DNA of 64,000 nt from Leidyana gryllorum EB-2025a. Its lineage: Eukaryota; Protista; Apicomplexa. Below the pieces are notes generated by a model. That model was not told where the DNA came from and made no database searches. It saw nothing but the letters and a program-made list of their open reading frames with translations. How positions within the stretch are numbered: position 1 is the stretch's first letter; every line of letters begins with the position of its first letter. The position numbers were made by a program, and so were the translations under genes. The DNA is taken from the NCBI GenBank assembly GCA_048772705.1, contig JBLWGC010000043.1:434001-498000 (forward strand), in the 5' to 3' direction. Positions 1-64,000 of the stretch are shown in pieces.

Positions 1-1151
1 CGGCGAAGAACATGGTCCCATTGGTCACATAGCTCAGCACAGGCACCGTGCCGAGCACATCGAGTAAGACGACGTGATTCAATGTGGTGAGTGCTCCCCA
101 TAGCTCATTCCATGGGAAAGCAGTGGCGTTGAGGACTCGCAGAGCGATGAATTGGGCTACTGGAGCGGCACACAAGCCCAAAGATAGCCAATAGACTGTC
201 CTTAGCCTGGAGCCTCTGAGCGGCACGGACAGAGCCATCAGGAGCGAGAAGGCCATCGCGCTTAATCCATAGACGTAGAAGGACAGAAGGAATAGCTCCA
301 ATTTGAGCAGGTGAGACACTATTGACTGCATTCCGCATCCGATTGCTAGAAAGGCACAGGCGACGGACAGAGCCCATCCTCTGCGAGGCGCCCAGTAATC
401 ATCCCAGGGCGTAACGATGGCCGCAGACAGTCTATTTTCGGGTTCAGACTGGCCTTCTTCCATGGTGGCCTGGACAGGGGGAGGTTGAAGTTGTGTATGG
501 GGGAGTGGCGATGTATGGGCAGAGTCGTGAATTGTCAGGACACACGCAAAGTCCCCGATTTTGGGGCCTGTGGTGGTTGGGGGCTCACCGTTGACGTCGG
601 ACTCAAGGCTGTCTTGGAAATAGATATCTTCCAGATCCCCGGTTGACACTGTAGATACGTCGGGTGGGGGAACTGGTGCTGGGGGGTTTGTCGCCGCCGC
701 AGCACTCTTTGTTGGCGATGGTGCTCTTTTTGTTGTTGGAGGATTATTAATCCCAGACAGGGCCGCCGAATTAGCGCCACTTTGTCGTGTTGGAGATGCA
801 CTTGCCCAAGACACAACTGCAGCTCCGCTGGCGGTCGGTGGCGGCGATGAGTGACTTTGCTTGATTAAGGGACCGCGTCGGAAACTGACTTTCTTGTCTG
901 TTTGCGGTGAATGTCGAACGCTGGGCCCAACGACGAGTTCGTGAGGACACTGCGCTGGTACCTCGAAGGGGTTGTAGCAGCGGCCGAAGAAGAAAGGCAA
1001 CACATCATCGGACAAGAAGGCCATTATCGAGTGTTCGGTTTCGCTGATTAGGGATTCCAACTTGCGAGGATATCAGCAGAAAACCTCTCACACTGGAAAG
1101 TTGACACGCACACCCATTAGACATTGTACACTGATAGGTTCGGTAGTCCAT
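1..1151 (-). CDS. Multi-pass membrane protein, partial (3' end runs off the window)
   Basis: Minus frame is open from ~1060 to position 1 (MAFLSDDVLPFFFGRC..., S/P/T-rich linker, then hydrophobic segments WALSVACAFLAIGCG and LFLLSFYVYGLSAMAFSLLMAL). It has no stop in the window, so the ORF track misses it. Start and first intron are tentative. Confidence 0.6.
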
Positions 1152-1266
1152 GTAACCGCGGCAACATACGGTTCCCGCGGCTGACAGCGCCAGATGGTGA
1201 GGTGTTTCAACGCGGGAACGCGACACAGGATCTCGGCAGTGTGAATAATTTTATAGTAGGGGTGTC

Positions 1267-3246
1267 ATGGAACGCGTCCCCACTTTTGTTGTGTGGAAGC
1301 CCAATGGACCAGCGAGTTGCGGAGCGGGCGGTGAGGTCATTCTAAGTGGCCCGGAGTGTAAAACGGAGAGCCCGTCGTCTATTTCGGCGTCCACTGATTC
1401 TCAATTCTTGATCGAGCTATATCCTACTTCCCGTCAAGTTATTCGACGAAGCATCCATGATTTGACCGTTGTTGAACAACTTTCACTGCCCGTTGCTGTG
1501 GCCAAAGCGTCTTGCTGTGCGTGTTCTGCAAACGCTGAGATTCTGGTGGTTGGAATGGAAACCCAGATTCTCGTGTACAATACGGATCGACGTGTGAGGT
1601 AAACACATACAGGTCGCTGTGGCCCCTTTGTCTGTTCAAAAGCTCTTTTTTCTCCCTCGACAGAATCGTTCCCGCTCCCGACGGCCACGCGCTGCGTTAC
1701 GCCTTCTTTTCAAATGACGGTGTCTACGCCTTACTGGTGTCCGATCTCGGAGCCTCTTTAGTCACCGTTTTCGACTTGATGACTTGCGACGAAGACGCTG
1801 GGGGCGAAGCTCAGCAACGCGTCAAACCCTTACCCACACTTCGCAGTCGTCGGTTTTCAAGACCCTTCACTGCCACTTGGTTATCCTGCGAGACCTCCGG
1901 CATGCCAGGTGAGGGATCCCACCTGTGTGTGAATCTAAAGACTGGTCGTCTGCAGCGGTATTCGTCGGGGGCAACACCACTGGTGTCCTCAACGTCTGGG
2001 ATCTGGCTGCCGACAGACTGCTGAGAGACGAGAAGTTCTGCGACGCCGCAATCTGCAGTATTGTTCCATTAAACACCAGTCGCAGGCTGCTCATAGCGTC
2101 CGAAGACGGGACACTGGTGCTGGTGCCAATGAAAGACCTTTGGCTGGGATCAAACGAAAAGGTGTATCCGAGATTCAAGGCGCCTATCCCAGACCAACAA
2201 ATCAAACGGGTTGTCGCTTGTGAGCGGGAACTCGGCAATTTGCGACTTGTCATAGTCACCCACGAGGACCAAATGATTCTCGCTTACTTGGACGGCAACA
2301 CCCTCCAACTCAAAGCACAGGCGGCATCTCAGGGTCAGGTCTTCACTGTCCCCGATCGAGGACTGAACATTATATGCCACAAAGGGAGCCCTCCACTAAA
2401 CGTGAGATCCTTCCCTCTCCAAGTAGTCCAACGCCCAGACGGCACCAGTGAGTCTCGGCAAAGTGTCTGCCCCCGCCTCATCTCCGCTTCGCAGCCACTT
2501 TCACGCCAACAACGACTCCGGCCCTCTTCACTAAGGCCATCGCGAACAGTGACTCGATGATTTTGTCCCGCGAAGCAGAGGAGACGGCTCTGTCTCACGC
2601 CCACAAAGTTCTGGAACACGGGCGGCATAAAGCCCCAAAGGTCAAAGTGGGAGAGGAGCTCAAGGTGAGTGGACAAAGCTCCTCGACACATCAGCAAATA
2701 CTATTTATCGACGCTTTCTCACAGAAAAAGGCAGCCAAGTTGGAGAAGATCGCCACAGCAATGGTTCTGAACAGCCAGCGAAGCTTGAGCGCCAGACCGA
2801 AGGTCGTCAAGGCGAAAACGTCCAAAGAGGCCGAAGTGTTCAGTATTCTGGACAGAGTGGCTGAAGGCCTCGAAACCCCAAGTGCCCTGGCTCAGGCCGA
2901 TCCAGCAACCTGTGGAAGGTGGGTTCAAGCCCGAATGGCCGAGCCGCGCATTGAACGCGAGCGAGACGCTGAGGCCGAGAAGGCCGCAGAAGAGGCAGAG
3001 CGTCGAGAGATAGAGGAAAGTTTAGGGATGTCCAGCTCTTTGATCACTACCAGCTCGAATGTTCCATCGCCGTCTGATGATGAGTCTGAGTCAGATGAGC
3101 GAAGCTGGGATGTGACAAGCCCACAGAAGTCTGTGATGAGTAAAGATAGCTCCACCGCTCGTTTAGTCCGTCGTGCAAATCTGAAAGAGCGACTGCGTGA
3201 GCGAGTTCTGAGACGGCATCACAGGAGGCGAGTGCGAAAAATGTGA
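1267..3246 (+). CDS. WD40-like beta-propeller protein with charged C-terminus (multi-exon)
   Basis: ORFs 1267, 1737, 1925 and 2557 appear joined by short GT-AG introns (e.g. donor gtaaac at ~1599). WD-like strand GGNTTGVLNVWDL. Family not recognised. Confidence 0.5.
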
Positions 3247-3254
3247 ATCAAAAC

Positions 3255-4088
3255 ATGCTGTGGACACAGATCGGTGAAGCACCTGAAGGATCCACATGGC
3301 GCCCAGTGGTGGTGGATGGGCTGAATTTCCTAGCGAACTTCCCGCCTGCGCGCCATGGCCAATCAATGGCAAACTTTGCTTTGCACCTTGTCAGAATGTA
3401 GGTCCTCTGAACGACGAGAAGTATATTGTATGTCAGGGGGTGCACCAAAATTCAATTTGTGCTACCCCACCGAGTGGTCCAGCGAATGGCTGCTTCCAAT
3501 GATGGCGATTTCCTGTATTTGTACAACAATAGATTTGTCCTTACGTGTCCCGACTGGCCCTCAAGCGAACAAATGCTGCGTCGAATGGGTTCTAAATACC
3601 AAGAATTCCTCGAAGAACTATACTTGAGCCACTCTGTTCGTAAAAGACGTCAATTGAACCCTTGGAGGGTCAATGACGACTTGGCTGTGATCTCCCTCGC
3701 CTATAAGCTGGGTAAACTACGATAAAGTTGTGACACAATGTGTCCTCCAGATGCGGTCGTCATCTCTGACGATCACTACCGTGACCTCAACCGATATCTG
3801 CAAAGCACACCGGATCGTGTGGCCCACCTGGAACGTTTTATCCGGAGTAATTTGGTGTCCGCGAGGTGGGTGTCCGTCCGAGGTCACAACGCACTCACAC
3901 ACACCCACTCTCACACTCACACACGCACACACACACTCACACCCACTCGTGGCTCTGTCTTTCTCTTTCTCCCACAGAAAATACAATACTCGCAAATTAA
4001 CAGGCCGCTGTCAAAGTCAGACTGGGAGTTCGCCAAAGTCCTGACCAAGTCAACTAAAGGCTTGCCTTTCTGGATAGTTAGATCATAG
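3255..4088 (+). CDS. NYN/PIN-fold ribonuclease, Zc3h12a/Regnase-like
   Basis: Spliced through introns 3398-3436 and 3712-3750: RPVVVDGLNF...LVRMGCTKIQFVLP...NDDLAVISLAYKLDAVVISDDHYRDL. Matches Regnase motifs RPVVIDGSNV and DDRFIVKLAYESDGIVVSNDxYRD. Last exon ends at 4044 or 4088 depending on the donor used. Confidence 0.8.
3890..3945. repeat. Imperfect (CA)n microsatellite in an intron
   Basis: cactcacacacacccactctcacactcacacacgcacacacactcacac inside the ~3866-3977 intron. Confidence 0.8.
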
Positions 4089-4143
4089 TGTAACTGAATT
4101 GGATGCACCAACCTGCGAATTGTGTCAACTAAGAAGGGGTTCG

Positions 4144-6146
4144 TTAAACGAGTGTGGGTCCCGCCACAAAGGCTGTATTTGTTCCAGGGGTCTCGGAAGC
4201 GCTACCATTGCTTTGGGGGGCATTCGAGGGTTGACGAAGATTACTTGAGGTCAGAGAAGTGTCTCTCAGCCCAGTCAGGATAGGCAGATAGGAGCTTCCC
4301 AGATTTGAGTCGAAGGGGAATATCCATGGACGGGGTGAGGCTCCAGCCAAGTGATGGTGATGGTGATTGATGTGGTAGTTGTGGTGATGGTGGACATGCT
4401 GCTGCTGCACCGACTGGGGCCCACGACTAGCCGGCATCAAGTACTCCTTCGCCAAGATTTTGTCGCCCAGAAACAGACCCACAGATCCGTCTGCAGTATT
4501 GGAGACGCTCGCCTGTTTGCTCATGATGCGAGACAGCGGTTTCTGTGAGGTCGTCACTGGACTCGTATGCAGCGGATGCGTGTGGTCGTGGGAATTGACA
4601 TGTGACCGTATAGCACAGCGGTACGTGATCACCTGCTTGTTCACCGTGGGGTCGAATTCCCGTATAGCTTCCGGAGCGCTGCACCTCGCCTTGAGCGGTC
4701 GAGCGGACGCGGCTCGTTCATCAGCGTCTATGGGGGTGCAACGAAAGGCAGGGGGATCAGTCGCAATTGGTCGGGATTGAAAGGGAGTATGTCCGTCAAC
4801 GACACTCGGTATCGGATGTTCTGGGATGGGCGTAGATTTATTGAAGGTATCTGTTCGTCTGAGGGGCCCATCGTCCAGTGCAACTTTGCCCATCTTGCCA
4901 CAGTCCTCACTATGTCTCCGAGGAATGACTTCAATGGCGCGAAAGCTCACAGGTCTAGCTATCGTATGCGATCCTCCAACTCCAGATCCGTTGGGAGGGT
5001 GGCCTCCGGGCCCGCTCAGCTGCATCGAACAATGCGAATCCACGTGCTCATATAGTTTGTTGATTTCGTGTGCGAGTTCGAGCGTTATGTAGCTAATCAA
5101 TCGGTCAATGAAGTCGCGATGTCGTTCGACCACAGGAAGATCATTATCCTTGTTGCCAAAGGGCTGTTGCATTGTCACGTCGGCCAGATATATCCCGTGG
5201 AATAGCCAAGCTGTACAGAATGTAAATAATGTCGCCAGCGGGAGGTTCTGTACATATGAACAGATTATGAAAGGCGTCAAGCACATGACAATAATATCAC
5301 TCCACGCCAGACATTGTTGGTAGGGTAAAGGCAGAGGAGTGTCCAAGATCTTCACTGCGCTTTGGAAATTTGTCATAGCTGCACTTAATTGTTGCCAAAG
5401 ATGGGAGCAAATTGGTGGTGGAATGCGCAACCCCCCCTCCATCACCCGTCTAGCGATGCGTTCATTGATCCAGTGCGCCACCAAGCTCGCCTGGTCGCGC
5501 ACGGCACTCAGCTCGAGCTTTTCTTCTTCCGTCAACCCACCTACGATCGAATGGAAAGCTCGCACTCAATCAATGTCTCCGGAGCACACACAACACGGGC
5601 GGGCGACGTCGGTCGCTCGCTAGCCAAGCTGACCCGCGCCGGAGGGATTCAGCCGCCGCACTCACCTATGATATCTAGTTTGGCGTCTACCCCATCACAG
5701 CTGAATAGTGTTTGGCAACAGACAGCGTGGAATATGGAAAAGTAGTGAAGAGTGATAGCGCGCCATCGCATCACCCCCGCGCGCTGCTCCTCCTTAGTCT
5801 GACTGTCGGTGCACTCATCGAAGCTGAGCACGAAGGAGGCGGCCTGACTCATGGCGTTCGTCATTTGAGTGAGATGCCCCAGGGCTTCCCAAAAGCGACT
5901 GTAAGAAATAGATGTAGTGAAGGCCAAGACAAGTGCGGCGCATTGCATAAAGTAGCCATAGACTTGGGGATTGCCAAGTGCCGTCGGTTCGCCTGAGCCT
6001 CGTACACCAAGAACTATCCAATATAGCATACATAAAGCGGTAGAGAATATTATCGAGAGCATTGCTCGAGGGAAGACGCTCCCGGTCAAGTACACCAGTA
6101 CAAGCCAATGGTCATACCATTTCCTCATTCGATAGCGGACACTCAT
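4144..6146 (-). CDS. Bestrophin-family (YneE/VCCN-like) anion channel with long low-complexity C-tail
   Basis: LAFTTSISYSRFWEA, KILDTPLPLPY and QPFGNKDNDLP motifs; two ORFs joined by an intron at ~5580-5665. Confidence 0.85.
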
Positions 6147-6181
6147 CACCTCAAATCCCCATCAACCAAAGAAAAAACCAC

Positions 6182-7363
6182 ATGACCTTCCCTACACATC
6201 CCCCACGTGAGCACCGTGGCAAAGTCACACCTTCATTCCCCCTCCAGCGACTCTAACCCCCCCTTCGAAACTCGCTACCGAAACGTATCACCAAGACGGC
6301 TGGGACTTCATCACAACTTCGGCTCCCCAACCTATTCAAGACAATGAATCGGATAGGTGGGTGCCAAACACGAACTGTCGGATCCTATCTACCTGTCCAC
6401 GCAGACTCAGCAATCTATGTAACTTCAGCCCCGGCGAGCATCTGCCGGAGATGTTATGGGTCTTCAATGAGCTAATCATACGTAATAATCACTATGGATT
6501 GACTATTCGCTTCTCGCCATTGCTGATGCTTAAAGGCTGCCAGCTGAGCAACCAACGCTGCACTGATGAGTGAGTGGTCCCCATATGATTCGCGACTGGC
6601 GACCGGTACGCTCTGTTATCAGTCCATTGCACACAATGTGCGCCTGTCCTCTGCGGGCACCAGTGCGCCCCATCCACCTGCGGTTTGAACGACAGTGGAA
6701 AAGCAGGGCCCCCTTGGAAGATGCTCATAAGCCAAAGCCAAGCATCGACTGGACATTCTATTCCGGTTTCAAAGGAGATCTGACTCTCGACCAGTCAATG
6801 GAATCGATGTACGAGCTCGATAGATCTCTACTAAGTCCTCAAGAACAGTTGCCTATGGAAAAGTTAATGGACACAACACTGCCTATCAAGCACTATGCCG
6901 AGGTTGGTTCTCTGTCCATATTCTCGTTCACACAAATGGTCAATGTCAGCTCGACCTATACGAAGATGATTTGGCGGACTGTGGGGTCTCAAAGGCTTGT
7001 GTCAGACTAGTAAGTTAAACGGAGTGTGCGGCCGCTTGAGATTCAGCCCCATGTCTTTAGAGGGTGATGCCTGACTTCTGGTATCTGGCACTCTCCCAAG
7101 ACATTCGTGTAGACGGCTCCTGTATTCGTCGGGTGAGTAACAAGCTGTCGACCGCGTTTGTTCCATCGCACACTTAGAGAGACGTGCGTTTGTACCATGA
7201 GTTTGGAACTAGAGAGATATATCGAGAGGTTAAAGTGCTTGATCGCTACCATCACCTCATAAACATGAACCACGAAGACGACCCAGTCCAAGCCCACGAT
7301 GCGGGACCAGTGTCTGGGGCGGGGCGACAGTTAGAAAGGATTGAGGTGAAAAACGTTTTGTGA
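6182..7363 (+). CDS. TIP41: TIP41-like PP2A regulator
   Basis: Spliced segments GWDFITT, LPEMLW...IRFSPL, DWTFYSGFKG, PIKHYAELDLYEDDLADCGVS, RVMPDFW...RVDG and RDVRLYHEFG match TIP41/TIPRL conserved blocks. Confidence 0.85.
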
Positions 7364-7376
7364 GTTGGGTGATAGA

Positions 7377-7963
7377 ATGTCCAGCACCGCGGTGTTGCTG
7401 CTGAAGAAGCAGTTTATGGAATGTAGTCAAAGTCAGGAGTCATCCTCGGGGTGTTCAGTGGGACTGGAAGACAACAACTTCTTGAAATGGAGGGTTGCGT
7501 TCACCGGCCCGACGGATAGTCCCTATGAAGGTGGAGTATTCACAGCGATATTGACTTTCAGTGAGGACTTCCCCAATAGTCCACCCGAAATGAGGTTCAT
7601 GTGTCCAATGTTCCACCCAAATGGTGAGGCAGCACCTTGCTGACAGCACAAATGATCAATGTGCAGTATATGCTGACGGTCGCGTGTGCATTTCTATCCT
7701 GCATCCGCCTGGCACGGACGAGTTCAATGAACAGGAGTCTGCTGACGAGCGGTGGCGGCCCATAATATCGGTTGAAGCTATCATAATGTCCGTGATCAGC
7801 ATGTTGGGGGAGCCAAATCTAGAATCTCCAGCGAACGTCGATGCGGCGGTAAGCAGATGGGCCGGTTCGCTGTATTCGAACACATCTTGAGCAGAAAATG
7901 ATGAAAGAAGACCCGAAAGGTTACAGACGACGTGTCCGTAGGATGGTCGAGGACCAGTACTGA
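7377..7963 (+). CDS. Ubiquitin-conjugating enzyme E2, UBE2G/Ubc7 type
   Basis: FHPN|[16 protein letters not shown] with acidic loop ([16 protein letters not shown]) and ESPANVDAA; two short introns. Confidence 0.93.
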
Positions 7964-8064
7964 CTGCGAGAGTAGTGTTGCGATGCTTGTCCATATATAT
8001 CTACGACAACTGAATCAGTTGAAAACCGACCGACTACGAAATGGTTGTATACCGCAGAGTTATC

Positions 8065-9957
8065 TCACGTGGGAATGATCACAGATGACACATAGGTGCA
8101 CGCACAAACGAGAGCAGTAAGAGCGAGGGAGTGTTTCAGGGTTCCTTTCATAATATCTGCTTCCTTCCCGATCATTCCAACAGCGGCGGCGGCAATGGCA
8201 ATTGACTGAGGGCTGACGGCTTTGCCCATGGTGCCTCCTGCAGTGTTGGCGGCGACCAGAAGAGTAGGACTAACGCCGATTTGAGTTGCTGTGACGGCTT
8301 GCAGCCTGGCGAATAGTACATTATTGTTGACGACGCTGCCAGTGATGAAGACTCCCAGCCAGCCCACTACGGGGCAGAAGAGGGGGAAGACGGCTCCTGC
8401 GCCGCTGACAGCCAAACCCATGGTGGCAGAAGCGCCACAAAAGTTTGCCACATACGCTACGGCCATGACCAAGCAGATCATAGCGCAAGCTCGCCACAAT
8501 TCCTTGCAAGTTCTGACCAATTCCTCGAGGGATTGCTTGAATGTGATCCTTCGAGTGGTGATGATGGTCAAGAAAATGCTGATGAAGAGTGCTGTGCCGG
8601 AAGCGCTGATGAAGTTGATGGGCCATACTGCAGGAGTGGCCACGTTGGGTTTGATGGGAGGTGTCTGAATAACATCGTTGTGGAGGTACGGCATCTCGAC
8701 TTTCACGGTGGTCGCCTCCAGCAGACCACCGGCCGCGAACAAGCTCTTGAAAGGTGGCAAAGACCATATCAGGATCACAACAGTCAACAACAAGAAGGGA
8801 GACCAAGCCTTCACGATCTCCCAAACACTCAAGTCGGCGAGATTGACTTGGGCTTTAGCGTCGCTCTTGGGCGAGGTTCCTTGTTGTTCCTTCGCCATGG
8901 CCGTGGGAGGACATATTCTGGTATCCTCGACGGTGGCACTCAAGACGGTCATCTCGACCTCCTTGGTTGGAGAAGGAGCATCCTTGAGACCTGAGGGCTG
9001 AGCACTCAGGGCTTCTTTGGTGCCCTTCTGGGAAGCGCTGTGTACGACGGTGACGGAGGGCTCGCCACCTGAGTGACCGAGTTCCAAATCGTCGTCGCCA
9101 TCCTCCCCTCCTTCCCGGTAGATGAAAGATGGAGACCAGAAACGAGTCAGTCCAATCAGACACAGCATACTCACCAACGCAGCTGCAATGTTGGTGAGCT
9201 CCGGGCCCATAGTCCAGAGAGTTGCTGACTGAACCAAACTGTTGACCAGACCCAGAAGGATCCAGGCGGGCGCAGTCTGTTTGAGTCCCCGCATGCCATC
9301 TGTGATGGCCACCATGATGGCGGGGATGAAGATGACTGAAATCTGTGCTGTGGGGATCATTGCACGGGACATGGCAATGGTTTCGAGATCTGCTTGCTGG
9401 GCACCAACCAGTATGGGGATACCGATGGCACCATACGAGCCCACGGCTGCGTTGGCTACTAGTGACAGACAGGTCGCTTTGAGGGGCTTGAAGCCCAACT
9501 CTGTGAGCATAGCCGCGCAGATGGCTATGGGAGTCCCGAAGGCGCAGGCACCTTCGAGGAAACCGCCGAAGCAGAAGGCAATGAGCAACACTTGGATGCG
9601 AGAATCGTCTGACACGGATGCGACACTAGCCCGGATGATGGAGAATTTGCCCGAACGGATGGCAATCTTGTAGAGCCACACGGCGGCGATGATGATGTAG
9701 CAGATGGGCCAAACCCCGGACGCTATGCCATAGGCGGCTGCCATTCCACTCATGAGCAGTGGCATATTGAAGACAAATTGAGCCACAGCAAACTGGAAGG
9801 TTAGTGTGATTAGAGCAGCGTGAAGGCCCTTCATTTTGAGTACTGTGAGCGCCACCAGGAAGAAGGCGATGGGGAGCGCTGCCAGAGCCGCTGAAACATA
9901 CCGGTTGACGACAGGATCATATTCCTGGTTCCACGACGATTCATAAAGGAGAGCCAT
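8065..9957 (-). CDS. lctP: L-lactate permease, LctP/LldP family (intronless)
   Basis: 630 aa. WNQEYDP...AALPIAFF, DSRIQVLLIAFCFGGFLEGACAFGTPIA, GWLGVFITGS and ANTAGGTMGKAVSPQSIAIA are typical LctP motifs. Confidence 0.93.
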   Translation of the reverse strand: MALLYESSWNQEYDPVVNRYVSAALAALPIAFFLVALTVLKMKGLHAALITLTFQFAVAQFVFNMPLLMSGMAAAYGIASGVWPICYIIIAAVWLYKIAIRSGKFSIIRASVASVSDDSRIQVLLIAFCFGGFLEGACAFGTPIAICAAMLTELGFKPLKATCLSLVANAAVGSYGAIGIPILVGAQQADLETIAMSRAMIPTAQISVIFIPAIMVAITDGMRGLKQTAPAWILLGLVNSLVQSATLWTMGPELTNIAAALVSMLCLIGLTRFWSPSFIYREGGEDGDDDLELGHSGGEPSVTVVHSASQKGTKEALSAQPSGLKDAPSPTKEVEMTVLSATVEDTRICPPTAMAKEQQGTSPKSDAKAQVNLADLSVWEIVKAWSPFLLLTVVILIWSLPPFKSLFAAGGLLEATTVKVEMPYLHNDVIQTPPIKPNVATPAVWPINFISASGTALFISIFLTIITTRRITFKQSLEELVRTCKELWRACAMICLVMAVAYVANFCGASATMGLAVSGAGAVFPLFCPVVGWLGVFITGSVVNNNVLFARLQAVTATQIGVSPTLLVAANTAGGTMGKAVSPQSIAIAAAAVGMIGKEADIMKGTLKHSLALTALVCACTYVSSVIIPT

Positions 9958-9991
9958 TGATAAGTGTAGTTTTTCTACCTACATACATGTA

Positions 9992-12001
9992 ATGCTATGG
10001 GTTTTGCTGCTATTAAATCTTGTCTTGGGCACTCGGGTCTACGTGTTGGTGGACTGCGACCTGACGCTGAGTAGTAATTGTAGGACCGCATGCCGCGCGT
10101 CGTGTGCCGAACGAGTCCTTGAGTACCCGGACGGAGTTCAATGTATTGAAGACATCCCGCAGGACTGTGCCATCCAAGCATGGTTCTGGACCATTTCCCC
10201 TTTGGACTCTGTGATAGAACCGAATGCTCTAGTGACCAACTACAACTTCTTCGTCCCCGCATTCCCTCCCGTCAATTTCCGCTCAGCAATCGATGTAACC
10301 CGGTTTGGGATCACGGCCGTCTACCCGGGATCATGTAAGGTGACGAAGGCTGAATACATTTCAAGTTGGCGGAGAGCCTCCGAGGAATACCCGACGTATC
10401 CCGTGATCGATCTCCTACCGTATTGGGGCGATCTGATCCCGGACACGTTGCCTGACTATTTCTTGCACTTTGAGGCATTCGCCGAGCGCTTCCCCATGGT
10501 CAATGATAGCGACGAGGATTGGGCTCAGCGAATCCTCTTGACGATCATCTTTGAGATGAGAATCACCATTGATCCTTCGCTTCAATGTGGAGACGATCCT
10601 CAAGACGAGCCTGTAAGCACTACAGAAATCGCAGAGTCGAGCTCGAGCGTTCACGGTGATGCCTCGACTACCGTACTGGATATTGCTCTTGTTGGATCGT
10701 CAACCCGTTTTCACGAAAGGACGGAGAGGACGGAAGCCCCGATACTCCCACCACCCCGACCACTGGGTCCAGCTGACACAGCCCGCCCACCGAAGCGCAC
10801 TAGAACGACAACCACAACAACGACGACAACAACCACAACAACAACGACTCCCTTCCCATATCATGGAGCCGTAACTGCAACACGCTCACGGGAGGTCCCA
10901 TATCCGACTGGTTACGAACGATTATTGTTCTCTCACCTCTTAAATGGCGATGACAACTTGCCGTCAGGGGCTGTGTCCGGCGAGGGTTGGGAAAAAATAC
11001 GAAGGTTAGGCATTGACAATGACGACAACAAGGAGACACTCTCTGGTTCCAACTTTGATGATCCTTTCATCGGTCCAGAGGCCCCAACCCCAACGTTTAT
11101 CTCGTCACTTCATCTCGTGAGACTGACGGGACTGGCGGCTGAGACTGAGGTGGTCGCACCGCAAGCGGATTGGGTGTACCTGGAGGAGGATCAAACTTTA
11201 TCCATCAGCTCTGAGGCTCGCTTGAGAATCAATTGCGATAAAACTCAGAGCTGTTGCCAGCAAATGTGCCGAGCCCACTGCACTCCCGACAGCGATCCCA
11301 GTTGTCTTCGGTTCCTGCCTATGGATTGTGTGGTTGAAGTGGTGTTGAGTCATGAGACTGCTTTGAGTGCTGATGACTGGTGTAAAGGTGTGTCTCACAT
11401 TGCCGTCGACGGTTCCAAGATCGGGGCCCGAGCACTCCAGGTGCAGTCGGTGACCGATGCGACAGAGTTTCGGCCTGTGGCCCTCTCTGTCGACTTTTTC
11501 AGAGTTTATTACGATGGCACCGGAGTGGCGTTTGATGAGTGTGCTGCCCTTCCAGTGGTCGAAATGGGAATGCAAAAGATGAATGAAAATGGATTGAACT
11601 GTTCTCATCAGCAGCGAGCACCTCATGATCTCTCGACATCACACTATCAAGCTTCTGCCCGTCGCGCATACATTGATTACGGCCCTCTGCTCCATTCACA
11701 TCATGTCGACCAACTCCCCCGGTCCGGCTGGGCACTCCATTTCGCTCCCTGGGTACCGAGATGGTGCTCAATGGACGTACAGCCCACTTATGTGACGTCA
11801 TCGGTGATCCTGAAATATGCCACTGCACCGGGCCCAGACCGTTGGGCCGAGTGCGAAGACTTTGCTAATGTCGATTCTACTGTCCACGTCGTGGGACCCG
11901 GTTCCGACAACGATGGAGATGTATCGTCTGTCGGAGCCACGCTGGTCGGGAACTCTCTGGCCGCGCTCATATTTTCATCCTCTATCATATTCTTGATGTG
12001 A
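9992..12001 (+). CDS. Secreted, probably GPI-anchored surface protein with Thr-rich mucin linker and two related Cys-rich domains
   Basis: Signal peptide MLWVLLLLNLVLG, long poly-Thr run, and hydrophobic C-terminus after a small-residue stretch (SSVGA...LAALIFSSSIIFLM). Confidence 0.8.
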   Translation: MLWVLLLLNLVLGTRVYVLVDCDLTLSSNCRTACRASCAERVLEYPDGVQCIEDIPQDCAIQAWFWTISPLDSVIEPNALVTNYNFFVPAFPPVNFRSAIDVTRFGITAVYPGSCKVTKAEYISSWRRASEEYPTYPVIDLLPYWGDLIPDTLPDYFLHFEAFAERFPMVNDSDEDWAQRILLTIIFEMRITIDPSLQCGDDPQDEPVSTTEIAESSSSVHGDASTTVLDIALVGSSTRFHERTERTEAPILPPPRPLGPADTARPPKRTRTTTTTTTTTTTTTTTPFPYHGAVTATRSREVPYPTGYERLLFSHLLNGDDNLPSGAVSGEGWEKIRRLGIDNDDNKETLSGSNFDDPFIGPEAPTPTFISSLHLVRLTGLAAETEVVAPQADWVYLEEDQTLSISSEARLRINCDKTQSCCQQMCRAHCTPDSDPSCLRFLPMDCVVEVVLSHETALSADDWCKGVSHIAVDGSKIGARALQVQSVTDATEFRPVALSVDFFRVYYDGTGVAFDECAALPVVEMGMQKMNENGLNCSHQQRAPHDLSTSHYQASARRAYIDYGPLLHSHHVDQLPRSGWALHFAPWVPRWCSMDVQPTYVTSSVILKYATAPGPDRWAECEDFANVDSTVHVVGPGSDNDGDVSSVGATLVGNSLAALIFSSSIIFLM

Positions 12002-12779
12002 TCCAAGGACTCAAGAAGTTCTCCAATTTCTGTCTGGGAGCGGGAGGTTCCCCTGAGGTACACAAATACTTTGCTCCATCAACGAGATCTGCCAGATGTT
12101 GAACCCTTTCCATATTTTGATCATAAAGCTTGCGCGAGGGACCTCCCACAGGTTTGACGACCTTTTGTCGACTGCTGTACTGGATCGCACTATCGGAACC
12201 TCTGCTCACCCGAGTGATTTCTTTATGCAGCTGTTTGAGAGTTTTGAAGCAATGTTTGACATACACAGGTTCCCCCTCGTGACACATGTCCCCGTTGCTA
12301 CGAATTATTCACGTGTCTGCCTGAGTTTTCAACGAGTGTTCTCACCGGTAGATCCATATCAAACGGGGGGTTACTGTTTGCACTCCATACTTCTGAACAC
12401 CGAGAGTGCCCGGCTCCACCACAGGTTTCCTGGCTGAAAAGGTCACGTGAAGCAAAGAGAGTGAGAGAGAGTGCGTACGTGCAGTGGAGTCAACGAAATA
12501 ATGCTTACGTTTAGCGATCAATGTGGCATAGACTTCTGCGGGCCTCTTGGTACTGTGAGTCCAGCCGTCGTTAATATACAGATACTCTCGGCCCGCTTTG
12601 CCTCGCCCGTTCCCAAACTCATCGAAACGCTCCCGAGATGCGCCCTGTCAGTTGGTCTACTTTTCCTGCCTATCTCTCTCTCTCACAGTATAATATCTAA
12701 AGTCGGTTAATCTCTCCAAGACCGGCCGATGGATATATTTCTGATTCTCTGGACATGCGTTAGGGAAGTTGTAGGACAT
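11985..12779 (-). CDS. Apicortin (partial p25alpha/TPPP domain + DCX domain)
   Basis: Spliced: VLERLTDFRYYT|GASRERFDEFGNGRGKAGRE (p25alpha motif), then IWIYR|NGDMCHEG...RKLYDQNMERVQHLADLVDGAKYLCTSGE (DCX). Confidence 0.9.
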
Positions 12780-12806
12780 GGCACACAGACAAGAGGTGCA
12801 GCCTGA

Positions 12807-14639
<1,833 letters not shown>

Positions 14640-14739
14640 ATCGTTTTTCACTTTTACAAGAATATGAGTTGGACAAGGTGGAGAGTACTTTTGTTGGGTA
14701 CGACCTCCCTTCAGCTACATCTAACTAAATTGGTGCTAT

Positions 14740-16759
14740 CTAAACTCTGACCAACTCGATTTCCATAGTCTCATCAGACCCTGCCACAGCTGCTGGCTTC
14801 TCACTGGGCTGGGTCGAGTCCTCGAGACTGCCACGTCCGATATTCGACATTGCGAACGAGCCTTTGGTGACAAAGGAGGTCGGCACCATCACGAGCGCCG
14901 CGTCGTTGGCAGGTAAGTTCTTCAAGACCCACGCCAAACCAGGGAGTGCCAATAGCCAGCAAGCGGCGCAGACCAGGAATTGGGTACGATAGCTTGCGAA
15001 CGAATTGATGTCCAATGCCCAGGCCAAACTGCTGCCGAAACCCTGGAAACATCGGAACACAGCGACATAATGAGGCACTCTGGTTGGATGCCGCCGACCC
15101 AAAACGCTGAATATCCACAAAACTGAGAGGGAGAGGAAAAGTCATCGACTTGAGAAGATAAAGGCTCTTACCAAAGCTTTGTGAAACAGTGTCCAGACCT
15201 CCGTACAAAAAGAAGGACAGAAAGGCCAACGCGGTGTTGAACGGATCGACGGCCACGTCAAAGATGCCCTCTGGCACCGAGGACCAAAAGACGACAGCCA
15301 GACATTGACAGGTGGCAACATATCTGAGGGAGGAGACAGGGCACACCCAATTGTCGTCACCAACCACTGACAGAAGATGGACTTACGTCAAAAGCAGAGT
15401 CAGTCCGTGGAGTCCTCGAGTTCTGGTAGGATACCGGAGATCGTCGACCAAGTGGCCGTGGGCAAAACCGGCTGGGATGCGGCCCACCCAATACATGAAG
15501 CAATTGAGGCCTCGGGTTCGCACATTGAAGGCTTTGTAATTGATACCATTAAATAGATATGTCTGGTGGAAGAGAGATGCAAAGGAATAGATCACCAGAA
15601 ATTGAACGCTGGTTTCCTTGAGCGTTGAGAGGAGCGTTCTCAGTTGTTTGCCAGTACTGCTGACGAACTGTTTAGACATTGAACGAACGATAGACTTTGA
15701 CGGGGTGGCGACGGGGGATTGTGGACCGGGGCCGCCGGCCAGGGTTAATTTGTTCGAAGGTATCTGCAATCGCGAAGCGGAGTCTTCTGCTTCTGTTCCA
15801 CACTCAGCCGCGCCTGCAGCAGCTTCGCTGGGCTCAGCGTGAGGATCCCAGCTGGGTTTCCGGCTGGGGAGGTCGAGTCGATGGAGGAGGCGGAAGCTGG
15901 ATTGGCTCTTCGAGATTAGGGTGAATCGAGATCCTTCACGTCGAATTTCGTCGCCCATTACAGAATTAGAGTACGGTTCGGTCAGAGGCTCTCCTCTGCC
16001 GTTCACCACGCTGCTCTCTTTCACCATGAAGAAGCAGAGGAGGAAGGCGCCTACGGCCAGGGAGATCATGACAGTGTAGCTGGCCGGCTTGAGCCCAGTA
16101 TTGACAACGGGTGCGAGTGGCAAGCCGTCTTCCACACTGGGAGGGATGTGGGAGGCCATGGCGTCTCGTAGAGAGGAGGAGGCTGTGGTGGAGTCGTTGG
16201 ATCCAATGTTCATCGCGAAGCTCAGTAAGCCTCCCATGGCTGCTCCACAGGAATAGATGGCGAAGAGGACGGTGGAGGCGAAGCCTTTCTTGTTCTCTGA
16301 GGGGTATTTGATCAGCACCGTTCCGGCTGCGGTCCAGAGCGTGCCGCTTCCCAAGCCGTCGAAGGTCGCGGCCACCCAAACTAACCAGGAGGGGACTAAG
16401 TGGTACATTGTGAACAGCATCAAGGTGGTGAGTGTGAAGATGGTGGTGAGGGAGCCGATGGCACAACTCTTGTTGTATCCTAACATGTTGACTATGCCTC
16501 CACTTGACCAACTCAGCAGTGTGAATGATATACTCGACAAGAGGTTCACCATGGTGGCCGTTTGCACATCGCCCGTTCCTAAGCCTCCAACAGCGTTCAA
16601 GGCGTTCATTGTACCTCTAGACAGAGTAGCCACCAACGACACAATTACAATCTGTACCCATGCCAGCCGCAACCAGGAAGAGAAGCCGTGCGGCATGACG
16701 GCGGCAGCTGGCGGTGTGACCAGCACCACAGCCTCGCTTCCCGGAGCAGGACTCTCCAT
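14740..16759 (-). CDS. UNC-93-like MFS transporter
   Basis: MNALNAVGGLG, GLGSGTLWTAAG, YPSENKKG and FNVRTRGLNCFMYW match UNC93-like MFS proteins; introns near the 3' end. Confidence 0.8.
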
Positions 16760-16793
16760 GCAAATTTCGGCTTACAGCCGCTAACAAAAAAGA

Positions 16794-19700
16794 CTAGAGG
16801 AAGAGGTGCGTCTCCTGCAAACTGTTCAGGCCACTTCCCCCCTTAGCCAACCCCTACAACACAAAAAAGGTTTTCGTCCTGGAGGAGGAAGAGAAACACT
16901 CACCTCATAGACTGTCAGCGCTCGCTCGGCACCCAGCTCAGCAAGCCGCAAGACATGGGGAACTTTACTAGCATTGAACTGATTATAGTATAGAAATGTC
17001 AAGCGGAGACTCAGATCTTGAATCTCTTTCAAGCTTAGATGAGTGTTATCTGCGATAAAGGGGGGGGGCCGACAAGATTAATGTCTCTCTCGCTCTCACA
17101 CACTCACTGTGTAATATACTGTAATGCACCGGGAGGCTGAAACCTGTAACTCCCGTGGAGGGAACAATATAGTATTCTTCCCGAGCCCCTCCTGTGGGGC
17201 TGAGCCCTTGGAAAGGACCATCAACAATAGTACAGGCTGGAACGGCGTCCCCGAATCGAGACCCGCCCCTTCTTTCCCCAGATCGTCCTTGTGTCTTGTC
17301 CAAGAGCTCTTTCTTGAAGAACGCCAGGTGGGCGTTATGGGACTTGTTCACCATCACATAGCATATGCCAGGCAGCTATACCAGTCCATTCTTTCCACCA
17401 AACCCCCATCTCCCCACTTACCTTTGGCAGAATTGAATTCCTGCCGTCCGGACCGGTGCATTGGATAGGCGACTTGCCAATATCGGGTTCCTCGCCATCC
17501 GCGAAACGCAGACGGAGCAACACGTGTTTGGAGGCCCCGTCGGCGCCCCCTCCCCACTCAGCTTTCACTTCCTGCCGGAAGGGCAGTCCACTTTCGACCA
17601 ACCGCCCCTCCACGATGTAAGTGCCTTTTTCTTTCCACAGAGGATTAGCGATAAGCAGTTCGCGAGAGTGACTATTCCACCGTTGGAAGCCCATCAGATC
17701 TTCATACGCCTTCAGTATCTGTTGTTGCTCGAGCTCGGCACAGTCCGTCATCAAGCCATCCGACGTCCCTTTGCGGAAGATAACCAGTGTCTCAATCTTA
17801 CGCATGTGTTTGAAACGCAGATTGTGCAGCAATGGCCGCAGGTGGTCCCGGATGTCGCCGAGTATTCCACCCCTACTGATACTCTCCGTTTCCCCAAAAT
17901 CTTGAACAACGCCCAAACAGTCGTTCCCGGTGGTCAGCGTAATGCCGTATCCACCGTGGCCACTCTGACAGGAATCATCCGAGACTACACGGAAGGCCGG
18001 TTTATAAGACGACAACCCCATCACTGTTACATTCTGATGACTGCCCAACGGGTCTTTCACAGCCCAGGGAACTGCCAGCTCAAATTTGGATCGAGCGCTG
18101 CCATCTGGGACAAGTTTGGCCGCCATGGAGGCCAATATCCGGAAGATTGCTTTGTCTCCCTGTCTCTCCAGGACGTCAAAGGTGATCACTTGCGAAGGCA
18201 TCTCGAGCTGATAAGCCATTTTCTTGATGGCTGTGTAATCAGATTCGTCTTTTCTGGGTATCAGAGCAAACAGAACGATCGGTTTGGTGGCAGGATTCTT
18301 CCGAATGCGCCGAGCGATAGCTTCTTGCCGTTCCTCCAAGTGGCTCGCGCGCCCATCCCAGTCCACCACTGGGACTCTCGATGGATCTGAGGATACCTCA
18401 AAGTCCCACTGCCATTTCCGGCAGGCTTGAGACATCTCACGAAGGAACAAATCGATAATTCTGTCATCGATCCGCCCACGCGGGTCGCTCTTGACGAGAA
18501 TAATATACCGATCGCCGATTCGTGGACAGCGGTAATGACTCGAACTGCGGCTGAAGGCTTGTTGGAAGCTTCCATTGTCGTCCAAATTCATAGTGCTGCG
18601 CTCGGACTCTCCCGAAACCACTTGAACGGCATTGCGTTGGACACGGCCGTCGAGCTCTTTGAGCTCTTGTCCAACTTCGATCCCGAAAGATCGGTATGCC
18701 TCTTGGATTTCAGGCGCTCCGAGGCTTCCGACAAACTTGACAATCTCGCCCAGAGCTTCGCGCTCTTTCCGTTGACTCATTCTCGTGATCTCCTCTTTGA
18801 CGTCTTTGGGGAGCTCTCGCGGGTCCACACAGCATACTGAGAGGAGCGAGGCCGGGATGTGGACAGTACGACCCACTTTGATCAGCTGTTTACGCCGACC
18901 CACCAGAACACAGCCGACCATCGGCTGGTCCTTCAAGTTGTCGTCTCTGAGTGCGGGGCAGTCCTTGGCATATCGCTCTCGAAGGTATTCAATGTGAGAC
19001 TTTTCTTTGTCGACATAGGTACCATCCGGTTGTTTCTCGCGATAAACGAAACAGTCCGTTGGCTTCATGTCGTACGAGAGATCCATGACCTGAAAGCGGC
19101 ATCGAAGTGGGAGGAGACGCCGTCAAAACTGGAACACCCACCCTGTACATATTACCAGGGGCATATTTGGTGACCACAAATAGACGACGACGTCTCAAAG
19201 CGGCCACCAGATCCTCGGGGTTTTGATGTTTCTGTTTCAAGTCGTGAATTTCTTCGTCCATTGTTCCTGATAACGGGTGGAGAAAGCGGGTGATGGATGA
19301 ATGAGCGGCGTCTCGGTCTCACTATTCAACATCAATGTATATCGGGGTGAGAATGTCCAATAGAGGCCATCCTCACACGCCGTTAACGCTTTGGCAAATC
19401 CCGGAGCCAACGCGCCATATCGAGATCGTGGTAAGGGACGGAAGGTTCGGGGGTCTGTGTTCACGATACGCATACTCGCGTTCCCAATGAGTGTGAATTT
19501 GCCCCTCTCCAACGCCTGAAGGAGCTCAAATGACTGTGGAGACATCGGTTGGACACTCACCGCATCGGACAGCAGAGAGAGGAACTGAAGCCATACATCC
19601 GGGTGATGTTTAAATGTACGTAGACCAGAGGTGTGGGACTCTTTGAACGTCAGTGTCCATACTTCTTCGTTCCCGTCTTTCGTTTTCAGTTGAATTGTAG

Positions 19701-20263
19701 AGCCATCAAGTGATTCCAGGAGGTCTTTGGCAGCGGTATTGGGGTCCATCACGTACAAAGTCGCTCCCTCAGCACAACGCATTTGAAGTACCTTGGAGAA
19801 CTCTATCGAGTTCCACGGCCCCGTGCGGTGGCACAGAATCTTCTGCTTGAAGTTCTGATCCGTTATGCCCAACTGCCCGACGAGAATTTCCGATAGAGAG
19901 GCATTTGAGGCTCACAGGTCGTGGCCCATCGAAGGCAATATTGAAGACTCGAAGGCATCCAAAGGTACCGGGGATAGTGCGCAGAGAGAGAGCATTGGCA
20001 ACCAAGCGGATCTGAAGGTGGAAAGAGTGGTTGATGCTTGGCACCGGGACGGGACGACTTACGAGCTCAGGCTGATGGTGATGGCGTTTAGCCTCACGCG
20101 GCGGCCGGTAGTCAGGTTCAGCATACTGGCGTTTGGGGCGTTGTGGCATTCGATCTCCGCCTCCTCTCGCCGGGTGTTCTCGGCGAGGTGGGCTGGAACG
20201 AGGGGGGGCCCGTTGACGGTGGCCACCTCCACCGAGAGAGGCTCTGCCAAAGCGTCCTGACAT
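16794..20263 (-). CDS. AGO: Argonaute/Piwi-family protein, divergent and predicted slicer-inactive
   Basis: R/G-rich N-terminus; PAZ (SHIEYLRERY...DQPMV...IPASLL); MID (DYTAIKK, PSQVI, MAAKL); PIWI (LVIFRKGTSDG, YVMVNKSH, PVHYSIL, LTFLYYN..KVP); C-terminal LQETHLFL-stop at 16794. About 8 exons. Confidence 0.9.
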
Positions 20264-20480
20264 TAGTAGGATTGAATTGCTCTAAATTCTTGAGAGGTGG
20301 TCGATCGTACCTCCCTGCATCAGTCTTTTGTTTAGTTGTGACCGAGAGTGTGTGTGTGTGCGTGGAGCGTGTCATCCAACAAGCCAGATTGGGTGAATTT
20401 TGAAGACGCTCACACTTTCTCTCTGTGTCACGGGTCAACACTCTTTCGAATTCAATTGGACAAAAATATGGTCAAACGAG

Positions 20481-22241
20481 TTATGTGCATCTGGCGGCGG
20501 CAGTCTCCTCCATTTTCTTGACTCTATGGTATCCTCTGACTCGGTAGGGGAGGGGAGTAGAGTCATCGAGTGGGACTTCAATTAGTTCACTTCCGGGATT
20601 CTGCACCTCGATATCGTTGAGTTTCATGTGGCCTTGATCAGGCCCGACGAGTGACAGGTCACCATCCAGTTTGAGGGACTTGAAAGATACGTTCCCTTTC
20701 AGCACCAAAGAGGAACGAGTAGTCATAGCGAGAGACTGGACTGCTGCTAAGCGATTGCGCAAGCAAGTCAAGGAGAGTCCCCAGGTGGGATCAATATACA
20801 GCTTCGGCCCGACCGGAAACTCCATTTTGTGGAAAGTTGTCATCACCGGTTCACCGAACTCCAATTTGGTACCAGTTGACTCGGCTGCCAGTTTGAGGCA
20901 GTTCACCGCCGCGGCATACATCTCAGCTTCTCCAGAGAACGCACATTCGCCCGGAAGGCCCGATTTTAGTTTGGTAGCGGCATCGGCGATGCAGTTTTTA
21001 ACAGTCGAGAAGCAGAACCATCGAGGCAGTACGGTGGCCCCAACGGTCTGATCTCTCCGATACAAACGAGCAAACTCCTGCATCATACATTCGATTCGCG
21101 TAGCCGACTTGAACTTTGTTTTAGTGGCGTCCGCATACTTTGGGTTGACAAATTCTGGTACGGCACCTTTGGTCTCCTCCAAGATGGCTGCGTAGTCCGC
21201 CAGTTTGAACAGGAGAATGTTGCAGTTTCCAGGGAACGGAGACGTGTTGCCGTTCTCAACAGGCACGTCTCCCGCCAACCCAGCGCTTTTCAATAGAGTA
21301 TCTAACTGATTATATTCAACGTTCACGGTGTACTCCTCGTTGGTTTGTTCATTCTTAAGATGACAGATCGCCCCAACGGCTTCGCCTGGAGTCCGCGGGA
21401 TACACAACGAGTTCATAGCAAAGTTCCTGCGACTGCTCACTCCCAAAAAGGAGGTCAGAGCGCGAAACACCAAAGTATTGGTGTCTTGGAAGAACAATAC
21501 CCATTTGTAGCCCTTAGACAGCCAGGCCGACGGGAGCTTATGTTGATGCAACAACGTATGGACGTCTCCATGGCCATGTGGCTTAGTCTCGAGCCCCCCA
21601 TCAGCCTTAATTCCCATCCGGGCGTCGCTGTCGATCAGCGCGGGCACTTTCTCTTGTAACATAATAGTCACCTGAGACGCGTCCAACGCAAAGTAAGAGT
21701 GTTTCTCGAGCAGCTCCACAGTCCGAGCGTGGGTGTCACCACTGGTCATTATAGCAACCGGCAACAAGAGATCCGGCTGGTTCAAGTGGCGCCGTGCGTG
21801 TGCTTGATAGTACGCGATGCACGCAAAGTAGTATTCGCAGTATGTAATCTCGTACGTAATGTTGGTCAGCAGCCCAATCTTGATGTCTGGGTAGCCGAGC
21901 CGTTCCCCCAGACCTCCAGCGACCAGCACAAACGCACAGTGACACACCTCTTCCATTCCGAGCTTTTCCAACGCATAAAAGTCCTCCGAACCAACTTGCG
22001 GAGATTCGACAGCTGGCGCAGAGGCGGCGAACCCCTCGAAGGGGTTCTTCCCTGCAGCCGAGTCAACGAGTAGTTTACGAGCGCGGGCCAAGTAATTCTT
22101 CAAACCACCAGGGTAGTTGGCATCGCAGTGATCCAATTGCTTGATCAATACGTCAAGCTTCCCTTGATCGCCAGCCACTGCATCAAGCAGATGCTTTTGA
22201 TTATACTCAGGGGATAACAAACGAGCGGTCCACGACTCCAT
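20481..22241 (-). CDS. USP: UDP-sugar pyrophosphorylase (intronless)
   Basis: FVLVAGGLGERLGY, TKPHGHGDVH, FFQDTN, NVEYNQLD, PEFVNPKY, RIECMMQ. Confidence 0.93.
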   Translation of the reverse strand: MESWTARLLSPEYNQKHLLDAVAGDQGKLDVLIKQLDHCDANYPGGLKNYLARARKLLVDSAAGKNPFEGFAASAPAVESPQVGSEDFYALEKLGMEEVCHCAFVLVAGGLGERLGYPDIKIGLLTNITYEITYCEYYFACIAYYQAHARRHLNQPDLLLPVAIMTSGDTHARTVELLEKHSYFALDASQVTIMLQEKVPALIDSDARMGIKADGGLETKPHGHGDVHTLLHQHKLPSAWLSKGYKWVLFFQDTNTLVFRALTSFLGVSSRRNFAMNSLCIPRTPGEAVGAICHLKNEQTNEEYTVNVEYNQLDTLLKSAGLAGDVPVENGNTSPFPGNCNILLFKLADYAAILEETKGAVPEFVNPKYADATKTKFKSATRIECMMQEFARLYRRDQTVGATVLPRWFCFSTVKNCIADAATKLKSGLPGECAFSGEAEMYAAAVNCLKLAAESTGTKLEFGEPVMTTFHKMEFPVGPKLYIDPTWGLSLTCLRNRLAAVQSLAMTTRSSLVLKGNVSFKSLKLDGDLSLVGPDQGHMKLNDIEVQNPGSELIEVPLDDSTPLPYRVRGYHRVKKMEETAAARCT

Positions 22242-22366
22242 ACTTAAAAAGGGAAGGACAAGGATGCTCGATAAGAAAAATTTCCCTTTCTGCTTGAGCC
22301 CGCCCCCTTCCCTGTCGCCTGTGTGCGTGCCTTATCCCGGCGGTCGCTCAACCACCCAGACCGTCC

Positions 22367-22633
22367 ATGGGAGGAGAAGGAGACAATTGTCGGATATACA
22401 TTGGCAATTTGCCAGAAGATATCCGAGCACAGGAGGTCGTCGATCTTCTGGCCAAGGTAAGCTATTTATAGCACTTGATGATTGACAACCACACAGTACG
22501 GACGCGTTCGTGATGTTGACATCAAAGCTGGTCGAACCCGAAATGGCACAGCCTTCGCATTTGTAGAGTTTGACCATCCAAGGTAAGAAGCTCAACCTAC
22601 CCTCCCCCTTCCACCTTCCCCCCACACACGCGA

Positions 22634-22671
<38 letters not shown>

Positions 22672-23968
22672 ACTGACTGAGGCTTCCTGAGCCCCCCTTG
22701 GCATCCCTCACACTCCTCACGCGGCACTGTGTAACAACACGTTGCCAACTCTTCTTCCTCATCCTCAACTCGACCCAAGAATGTTTTACTTACAAAGTAT
22801 GCTCCCTACGGGGCTGCAACCGGGGCGTCTTAAAGTGCTATGACAGACGGACTTGATGTCAGTGGCCCTGAAAGGCATGTTCGTTTGATGACTCATTCTG
22901 GCGTGGACGTTCCTCCTTCTAACTGATGCGCATTTGGTTCCATTGGCAAACGTTTGCCTGCAGTTCGGCAGAGGATGCTGTAGAACGGTGTGATAACATG
23001 CCCTTCGGCGGAAATCGGTTACGTGTGGAATTCACTGGACAGCGGAAGCCGAAGAGAGGTGGTGGCCCCTATGCGGGCAGTGGCCCACCAGTGAGGTGAG
23101 TCGAGGGCGATTTAAAGGAGAGAGTTGCGTTTCGTTACCCTCCGCAGATCAGAGTATCGAGTTATCGTGTTGGGGCTCCCCAAACAAGTATCGTGGCAGG
23201 ATCTCAAGGATCACATGCGAGCTGCTGGTAATGTTGGCTATGCCGTTATCGATGACGAACACGTAAGTGACGTCTCCGTCTCATTGAAGCAATGTGTCGC
23301 AGCGGGGCATCGTTGAGTACGAAGACGAAAGAGGCCAAATGCGGGCCCTCGAGAGGCTGCATCGTTCAGAGTTCCGTAACCCTTTCGCCAGGGCTATCAT
23401 TAAGGTGAGCAAAAAACGCGACTTCCTCCTTGTCAACCGCTCCACACAGGTGTACACTGAGGATCAGTTGGAAGGACGCGGTCGTTCAGCGTCTCCCCGC
23501 CGACGCTCACCTTCCCCACGCCGAAGTCGCCGATACGAGTCTGACCGCAAACGAGGTCGTTCCCCAGTGGAGGGCAGGGACGACTCCGGGAAGCGTCGTC
23601 GTTACGGCGACGAGGACAACCAGAGTGATTCAGTGACGCCGTCGAACAGGCGGAGCCCACAACGTCGTCGCTCTCCCCGAGCCCGTTCCCCGACCCCGCG
23701 CGGCCGCTCTCAATCACCGCCTCCGTCGCACGATCAGCGCGGAGGGCGTCGCTCCCGCACGCCATCACCCCACTATAGTGCTGGGAGGAGGTCCAACCAC
23801 GAGGACGATGAGGTTATTCATCGTCAGTCAGACGAAGCTCCCCCGTCGTCAGGGTCGGCAAACTCCCCCCTCAAGAGATCTCCATCAAACGATAGAGACC
23901 GCTCACGTTCGCCTGGACGGTCTCCGGAACCATCTGGAAGTTGGTCTTCTCAGGGAAGACAAGACTAA
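22367..23968 (+). CDS. SR splicing factor, SRSF1/ASF-like (two RRMs + RS domain)
   Basis: RIYIGNLP (RNP2), AFAFVEF (RNP1), NRLRVEF, pseudo-RRM [14 protein letters not shown]-rich tail. Confidence 0.9.
22634..22670. repeat. (GT)n microsatellite in the long SR-gene intron
   Basis: tgtgtgtgtgtgtgtgtgtgcgagtgtgtgtgtgtgt. Confidence 0.85.
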
Positions 23969-23996
23969 CTGTGAAATTCGATGTAGTTGATTTTAT

Positions 23997-25175
23997 CTAG
24001 GCGGTCCACTCTCCCCCGAGAGCGATGCACTGATCTTGGGTCAAAGTACACAGACTTCCACCGTAGGCCAGGAGGTTCGCTACACTCGAGGGGGCGTAAC
24101 TTCGTGCAGCGAGCAGATCTCCTTGTGATATTGTGCAACAACCGACCGTTGCTGTAGGATCGAGGCTTCGGTCGGGCATGACAATGAGTGCGCGTACTGA
24201 AACAAGTTCAGCTCCGTACAGAAAAGGCTCGTGTATGTGGTCGTTGAGTCCCAGCCCGCATCCTTCGGTAAATTCGACTGTCACTTTGAACAGTACTCCC
24301 GGTTCGAGAACCCCGACTTCCTTCCAGAGCGAACTGAGATCTGGCGCTGGCGAAACGTAGGGAGGAGCAAAAAACATGCCGACTTGTGGCACATTCGAAT
24401 AGTCAAAAGTCACAGGTAGACGATCTTGGGGTGCTTGACACAGATCAATGTAGTCTCTACGGTGCTGCCGAGGCACCACGGCAGCCTGAGCCGCTCCAAA
24501 GCTATTGCGGTGACTCGACGAGTGTCCAGTAGACCCTCCCAAAACATAACCTATGTGACCGGGCCGTTGTTGCGGCCAACAAATCCTCGAATCCGCATTC
24601 TCAAAGTAAAAAGCCACCGACACCTCGGCGTCCAGAAACGTAAACCAGTCATTCGAACCATCAATCGGCCACATGTTTGCACTGTACCGCACTGGCACCG
24701 ATGTGCTGTAACCGGGAAAGCTGATTTGCCGTTGAGTCGTAGTTCGCCCTTGGCACACCTCAGTACTCGTCACCGTTTGCTCAACCAGGTACACCACGCT
24801 GTCGAGTTTGGCGGGAGGCGCAGCATAGTGCCCTGACAAGCAGCCCGCCAGATGGTCGGGGTCACAGAACATGTTGCCCTGACATACTGTGGACACCGCT
24901 GTCGTGTACATTTCACGACATAGAAGACATGCTGGATCGTTGTTGGTACATAAGTCCAACAGGATCTTCGTGTTTATCCTGAGAGTGTCGAAAGGCTCCT
25001 CGTGATCAGATGGGAAGGTGAAACGGGGCTCCAATGTACGATTGCGTTTGAAGGCCTCAATGGCCTCGCGATGCTCACGCAACACTTGTTTGAGGGTAGG
25101 AGGAGGACTACCTGAGACCACCACCAAAGAGATGTGGATAACCACCAGCAAGAAAGTAAGAACAACCACCACCAT
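23997..25175 (-). CDS. Secreted Cys-rich protein, unknown function (intronless)
   Basis: Hydrophobic signal MVVVVLTFLLVVIHISLVVVSG and many Cys; ATG at 25175. Confidence 0.75.
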   Translation of the reverse strand: MVVVVLTFLLVVIHISLVVVSGSPPPTLKQVLREHREAIEAFKRNRTLEPRFTFPSDHEEPFDTLRINTKILLDLCTNNDPACLLCREMYTTAVSTVCQGNMFCDPDHLAGCLSGHYAAPPAKLDSVVYLVEQTVTSTEVCQGRTTTQRQISFPGYSTSVPVRYSANMWPIDGSNDWFTFLDAEVSVAFYFENADSRICWPQQRPGHIGYVLGGSTGHSSSHRNSFGAAQAAVVPRQHRRDYIDLCQAPQDRLPVTFDYSNVPQVGMFFAPPYVSPAPDLSSLWKEVGVLEPGVLFKVTVEFTEGCGLGLNDHIHEPFLYGAELVSVRALIVMPDRSLDPTATVGCCTISQGDLLAARSYAPSSVANLLAYGGSLCTLTQDQCIALGGEWTA

Positions 25176-25241
25176 TCTACACACTATTAAATATTCCCAG
25201 CTCGTCGGTCGGTCGGTCGGTCTATCTCACAAACCTCGTCG

Positions 25242-28200
25242 TCACTCGTTCCGCAAGGCTGTTGACACCAGTCTGGCAGCTAAGTCTTTGGAGGAACTCC
25301 GAACTTGAACTTTCCCAAGAACTCCGTGCGCTGTCTCCACCAGCATGGCTCTCACCAGGATAATGTCGGGACTACCCACTGCTCTTCCCACTAAGAGGAC
25401 CTTGTCTGGAGCTGCAACCCCAGTCTCCGGGTCCTTAACTTCCGCCTTATGCATGTTGAACTGGCCCACCAGTTTCTCCGCGGCTACTGTCAAGCCACCC
25501 CGAATGTGTCCAAAGTTCATCTTTATCACCGTCTCGTTCTCGGCCCCCACCGCGTTCCATTGATTCACCACTTCCTGATGATTCAACCGGACAGGACAGA
25601 TATAGTCTCCGCTGTTTATAGCGATCGGCATGATCTCGTACGTGTCATCGAACCCAATGTCGTCTCCATCTTCCTTCACCACAAAAGCGAGCTTCGCCAT
25701 CAGAGTACACATCGCGCCCAACTCTTGGCCCGCAACTCGCCGCATCAATACGTACAAAGACTTCTCCTGCTCGAATTCCAACGACGGTATCACTGTTTGG
25801 GCGACCACTTCGTACGGACTGTTAACGGGTAAAGTGAGTCTCAAAGAAACATTGCACAGTGTCTGCTTCTCCACAGTATTCCGGACCACCAACTCCATAC
25901 TCAGCCACTCTGTCTGTGTCCAGAAGTGCTTCACCACCTGAACCACATATTCCGCTTCGCGCTCCGTCAGGTATGCAGGCGACGTCTCGTGATGAACTCG
26001 GCCGAGATCGGCCCCTTCCGGAGCCAACTCGCCCCTGATGACAGTGTCATAAGCGACCTCAGGCACTGCCTGACGTGCCGGTGTCGGTCTGCTGGTTTCT
26101 CCCGCAGCCGCCAATAACGCGGCCCGTTCCTCCTCCGCCAGCTGAGCCAATTCCCGAGCCTTCTGAGCATTGTACGCCTCCTCAGTGGGCAGTCCACTGA
26201 GATCAAATGGCACATTCTCCTGTCCAGACGACAGATGAGCACTGAGATTCTCAACCAGAGCCTCCAAGGAGAAATCCAATTGCCGGTCTGCAACATCAAA
26301 GGATCGAACCATCAAGTCTTCAACCGATGGGGGCTCAGAGGCAGCCGTAGACGCATCATCTCCTCCAGCACGGCTATCGGGTTTCAGAATCCGCATCGCA
26401 CTTCTTACGCGCTCACGGACTTCGTCTTCAGTGTCCAGCTCCAACCCGCTCTTGAACATAGTCAAGACATCATCCCGAACAGAGGGACATTGCACCGCGA
26501 TACGTACCAAAGAGTCCACGGCCGCGCCCCGCACCGATGGGTTCTCCAAGATGGCTCGGTTGTAGATGAAGCGCAGAAACTTTCGGGGATGTGTAGTCTT
26601 CGGGATTTCGGTGGTCAAGAAGGCCAGCACATGGCAGCAGAGACTGCTGTAGGCACAATCCTCGATAAAGTCTGCCAACTGCAGCAGTATAATCTCATGG
26701 ATTGCGGGACTTTCTCGAGCCAAGAAGCAAAGAGTGTCCACTGAATAGGCCTTTGACCGGCTGCCGCCTTTTTCTCGCAGTTGCTGGGCCAGGAACCCTG
26801 CAATGGTCTGCATCCGTTTGGGATAGGCGACACAGAGAGAACGAAGGGCGACCACCACCTCGACCCGTTGCGACTCCGAGATGTCTGAAACGAGCAATCA
26901 GACATTTGGAGGCGATGCAGAAGGGGCTCGAACACTCACCACAGCCCATCATAACATCAGATACCTTTCTGATCAGCTTGTCGACCTCATTGTCCTGAGC
27001 ACTCTTTAACATGGTGATGAGAGCCAAAACCGCCACAGCGCGGCACGGATCGGTGATCAACGGCTTGATGTCCGCCACGCACCTCGATACCCACTGTGGC
27101 TTGCTCTGTGCAACCTGGAGAGAGAGCGAAGAGTCGAGAATTTCCGCAGCTTGAACTCACTTTATACAACATTCGCACGGCAGCATATCGCACAACTGAT
27201 CTAATATTGCTCAGAAGTATCTGTAACGCAGCAATGGCGGGGGACACATCAAAATCTTGTGGAGGATTGGGACCATTGAATTTGGGAGAGTCCAAGCCGA
27301 GGGTCAATATGGCTCGAGCCGCCTCGAAGGTTACAATTTCTGTGCGGTGTTGAAGCGATTGTTCGAGGAAATCGTAGAGAGACTGCACAAATTATATTGC
27401 CAGAGGACATTGGGAGCAGGTCACCTTATCAAGAGCCGATTCGCCTGGCTGAGCCAAGAGCCGAGCAGCATATCGAATCAGTAGACATTCTGCCAAAGGA
27501 CTCTTGGTCACTCGTGCAGTCAGAGAGGCGATTACTCGATGGAGAGCAAGGCGATCATTTTTGCGCAGTTCGTAGAGCAGAACCAACGCATGGAATTGTA
27601 CCATCGGATTCCTGGAGGAAACACATTCTTGAACTTCATTGACCCATCGGCGAACCAATTCAGGTGCCGTCTTCGCCAGGTGAATACCGCAGAGTATGGC
27701 AGCCGAAGCTACGTGAGGGTTCTTGTCCACAATGGCCGCTTTGAAGAATCTATCGAGTTGCGACGCAGTATGAGGGTCGACAACTCTCACGATCGCACGG
27801 AAAGCGTTGGCCCGGAACAGGTCGTTGCTGCATCCAACATCCTTCGTCAAACTTGAGGTCACAACGAAGGCTTCCTCATGAGAAGGCTGTATAGTCTTGA
27901 TCAGCAGATACACCATGCGTCGCAGGTGAGAGCTCGTGCACTGGAACAGTCGGGTGGAGGCAAAGAAGATATCAGTCTTCTCCGTCTGTGTGAATTCCAC
28001 GCCTCGCATACTGAGATATAGGATTTTGCAGATTACGGACACGCATCGCCGTGAATCTACTGGGGTCTCGGTGAAGCATCGCCTTTCCTGCAGTACACCT
28101 GCTTTGTTGGCGGAAGTCAATTCCCGTGGCTCGGTGAAAACTGTCAACGTTATGGAAGAATCGGACCCCACAACCGATTTGCTGCTTACTGGAGGGGTCA

Positions 28201-28280
28201 ACGAGGTCCAGACCTGCACTCCCACCAATGTCCTGGATGACCTTGCGGAATTTGGTGGGCAAGTTGATAGAGCCTAACAT
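25242..28280 (-). CDS. COPG: Coatomer subunit gamma
   Basis: VLQERRCFTETPV, HLRRMVYLLIK, LVRRWVNEVQE, FIEDCAY, KFLRFIYNRAILEN, LTEREAEYVV. Confidence 0.95.
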
Positions 28281-29045
28281 CTTTTTTCCTCAAAATTCAA
28301 CTTGTAGTCATCGCCCATGTACGATGCACTCGTTCCAACCCATCGGCGTGGGCTATTCAGACACTAAAGTGACCGTCTGACATCGCTGACGATACATCGC
28401 TCACTCGACGATTAGTAATGCCGAGGTGAACATCAGTCAATTGTCGTCTGATCCGCCAAGTTTGCCTGGCCAGTGCTGCAGAGTCAAGCGGAACACGGCG
28501 AATGAAAGTGTGAGGCCGGTCGAGCGAGATTCACGTGTTGGGGCTGGCGTGTGTGCTAATACGGAGACACGGTCGTACTGCATTGAACCGCTGTTTTAGT
28601 GTCTTCCTATGTGCTCAGCATCTTCACACGAGTTCCTTGCCCCATCAGCCATGCGTCTACACGATAATCATAGATCATCTTGTCGATGGCTTGTTTGATT
28701 GTGGCGAATTCTACCAAGACTGTTCCTCTTGGACACTATCATATATTCTACATTTCTCAAAAGCAGCTGATCTGGCAGTGAGGCGTTGTGATGGTGAGTG
28801 TACTTGATTCTGACTGTAGGATGAAGACACTCAGTGTTCAGTGACGGACTGAGTATTCCACTTCTGGAGTGGTTACAATAAGATTTGGGTCGATTTTTGG
28901 GCTGATTGATGACTCGCCTTCTTCATAATAATTGGTTTCATAGCCGACAAGGCCACTGGACTCAACCCAAGTGCTGCTCTGCGGAGTGAGAAGGGGTCAG
29001 TCAGTTGTGAGTGTTCAAAAAAAAGTTGTGACTCATCGTGAGGTG

Positions 29046-32000
29046 ATGGTGGTGGACGATGATATGATGTGCAATGGCGGCGACACTGGATTATCTTCTA
29101 GTCAATTGGAGCACTTTGTCCGGCTGTATTTAAATTTGTCGCTGGAGAAGCGGATAGCGTTCAATGCTATCAAACTGGTGGTTGAAGGTTATACCGGCGC
29201 CTTACCAGTGCCAGAAGAATTGAGAGATTCGTTAGAGGAGGCAGCGGAAGCATCGCGCCGAGATGTAGACACAGCGACGTATATGGGTGACGTTGTGGGT
29301 ATTGCCAAGGCGCGGGATCAGGCCGATTTAATTAGTTATGCCCAAAGCTTGTTAACCCTGTATCGCCAAGTTCGACGAGGATTAATACCCGACGACGATG
29401 TTATTGAGGCCGTTAGGAGCCGATTGAGCCCAGAGACACTGACGACTTTGGATGAGGAAGCTGAGAAGGCGATTCAAGACGCCCGAGATGAGCAAGATGT
29501 TGTACCGCTGACCAAAGAAGTATTAGCGGACAAGGTTTTGCGTGGAGACCCACGATTGAGTCGATTCGCAGTACTTGGAACGTCAGAGCCAGGCACTGCC
29601 GCTCGTCAAGGGGCTCGTTTGGAGTTTTTCCGCGATCTTCAGGAGGCCCTCAGTCGTAAATTCCTGAAACGGAGTTTGCGAACCCCCGAGCAAATCTATC
29701 ACTACTTGACAGCACGCGATACCGGCGTGAGCTTGGCGAGTTTATCTGCAAACAGTGGCGAAGTGTACTTGGGAGCGGGCCATCCGAGCCAAAACGATCT
29801 CAAAGAAGACATTTTGGTCAAATTGGAGATCCTGATGGGTTCTTTGGCCCTCAAGTATCTACGACATCAGACCCCACCCGCTGCCCAGATCCCGGGGTAC
29901 CCACCAGTCTTACCTGCTGCTGCTCTGGCTGCAGCGGTATATTCCCGCAAGCCGGACCCCGCGACTCTCGCTTTCAACATGCTGCAGCGCCTGCGGGCTA
30001 ACAGTGTGGATCCCAACAAGCTCCACATCGCTCGCGTTGCTCACGTCAAAGGCGAGTTGATGGCAACTATAAAGTCGTTTGGTGAAGCGAGAAAATTGAA
30101 ACGTGAGAAGGCTCGAATGTTGGCTCGGGGTGCAGCGGCCAAACAACAAGCGATTGAGGCACGGCGACTTGCACAAGAAGAGCGAGAGAAGAAGGAGCGT
30201 ATGAAGGCTTTGCGGGAGAGGGATATGGATAGCTATATGATGATGATCAAAGAGACAAAGAACCAAAGAATTCACGATATCCTGGAAAACACTGAGCGAC
30301 TGCTGCAGGAGATTGGCGCCAAAGTCGAGTTGGAGCGTTCAGCCCTGGAGAAACGGCGCATGGAGCAGGAGAAGGCTGACAAAGCCGCCGCAATGAAAGA
30401 GGAGGACACTGAGGCAGGAGGCAAGAACACTGCCGATGGCGAGTCGAGCAAAGCTGGAGACGGCAAGGCAGAGGCGTCAGGATCGGGTAGCGCTGACCAA
30501 GCGAAGCCGAATGCTCAATACTACACTCTGAGTCATCGCGTTCGCGAGCAAGTGGTACAGCCGACCATCCTCAAAGGCGGCAAACTGATGCCCTACCAGA
30601 TTGCCGGTCTGGAGTTCATGATCTCTCTTTACAACAATAACATCAGCGGGATCTTGGCAGACGAGATGGGTCTGGGGAAGACCATTCAAACCATTGCCCT
30701 GATAGCCTATCTGAAGGAATCGAAGCACATCAACGGACCTCACCTGATCGCAGTACCCCTAAGTACGCTGCCTAACTGGTCGAACGAGTTCGCCAAGTGG
30801 TGTCCGTCTCTGAAGGTCATCCAATATCGGGGCAACAAAGACCAGCGTCGTAACCTCAATCACGAGGTGCGAAAAGGAAGATATAACGTGTTATTGACGA
30901 CTTTCGAATATATATTGAGAGAGAAAAAGGCGCTCTCCACTCCGAGATACAAGTTCATCATTGTGGATGAGGGACACAAGATGAAGAATGTGAAGAGCAA
31001 ATTCCATGCCACGTTGGGAGACTTCCGTTCCACAAACCGTCTTCTCCTCACCGGTACCCCGTTGCAGAATAACCTCAATGAGCTCTGGGCGCTCTTGAAT
31101 TTCCTCATGCCACAAACATTCAGCTCGGCTGAGGACTTTGAACGATGGTTTGAAGAACCGTTCAAGGACCAATTCGCGGGTGAGGCCAACAAGGAGGAGG
31201 TCGCTTTGACGGAAGAAGAGAAGTTGGTGGTCATCAACCGTCTCCATCTGGTGCTTCGGCCCTTCTTACTGAGGCGAGTCAAAGCTGATGTTCTCACTGA
31301 CCTCCCGAGCAAACGGGAGTACATTGTTCGTGTGCAATTATCGCGGTGGCAACAGCTTGTGTACGAGCAGTTGGTGAATCGATGTCTGAAAGTTCGGGAT
31401 GCCAATGGGAAGATCACGTCGAAATCCGTTACCAATGTGATTATGCAACTTCGTAAAGTGGTCAATCATCCTTATCTTTTCCTGGATCAGTACCCTCTGG
31501 ACAAGAATCTATGGCGGACAAGTGGCAAGTTCGAGGTCTTAGATCGCATGTTACCCAAACTGCTGCTCTTCAAGCACAAGACACTTATATTCAGTCAAAT
31601 GACATCGGTGATGGACATCCTTCAAGATTATTTGGACTTCAAACATATCAAATGGCACCGTTTGGATGGTTCTGTGACCGTCGAAGACCGCCAAAGCAAA
31701 ATGGATGACTTTAACCAACCAGACTCTGATGTCTATGTATTCATGTTGTCCACTCGGTAAGTCTCTCTCGCTCCTCTCCACTCAATAATACTGCTGCCAC
31801 CTTTTGCCTACAGTGCTGGCGGTCTGGGCGTCAATCTGCAAGCAGCCGATACTGTCATTATCTTTGACTCTGACTGGAATCCCCACCAAGATCTGCAAGC
31901 GCAAGCCCGTGCCCATCGTGTCGGACAGAAGAGTGAAGTTCGGGTCTTCCGGCTTGTGACCGTGTCTCCCGTTGAGGAACTTATATTAGCTCGCGCATCA

Positions 32001-32826
32001 CACAAGCTCAGCATCGATGAGCAGATCATTCAGGCGGGTATGTTCACCCAGAAGTTCGATGAAAGGGAACGAGAGGAGAGGTTGAGAGAACTGTTGAGTC
32101 AGAAGGACAAGAGTGAGAACGTTCGGGTGACCAGTCCACAAGAGTTAAATCGATATATGGCACGAAATGATGATGAAGAAGAAGCCTTCTCTCGGATGGA
32201 CATGGATGCCATGGGAGAGGAAGCCTATCATCAGTTCTTTGATAACGAACAGGAACTCGAGGGTGAATCCGAGGGCGCTCAGTCGCAGTCGGCCGGATCT
32301 CTCGAGCCTTTCGCGAGTGAAGACGCCGCCGCTGTCCCCTCATCGGAAAGCGGGATGCAGGCGAACGTGTCCGAGACGCCACAGAAGACCCCGGCGGGTA
32401 CTTCTGTCGACGGTGACGCCACCGATGTGGTTCACGAGGCAGAGGTCACCACCAGCAGTCGTGACGCAGGTCGCATTGAGGCTCTATTGATCTCGTCAGG
32501 CAGACTGGTCAGCGAGGACGAGATTCCTGATGACATCCTTCTGCCTAAAGGGCCGAAAGATGAGGAGTCATTCTTCAATGCCACAGCGGTGAGTTGAATC
32601 ACTTTGCACTCTCTATTTTGGATTTGTGATACTGTAGGATCTCGGCGTGAGGCGGTCGCGGTTAAGAGCGATGGAGAGTCTCACGGGCGCTGGACGAGAC
32701 GTCAGCCAGGAGAGTGAGAGTGAGGAGGACAATGAAGAGGCTCAAACCAGTCGTCAAACCTCAGAGGCTCCCAGCGCGAGAGCTGCTCGTAGTGCTCGCA
32801 GACGACGCGCAGTAGCTCAACGGTAG
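29046..32826 (+). CDS. SNF2/BRM-like chromatin-remodelling ATPase
   Basis: HSA-like [39 protein letters not shown]|[21 protein letters not shown]. Confidence 0.95.
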
Positions 32827-32854
32827 TCAATGATCATCGAACCCTTCTCAATGA

Positions 32855-33380
32855 ATGACACAAAAAAAATCAATGGATGCATTGGATCCCAGTGTGAATC
32901 CCAAGGCTTACCCCCTTGCGGACCCAGAAGTCACCGCGAGGATACATTTGGTGTGTAATCAGGCGCAGCACTATGACCAGTTGCGGAAGGGGGCTAATGA
33001 AAGTGAGAACCGATGGGATGCTTTTCGCCCAAACGACTTTTCTTCTTCTTCTTCAGCTGTTAAGGCTCTGATCAAAGGGAGTGCCCGTTTGGTGGTTTTG
33101 GCTGCCGACGCGGACCCGTTGGACATTATATTACACATTCCGCCACTTTGTGAAGACAAGGTAGGAAGCAGCTCCTTTGGTGGAGTTTGAGGGCATTCCC
33201 CCTTCGAAAACGAATTTGCAGAACGTCTTGTATGCATTTGTGCCAGCCAAGGTAGCGTTGGGTAGAGCTTGCGGCGTGCCTCGTCCAGTGGTAGCCGCTG
33301 CCATAGTCCACAGGCCAGATTCGGCTCTGGAGCCCCAGATACTCGATCTGGTGGGAAGATTCGAGCAGCTTTTCGTCTAA
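32855..33380 (+). CDS. SNU13: Snu13/15.5K (L7Ae family) RNA-binding protein
   Basis: VNPKAYPLAD, QLRKGANE, ILHIPPLCEDK|NV, ALGRACGVPRPV; two introns. Confidence 0.93.
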
Positions 33381-33392
33381 AGGTTCGGAGAG

Positions 33393-35012
33393 ATGATGCA
33401 GCGCCTCTTATCTGTTGCGGGAATCGCGGCGAGTCTCTCTGTCGTGAGCGCCCGGAAGATTCGATTCGTTTGGCTATCAGATCTCCACCTTGACGTTGAG
33501 TACAGCTCTGTGGCAGGACAACGGACGTACTGTCGGGGTAATGTAACACAAGAGACTGTCTTGCGAAAATGCTCCTCCTTGGCGGATATGATGAATGTCA
33601 ATCTGTCCGCTTGGGACGGGGCGGCGGAGGACGATGACAGTGAGCCCGAAGTGGTGGAGAACCGCCAAGATGATTTGAGTGTACCGCTTCTGCCCGCCTA
33701 TCACGGACGGTTTGGGTGTGACGCACCCCCGTCGCTTGTCTGGGCGACTCTGCTATCAATTCGGGAACGCTTATCCAGGACGCCTGCCGAGTTTCTGCTC
33801 ATTACCGGAGACTTCGCGGGACACTACTGGAGCGATCACAGGTGTTTGAGGTCCCTGACGTTGGTGGCAGCCACCAATTTGCTAAAGGAAGCCTTCAAAC
33901 CCGGGGCACGGTCGTGCGTTCCGACTACTTTCGGAAACCAGAGTCACGTATTACATGCAGTCTTGAAGGAGTGTGATCTGCCCGCCGAGCCACCCAGAAA
34001 GATGGCTCAACCTGTATTTTGCGTTGGTAACAATGATCTCAAACACGACTACATAGCGGATGAGAACTCTGATTGGAATCGCGAACTGTATAAGTTATGG
34101 AAAGGATGGGTAATCCCACCCGATCAAGAGACGTTTTTCACTCGGGGTCTGTATTATTCTGTACCTCTGCGTAATGTTGTTAGCGAGAACGGTCGCAAAA
34201 CACGAATCATTTGTCTAAACACAATGTGGTGGGCTCGCACCGGCCCCTCATCGACTGAGACCCATGATCCAGCTGGACAGCACGCGTGGCTGGAGGAGCA
34301 GTTGGCTTTGGGTAGAAAACGGAATGACAATGTAATCATCGCTGGACACATACCACCCTCTCACGCACTATACCGTCTGGCAAACGCTGGTGGGGGGTTC
34401 GCAGTGGACCGTCAATGGCATGATTATCACAATAAACGCTATCACCATCTGATCTGGAAGTACAGAGATGTCGTCAAAGGTCAATACTTTGGACACTTTC
34501 ACACTGACGACATCCGCTTCCAAACGCGCCGACACCACAACAGTGGGCGGATAGACCCCAGCGGGGTCGTTCTCGTCGCCCCTGCCATCTGTCCCAACCA
34601 CGGTAGCAATCCTTCCTGGAGATTGGCAGTGGCCGAGACTGAGCCCGAGTGGGTATTGGAAGATTACGAACAGATATATGTTCCATTGTATGGCAACTCG
34701 AGGCAGTTGGCAACGTTCAACCCCTCGCGCCTCCCGCAATTCGAAACGGAGTATCTGTCCAGAGAACGGTTCAAGGGAGCCAAAGATCTAAGTGTTGCAG
34801 AATTATTTGATCACTATTGGAAGACACTCTCAAATGATGGATATCAGCAGTACTGGAACACACAGACGGCGATGGGAGATCTTCCTCCCTCGTTTTTAAT
34901 GAAATGTATCATTCAAGAAGATTGGATAACTGAAAGTGTGCGAAGATGTGTGACCAGATACGTAAACGAAACCGTCGAACGCGGTGAATCACTCGTCTTC
35001 CTGACCCACTAA
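33393..35012 (+). CDS. Secreted calcineurin-like metallophosphoesterase (acid sphingomyelinase/SMPDL3-like)
   Basis: Signal peptide; SDLHLD, GRFGCDAP, TGD, GNND, GHIPP, FGHFHTD. Confidence 0.9.
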   Translation: MMQRLLSVAGIAASLSVVSARKIRFVWLSDLHLDVEYSSVAGQRTYCRGNVTQETVLRKCSSLADMMNVNLSAWDGAAEDDDSEPEVVENRQDDLSVPLLPAYHGRFGCDAPPSLVWATLLSIRERLSRTPAEFLLITGDFAGHYWSDHRCLRSLTLVAATNLLKEAFKPGARSCVPTTFGNQSHVLHAVLKECDLPAEPPRKMAQPVFCVGNNDLKHDYIADENSDWNRELYKLWKGWVIPPDQETFFTRGLYYSVPLRNVVSENGRKTRIICLNTMWWARTGPSSTETHDPAGQHAWLEEQLALGRKRNDNVIIAGHIPPSHALYRLANAGGGFAVDRQWHDYHNKRYHHLIWKYRDVVKGQYFGHFHTDDIRFQTRRHHNSGRIDPSGVVLVAPAICPNHGSNPSWRLAVAETEPEWVLEDYEQIYVPLYGNSRQLATFNPSRLPQFETEYLSRERFKGAKDLSVAELFDHYWKTLSNDGYQQYWNTQTAMGDLPPSFLMKCIIQEDWITESVRRCVTRYVNETVERGESLVFLTH

Positions 35013-35043
35013 AAGTCTCAATCGTAGCATTATTTGATTGTTT

Positions 35044-37421
35044 TCATTGATTGGTTCCTCGCATGTAATCGAGGAATTCATCCCAGTCAATCCGGCCATC
35101 ACCGTTTCGGTCAACCTGTCGCACTAATTCTCTGATTTCTTGTTCTACTGCCTCCGAACTTTGATTAGCCCGGGGCCTCATCAGCTTGCTCTGATTAACC
35201 TCATCGTCTCCACTCAAAAGTAACTTGGTGAACTCCTCGACCGATATCACACCATCGTGATCAGTATCCAACTTGTTGAACGCAGTCCAGACAATGTTCA
35301 GCTCAGATTCCCGCCAGGTGTAACACGCAGCCAGGAACTCTGTGTACGAAATGGAACCTGCACAATAACCAATGTGTAGATCGATAACGCAACCCGCTTA
35401 AAGCAACTCAATAAAACCAGCTTGCACCTCATAGTATATTCAGCCTCACCTGTTCCTGCTATGTCCAGCGCCTGAATGATTTTGGTTACCTCCCAAGGCT
35501 GCAAACCGGCCACTCTCAGACCGTGAGCGAGCTCGTCTGACGACAGCATCCCATTTTGGTCCCTGTCAAGATTGGTGAAGATTCTGTTTATCTGTTTGAT
35601 TTGAGACCCATTGAAGTCCAATTGGTGGGCCATCAGGTTGATAAGGACATTCTTCAGGTTGGCTTGCTTCATATAGCGCTTGAGATTATCACATATGTGG
35701 ATTGGCAGCACCACATGATTCGTTAATTCGGGTTTGAACCACTGATGTTGAAGACATTGGGAGGCTGAAGGTCGTCGTTTTGGACTCTTCTGCAACATCA
35801 ACTTTAATAGCTCAACCCCCATCCCCGAAACGTGGCGACAATGCGTTTCGAAAGGTGGTTGTTCTGAAAGCGATCAACATTATTTGCGTGCGTGTGTGTG
35901 AGCGTGCCGGAAGGAGGAGACACGATGTCACGATGTGTGCGAAGAGGCGATAAAGACTGGGCAGCGTACCATTGAGGACTTTCTGTCGAACTTCGGTCAC
36001 TCGTTGACCAGAAAACGGAAAGTGTCCGGTAAGTAGAAGATACATAATGCATCCTGCGGACCAAATGTCGCACTTTAGATGTAGACGCCGTTTGAAGACT
36101 TCTGGTGCCATATATAGAACGGTTCCCGCGGCATTCTCGGAGTACTCATCGTTACGCTTGAAGATCTCGGCCAACCCGAAATCAATGACTTTGATCGGCG
36201 AGGAGGGGGTGTTATCCAGGAACAATACATTCTCCGGTTTCAGATCTCTGAGCGTGGGCAGGAGCAGAGGTTGTGGACGGGTTGTAGGCAGACTCACTTG
36301 TGGACCACTTTCTGGCTATGAAAGTAGGCTAAAGCCAACAGAATCTGGCGCATTAAACTCATGACGTATTTTTCAGTCAGAGTCTTTCCGCGCTGTTGAG
36401 CCTGAAGAATACGTGCCAGTAGCTCGCCACCCTCACAAGGCTCCATTATGATATATACGTTATTATAGTCTTCGTACACATCGTAGATCTTGATTATATT
36501 GGGATGATCGAGTTGTTTTAGAACAGTTATTTCTGCTTCAATCTGTTCGGCAGGAATGGCTGCTTGATCCTTGTTTATAGTCTTGCACACCCGCACAAGC
36601 CCTGAACGCAAATCTTTCACGAGGTGGACTTCTCCAAAGGTCCCAGCCCCAATCTTCCTTTGGAACTCGAAGAGACTGTGAATACTTCCGGGGTCACATA
36701 AAGGGAACCTTCCAACGAATACATTGCGCCGTACTCGAAACTTCTTTGAGGGATAGTACTTTTCCCGCACTCTCAAGAGTAATCTCCAGTACTTTAAGAA
36801 ACAGTCAATAATCAGCGGGAGCTTTTCCGGCATGCACCTACCATCTGGGCAAACTCGTCCAGAGTGAGTTCTCCACTATCGTCTTGGTCATATTTATCGA
36901 ATATTTGCTGTAACGTATCCTCTGCAGGACGTTGAGGCGGCAAAAGGGGGTCCGGGACACTCACTGTCTACGGGCGGAAGCTTCAAATTATCGCACAATC
37001 TTTGAATTAGAGCTTGCGTTTCGGAGAAGCTGAGGGTGCCTGATTTGTCAACATCAAATTGCTGCGAGATCGATGACTGCAGATTGACTCGTTGGCTTAC
37101 GTAGAACGAAGCCTGGGCTGATTTGATGAATTGGGCTTTGTCAACGAGTATCTTCTCCAGTTTATTCCGGATAATATCGGGTGTGGACAGCTGGGCACTT
37201 CGGCGTGACGATGAACCACCCTGATGACGAGTCCGCCCAGAGTGCTTGGGCGACTCGACTCGTAAAGCTTGGGGCCGTTGGGGAGGCGCTGCGTAAGGTG
37301 GAGGGTGCGGATACCTCAGATATGGGGGGGAGGACACAACTTGGTGAGAGGCATGCGGGGAAGGCACTAGGTGCGGAACTACGCCGCCTGTAGCCTGATA
37401 GCTTCCACTCCGGTCATACAT
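35044..37421 (-). CDS. Calcium-dependent protein kinase with N-terminal EF-hands (CDPK6-like)
   Basis: N-terminal EF-hand DVDKSGTLSF; kinase GAGTFG, DLKPEN, DFG, APE; C-terminal EF-hands DRDQNG, DTDHDG, DRNGDG. Confidence 0.9.
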
Positions 37422-37473
37422 CGGTTTTCTCGCACACGTTAGCCATTCCAAGTGCCACTGCTGTTTTTACAAC

Positions 37474-40034
37474 ATGCAACCCCAAGCAACGTGGTGGGTA
37501 TGGAAGTTTGGTGGCTCCTCGCTGGCGGACTACGAGGTGACAACTTTTGCTACACAACAACAATTCGTTACAGAGGATCCGGCGAGTTGCCAACCTGATT
37601 TCCGAGCAGTTTGACAAATGGCGCACTGACCCCCCACAATCCAAACCCCATCTCTCTGTCGTTGTCTCTGCCGTAGGGGGGGTTACGAACGCCCTAGAGG
37701 CATCCCTTAATGCTGCTGCTAATGTGCTCGGTGAACTTGTAGAGAACTCAGCGTCACCTCCCTGGCCGAGGGTAATCGTAATCAATCTCCGTGTCTATAT
37801 GCTGCTGTCCCCAGTTCCCCAACTAACTCATAATGGATTTCGGTCCACCGTAAATCATACACTCCTATGCTATGCACAATAATTCAAATGCCTTATTCCA
37901 CTCAAACTCGTATTCCTGTCTGATGTCCGTCTCTCGACATCGCTGCCGACTTCTCTGCTCCCTTCTCTCTCTCTCTCTCTATACATCTTTGTGTGTGTGT
38001 GAGTGTGTGTAATGAGTGTGGCGGGTGGCGATTGGTGGTCTTTAGGACACATGGCTCGACGAGTTGGAGCAGAATGTACCTCGGAGCGCCCTGTTGCGTT
38101 CTCAGTTGGAGTTGCAGTCCTTTTCGCATATTTACGGGCCCAAGTTGAAGCAGGTTGTGCAGCTGCACGAGCGGATTCTTGACCAAATGATGGCCACTGA
38201 GGAGAACGTGATCGCTGGCGACGTTGCCAAGTTCCGGGATCAGTTCTATAATAACATCGTTGACATCTCCAATGTGTTACAGGCAGTTGCAGTCTCGGGC
38301 ACCGTCACTAATGCAATGTCGGCTTTCGTCCTGGGTTTCGGCGAGACGTGGTCAGTGCAGCTTCTGGCCCTGGCGGTCAAAATTCATGGAGTGAGTCCCT
38401 CTTTGCCCCCCCCATTTGGATGGCGGTCTGCAGCTGAGTCAGCGGACACTCATTCTGGACGCCAGAGACGTTCTGCGGGTTCGTCAGATCTCCAAAGCCC
38501 CGGACGTTCGCCAGAACCTCCCCAAGCCGTCCTCTTCTTACGCAGCCTCCAAGAGCCTCGGCGTCTCCACTGAGTCTCTCCACAAACCAGCGTCCTTCCT
38601 CCCTGCGATGGGTCGGAGCTCTTTGATACAAAGCCCCCTGGCACGAATGCTGACAAACAATGGTGGCGACTCCTCTCCCCCCATCAGTTTGAAGAAAATG
38701 ATCTCAATGTCAGCGCTTGAGGAGTATCAGATTGGGCCTCATCGGTGTGGGACACCTCCCCCGCCGGAAGGCTCCGATACAGCCGTCTCTTGGGCTTTCC
38801 CATCCTTTGCTTCCCTCCCGTCCGAACTCTTTCCTCCTACAGGGCCGACTGTGAGTGAGTCTAATCTCCCGTCGGGCTATTTGCCGCGCATCGACTGGCC
38901 GTGTTCCTATCGCAAGATGGCGATATGGTTCTGCCATCAGACCGAGAAGGACGCGAGCGGCGCTGCACCCGACGGGCCTTCGTATTTGATGCTCATCACC
39001 GGTTTCATTTGTCGAACTGTTGACGGTCTTCCCGCAACCCTCCAACGAAATGGATCCGATACCTCGGCCGTGGTTTTTGCGTGTCTCCTCCGTGCTGAGG
39101 GTGTAACTATTTGGAGTGACGTCGCCGGGATCTACTCGGGCGACCCTCGCCATTGTCTGAATGCCAAACCTCTCGACTACATAACCTATGAGGAGGCGCT
39201 AGAACTCGCGGGAATTGGCGCCCGTGTGATACACCCCGCATCCCTCCTCCCCTGTATCCATATGAGAATGCCTCTGTTGCTCAAATCGACCTTTGATCCG
39301 GACCTCAGGGGCACTATGATAGCGTAAGCGAGACAAGTGTTGTCACACCGCCGCCCTCATTCTCTCCGAAGCGACTTCTCCGATATCGAGGAGACGGCTA
39401 CTCTGGGAAAAGTTGTGACTTGTGTCCGAGACGTCTGCATGTTCACTCTCTCGAATTTCCCTCTCACTTCCCTCTTCAACTTTGCTTCTCGCCTCTTTGC
39501 CGCTGTTGAGAAAGGCGGTGGACAACCATTGTTCGTTACACAAGGAATGTCGAGCAGTGCCATGTCGGTGGCTGTCAGACGCGACGAGACTGATGGAGTC
39601 CTCGCGGCAATCGCTGATGCCTTCCGTCATGACGCCGAGGATTTTGGAAGTGAGTGCGGTGGGCCCAAACCTCTCTCGTAACACCAATTGTACCTTCAAA
39701 AGGCCAATTGAAACTCACAGTCGATCCAAATTGCTCTATTCTGAGCGTTGTTGGCCGAGGCCAAGTCAGTTTTGTCGGAGCTATCGGTGAGCGCGCGTCT
39801 CACTCCTTTGCCTATCTGCACGCACTCGCCACAGCCGCTTGGTGTGCTGCCCTGCGAGATCGTAGTGTGTCCATCAAAGCTGTCAGTCAAAGCAGTTCGG
39901 AGCTGTCCACGAGTTTCGTCGTGGCAAAGGCATCAGAAGGAATGGCCCTCGAGGCTCTGCACGAGGTAGTCGTGCGGGTGCCGGACAACTCCACCCGCAA
40001 CGTGCTGGACGCCCTGCCAACTCAGTTCCACTAG
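37474..40034 (+). CDS. Aspartokinase with ACT domains
   Basis: KFGGSS, VVSAVGGVTNAL, GETWS, LQRNGSDTSA, IWSDVAGIYSGDPR, GARVIHP, and ACT-like ILSVVG...VSQSSSELS. Confidence 0.9.
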
Positions 40035-40081
40035 TTACATTTGAAAAAATCAGCAGCATGTCACCTCGGACATGAAGTCAG

Positions 40082-42135
40082 ATGGAACCCTTCAAACGAA
40101 TCGCTGACACGAGTTATATAGTCGATGAGTTCCGCTTCCCGAACACACCCAATGTTACTCACTGGTTCCTAAGGTAAGGAAGGTTCAGTCAGCCATCTCT
40201 GGTCAACGACTCTCCAACAGCCATGCACATGCTGGTGAGTTAACTTCCAAGCCACTCAGCTACTCGGCATCTCCTCTCTCCACACAGACCATTATGGGGG
40301 CCTTCAAGAGGATTGGGCTGGCGGCTATATCTATGGATCTGCCATTTCTCTGAGACTGATGGCTCGTTTTCTGAGCGTTGACCCCAAGTGGCTGCGCCCA
40401 CTGCCTTTGAATGAGCTCATTGAGCTGAAAGAGGGAGAGTTTGTCACCTTAGTGGACGCCTTTCACTGCCCCGGAGCGGTAGTCTTCCTCTTTGACCTGC
40501 CCCCGGCCCGGACCTCGACCTCGTCTGTGGCCAAACGCCGACATATTATACACACCGGCGATTTTCGGTTCAATGAGGCTCAGATGCGGCCGTGGGTCGA
40601 GAAATTGAAAGCCAGCGAGGCTGCTGGGACCCACACTATCGACTCTGTATATTTGGACACCACAGTGGGTGATGAGCAGAACTGCTTTGCGATATTGAAG
40701 AGTTTCCCTTTTCAGTATTGCCAGAAGAGTCACAGCTTTCCCCCGCAACAGGAAGTTCTCGCGAAGATTGAGCTATTTGCTCGAGAACGGCTCGAAGAAG
40801 ACCCAAACTATATGTTCGCAGCGAGCACATACAACATTGGTAAAGAGAAAGTACTCTTGTCACTGGCCAGAGTGTGTGGGGGTAATATTGTGGTCTCTGA
40901 GAAAAAGTATCAACGGCTGGAGTGTCTCGAGCTCCCCGACTCCGTGATGGAGCTGTACAAAGTTGGTGACGCCCGCCCGGGGAGCCGTGTGTTCGCGTGT
41001 GATTGGCAGTCATTGAATGCCAATCCCGGTCAATTGTATGGGAAGGCAGAGATGGACTGGCGTAAGGCTCGCCGGTTTATGGCTCAGGCCAACGCGATGC
41101 TCCCAAAGGACACCCCACCGTACACTAAGATCTGCGGTGAGTCGGGCGTCTCCCCACACACTTCACACACTCTTTCAACCAGTTATTGTTGCTACTGGAT
41201 GGAGTTGGTCGAGAGCCATGCGAGCCAAATGGAACACCACCGAGAGGGGACGGAGTCCGTTTGTCGTCGCTGCCTCCTCAGACGACGGAGTCTGCTCGGT
41301 CTGGCGTCTCCCGTACAGTGAGCACTCAAGTTACACAGAGCTGCTCCGGTGTGTCGAACTATTGAAACCGATGCGAGTTATACCCACAGTGGGCGGCGAA
41401 TCGTCGCGTCGCAGACAGCTGACCCACTTTAAAGATTTGATCAATAAATCGGCTCTCCGTAAAGAGGCCTGGTTCACAATGTTTCGGGGAAAGGCCGGAG
41501 TAGCCGTAGCCACAGCCGCTTCTGAGGATTCTGGCGAGTTCCCGTCTCCAAAAGGCGAAGGCGAAGGCGAAGGCGGAGATGACGCGGAGCCCAATCCCTC
41601 ACTCGAAGACAGTGGGACTCGACAAGTATCCGTCACAGAAAGCGAAGCCGTGGCCGGCGAAGCGTCGGACACAGAGGAAGAAGTGCTTCGGGAGCCCGAG
41701 GCTGAAGTGCTTCGGGAGCCCGAGGCTGACGCGGTCGCACATCCGCTTCCTGAAGCGGAGAGGGGCCTCAGCGGCGACCAAAGTGCCGCCGTTGCTGAAG
41801 AGGTGACGACTTTCGATGGTGCCGGGACAGATACTGTGGGCCGCCGGCTCTCGGCAGACTGCGTGGAAGACAGCAGAGGGGCGCTGGGGAGCTCGTCAGA
41901 GGACTCCCGGCCTCTCAGCGGCAGTTTGGAGGTCATTGATTTGGACCGGGAAGCCTCTCCCCCAAAAATAGTGAGCACTTCGACCCCGGTGAACGGAAAG
42001 GGCAGAGGGAAGGCTCCGGGGCAACGGGGAACGACTCCTCGCGGGTCCGCCTCGGCCAAGGGGAAGCGCAAAGGAGAAGAAGGGCAGATGACATTAGAAA
42101 GCTTCTTCAAACAACGACGCGTATCGGAGCAATAG
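40082..42135 (+). CDS. SNM1/DCLRE1-like DNA cross-link repair nuclease (MBL/beta-CASP)
   Basis: FLS|HAHA|DHYGGL, HCPGAV, HTGDFR, YLDTT, YNIGKEK, PYSEHSS. Confidence 0.92.
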
Positions 42136-42335
42136 GGGGCGTCATACATAGTTAGTGTTAGCTCTGATGAGAGTCGATTCCCCCCCCCTCCCCAATAACA
42201 GCTGTGTTTGTCGATCCATCATCGTGTGTTTGTGTCAAATTTCGCTATAATTAAGTGATTAACGACACATTTCGTTTAATGCTCAGAAAGTGGGAAGGGT
42301 ATAACAAAAAGGCGAGCCAAAAAAGTCGCTGCCAA

Positions 42336-43987
42336 TTACGCTTGTTGCAAAGCCGCAAGCACAGCCATGCCCTTTCCAGCAGTTTCATTAGCAACATATA
42401 TGTTGACAAAGGAGGCAGTTTCCTCTCCCAGGAGATCACCGAGATATGAGCGGATCTGATTGAGAAAGGTCTGTTTCTGTTAGTCGAAAGACACCGCGAC
42501 TTACCTTCTCGCAATACCAGGGGTGCGACACGTGCCATGAGCCATCGATCGCTACTGTGACACCACCCATGGCCGGCTGGAGCCTGCCGCACTTCTTGGC
42601 CATACCGGCGATCACAGCAGCGGTCAAACCTGCAGCTCTCTGGAAGACGAGGCCAAAGAGCCTTTGGACAGTCTTGCGAGTCGGAAGGTCAGTATGCCAC
42701 TCCCAGAGACCATTGAGCAGCTTGTCGACCAAATCGAGATCCTCCGAGCTATCTGAGACTATAAGTGCAGCAGCAGCAGTAGGCAAAGCCTGACGAGACC
42801 AGGCGAGTCTCGGAGCGTCCGTACGCCACACCTTGACGACCAGACGACGGCAAATTTCGCCGAGATAGCCGCCGGCCACCATCTTCTCCAACTGTTGACG
42901 GCCCATATTGCCCTCCTCAGCAAAGTCAACTTCGAGATCTACGTCAGTGGTGGGCAAAGCCTTGTCAAAACCACCAAGTTCGGTATTGACAACGCAACCC
43001 TTGAAGTTGTACTGAGTCCAGTTGGGCTCAACGTAGGCCCCATTCATTCCACTGCCCACGCGGAGGGCAACGGTGCACGGCGGGAGCCGAGAGGGTTTCT
43101 CGTAAGCGCAGGCCAACAATGTAGCGACCTTTGGGGCGGGGGGAGGAATAATATTAGAAGGTATACTGACCGAATACTTACCGCATCATTCGCGACCACC
43201 GCTGTCTTGGCGTTCACCTTGGAGCGCCAGAAAGCCATGTCCAGCAGGGTGACGACGTCCAGCCCCTCCACAGGGTCAGCAGTGTTACGACCGGTTTCGA
43301 AGTTCTACAATATGTAAATAAATCCGGTCGCTCGGTCGTGTGCAATCCGCTCACCTTTGTCAACTCGAGCAGAGTGGCCGATCGGAGACTGTTAACCGCG
43401 CAGGGGAAGGAGATGGCAAATCCAACCGGACACTCCTTGGCCTTGCCATAGTCCCCGGACTTCTCCATTATCTGCTTGACGGCACGGGCGAGAGAGTTGA
43501 ACAATGGCATTGCTCCGCAGTTTTTGTCCAGCAGACCTTTGGGGAAGTCCACTTTCTCATCGCGAAGGTTCACACGGTGCTCAGTGGTGTTGACTCTTCC
43601 ATTGCCTTCCAACTTGCACCGCATGGCTTTGACAGCAGTGCCCTGGAAGTCGAGGGCATAAGCAGAGGCGCGTTCCTGGCCGGTAGGGAGTGTAGTGACG
43701 TGGGTGTCGAGCATTTTGAGACTGCTGGAGCCCGCAGAGCTGTTGACACGTCGCTGGCAGCCCAGTTCGAGCTCCTTCGAAAACGCCCTGAACACATCCG
43801 CAACCTGCTCACGCGTCAGGTCGAAATAGTCGACATAGCGGCTGATCCGCTCCTCGAAGGTTTCGAGCGGGTTAACAGCGTGATTCCAGGTCTTCTGCAC
43901 ATCCTCGGTCCAGACACGACTGCGTCCCTTGGAGGAGCAGGAGGCGAGGGAGTCCGTAGAGACACGGCGAGAGATCTCGGTCGACAT
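42336..43987 (-). CDS. Hexokinase-like protein with degenerate motifs
   Basis: SSLKMLDTHV, LPTGQE, SFPC, ANDAV, NTELG, LEKMVAGGYLGEI, IDGS; three introns; stop TAA at 42336. Confidence 0.88.
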
Positions 43988-44134
43988 TTATTCAGTCAGA
44001 AAAATGGGCTGAGCCAACTCCGAGCAATCAGAAAAAGGTAAGCTAAATTCCACAACAACAACTTTTGGAGGGGAGTCGCAGTGAGAGCCGTCGTTGTGGG
44101 ACGCTAGCGCACACGTTTATATTAGTTTTGGTCG

Positions 44135-45316
44135 TCAAGAGTGCACTACATCAGAATGTGAGGTGGGTCTCCCCACCACTTCGCGCAGATCGGCCTGAAA
44201 GTGTCGGCGAAACTCAAGGTTCACAAATCGACTGTCCTGAATGGCCAGGCTCGATTTCCGACGCTGGCGGACGTTGGTGGTCAGTGAATCTACACTCCCT
44301 TGAACGCGAGCTCGAAAGAGAGAGTCAAGTCGGTTTTCAAACTCCGCGTTGTGCAAAACTGGGTGATGATTTGTATCTTCGACCCTTTTTGCCGAAACGG
44401 CAGGCGGGTCGAGTGATGGAGGTGTCCGCACTACCCCAGGACTAGGATACCTTTCATGAACAGCCGCTTCTTGCACTGGGGCGGGCGACACGGATTTGGG
44501 ACGGCTGCTGCCCAGCTCGTCCGCTAAGCGCCTCAACGTCCCAGCCGCTGCACCTACGTCTGTCCGAAGTTCCAGTAGCGCCTTGTAAAACAAATGCTCC
44601 AGGGGATGCTTCTTTACATCCCCCCATGCAGAGGCAAACAACAAATCCTCAGCTCCAGACAGCAGCATGGCTGACTGAGGGTGCTCCAAGATACGGTGGA
44701 GTCGAAATATGATCCGTCCACTCTTCAATGATCTGTAAGGCTGTACCAACTTCAGCCCTATTGCCAATCGACGGGCTGCCCGCACACAACACCTTGCAAG
44801 GTCGCTCACAGTACTGTAGGGTAACTCGTTCTCGGTCGCCCGCAGCAAGCACGTCGAAGTGTGCTTAGCGAACTCCTGGGCAGTGCCCATAGCCACGCTC
44901 AGCCTCTGCCACTCAAAAAAGTCTCGAGACTCCTCAACCACCAGCTGCTCCAACACCTCCTCAACTTCCGCAGTAGCAGCCGTCACATCCTTCAACAGTG
45001 GTCGAACGGCACGCTGAATTTCACTGCGCCACTTGCATAGTACACTGCGCTTTCTTGTTAGAGGGCAGGGAGTGGTGCCCACATTACTTCGAGAACGATT
45101 TAATCCAAGGTCACGGTGCAGCATGGGACTTGTTCCTCCTTGATCCAGCCACTTCTGTAAGTCAACCATGACAACGCACCGCCGTTGAAGTTCTTCAGAG
45201 CGTTTCACCACATCAGCAGCCAGCGCTAATGAGCACGATGGTGATGCGAAGCCCAAAACCAAAGGCCAAATTAGACTGTAAACGATCTTGACATACTTCA
45301 CTAACTCTGTCAACAT
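44135..45316 (-). CDS. Hypothetical protein
   Basis: 393 aa intact ORF filling the gap between neighbours; no family recognised. Confidence 0.6.
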   Translation of the reverse strand: MLTELVKYVKIVYSLIWPLVLGFASPSCSLALAADVVKRSEELQRRCVVMVDLQKWLDQGGTSPMLHRDLGLNRSRSNVGTTPCPLTRKRSVLCKWRSEIQRAVRPLLKDVTAATAEVEEVLEQLVVEESRDFFEWQRLSVAMGTAQEFAKHTSTCLLRATENELPYSTVSDLARCCVRAARRLAIGLKLVQPYRSLKSGRIIFRLHRILEHPQSAMLLSGAEDLLFASAWGDVKKHPLEHLFYKALLELRTDVGAAAGTLRRLADELGSSRPKSVSPAPVQEAAVHERYPSPGVVRTPPSLDPPAVSAKRVEDTNHHPVLHNAEFENRLDSLFRARVQGSVDSLTTNVRQRRKSSLAIQDSRFVNLEFRRHFQADLREVVGRPTSHSDVVHS

Positions 45317-45348
45317 GCTAAAGTTACGAAAATCTTTTACTAATTGAA

Positions 45349-47562
45349 CTAAGCATCGGTGAAAGCATCCCAGATTCGCACGAAACCATCATGCGCGGCT
45401 GTACAAACGCGCGTGCCACACGGAGACGCACCCATATATAACACCCGTGCTGTGTGGCCCGTCAATGTTGCCAACTTCCTGATCTGCAGAGGGCCCATGA
45501 TCTTCGTGTTCGACCCCAATAAGAGGCTGGTGCACTCAGAAGCCATCAAGCTCCATACATTGACCTGTGCCCCACATTTGGAGTGATCCTGGGTGATAGC
45601 TGTTACCTGATTGAGGGTGAAACCGTGACTAGAAACTAATTCCAGCGTCACAGGCGACCAGTACAAATTGCACACTTGGCTTTCAGTCTCGATCATGGAT
45701 AGGCGTTTCTCGGTTGCGAGGTCCCATATACGAATCATGCGATCATTGGTACCACCACCTGTAGCGAGGATTGGAAAGGGTAGAGGCGCCCAGCTCAGCG
45801 CCTTGACGGCAGCTTGGTGCCGGGGCAGAGCCTGCACGGGTCTGTCTTCGCCTTGTTCCCATATGTAGACACAATTATCATTGCCGCCAGATGCGAGGAT
45901 TGGTCGACTGGAGAGCTTGGCAGTCGGACTACCTGCAGCATCCATCACAGCCATTAGCGAGCGCGTGGTTGCCTGTTTGGCGGCATCTACTGTGAAGGTA
46001 CAATGTGCAACACGTTCCAATTCAGCTTGTCGCAGTTCGTCGAAAGATTCGAATTGCCGATAGTCCAATGACATTTCTGTACTGGTGTCTTCTAACTGGT
46101 CCAGGGTGTGCAGTTGTGATCTGTCTAGGAGTGCATCATTCCTCCATCGCAGTCCGCAGACCTCTTGGGTGTGAGCTTTGAACTCTGAGACGCACATTGA
46201 TGAGCGGAGATCAAAGCTTCGAATACTTTTGTCTCGCGATCCAGAGCTCAGATATCGGCTTTGCCCGTTGGACGTGTCGGTCATCCAATCGATTGCACCA
46301 ACCCGCTTGTCGTGTCCGTAGAATGTCGTCACAATCCTTTCCGCTTCGACATCCCAAATGTTGATGCGTCCATCATGCCGCCCAACTGCCAGCAGCGAGC
46401 CCTGCGTTGGGAGTGTGACTCTCCGCCCAGGGAGTGGAACTTACACTTGGGTCCCAGCGCACACACTGATACGGCAGATCGGCTGGGCCCTCGCGCACAG
46501 CAATTGGAGGGGCTTCCTTTCGCGAAGTGTATACCCGAGTGTACTTGGCATCCGCCCATTCGGTTTCGAGAACTGTTGAAGGTTCAATGGAGTTGGCCGA
46601 AGGTTTCAGGAGAGCAATGGAGCGATCGGTCGCCAGAGCAATGATATTGCGGGCGCCCCAATCTAAGAGATTGAGATAGTAGTCATCGGGAGCCGCGGGG
46701 CGGACTGACACAGTGACAGACGCCTCCTGAAGTTATTAGGAAAACAACACTTTGGGCGGTTACGTTTGAGCCTCACCTTGGGAATATTACGTGTCCTCTG
46801 GGCTTGGAAGAAGGGGCGGGCAGAGAGGGGATATTTGTTCATTAGGTGGGCCATTTTGCGGAGATAGTGATACTGAGTCTCGATGGGTGCGGCGGGGTTG
46901 GAGTGCGAGAACTCGTCATGACCAGCTGTGACCAGGCTGAAAGGGTTTTCGACTGAGTGTGTTGCAGGTGAGGAGGAGGGTCCTCCTGCCTCCCCTCCTA
47001 CAGGCTGTTGGAGTGCGTTCTCATTGTTTACGCGAGGTGATACGGGTGAGCTGAGACCGGACTGATGATCGTCGCTGTTGGAGTTGCCTCGGGGCTGGGC
47101 GGGGGGTTCATCTTCGGAGGGGACACTAACTATATCGTATATGGCTACCGATCTACCGTCGGCATCATATCGTATTCCATAGGCGTGCGACTGTGGTTTG
47201 AAGTCTCTGAGTAGAGACGCGGCACTGGAGAGTGCGGGAGAGGATAAGCCGCCATTGTCGTTGGAATTGTCGTTGAGCACGTTTTCGTGCTCGTTTGAGT
47301 GATCAGAGACTTCATGGGCTAAGATTGAGGACTGATCATCACTCGAGAATTCGCCAGGAGCATTAGCAGCAGCATCATCATTGAGTCTGGGCCGTTTAGA
47401 TCTGGGGGCCGTGACTGGAGGGTGCGGCGCAGCATTTTCCGTGAGGGCCGCGTCGTCATTGTCATCTAACACAATGAGAGGTTTGATCACACAGGGCGGC
47501 GGCGGCGCCTTGGGCTCGGTCAGCGGTTGTCGGCTGACCTTGAGAGAGTAATGTACTGTCAT
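45349..47562 (-). CDS. CDC20: Cdc20/Fizzy-family APC/C activator (WD40)
   Basis: APDDYYLNLLDW, SSGSRD, HTQEVCGL, LASGGNDN, HQAAVKALSW, GGGTNDR, LVSSHG, GHTARVLY. Confidence 0.9.
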
Positions 47563-47593
47563 TGACCGAAAAAAAGTAAGGGTCAATCGAGGA

Positions 47594-49911
47594 ATGGTGC
47601 TGGGTAAGTCCAGTGGAGGGGAAGATTATACTGTGACGCAGAACGGCCTGGGTGCCCCGTGCCATACAGCATTCAGGTTGTTGACTATCAAGTAGTATCG
47701 GCTGAAAGATACGTTCCAGGCTCTCTAGCCGCTGCCCAAGCCCCTCACACCAATGAGAAGCGCTATGCAATATATCGGATTGAAGTGTCGATATCAGCCA
47801 TCAATCATCGCTGGCTGGTGGAGAAACGGTTCAATGAGTTTGTGACGCTCCACGATAAACTCTCCTCCCTCTACGTCTCCGTTCCACCCCTTCCGAGCAA
47901 AACGATCGGAAGAATACTCAGCCCCAGCCACCTCCAGGCACGTCGACACGCTCTACAGGTCTTCCTGACGCTACTCGCCAATCGGAGAGACATTGCGGCC
48001 AGCCCCATATTCCACGAGTTCTTGGAATTGCACGACAATGCCCCCAATGCTCTGCGGTCTCTCTATCCATACATGCCTGTCACACAACCGACACTGATCG
48101 GAGCGCTCCACGACCCCACTTTCGGCATTCAAAACGTAAGTGGGGATACAAACACCACCTGACCACTCTCACAGGTTCAATATCTGCCACGACGGAGCCT
48201 TCTCGTCACTGCCTGCAATGACTTCTCGCTGGCGTCCAAAGTTGGTGAGTCAACACTCCGCACCGCCAGAAACCCCGTCTCCGAATCCAGATGCTCTCGT
48301 CACTGGCGCCTTGGCTGGCCTCGTTCCCGGCGACTCCAGCATCCCAATGTCCCGATTATGTGTGTGGGAGTGCAGCCCGTCCCCTGAGCTCCCACCCGAC
48401 AAGTTGAGTTTGGATCAAGATATAACGGCCAATCCCGAGGCTCCCAAAATGAGGTTCCGCTTACTCCACGCCCAATACTTCAGTCAACGAGTAAGTGTGT
48501 GTGTGTGTGTGAGTATCTCTGTCTCTCCGTGCCTCTCTCTCCGTGCCTCTCTCTCTGTGCCTCTCGCCCTCTCTCCCACTTCCTTTCTCTCCGCCAACCA
48601 CGTTGACGATTTTTGTCTCAGATATCGTCAATTTGCCCTATCCTCAATGAGACTGTGGTGCTGGTGGCGTTTGAGTCTGGAGACATTCTGGCTTATGCTT
48701 TCTCAATGGACTGCCATTCTTTGTCGACGACTCCAGGCGGCGAAGAGGAGGACAGTCTCATCTCAGCATTCCACGATCAGAACAATGGACGGCATCTCAA
48801 TCGCATTGTCAGTGGCGAGGAATTCGTATCGGCCATGACCACCCAAACTCTACCCACATTAACAAGTTTGGATTCAGACGAGCTACGGATACCCGCCAAT
48901 GCTGAGCTTCTGATCCGAGCGGACGAGCGGTTCCCACTCTTACCGCAGGGAGGAAACGCAGTCAGAGTGTTGATCGAAGTATCCTTGTGCTGTCACTCGA
49001 GGGTTCTATTGATTGGCAAAGACGATGCAACTCTTCAAGTGTACGCCATCGCGAGTCAGACCACCGTTGGTCAGCCATTGGCCTTACCGTCTCCGGCTCG
49101 CTGTGCAGATGTCTTCTCTGATCCTGGAGACAACCCCACCGTCCTCGTGGGACTTGAGGATGAGACCCTTTGCGTTCTGTCGATTTCCAAGGCAGGGGAG
49201 CTTATATGGCTGACTGGCAGCAATGCGACTCGGAAAATCGCCTCTGTCGAACAGGCGACGCTCTCGCGTCTGGAATTCGTCAAAATCGTGGCGCCCAAAT
49301 TGGAGGCAGACCGCTGTGAGTATCGGGGCCATTGTTCTGGTTTGTAAATTGGTGGTATGGCAGTGAAACCTCTTTGCGGGACCGAGGCCGCCATTCAAAT
49401 GACAGGAGCTATGCTCATATGCAGCGGTAGGCTGAGCGAGAGGTTTGACATTCGAATGATTTCTATGTTATAGGAACTCGGGATAACATAATCACCACGT
49501 GGCTGCTCACGAAAGATCGCAGCTGTCTCAGACTAATCGGACGGAGCACCAAACCAACAGTGGGAACTTTGTGCCGCGCCGAGGTCGACGCTGAGAATCT
49601 CCTGCTGCTTATTGGGTCTCGGACGGGCTTAGTGGCCGCAGTCTGCCCTCTGACCGGCCAACCCGTCATCTCCTTCCAGGCACATGAACGGTTGCCGAAA
49701 CAAAAGGACGGCACCTTGGTGGGACACTCCGAGGGAATCACAAGAATTCGAATGTCTCCTGGTTCCCATGTCTTGTAAGTTTGAGTGAATCCTTCCTTAT
49801 ATCGCATACAAACCCAGAATGACCGGGGGGAAAGATGGCTGGGTGCGGTTCTGGCGTTGGCCTCGGGAGTATCGGGGACTCAGGAATGGTGGATTTGATC
49901 GTGACGTTTGA
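47594..49911 (+). CDS. PX-domain + WD40 protein
   Basis: PX domain WLVEKRFNEFVTLHDKL...PPLPSK...RRHALQVFL; C-terminal WD repeat GHSEGIT...TGGKDGWVRFW. Confidence 0.75.
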
Positions 49912-50274
49912 CTGCCTCCACGCTGCTGAAGATTCTGTCAGGACAATGCGGACATGAATGAGTGGGAACATAGCTAAAAGGTCCTGAAAGTTTCGCTGGG
50001 TCGTCAGCGGGTAAAACCGGGAGGACAGTCACATCATTGATGGGCTGAGCGCAATTCGGACAGCTTCGCTCCGCTTCCCCAATAGCCTTGAAACAGGTGG
50101 CACACATCCAGTGGCAACAGGGCTCCTGTCAGAGCACGACACATGACACAATAAGCAACCCTTGGCTAGCCTTACCACACGATACCTCCAGTACGCGGGA
50201 GCGGAACATTTCGGACACACGATTGCAGCTGCAGCCTCCTCGCTGAGACTCATGTGCTCATAGAGCTGCTCCAT
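49880..50274 (-). CDS. Small RING + C2H2 zinc-finger protein (Hakai/CBLL1-like architecture)
   Basis: Spliced CPKC...RV|EPCCHWMCATC...CPNC (RING), then CPHC...HDQIHH (C2H2). Confidence 0.7.
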
Positions 50275-50329
50275 ATTTCAGACTTAAAATTTACAACGTT
50301 TTCGATCTCCTTGACGCTTCTATCTTACT

Positions 50330-52334
50330 ATGCCTCAGCGTACTGGAGCAGTTTTTCAGGGTGTAGTCAACAATGGACTGCGCCGCTTGCAAACTGCGTG
50401 GCAGAATCGAACTGATCTGGTCCATTGTTGCGGGATTGTGGGCTACTGTGGTCCTCAGGATGCGCATAAGATACTGTGTGATGGTGTGTCTTTGCTACAA
50501 AACCGTGGCTACGACTCATGTGGCATTACTACTATGCTGAAGAAAAAGATGTATACCACCAAGTTTGCCAGTCGTGGATCTACAAGCGACAGCGTTGAAC
50601 TCTTGCTCAACGCTGCGCCGGCCAAACACGCAGGCCATAACATCGGTATCGCACACACACGTTGGGCGACGCACGGTGCCAAGACGGATGACAATGCCCA
50701 TCCGCACTCTGACTGGAAGGGCAGAATCAGCCTGGTACACAACGGAACGATAGACAACTACGACATCCTCAAATCTGAGCTGGAGAAGCACGGATGTACC
50801 TTCCGGTCTGAAACAGATACGGAAGTCATCGCGAACCTGATCGGATACTACCTAGATAGAGGTCAGCAATTTCAGGACGCTGTAAAGTCGACCGTTCAAC
50901 GTTTACGCGGCACCTGGGGGCTTGTTGTTCTGCATAAGGACCACCCTAACGGTTTAATGGTGGCCAGGAACGGATCGCCGCTGATTTTGGGCAGTTCAAC
51001 CACGGGTCAGGAAGTGTTTGTTGCTAGCGAGCCTCTTGCTCTGGCCGAGCACACTAATGAATATCTGGCGCTTAACGATGGTGACATCTGTTGGGTGAGC
51101 ACAGGTGGAGGGATTAGCCACTTGGAAGCTGGAAGAGATAAACGACCAATTCCCAAGCTCGATGTGGAGTACGAGCCAACCCCGTTCCGTCACTGGACGG
51201 TGAAAGAGATATACGAGCAGCCCCAGAGTCTCGGACGAGCAATGAACTTTGGAGGTCGTATCGGTCCCGACAACAGGGTGAAATTAGGTGGCTTGGACTC
51301 TCACCGTGATGAGCTCATGCGTATCAAGAATTTGATTATTACAGGCTGTGGTACATCACTTCATGCCGGTCTTTACGGACAACAACTCATGCGCTGGCTT
51401 GAGTGCTTTAATTCAGTGGATGTGATCGATAGCAGCGAAGTGGACACTTCCACGTTCAGCAAGCCCACTGATCAATGTGGCATTTTGGCGTTGAGTCAGT
51501 CCGGTGAGACTCGCGACGTCGTCAGTGCATTGGAGGTGGCTACAAATCTGCACGTCAAGAAGCTTTCAGTTGTGAACCAAGTTGGAAGTTTGATTGCCCG
51601 GATGACCAACTGCGGTTGCTATTTGAATGCGGGACGCGAGGTGGCGGTGGCCAGCACCAAAGCTTTCACGTCCCAGGTCGCAGTGATGGCCCTGTGTGCC
51701 ATCTGGTTCGCCCAGCAGCGCAAAGATTACGACAAGGACAGAATTGCTTCTATTGCCGACGCGATGCATCGGCTGCCGCTCCGTGCGAGCCAATTATTGA
51801 GCTTGGACAGTCAGTGCAAGAAGCTTGCACAGGTTCTTGTGAATGCGAATACCCGGAACATGTTTGTTCTCGGCAAAGGTTTCGGATACCCGGTAGCGTT
51901 GGAGGGAGCTTTGAAGATTAAGGAGATATCCTACATCCATGCGGAAGGTTTTGGGGGAGGTCAGCTCAAACACGGCCCATTCGCCCTCATTGATGAGAAG
52001 TCCAAGACGCCAGGTGAGTTGTCAGCAGTGAATATTCCATCCACTCCTCTCCTCAGTCGTTATGTTAGTGCTCAAGGATCAGCATCAGCCCGGAATGGTG
52101 AACGCTGCACAACAAGTCAAGGCGAGAGGAGCCCGAACCATCGTCATCACCGACGACCCAGAAGGATGTTCTTCAATTAATGCGGATCATTTGATTACCA
52201 TTCCCAACAACGGCCCCTTGACAGCTCTGGGTGCCACAATCCCTATGCAGCTGTTGGCCTACCATCTGGCTACTCTCAGAGGTGTTGACCCTGACAAGCC
52301 GCGTGGTCTGGCCAAGACTGTCACTGTGGCTTGA
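50330..52334 (+). CDS. GFAT: Glutamine:fructose-6-phosphate amidotransferase
   Basis: CGIVG, RGYDS, HTRWATHG, HNG, SQSGET, VASTKAFTSQ, LKHGPFAL, GLAKTVTV; one intron at ~52013-52056. Confidence 0.96.
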
Positions 52335-52371
52335 GAGAAGAGAAAACCGTGTTTTTTGTCTGCACAACAAA

Positions 52372-55300
52372 ATGCTAACGCGCCAGTTGAGCTTCTTTGA
52401 ATCGGTGCCATTCAAGACTAAACTATTGATCGATAAATGGCACGGGATTCTCAAACCCCCTATAGAGATTGCCACAGTGGCCGGACATGCCAGATACCTC
52501 TTCGTTGCCGACACCCGAGGCCGTATTCATCTCGTCTGTCCCAATCACCTATCCATATCAAAGGGCCCCATAGACCTCGGCATTCTATGTTCCCATCAGC
52601 TCTTCGCTGGCAAATGTCAGATCCTCTGGATGAAAGTCGTTGACGTACCCAACACCAACAGTCCGGGCATTCGATCGATCCTCTTCGCCTTTTGGTAAGA
52701 GCCACGCCGAGAAAGACTGCCGGAGCTGTCACACTCAATGTCTCTCATCGACAGCGCTTTGAGCAAACATCCCCACAGTGGCCCTTCGAGTGAGGCCAGC
52801 GGCGCCTTCAAGCCGCTCGTTTTGGGATACCACATCTACGAGCTCTTGCCGCCACTGAACAGTCTCTGGTCAGCTGTCGGTCAACCCCAGGTGTCTCCGG
52901 CACTCTCGCAGCCTCTGGCGCTCATAAAGGAAGGATTTGTCGGCCAGACGATGTATTCGAACGCTGACGACACCGGTAGCAGTAATCCCCTGAGTTTGAT
53001 CCCTGGTGCCAACGCCGGCAAGAGACCGGCCACCTCTATGCAACACGAGGTCGAGACGATAGCGAAGGCTCTGGCAAAGGTCTCCTGCGTCTCATTGGCC
53101 GACGACTTGCAGCTTCTCGCCGTGAGTGTTCTCACTCACACACTTATCGATGTCTCGCAGTTGGGGTCCGTCACAGGAGAAGTAATATTGGTGCGAGGTG
53201 ACCTCACCTCTGCAACGTCTCCGACTCGTATTCGACGTATAATGTGAGTATAAAATGATTTGCCTTACGGCCTCTCTTGTCAGTGTCTCCCCCCCCTTTG
53301 TCTCCGCAAAAGACTCCTCGATCAGGCCAGACTCGACGGCTCCGGTGACGAACATTGAGGTGGTGAGACTCGACCCGAACGACAATTCTTATTACCTTTT
53401 CGTGGCGACGACATTATCGATCATTTGTTATGAACTGGCGCGGCCTTCTGGTCACACGGAGCCTCCACCGCCCCGACTGCTGTGGCAGGACGACTCTTTT
53501 GGCACTTCTCAGAACAGAATGACTTGGCTGCCGTCGTTACAGAGCTGTGTGGTCATAGGCCCAGACCAGGCGGTCTATATATTCGATCCGCTGCAGGGGA
53601 ATGTCAGTGCAATGCCCATTGAAGGGATCCCCCTGCGTCTCTGCGCATTTCAAAGATCCCAACTCGTGCTGTTGTGTCAATGCAATAGTTCTTCTCAGCG
53701 GAGTTCCCCGAGTTCTCTGCCGAGTCGTGAGGCTCGTTATCCGGTGTCTCTGATGGAAGAGCCTTTCCTGTGTGCCGGTGCGAATGTTATCAAAGTGATG
53801 CATCTGAGTCCCAACTCCCGATTTGAGACGCTGTGTATACCTCTGAAGGGCCCAAGCGATGGCGTGCGCGTGGTCGATGGCCTACAGAACCTAATGATCC
53901 TTCACACCAAATTACTGCTTAACGACAATGTGTCGTCGGACAACAATGGCGTCGTCTCTCAGTCTCCTGCCTCCGAAGGGCTGTGGTTTCTGCAGCATCC
54001 CCTCAGCAACCGCGTGCATTCGCTGGCCAGGAAAGGCTGTTGGAACTGGGCACTGGAAATCAGTCGGAAGGAGGATCTCTCCGGAGAGCTGACTAAACTG
54101 ATCAACAGACTCCATTTCCTCACTCGAACATCATCGCACGACATATCAGAGGCTCTGACGATATTTGAAGCTTCTGTCCGCGATGATCACCCACGTTCAA
54201 TGATAAGCTTCAGCGACTTTCTGGAAGGCATTTTTGGAGATCAGTCGGGGACCGGCTCCAAGCAGATATGGCGAAGTTGCATCAGCGCCCTTCTCCGGAG
54301 TTTGATCACCTTCCATGACAGAGGTGGGTATTCGACTAAAGCTGAGGTTGTGATAAGAAAACGTGTGTTTCCAAAGGCTACGGCACACGATGGCACGCGC
54401 AATTATTGCTCGAATGTTTGTTAATAGAGAAGAGCCATATCGAACAGGAGGCCATTCAGTGTCCCTATTTCCTCACGATGAAGAACTCTGATTTCCCCAC
54501 TGAAATTGCCCGCGAAATCGCTTCGGCCGCTCTCAAAGGCATTCATCAGTCCTACACCATCTCACCCACAGTCATCTCTGCACTGCTTGGGATCGGAGCG
54601 CTCGACACTTTAATCAGCCGCGGTACGTTGATGGATGACTGACAGACAGTCAGTCCGTCCGCATTTTTTTTGTCAACTGACCTCTGCTGTAGGCGAAGAA
54701 GGTCTGGCGGCGGACCTGTGTTTGTGTTTGGGCGACATTACGGCTTGGGCTCAGCTGAACCCTGATGGGTCATCGTTGGCTACGGGTGTGCGTATAATGT
54801 CTGTAATGGATCCGTCTGCCGGCGTAGTGTACGTCAACGCCGCTTTCCAGAAGCTGTTGAGCTACGCGCCGCAAGTGTTGCTGCCTTCACTGACCCATAT
54901 CCTGCCGCACGATCGAGACCACATTCTGGATGAGGCGATGTGGAGAGTCTGGCAGCAGAGTCGGATGGATCACTACTTGGCTCTGGACACCTGGATGCAG
55001 GTCGACTATAAGAATTGTGACGCGAGTTCGATATCGTGTTGTCGGCCTCGCAGTTTTACGTTGATGAATGGGATGGAATGCACTCCGGGGGCGACTTGCC
55101 CGTTGTTCAGCGCTGCCGTGAAAGCCGACTCGGCGGTTCGAGCCTTTCTTGAAGTTGTGCATTCCATTTTGCGGACAGATCGCTTAGGCCAGGAGCGACG
55201 ACAAGTTGTGACTGCGTGCAAAGCCATGTCTGAAGCCCTCACAACGTCCACTTGTCCCAGCCGCATTCTTCTTTTGCTGTTGGCCATCCGCAGCGGGGTG

Positions 55301-55684
55301 CGGATCAGTGAGAGTGTTTGGTGGCGCACAGAGCTGTCCAGATATCTCGAGGATGTGCAAAGCAAGACTGAGTGTGCTTTTCTTGAGGTCGTGGACGCAA
55401 TTCGCGCTAGCAGTGCGAGCCAAATGCTGGAGGGGGTCATGCAGGCATATGATCGACTCACAGAGAGTCACAGTAACCTGATCCGACGAGTCACAGTGAG
55501 CGCAGTCAAAGGCATCAATGTCTCAGACGCCGTTGTCGACAAATTGGACCCGATGGCAGAATTGAAGGAAAAACGTTTACTACTAGTTGAGGTCACTGAA
55601 GATCAAGTCGCTGAGCTAACTAAAAGAATCGACTGCTTCCGCTCTCGTTTACCCCAATCTACCGCAACGACATCAGTGTACTAA
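52372..55684 (+). CDS. Divergent Vps11-like (HOPS/CORVET) protein
   Basis: N-terminal RQLSFFE, LLA..GSVTGEVILVRGDL and YLFVATT..IICY resemble the Vps11 propeller; helical remainder; multi-exon. Confidence 0.55.
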
Positions 55685-55758
55685 CATAACAACACATCGT
55701 CGGCAACAGAGCAGCCGCCAGTCAGACAGATACCGATAAAACTGACGCCTCAGCTCCT

Positions 55759-56814
55759 TCACTCTCGAATAAGAATAGGGGAGAATCGAGGAGCATTCCA
55801 ATTGGGAATCACCGCCAACAGCAGCACAGACACCAAACATGTGATCGACACACCCAGAATGTCAATTGTCACTTGAATGGCAGCACCTGCAGAGAGAAGT
55901 GAGTGGGAGAGTGGGAGAGTGGGAGAGAGCAACAGTGCCAGTGATCGTAGCCGAGATCAAATGTGTGAGAGGGGCAGTGACTTTAGTGAGTTAAACACAA
56001 AGTAGTGATTGTTTGTTTATACCTGCGTGTGCAGGATCGAATCCGCACCACCAGAGCGCCAAAGGCATAAAAGTGCCAATGAGGACCGCGACAAAGACGA
56101 TCAAATACATTGAAGCGCAGATCGCTGAAACGCAGCAGGAGATGTCTCCGCTATGGGGGAAGAGTCGCTTACCGGCCACCTCCCATACTGTGCCTTCGAA
56201 GAGATAGACACGGGCAAAGGACACCGCGGATAGAATGGTCGCCAGCTTGAGACTGCGCAGACAAACAGAGTACGTTAGACATCTCGCCCCACCGCACTGC
56301 AGTCTACTCACCCCGTCCAGAGCTCGCGACGCACAAAGTGTTGGAGTGTCTTGTGGGGGTAAAAGTCGTTACGGGCGATGGCTCTGATGACCAGAACGGT
56401 AGATTGGCTACCGGCGTTGCCTCCGGCTCCAACGAGCATTGTGAGGAAGAATACAATGATGGGATGTTGGACCAACAGTCCCTGGAATCGCTTGAGGATA
56501 AAGGAGGATAGACTCTGGAGGACCAGAAGCGCTACGAGCCATGAGAAGCGATGAGAGAATCGATTAAGACTCTCAACCTCATCGGGTACGCGGCGATCGC
56601 TTTCAAGTCCACCTCCAGTGTTGGTGGTTACAAGACAGGTGGCGGGTCCCAAGGTGCGGGCGCTGGGATGTGTGACCATGCTGGGTACTTCGGACATGTA
56701 GTCGAGCACTTCGACGCTTTCGGCGCGGAGTGTACTCGGTCGCAACATTCCAACCCCCAAATTGATTGATCTCTCCAATCCCACCTCAAACAGTGTTTCA
56801 GCAGATGACATCAT
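55759..56814 (-). CDS. MgtE/SLC41-type divalent cation transporter membrane domain
   Basis: RFSWLVALL, FLTMLVGAGGNAGSQS, DPAHAG|AAIQVTIDILG (conserved Asp). Confidence 0.88.
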
Positions 56815-56842
56815 AACTATCTCTCTCTCTACACATTCATTG

Positions 56843-57775
56843 TTAAGGGATCTCGTGGCCCCCTTTGCGGGTTCTGAACCAGAGATGGCTCAGAAAATGG
56901 GTAAGCACTACGACTAAGAAGACAATTATCCAGAACCTATACGCTAGTAGTAATCTGCCGACTCGATGATCTCACTCACCGCACATTCATCACAGGATCC
57001 AGATATTGAACGGGCAACTGACCCTCGTCTAACTTGTCCGCCACCTCTCTCCTGGTCACAGCTGACCGTCTCTCTACTTCCTCCACCACAACAGTGGGTG
57101 AAACGGCCAATCCGTCGCCTCCTCCAGACTGCTCTGGATTCTTCGGTGGGGGAGTGTGGGCGGGTACCTCGGCAGCAGCCTCGATCCGCTTGAGAACATC
57201 AGCCTCCTCCTTCGTGACCTCCTGACTGTTAGGAGCCATGTCGGCGACCGCAGTCTCGACCGCCTCTTCAGCACTACTCGACGACACCAACTCCGCCGTA
57301 GTCGGCTCCTCCTCCTCGGCGGCCGCCGCAGCTGCCGTCTCCGGCGCCGGCTTCAACAAGGCGTCCTTGAAAGACAGAGATTGCCGCGGCTCTGCACGTA
57401 ATGAGACAGAGAAATCGATTTGGTTCCTGTCAATCTGCCCAACTCACCTCCTGCGTCCTCCTCATTGGCGGTTTCCCCCTCCGAAGGAGGAGCCTCCCGC
57501 AGTATCTGCTCTGTGGCCGGAACGATTCGGGTCGTATTCTGGTTGGGCTCGTAGGTGCGATGATGTCTTATTGTACGCTTCTCCAACAGCGGGTGTTCCA
57601 AGAACGCCCCTCGCTTGTCTGCGGGCAAAATCACTACAGCGCCAGGAGACGTCTTGGAGGCAAAGGGCGTGGGAGCTCTGCCCCCCATAGATTCGACAAG
57701 TTCATTCAGCTCGTCCAACACTTCAGCCTCCAAAGGCAAGACCGAATATACCTCTAAAGTTGGTGGACTAGACAT
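56843..57775 (-). CDS. Acidic, putatively tail-anchored membrane protein
   Basis: Three exons; the last reads RFWIIVFLVVVLTHFLSHLWFRTRKGGHEIP-stop (C-terminal TM helix plus basic tail). Confidence 0.55.
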
Positions 57776-57824
57776 TTTTCCCGTATTCGCGCGAATTTTC
57801 CTTGAATGCATGTGCACATTAAGA

Positions 57825-60465
57825 TCACCAGATGAAGTCAGATTTTGCGTACATCGCCCACGGGAACTTCCGCAATAATGACATATTGAAAAACTTCTCA
57901 ATGGGCAAATCGAGTTGTTTACAGAAGGTTACAGTGATTCTGCAAACAGAGAGAAATCAATCAAATAACTTATAAAATGTGCCGTTTCAAGTCGCCGATT
58001 CCCAACACATTTTCGGAGACACACTCTCCACATTAATAATCAGAGCATCCGTCGTAACGAGATGCGGGGTGCAGTTTCAACGGCGACATCAAACGTAGAG
58101 CGCAGAACCGATGAATACTCACCTTGGATCCATATAGTGTTGCTTCGAAGTGTGGTTCGACACCGTCTTGTTCTCATCCTTGACCCGAATCCTCAACTCT
58201 TGATTGACGCGTTTGGTACTATACGGACGAACAGAGATGGCTATTGGGGAAAATGAGATTGACAATCACTTACATTAGCTGTGTCAGCCGCTTCCCAACT
58301 TGATCTTCTCGCATGTTCGGTCTGACTGCAGACACTCTCGGAGGATCATCAGGACCCCGAGATTGAGCCTCGAAAGTAAATTCACGTTTGGAATCTTTCT
58401 TCAGATATGCGGCGTAGGCTTCCAACTCTTGAATGTCCTCACACAGCCAAGCCAACTGCTTCTGCAACTTTTCCATCGACGCGTCGTGCTGTTTGGGAAC
58501 ACTACGCTGGTGATTACATAGGATGGCGACTTGACTGCAGAACGGCAATGAATGTCTTGCGCGCGAATCGACCATACTCACCGATTAGCGTGTTCATAGA
58601 ATCGCTTGCAGTCTTCAACATTACTTTTATCCACATTGTGATCAGGTTCGTCAATCTTGGCCAACTCTGACTGCAACGTGATGGACGCATTATAGGTTCT
58701 GAACACTTTTGCCGATAAACCAGGCATCAGATCTCGCAGATAACGATTGAGGGCACCTGGCTGAACCGCGAATGATGAGGGAATGTCATCGACAAAAACA
58801 AAGTCCACTCACCGAGGTGGTGTCAAATATGTTCTCTGTGGCGCTCTTGTTGGCACAGAAAGACTTGAGATTGTGATACGCCATTGGATCCAACGTGACA
58901 GTATTTAAGTATCGGATCGAGTCCTTCCCGAGAAAATCAAGGGTAATTTGACACTGCTCATCATCAAAAGCTGTCACGTGTTCAACTCTGAGACTGCAAC
59001 ACCCAACGGTATCAGCTTCTTCCTCACGATCTTTCTCATTCCCAACTCTCAGCGCCAAAGCGTCAATTACGTAAGTAGCTGTACCCAACTGCTTCTCGGT
59101 GATGTCAGTGGCTGCAAACACACGTGTGTCATAGGAGACACGGAGAAATAATGTGCCACTTACACTGCATCCGAGCCCGATAGTCCTTGCGAATGGCATA
59201 GATATGGTTCTTCAGCCTTCTCGCCAACTCGTACTTGAGATAATCTTTGATGCCCTTGACAGCACTCGAAGCGCCCAAGAACACATATTTTGGCTGATTG
59301 TTTACGGTATCCCTATATAAAGCCAGCCAAGTGACGCTGGGATCGTGATAGACATCTTGCCAACTATGGCCGCGTAGCCACTCAGGTAGTCGAGGCACCG
59401 GGGCGTTCTCGGACAGGTTTAAGATCACCTCATCAGGAAAGATTCTTCGCTTCAATTTCCCCATCTTTGGATGTTCACCACGTCCGCGAAACAGGCCTGG
59501 GACTTCGGCTTTGTAGCTAGCCACTTTTTCTCGAATCCAGTCATGCAGAGCGTACATGTGCGGGCCTTCCACCTTGAGCCTTTTGATCCTTTCCTCCTCA
59601 CGTTCCTCCTTAGTTAGAGCTTTGCGATTCTCCTTCTCTTTGATCTTTTGTGCCTCCAAGAATTCACGGATTTCTGTGAAGTCCGCCTTTTCAAAGTATG
59701 GCAAGTTGGCCTCGACTCTGTTTCTTTTCCGCGAGCTGCTTCCCGGTGTCATGGCCAGCGCAGCAACTTTGGTATTCAATTCCATCGCCGGAGAGGGGTT
59801 GGAGGGAGTTGGAGCAGCAGCGCCGTCACTTGGGGGCTCCTCGTACCCGCCATTGATGAATTTGTGATCCTCCGGGAAGGTGGAGAGGAAGGCTGTCCAG
59901 AAGTTGGTGACGAAGCGAGACTTTTCGGGATAGTCAGAAGTTTGGGCAGCACACCAGAAGTTCGCAACCTCCTCTGACTGAGGGGGAAGCTCGATTCTGT
60001 GCCCGTTATATATCATAGGGATCTTGTGAGGCTGATACGGGGGATAGAACATGAGTCCATGATGTTCGAGATATCTCCATTGAGGATCATCCTTGCCCTT
60101 CATAGGCTTATCCCACCAGGTGTTAACAGGCTCGAAGTGCTCTTCAGTCAAGATGTGCTTTCGCTTTCGTGTGCCAGCATTTTTGGTTGGAGTTCGAGGC
60201 TCCTTCTTGACACTTGTCTCTTGTTTAGCCGAATTGGAGCGTTTGACGGGTGTTACAGGCTCGTGTTTGACTGTCTTGATTGGTGGCAGCTTAGTAGGGG
60301 GAATCAAAGGCTCCTCATCATCATCATCGTCTACAGGAGGTATGGGGACTGGAATAGGGGGCGGCAGGTCACTCGAGGCAGCGGGTAATATTGGCTCGTT
60401 ATCGGACACATCCTCGTCAAGCACCATGTGTCGACTCTGCTGCCTGCGGGGTGGTTGGTCACCCA
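57825..60465 (-). CDS. TOP1: DNA topoisomerase IB
   Basis: [55 protein letters not shown], catalytic Y in [10 protein letters not shown]. Start at 60465 or 60427. Confidence 0.96.
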
Positions 60466-60508
60466 TCAGATCGGGGAAAAATTTTACAAAGTTGAACAAG
60501 GCTGATCG

Positions 60509-61335
60509 ATGAGGGTTTCAGATGCTGCTTACGCCCCGATAGGACAGAGTTTCAGCGTAGTGCCGACTACGGCAGATGATCATCTCGTAAGCATTAGCGC
60601 TGCGCATTGTATTGTTGCGGCAGGTAACGTACGTTCCCGCGACGCACACTTATGTGGCCCCGGAGAGTACTGCCACAGCGCCACTGAGAGAGTTGCAAGG
60701 CGACGAGTTTGATCCGTCAGCGCCTCCGATTGACAAGGCGCATCTGAAGTCTCTGTCTGGCATTATAGTGTCGTTGATATTCACGATGATGGTCATCTCA
60801 ATGTATACCTGCCTTTCCCGGCCTGATTTCAGCTTTCCGTTTCTGCTAGTTGGTTACTACGCCTGGTGTGTACGTGGGCAGTGGAGTTCTTCAAAGATTT
60901 TCCGTGTCACACGTAATGGGCACACTAAAGAGGTGGAGAAAGTTTACGACCACACGACCAATCTGGTGTGTGCTACCCCCGAGACAGTAGCGAACGTGCA
61001 AGCTTTCAGCTATCTATTGGCAGCTATCAGTGTGCTCGACGCAATATGGATCTTCACGGGTTACAATGCCTGGACATGTCGTTTTGACGATCCCCCAAAG
61101 AATGATGACTCGAATCGCAAGGATCCGACCTTCTGCTTTGACGAGCGGTCCGAAAAGACCCTGATGAGTACCTATACAATTCACTCGTTCGCATTGCAGG
61201 CGTCTGTCATCAACATATTCTTGAAAGTGAGTATTGAAATCCCCCGTTTGTTGGTTGCCACACAAGTCGTAGGTGCTCACTGTGATCCTCTGCGCTTTAT
61301 GGGTTTCGAGGCAGCAGAAGGCCCGATCAGCCTGA
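60509..61335 (+). CDS. Small multi-pass membrane protein
   Basis: About four hydrophobic segments; two short introns; ends VLTVILCALWVSRQQKARSA-stop. Confidence 0.65.
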
Positions 61336-63591
61336 ATTGACAGCTTCAACAGCAACAGCGGGTTGAGGCATGAGGCTGGGGAACTGCGCTGCCAACAATG
61401 TCTTGACCACTTCCCTCTCGTGTCGTCGATGATACTGAAGTGGATCGTCTTCTGCCCGTTGAAGACACACCCAATAGAGGCAGGCCATGACCCAATCTCT
61501 GGCCGGAGACCACTGAGCGACGACGAAAGTCGAAATTCGAGACAGCAGGACGACTCACCAAATGTTGAAAGACAATCTGTTTGGCCTCAATGTCAATCTC
61601 GAAGGCTAACCACCCGTTTATAGACCCTCGTACTCCTTTCTCTGTCCATTCCGGCACTAATCCACCTTTCTGGTACAACTCTTCTGCTTCGAGCACTATA
61701 TGATTGAGACCTTCAGGACTCAAACACGCATCCGGAAGGTCCACACGGCACTTGAGCAGCACCTCCTGAGCTTCAACGTCGACGTAGGTGCTCAACTCAT
61801 CCTCCTTGATCAAGCAAACTCTCTGCACGACGGCGGGGGATTGAGGGAAACAAAGACATTTTGTCTGACTCACCCCTTGGGGTCTCGAGAGGACAATGGC
61901 ACTGGAATACGGGCGGCTCTCCTCGTTCTCGTCCATGGTGCTGTGGATGATAAAGTTTGAGGGGTCGGCGGGCGGCAGAGACCCACCTGTCGTTCTCGGC
62001 TGCCAGTTCATCAGCTAAGCTTCCGAGCACGAGAACTTTATCTTTGATTGGAAACTCCAGCAACACTCTTTGAAGGAGATCGGGAGTGAACACCGAGAGT
62101 GCGGGTCTCAGAGCGACGAGTTTTTCCTTCAAAGCCCGCATTTCATTCCTCTCTCCGTGAACTAATATCACAGAGGGAGGCATAATGCTGTCAATCAGAT
62201 CGCTGGTCTGCTTGAAATCCGCGTGCGCCGAGAAGGATATCATCTCAAAGCTCGACCGAACGGGAATCTCTCGCCCATCGTTCCGAGTGATACTCGCCGG
62301 AAGCCCTTTGAGTTGATCTGCCAACGTTCCCCGCAAAGTGTACCCCGTCAAGATCACCCCGTTCCGGGCGTCTCCAGCCCACATCTCGAAGATCTCTCGA
62401 GAAGGACCACTCTGCAACATACCGGGAGCAGCGAGAACGACGCACGGCTCTGCGAAGATTGATTTGGGACACTCCCAGCCAGAGACTCACCATCGCGTGT
62501 TAGAATAGCCCGAATTTCCTCAACACTCCGAGCAGACCGCACGTGTTTAAAGTTGAAGGCGTCTTGGCCTCTCATTGCCCGTTCCCGAACATAGTTTCCT
62601 CCATAGCCGGCCGCATATTCGGCCATAATTTCCATTCCCTTATCACTGAGAGCCGATAGATATATGATGGGAGTCTTTGTCTCTCTCCGGCGACTCCACT
62701 GCTCATTCAGGATGAGGAGTAACTCTTGGACGCGGCCGAGCGCAAAGATGGGCAACAGACACTTCCCCCGTCTCCCCACCACAATGTTCTCAACAGCTTT
62801 GATGAACCGCCGCTCCCGCGCGAGGCGCTCTTCGTGGAGCTTAAGTCCATAGGTGGACTCACAAATCAAAACTTGGACGGACAAACCGCGGGGAACCGAC
62901 GCCTTGGGGACATGTCTGTCCTCTTCGGCCGAGTAGTCACCTGGAAGAGTGTGTCGAACGGGAGGCCCCCCAGAAATGTCGCTGGGCTCTCACCGGTATA
63001 GAGGAGACGTATATCGCCGATTTTGACGGCGAACATACACGCGCCCACCACGTGCCCGGCTCCAAAGCAGGTGACTTCGATCCCACCATAGTCGACAGTT
63101 TGGCCAAAGTGCATAGTGTCAATCTTATCTAAGCACTTCTGGACATCATTCTGATTAAAGAGCCACGACGCTCGGCCGCCAGAATGCTGTTTAGCGAATC
63201 CCGCATAGTCGTTCCAGACCAAAAGCGATAGAGCTTTGGTGGGTTCCGTCATTAATACCCGGCCACGGAACCACGTGTGGTTCAGCAGATACGGCAGCGC
63301 TCCACAGTGGTCGAGATGGAAGTGGGTAACCAGACAGAGTTCCACATCAGCCAAGTCGAGGACATCGAATATAGGGAGGGCTGTCACACCAGTGTGGGCC
63401 GGGTGGATACCACAGTCGAACATTATCTTGCGGCCTTGGAACGATACGAGGATACATGAGCTGTTGTGGAGAGCGTCGCCGCCATAGTGACAATATTATA
63501 AAAGCACTCACCGCCCAACTTCGCATCCCGCCCCTAATGGGGTGACCTCGAGGTCAGAAGAAAGACGCCCTTCAACCTGGCGTCCCAGCAT
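61327..63591 (-). CDS. CPSF3: CPSF73 (CPSF3) pre-mRNA 3'-end endonuclease
   Basis: PLGAGCEVGR|SC, FDCGIHP, THFHLDHCGALPY, AGHVVGA, ESTYG, ALGRVQE, SFSAHAD, LVHGE. Confidence 0.93.
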
Positions 63592-63624
63592 TGAGTGGTA
63601 AGTAGTTTTTTGGCATTGCCACCA

Positions 63625-64000
63625 ATGATGTACAACTGCTCTGAACCTCCTACCCCTCTTGACCACTCCGCTATGCGCTCTCATCACCACACTCCCACCG
63701 AGAATCATGTTGAAAGACTTCTATCTCCCAACACCCTCCCGCCTTTCCCCGCCTCCGACGCCCCTGTGCAATCAGAGCCGGCAATGTGGCCCACAAGCGT
63801 GGGGGCCTTGCTGCTCCTCGCAGGACATCTGGTAACTCCAGATCGTACCCACGCTCTATGCTGCAACCTCTTATGTCTCGTCGTCTGTCTCATCATGTCT
63901 CTCGCCCCCCGCTACCGACCCTGCAGTGCAAGTACTGCTCTCTTCACGGCCACTATCCTCGAATTCGCCTTTACTGTGTGGTGTTTCTGCCTCTTCTCGG
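63625..64000 (+). CDS. Membrane protein, 5' part (runs off the window)
   Basis: Frame open from ATG 63625 to the window end, with hydrophobic segments (LCCNLLCLVVCLIMSL; ALFTATILEFAFTVWCFCLF). Confidence 0.5.
   Translation, partial: MMYNCSEPPTPLDHSAMRSHHHTPTENHVERLLSPNTLPPFPASDAPVQSEPAMWPTSVGALLLLAGHLVTPDRTHALCCNLLCLVVCLIMSLAPRYRPCSASTALFTATILEFAFTVWCFCLFS

Follow-up and report, generated by a model that had tools for sequence, protein, structure and literature searches.

A probable PIWI-clade Argonaute with a replaced slicer site and a conserved inserted domain in gregarine apicomplexans

The window, the whole 64,000-nucleotide stretch of Leidyana gryllorum DNA that was analysed, contains an intact gene encoding a full Argonaute fold at 16794-20263 (-). 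Judged from its sequence, the encoded protein represents an Argonaute branch not previously reported in Apicomplexa, probably of the PIWI clade. The original prediction had treated the loss of slicer activity as the novelty. Slicer loss by itself is ordinary, non-slicing Argonautes being common, Apicomplexa included: the Toxoplasma AGO is without the catalytic triad (PMC2877743), fly Piwi does not slice (PMC7015924), and both D1 and the His are missing from a Selenidium AGO. The most distinctive traits of the gregarine protein are its affinity to the PIWI clade and an inserted domain that is conserved; the prediction had listed the dead slicer and the guide-binding residues and had omitted both of these. 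No description of gregarine Argonautes, or of a dead PIWI with an inserted domain, was found in a search of the openly accessible literature.

The predicted gene model consists of nine exons (Table 1). Every intron is GT..AG and 43-58 nt long, the phases are continuous, and no exon contains a stop. Intron 3 has two in-frame acceptors, of which the distal one matches the spacing in three orthologues and gives a protein of about 1022 aa. Each exon was queried singly in the homology searches, and the full-length fold was predicted on an orthologue. By exon-wise alignment, exons 2-8 are collinear with the full-length EukProt protein P0002, and the complete N-PAZ-MID-PIWI architecture first proposed is borne out, as N-L1-PAZ-L2-MID-PIWI, which places the protein in the eukaryotic Argonaute superfamily. 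The gene is single-copy in the host genome, with GC/GC3 of 0.54/0.60 compared to 0.52-0.55/0.60-0.64 in neighbouring genes. A UDP-sugar pyrophosphorylase-family gene lies upstream and an UNC-93-like transporter downstream. A basic loop in PAZ (18850-18920 (-), just before the IPA motif) is present in four orthologues and missing from Selenidium and Porospora; it is a possible RNA contact or localisation signal. Elsewhere in the window, an intronless L-lactate permease (8065-9957 (-), Pfam E 1e-155) belongs to a mostly prokaryotic family and is possibly a horizontal transfer, and long open frames at 9992-12001 (+), 23997-25184 (-) and 33393-35012 (+) have no Pfam match.

Table 1. Features of the PIWI-side Argonaute gene, in window coordinates.
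Feature	Position	Strand	Remarks
Exon 1	20063..20263	-	ATG and Arg/Gly/Pro-rich N-terminal tail, probably disordered, 67 aa; start codon inferred, without homology support
Exon 2	19916..20011	-	N domain begins
Exon 3	19561..19872	-	N domain; 27% identity to P0002, pairwise E 7e-6
Exon 4	19323..19515	-	N/L1; acceptor 19516 preferred, alternative exon start 19533
Exon 5	19142..19266	-	L1, PAZ start
Exon 6	17422..19089	-	556 aa, running from the second half of PAZ through L2 and MID into the first half of PIWI with the inserted domain
MID domain	18106..18546	-	5'-phosphate pocket Tyr 18235, Lys 18223, Gln 18190, Lys 18115; metal-ligand position Ser 18127
Catalytic position 1	18010..18012	-	Ser for Asp
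Glutamate-finger position	17866..17868	-	Gly for Glu
Catalytic position 3	17770..17772	-	Lys for Asp
Inserted all-beta domain	17422..17691	-	90 aa, 8 predicted strands; between helix after D2 and next PIWI strand
Exon 7	17108..17375	-	PIWI continues; 47% identity to P0002
Exon 8	16904..17049	-	PIWI-type YYN motif and last catalytic helix; 52% identity to P0002
Catalytic position 4	16937-16939	-	Glu for His
Exon 9	16794..16853	-	C-terminal tail, ending HLFL-stop

The slicer tetrad reads S-G-K-E instead of the canonical D-E-D-H, so that all four positions are replaced. Alignment to fly Piwi/Siwi/MIWI, profile-profile comparison with four AGOs, and a joint alignment agreed on these positions, and none of them gives the protein a slicer-competent D-E-D-H/D tetrad. 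The three replacements named originally (GLS, RKG and the final Glu) are therefore correct, and the glutamate finger has gone as well. The protein is almost certainly a non-slicer. The guide pocket presents the opposite picture. Its four 5'-phosphate residues, which correspond to Tyr551, Lys555, Gln567 and Lys593 of fly Piwi (PMC7015924), had been recognised together with the hydrophobic C-terminus in the original prediction, and they prove to be invariant in all six members despite identities of 22-36%, which indicates selection on guide binding. The guide-backbone YYN motif (Tyr801/Asn803, backbone-binding, in fly Piwi; PMC7015924) is kept, though the Logan and Porospora members have it as Phe-Asn, and the PAZ tyrosines and the free hydrophobic C-terminus are conserved. 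The fifth pocket residue, the metal ligand, is Gln in PIWIs (fly Piwi Gln589) and Lys in AGOs (Lys566) (PMC7015924); it is Gln in Selenidium, Ser or Ala in the other members, and Lys in none. Binding of guide RNA is very probable.

When 1.84 billion representatives were searched exhaustively with HMMER, seven proteins matched, six of them orthologues and the seventh an ordinary chytrid AGO; the matches point to a gregarine as the source of the genome. The orthologues are P0002 (EukProt, 36%), those of Blabericola migrator, Selenidium pygospionis and Porospora cf. gigantea B, and two from sequencing runs, one of which is a fragment without PIWI. The Selenidium and Blabericola orthologues are, like P0002, EukProt entries, the Selenidium one deriving from a transcript accession. 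Only this search recovered them: word-based searches yielded no new relatives, whether exon 6 or the C-terminal region of the Selenidium protein was the query, and a metagenome scan for orthologues of the gene found none. A phmmer run of exon 6 against PDB gave no match. The EukProt-based alignments of PMC11217426 hold one Selenidium entry only, of AGO type. D1, E and D2 are missing from each of the five orthologues that include a PIWI domain (residues A/S, G/R, K/R/L and E/A/D at the four tetrad positions), and all five carry the insertion. The combination of non-slicer and inserted domain is therefore conserved from the archigregarine Selenidium to the eugregarines, and the archigregarine branches first in the orthologue tree. 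One orthologue, P0004 (L014:85-3486 (+), run SRR18067488), occupies a single uninterrupted frame of 1133 aa, with an opposite-strand gene just downstream.

The insertion occupies one shared site and measures 102-142 aa in the orthologues. AlphaFold2 folds it into eight beta strands with good confidence both in exon 6 of the window gene, where block pLDDT is mostly 83-90, and in P0002. An intron is ruled out by the open frame, the coding-like GC3, the presence in all orthologues and the confident fold. In human AGO2 numbering, the domain takes the place of about 691-698, a loop that lines a tryptophan pocket for GW182 and faces away from the RNA channel. No homologue was found in Pfam, PDB or the host genome, and an Atlas search gave sub-threshold Piwi leads only. 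An Ig-like identity was considered and dropped: the matches were weak and viral, or VNAR and CD86 at E 0.6-1.7, and the orthologue model did not repeat them. With no detectable homologue, the role of the domain can be read from position alone; it may carry or recruit an effector in cis. The effector partner in trans that had been proposed is probably still needed, although part of that function may thus reside in the protein itself.

Every PIWI structure outscores every AGO in PDB profile searches with the gregarine protein. Scores were 117-84 bits for PIWIs against 65-56 for AGOs in one search, 87-54 against 33-24 in another, and 62-45 against 30-23 when the query was restricted to the exon-6 region, which excludes the YYN motif; fly Piwi (PDB 6KR6) was the top match in all three. 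The order holds in all three regions, PAZ, MID and PIWI, and extends to PIWIL1 structures that consist of PAZ only; it was reversed in the control with an AGO paralogue (AGO 131, PIWI 56 bits). The Asgard protein HrAgo1 scores about level with the PIWIs in the same searches, which suggests that some PIWI-like states are ancestral. Structure comparison did not separate PIWI and AGO (Z within 1). The motif PSQ was rejected as a PIWI marker, as the AGO paralogue L006 carries it too. The protein does not group with AGOs and has neither a Lys566 equivalent nor the R-C/A-x-R-S-V-S motif. A 16-row tree, unrooted and without outgroup, used PIWI references picked by a motif common to the gregarine clade, with the motif columns removed. 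The gregarine PIWI-side clade, on a long stem, was supported at 100/99 and the AGO clade closed at 99/97, while the PIWI references by themselves were weakly monophyletic (70/52). A phylogeny against AGO and PIWI sequences, as the original prediction had suggested, thus puts the gregarine clade outside the sampled AGOs; on this unrooted, long-branched tree, nesting among them was rejected at p-AU 0.021 (two such tests share one constrained likelihood and count as one). In this unrooted tree, whose PIWI node is weak, the branch point of the clade lies 0.18 away from the PIWI node, compared with 0.53 for the AGO node. Taken by sequence, the protein is likely PIWI-derived.

The gene had been framed as an Argonaute in a reduced apicomplexan-type genome, a picture that the genome itself does not support. 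The suggested search for Dicer, RdRP, HEN1 and paralogues recovered a Dicer whose two RNase III signatures are intact, an RdRP with a DLDGD motif, and two further Argonautes on contig C121 (L005:2255-5312 (+) and L006:4075-7163 (-)). Both are AGO-clade proteins with long RGG tails that group with the Selenidium AGO at 100/100. Their tetrad is D-D-D-H, the glutamate finger being Asp, and slicing by them is plausible, not certain. The Selenidium pygospionis AGO, P0001, has D1 changed to Ser, the glutamate finger to Thr and His to Lys, an independent loss. The genome also has a single gene with a Tudor domain, alongside at least 150 reverse-transcriptase matches (counted only), most without stops, in long open frames and densely packed. 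They are spread over many contigs, for example C8, C25, C55, C108, C201, C230 and C43:84000-182000, a load unusual for an apicomplexan. No HEN1, GTSF1 or Zucchini/PLD6 was detected in the genome by a search that divergent or intron-split homologues could escape, and a Maelstrom search, which had no positive control, was blank. The matches to the piRNA-factor queries whose sequences were read, all but L037, were COQ3-like, TRM13-like, PGS1-like or two-motif PLDs; CHHC, methyltransferase and PLD matches were rejected as GTSF1, HEN1 and Zucchini on inspecting the sequences. Two phospholipase D genes, L038 (C177) and L039 (C169), read as plant-type two-motif enzymes. As tested by the genes searched, the protein does not appear to belong to an animal piRNA pathway.

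Among known systems, fly Piwi likewise keeps the 5'-phosphate pocket, does not slice and is proposed to be a binding platform; its example shows that a lost slicer activity can help to hold a target stably (PMC7015924). It differs in keeping both aspartates (DVDK), where none of the four residues remains here, and in lacking the inserted domain. The partners of fly Piwi are Zucchini, HEN1, GTSF1 and Maelstrom. The Toxoplasma gondii protein TgAgo ('PIWI-Api') has also lost the catalytic triad and kept the MID residues (PMC2877743, PMC9935688). By its published description it is set apart as a single AGO-clade protein with E/S/E, whereas the gregarine protein lies on the PIWI side, is accompanied by two other Argonautes and contains the inserted domain. 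Ciliate PIWIs (the Tetrahymena Twi family, including Twi12) are alveolate, PIWI-clade and in some cases non-catalytic, and act outside the animal piRNA pathway. A ciliate-code PIWI on a metagenome contig, L026:583-2484 (-), has the non-catalytic tetrad S/Q/Q/D, which at positions 1 and 4 is similar to that of the Selenidium orthologue; unlike the gregarine clade it has no inserted beta domain. Nematode WAGOs are lineage-restricted, divergent and catalytically dead, alongside an RdRP; compared by description, they share divergence, a dead site and the presence of RdRP with the gregarine clade, but are expanded, while the latter is single-copy and ranks with PIWI. Short and long-B prokaryotic Argonautes and Med13 also pair a dead RNase H site with an added or partner domain. 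Such inactive PIWI modules are weaker structural matches, and the gregarine protein differs in its full N-PAZ-MID-PIWI and in an added domain that lies within PIWI and has no recognised enzyme fold.

A kept phosphate pocket, an erased catalytic site and a fixed surface domain fit a protein that loads a guide, binds its target uncut and hands it to a partner. By analogy with fly Piwi, we tentatively favour an RNA-guided, non-slicing binding platform with transposon and repeat silencing as its main job, a reading we hold with somewhat less than even confidence. The protein would load 5'-phosphorylated small RNAs supplied by the genome's own Dicer and RdRP, as Zucchini, HEN1 and GTSF1 were not detected. 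It would then pair with its target and, being unable to cut, stay bound as fly Piwi does, and the inserted domain, on the face where AGO2 docks GW182, would recruit a decay or chromatin effector. Slicing-type AGOs, Dicer, RdRP and a heavy retrotransposon load make repeat silencing the likeliest job; the main targets would be abundant retrotransposon transcripts, with any slicing left to the AGO paralogues. A broader scenario, speculative and rather doubtful, is that gregarines kept an ancestral alveolate PIWI lost elsewhere in Apicomplexa and rebuilt it as a self-contained non-slicing silencer. The grafted beta domain would then be a built-in effector or adaptor in a pathway without Zucchini, HEN1 or GTSF1 that restrains the large retrotransposon load.

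Other roles can be drawn from the same features. One is the control of host-gene mRNAs at particular stages, gamonts or gametocysts for instance, by translation repression or decay through the inserted domain, which would suit a non-slicing protein kept in lineages whose transposon loads may differ. The Tudor-domain gene and the RG-containing tail are in keeping with it, and such a role has been proposed for the slicer-deficient Toxoplasma AGO (PMC2877743). The two AGO paralogues with long RGG tails suit this role better, however, which leaves it unlikely for the PIWI-side protein. PIWI-clade proteins, moreover, mostly target repeats. A housekeeping PIWI would instead bind tRNA or rRNA fragments and activate an exonuclease complex when loaded, without target-specific silencing. 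Twi12 is non-catalytic and activates Xrn2, and single copy, long retention and extreme divergence would fit such a function. Twi12 is also a ciliate PIWI, binds tRNA fragments and is essential (PMC4050365), and L026 shares a replaced tetrad, its sisterhood with the gregarine clade not being rejected (p 0.08). The free tree does not join the two, however. Plasmodium and Cryptosporidium are not known to possess any Argonaute at all, and we regard the housekeeping role as quite unlikely.

Origin rather than role is at issue if the protein is a fast-evolving or deep AGO-side paralogue, a WAGO-like secondary Argonaute loaded with RdRP products, whose PIWI likeness is convergent or ancestral. The long stem, the missing root, the RdRP and the HrAgo1 scores agree with this, and language-model neighbours that include nematode PAZ/Piwi clusters are an unlabelled lead in the same direction. 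The rejected nesting among sampled AGOs, the PIWI-over-AGO order across three regions and a MID without the AGO-type Lys make it improbable. A guide-independent scaffold, with the fold kept for protein interactions only as in the inactive PIWI module of Med13, would account for the complete loss of catalysis, the large insertion and the Ser/Ala at the metal-ligand position of eugregarine members; it is very improbable given the conservation of the four phosphate residues, YYN motif, PAZ tyrosines and hydrophobic C-terminus. A pseudogene, mis-assembly or host contamination is hardly credible: the Pfam score is sub-threshold, but the nine-exon frame is open and in register with an orthologue, the GC/GC3 is like that of the neighbours, and the archigregarine branches first in the orthologue tree.

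Apicomplexa have been described as having no RNA silencing or one AGO-clade protein, without Piwi and without transposons; a Piwi protein is reported to be absent from Toxoplasma, and transposons to have been purged from apicomplexans (PMC2877743, PMC9935688). In contrast, this genome has a PIWI-side protein beside its two AGOs, as well as Dicer, RdRP and its many RT matches. Selenidium also has both Argonaute lineages, which suggests that early apicomplexans carried both the AGO and the PIWI branches. Whether PIWI loss tracks transposon loss thereby becomes testable. Additionally, a eukaryotic Argonaute with none of the four catalytic residues and a conserved PIWI insertion provides a natural case of dead slicer-effector coupling.
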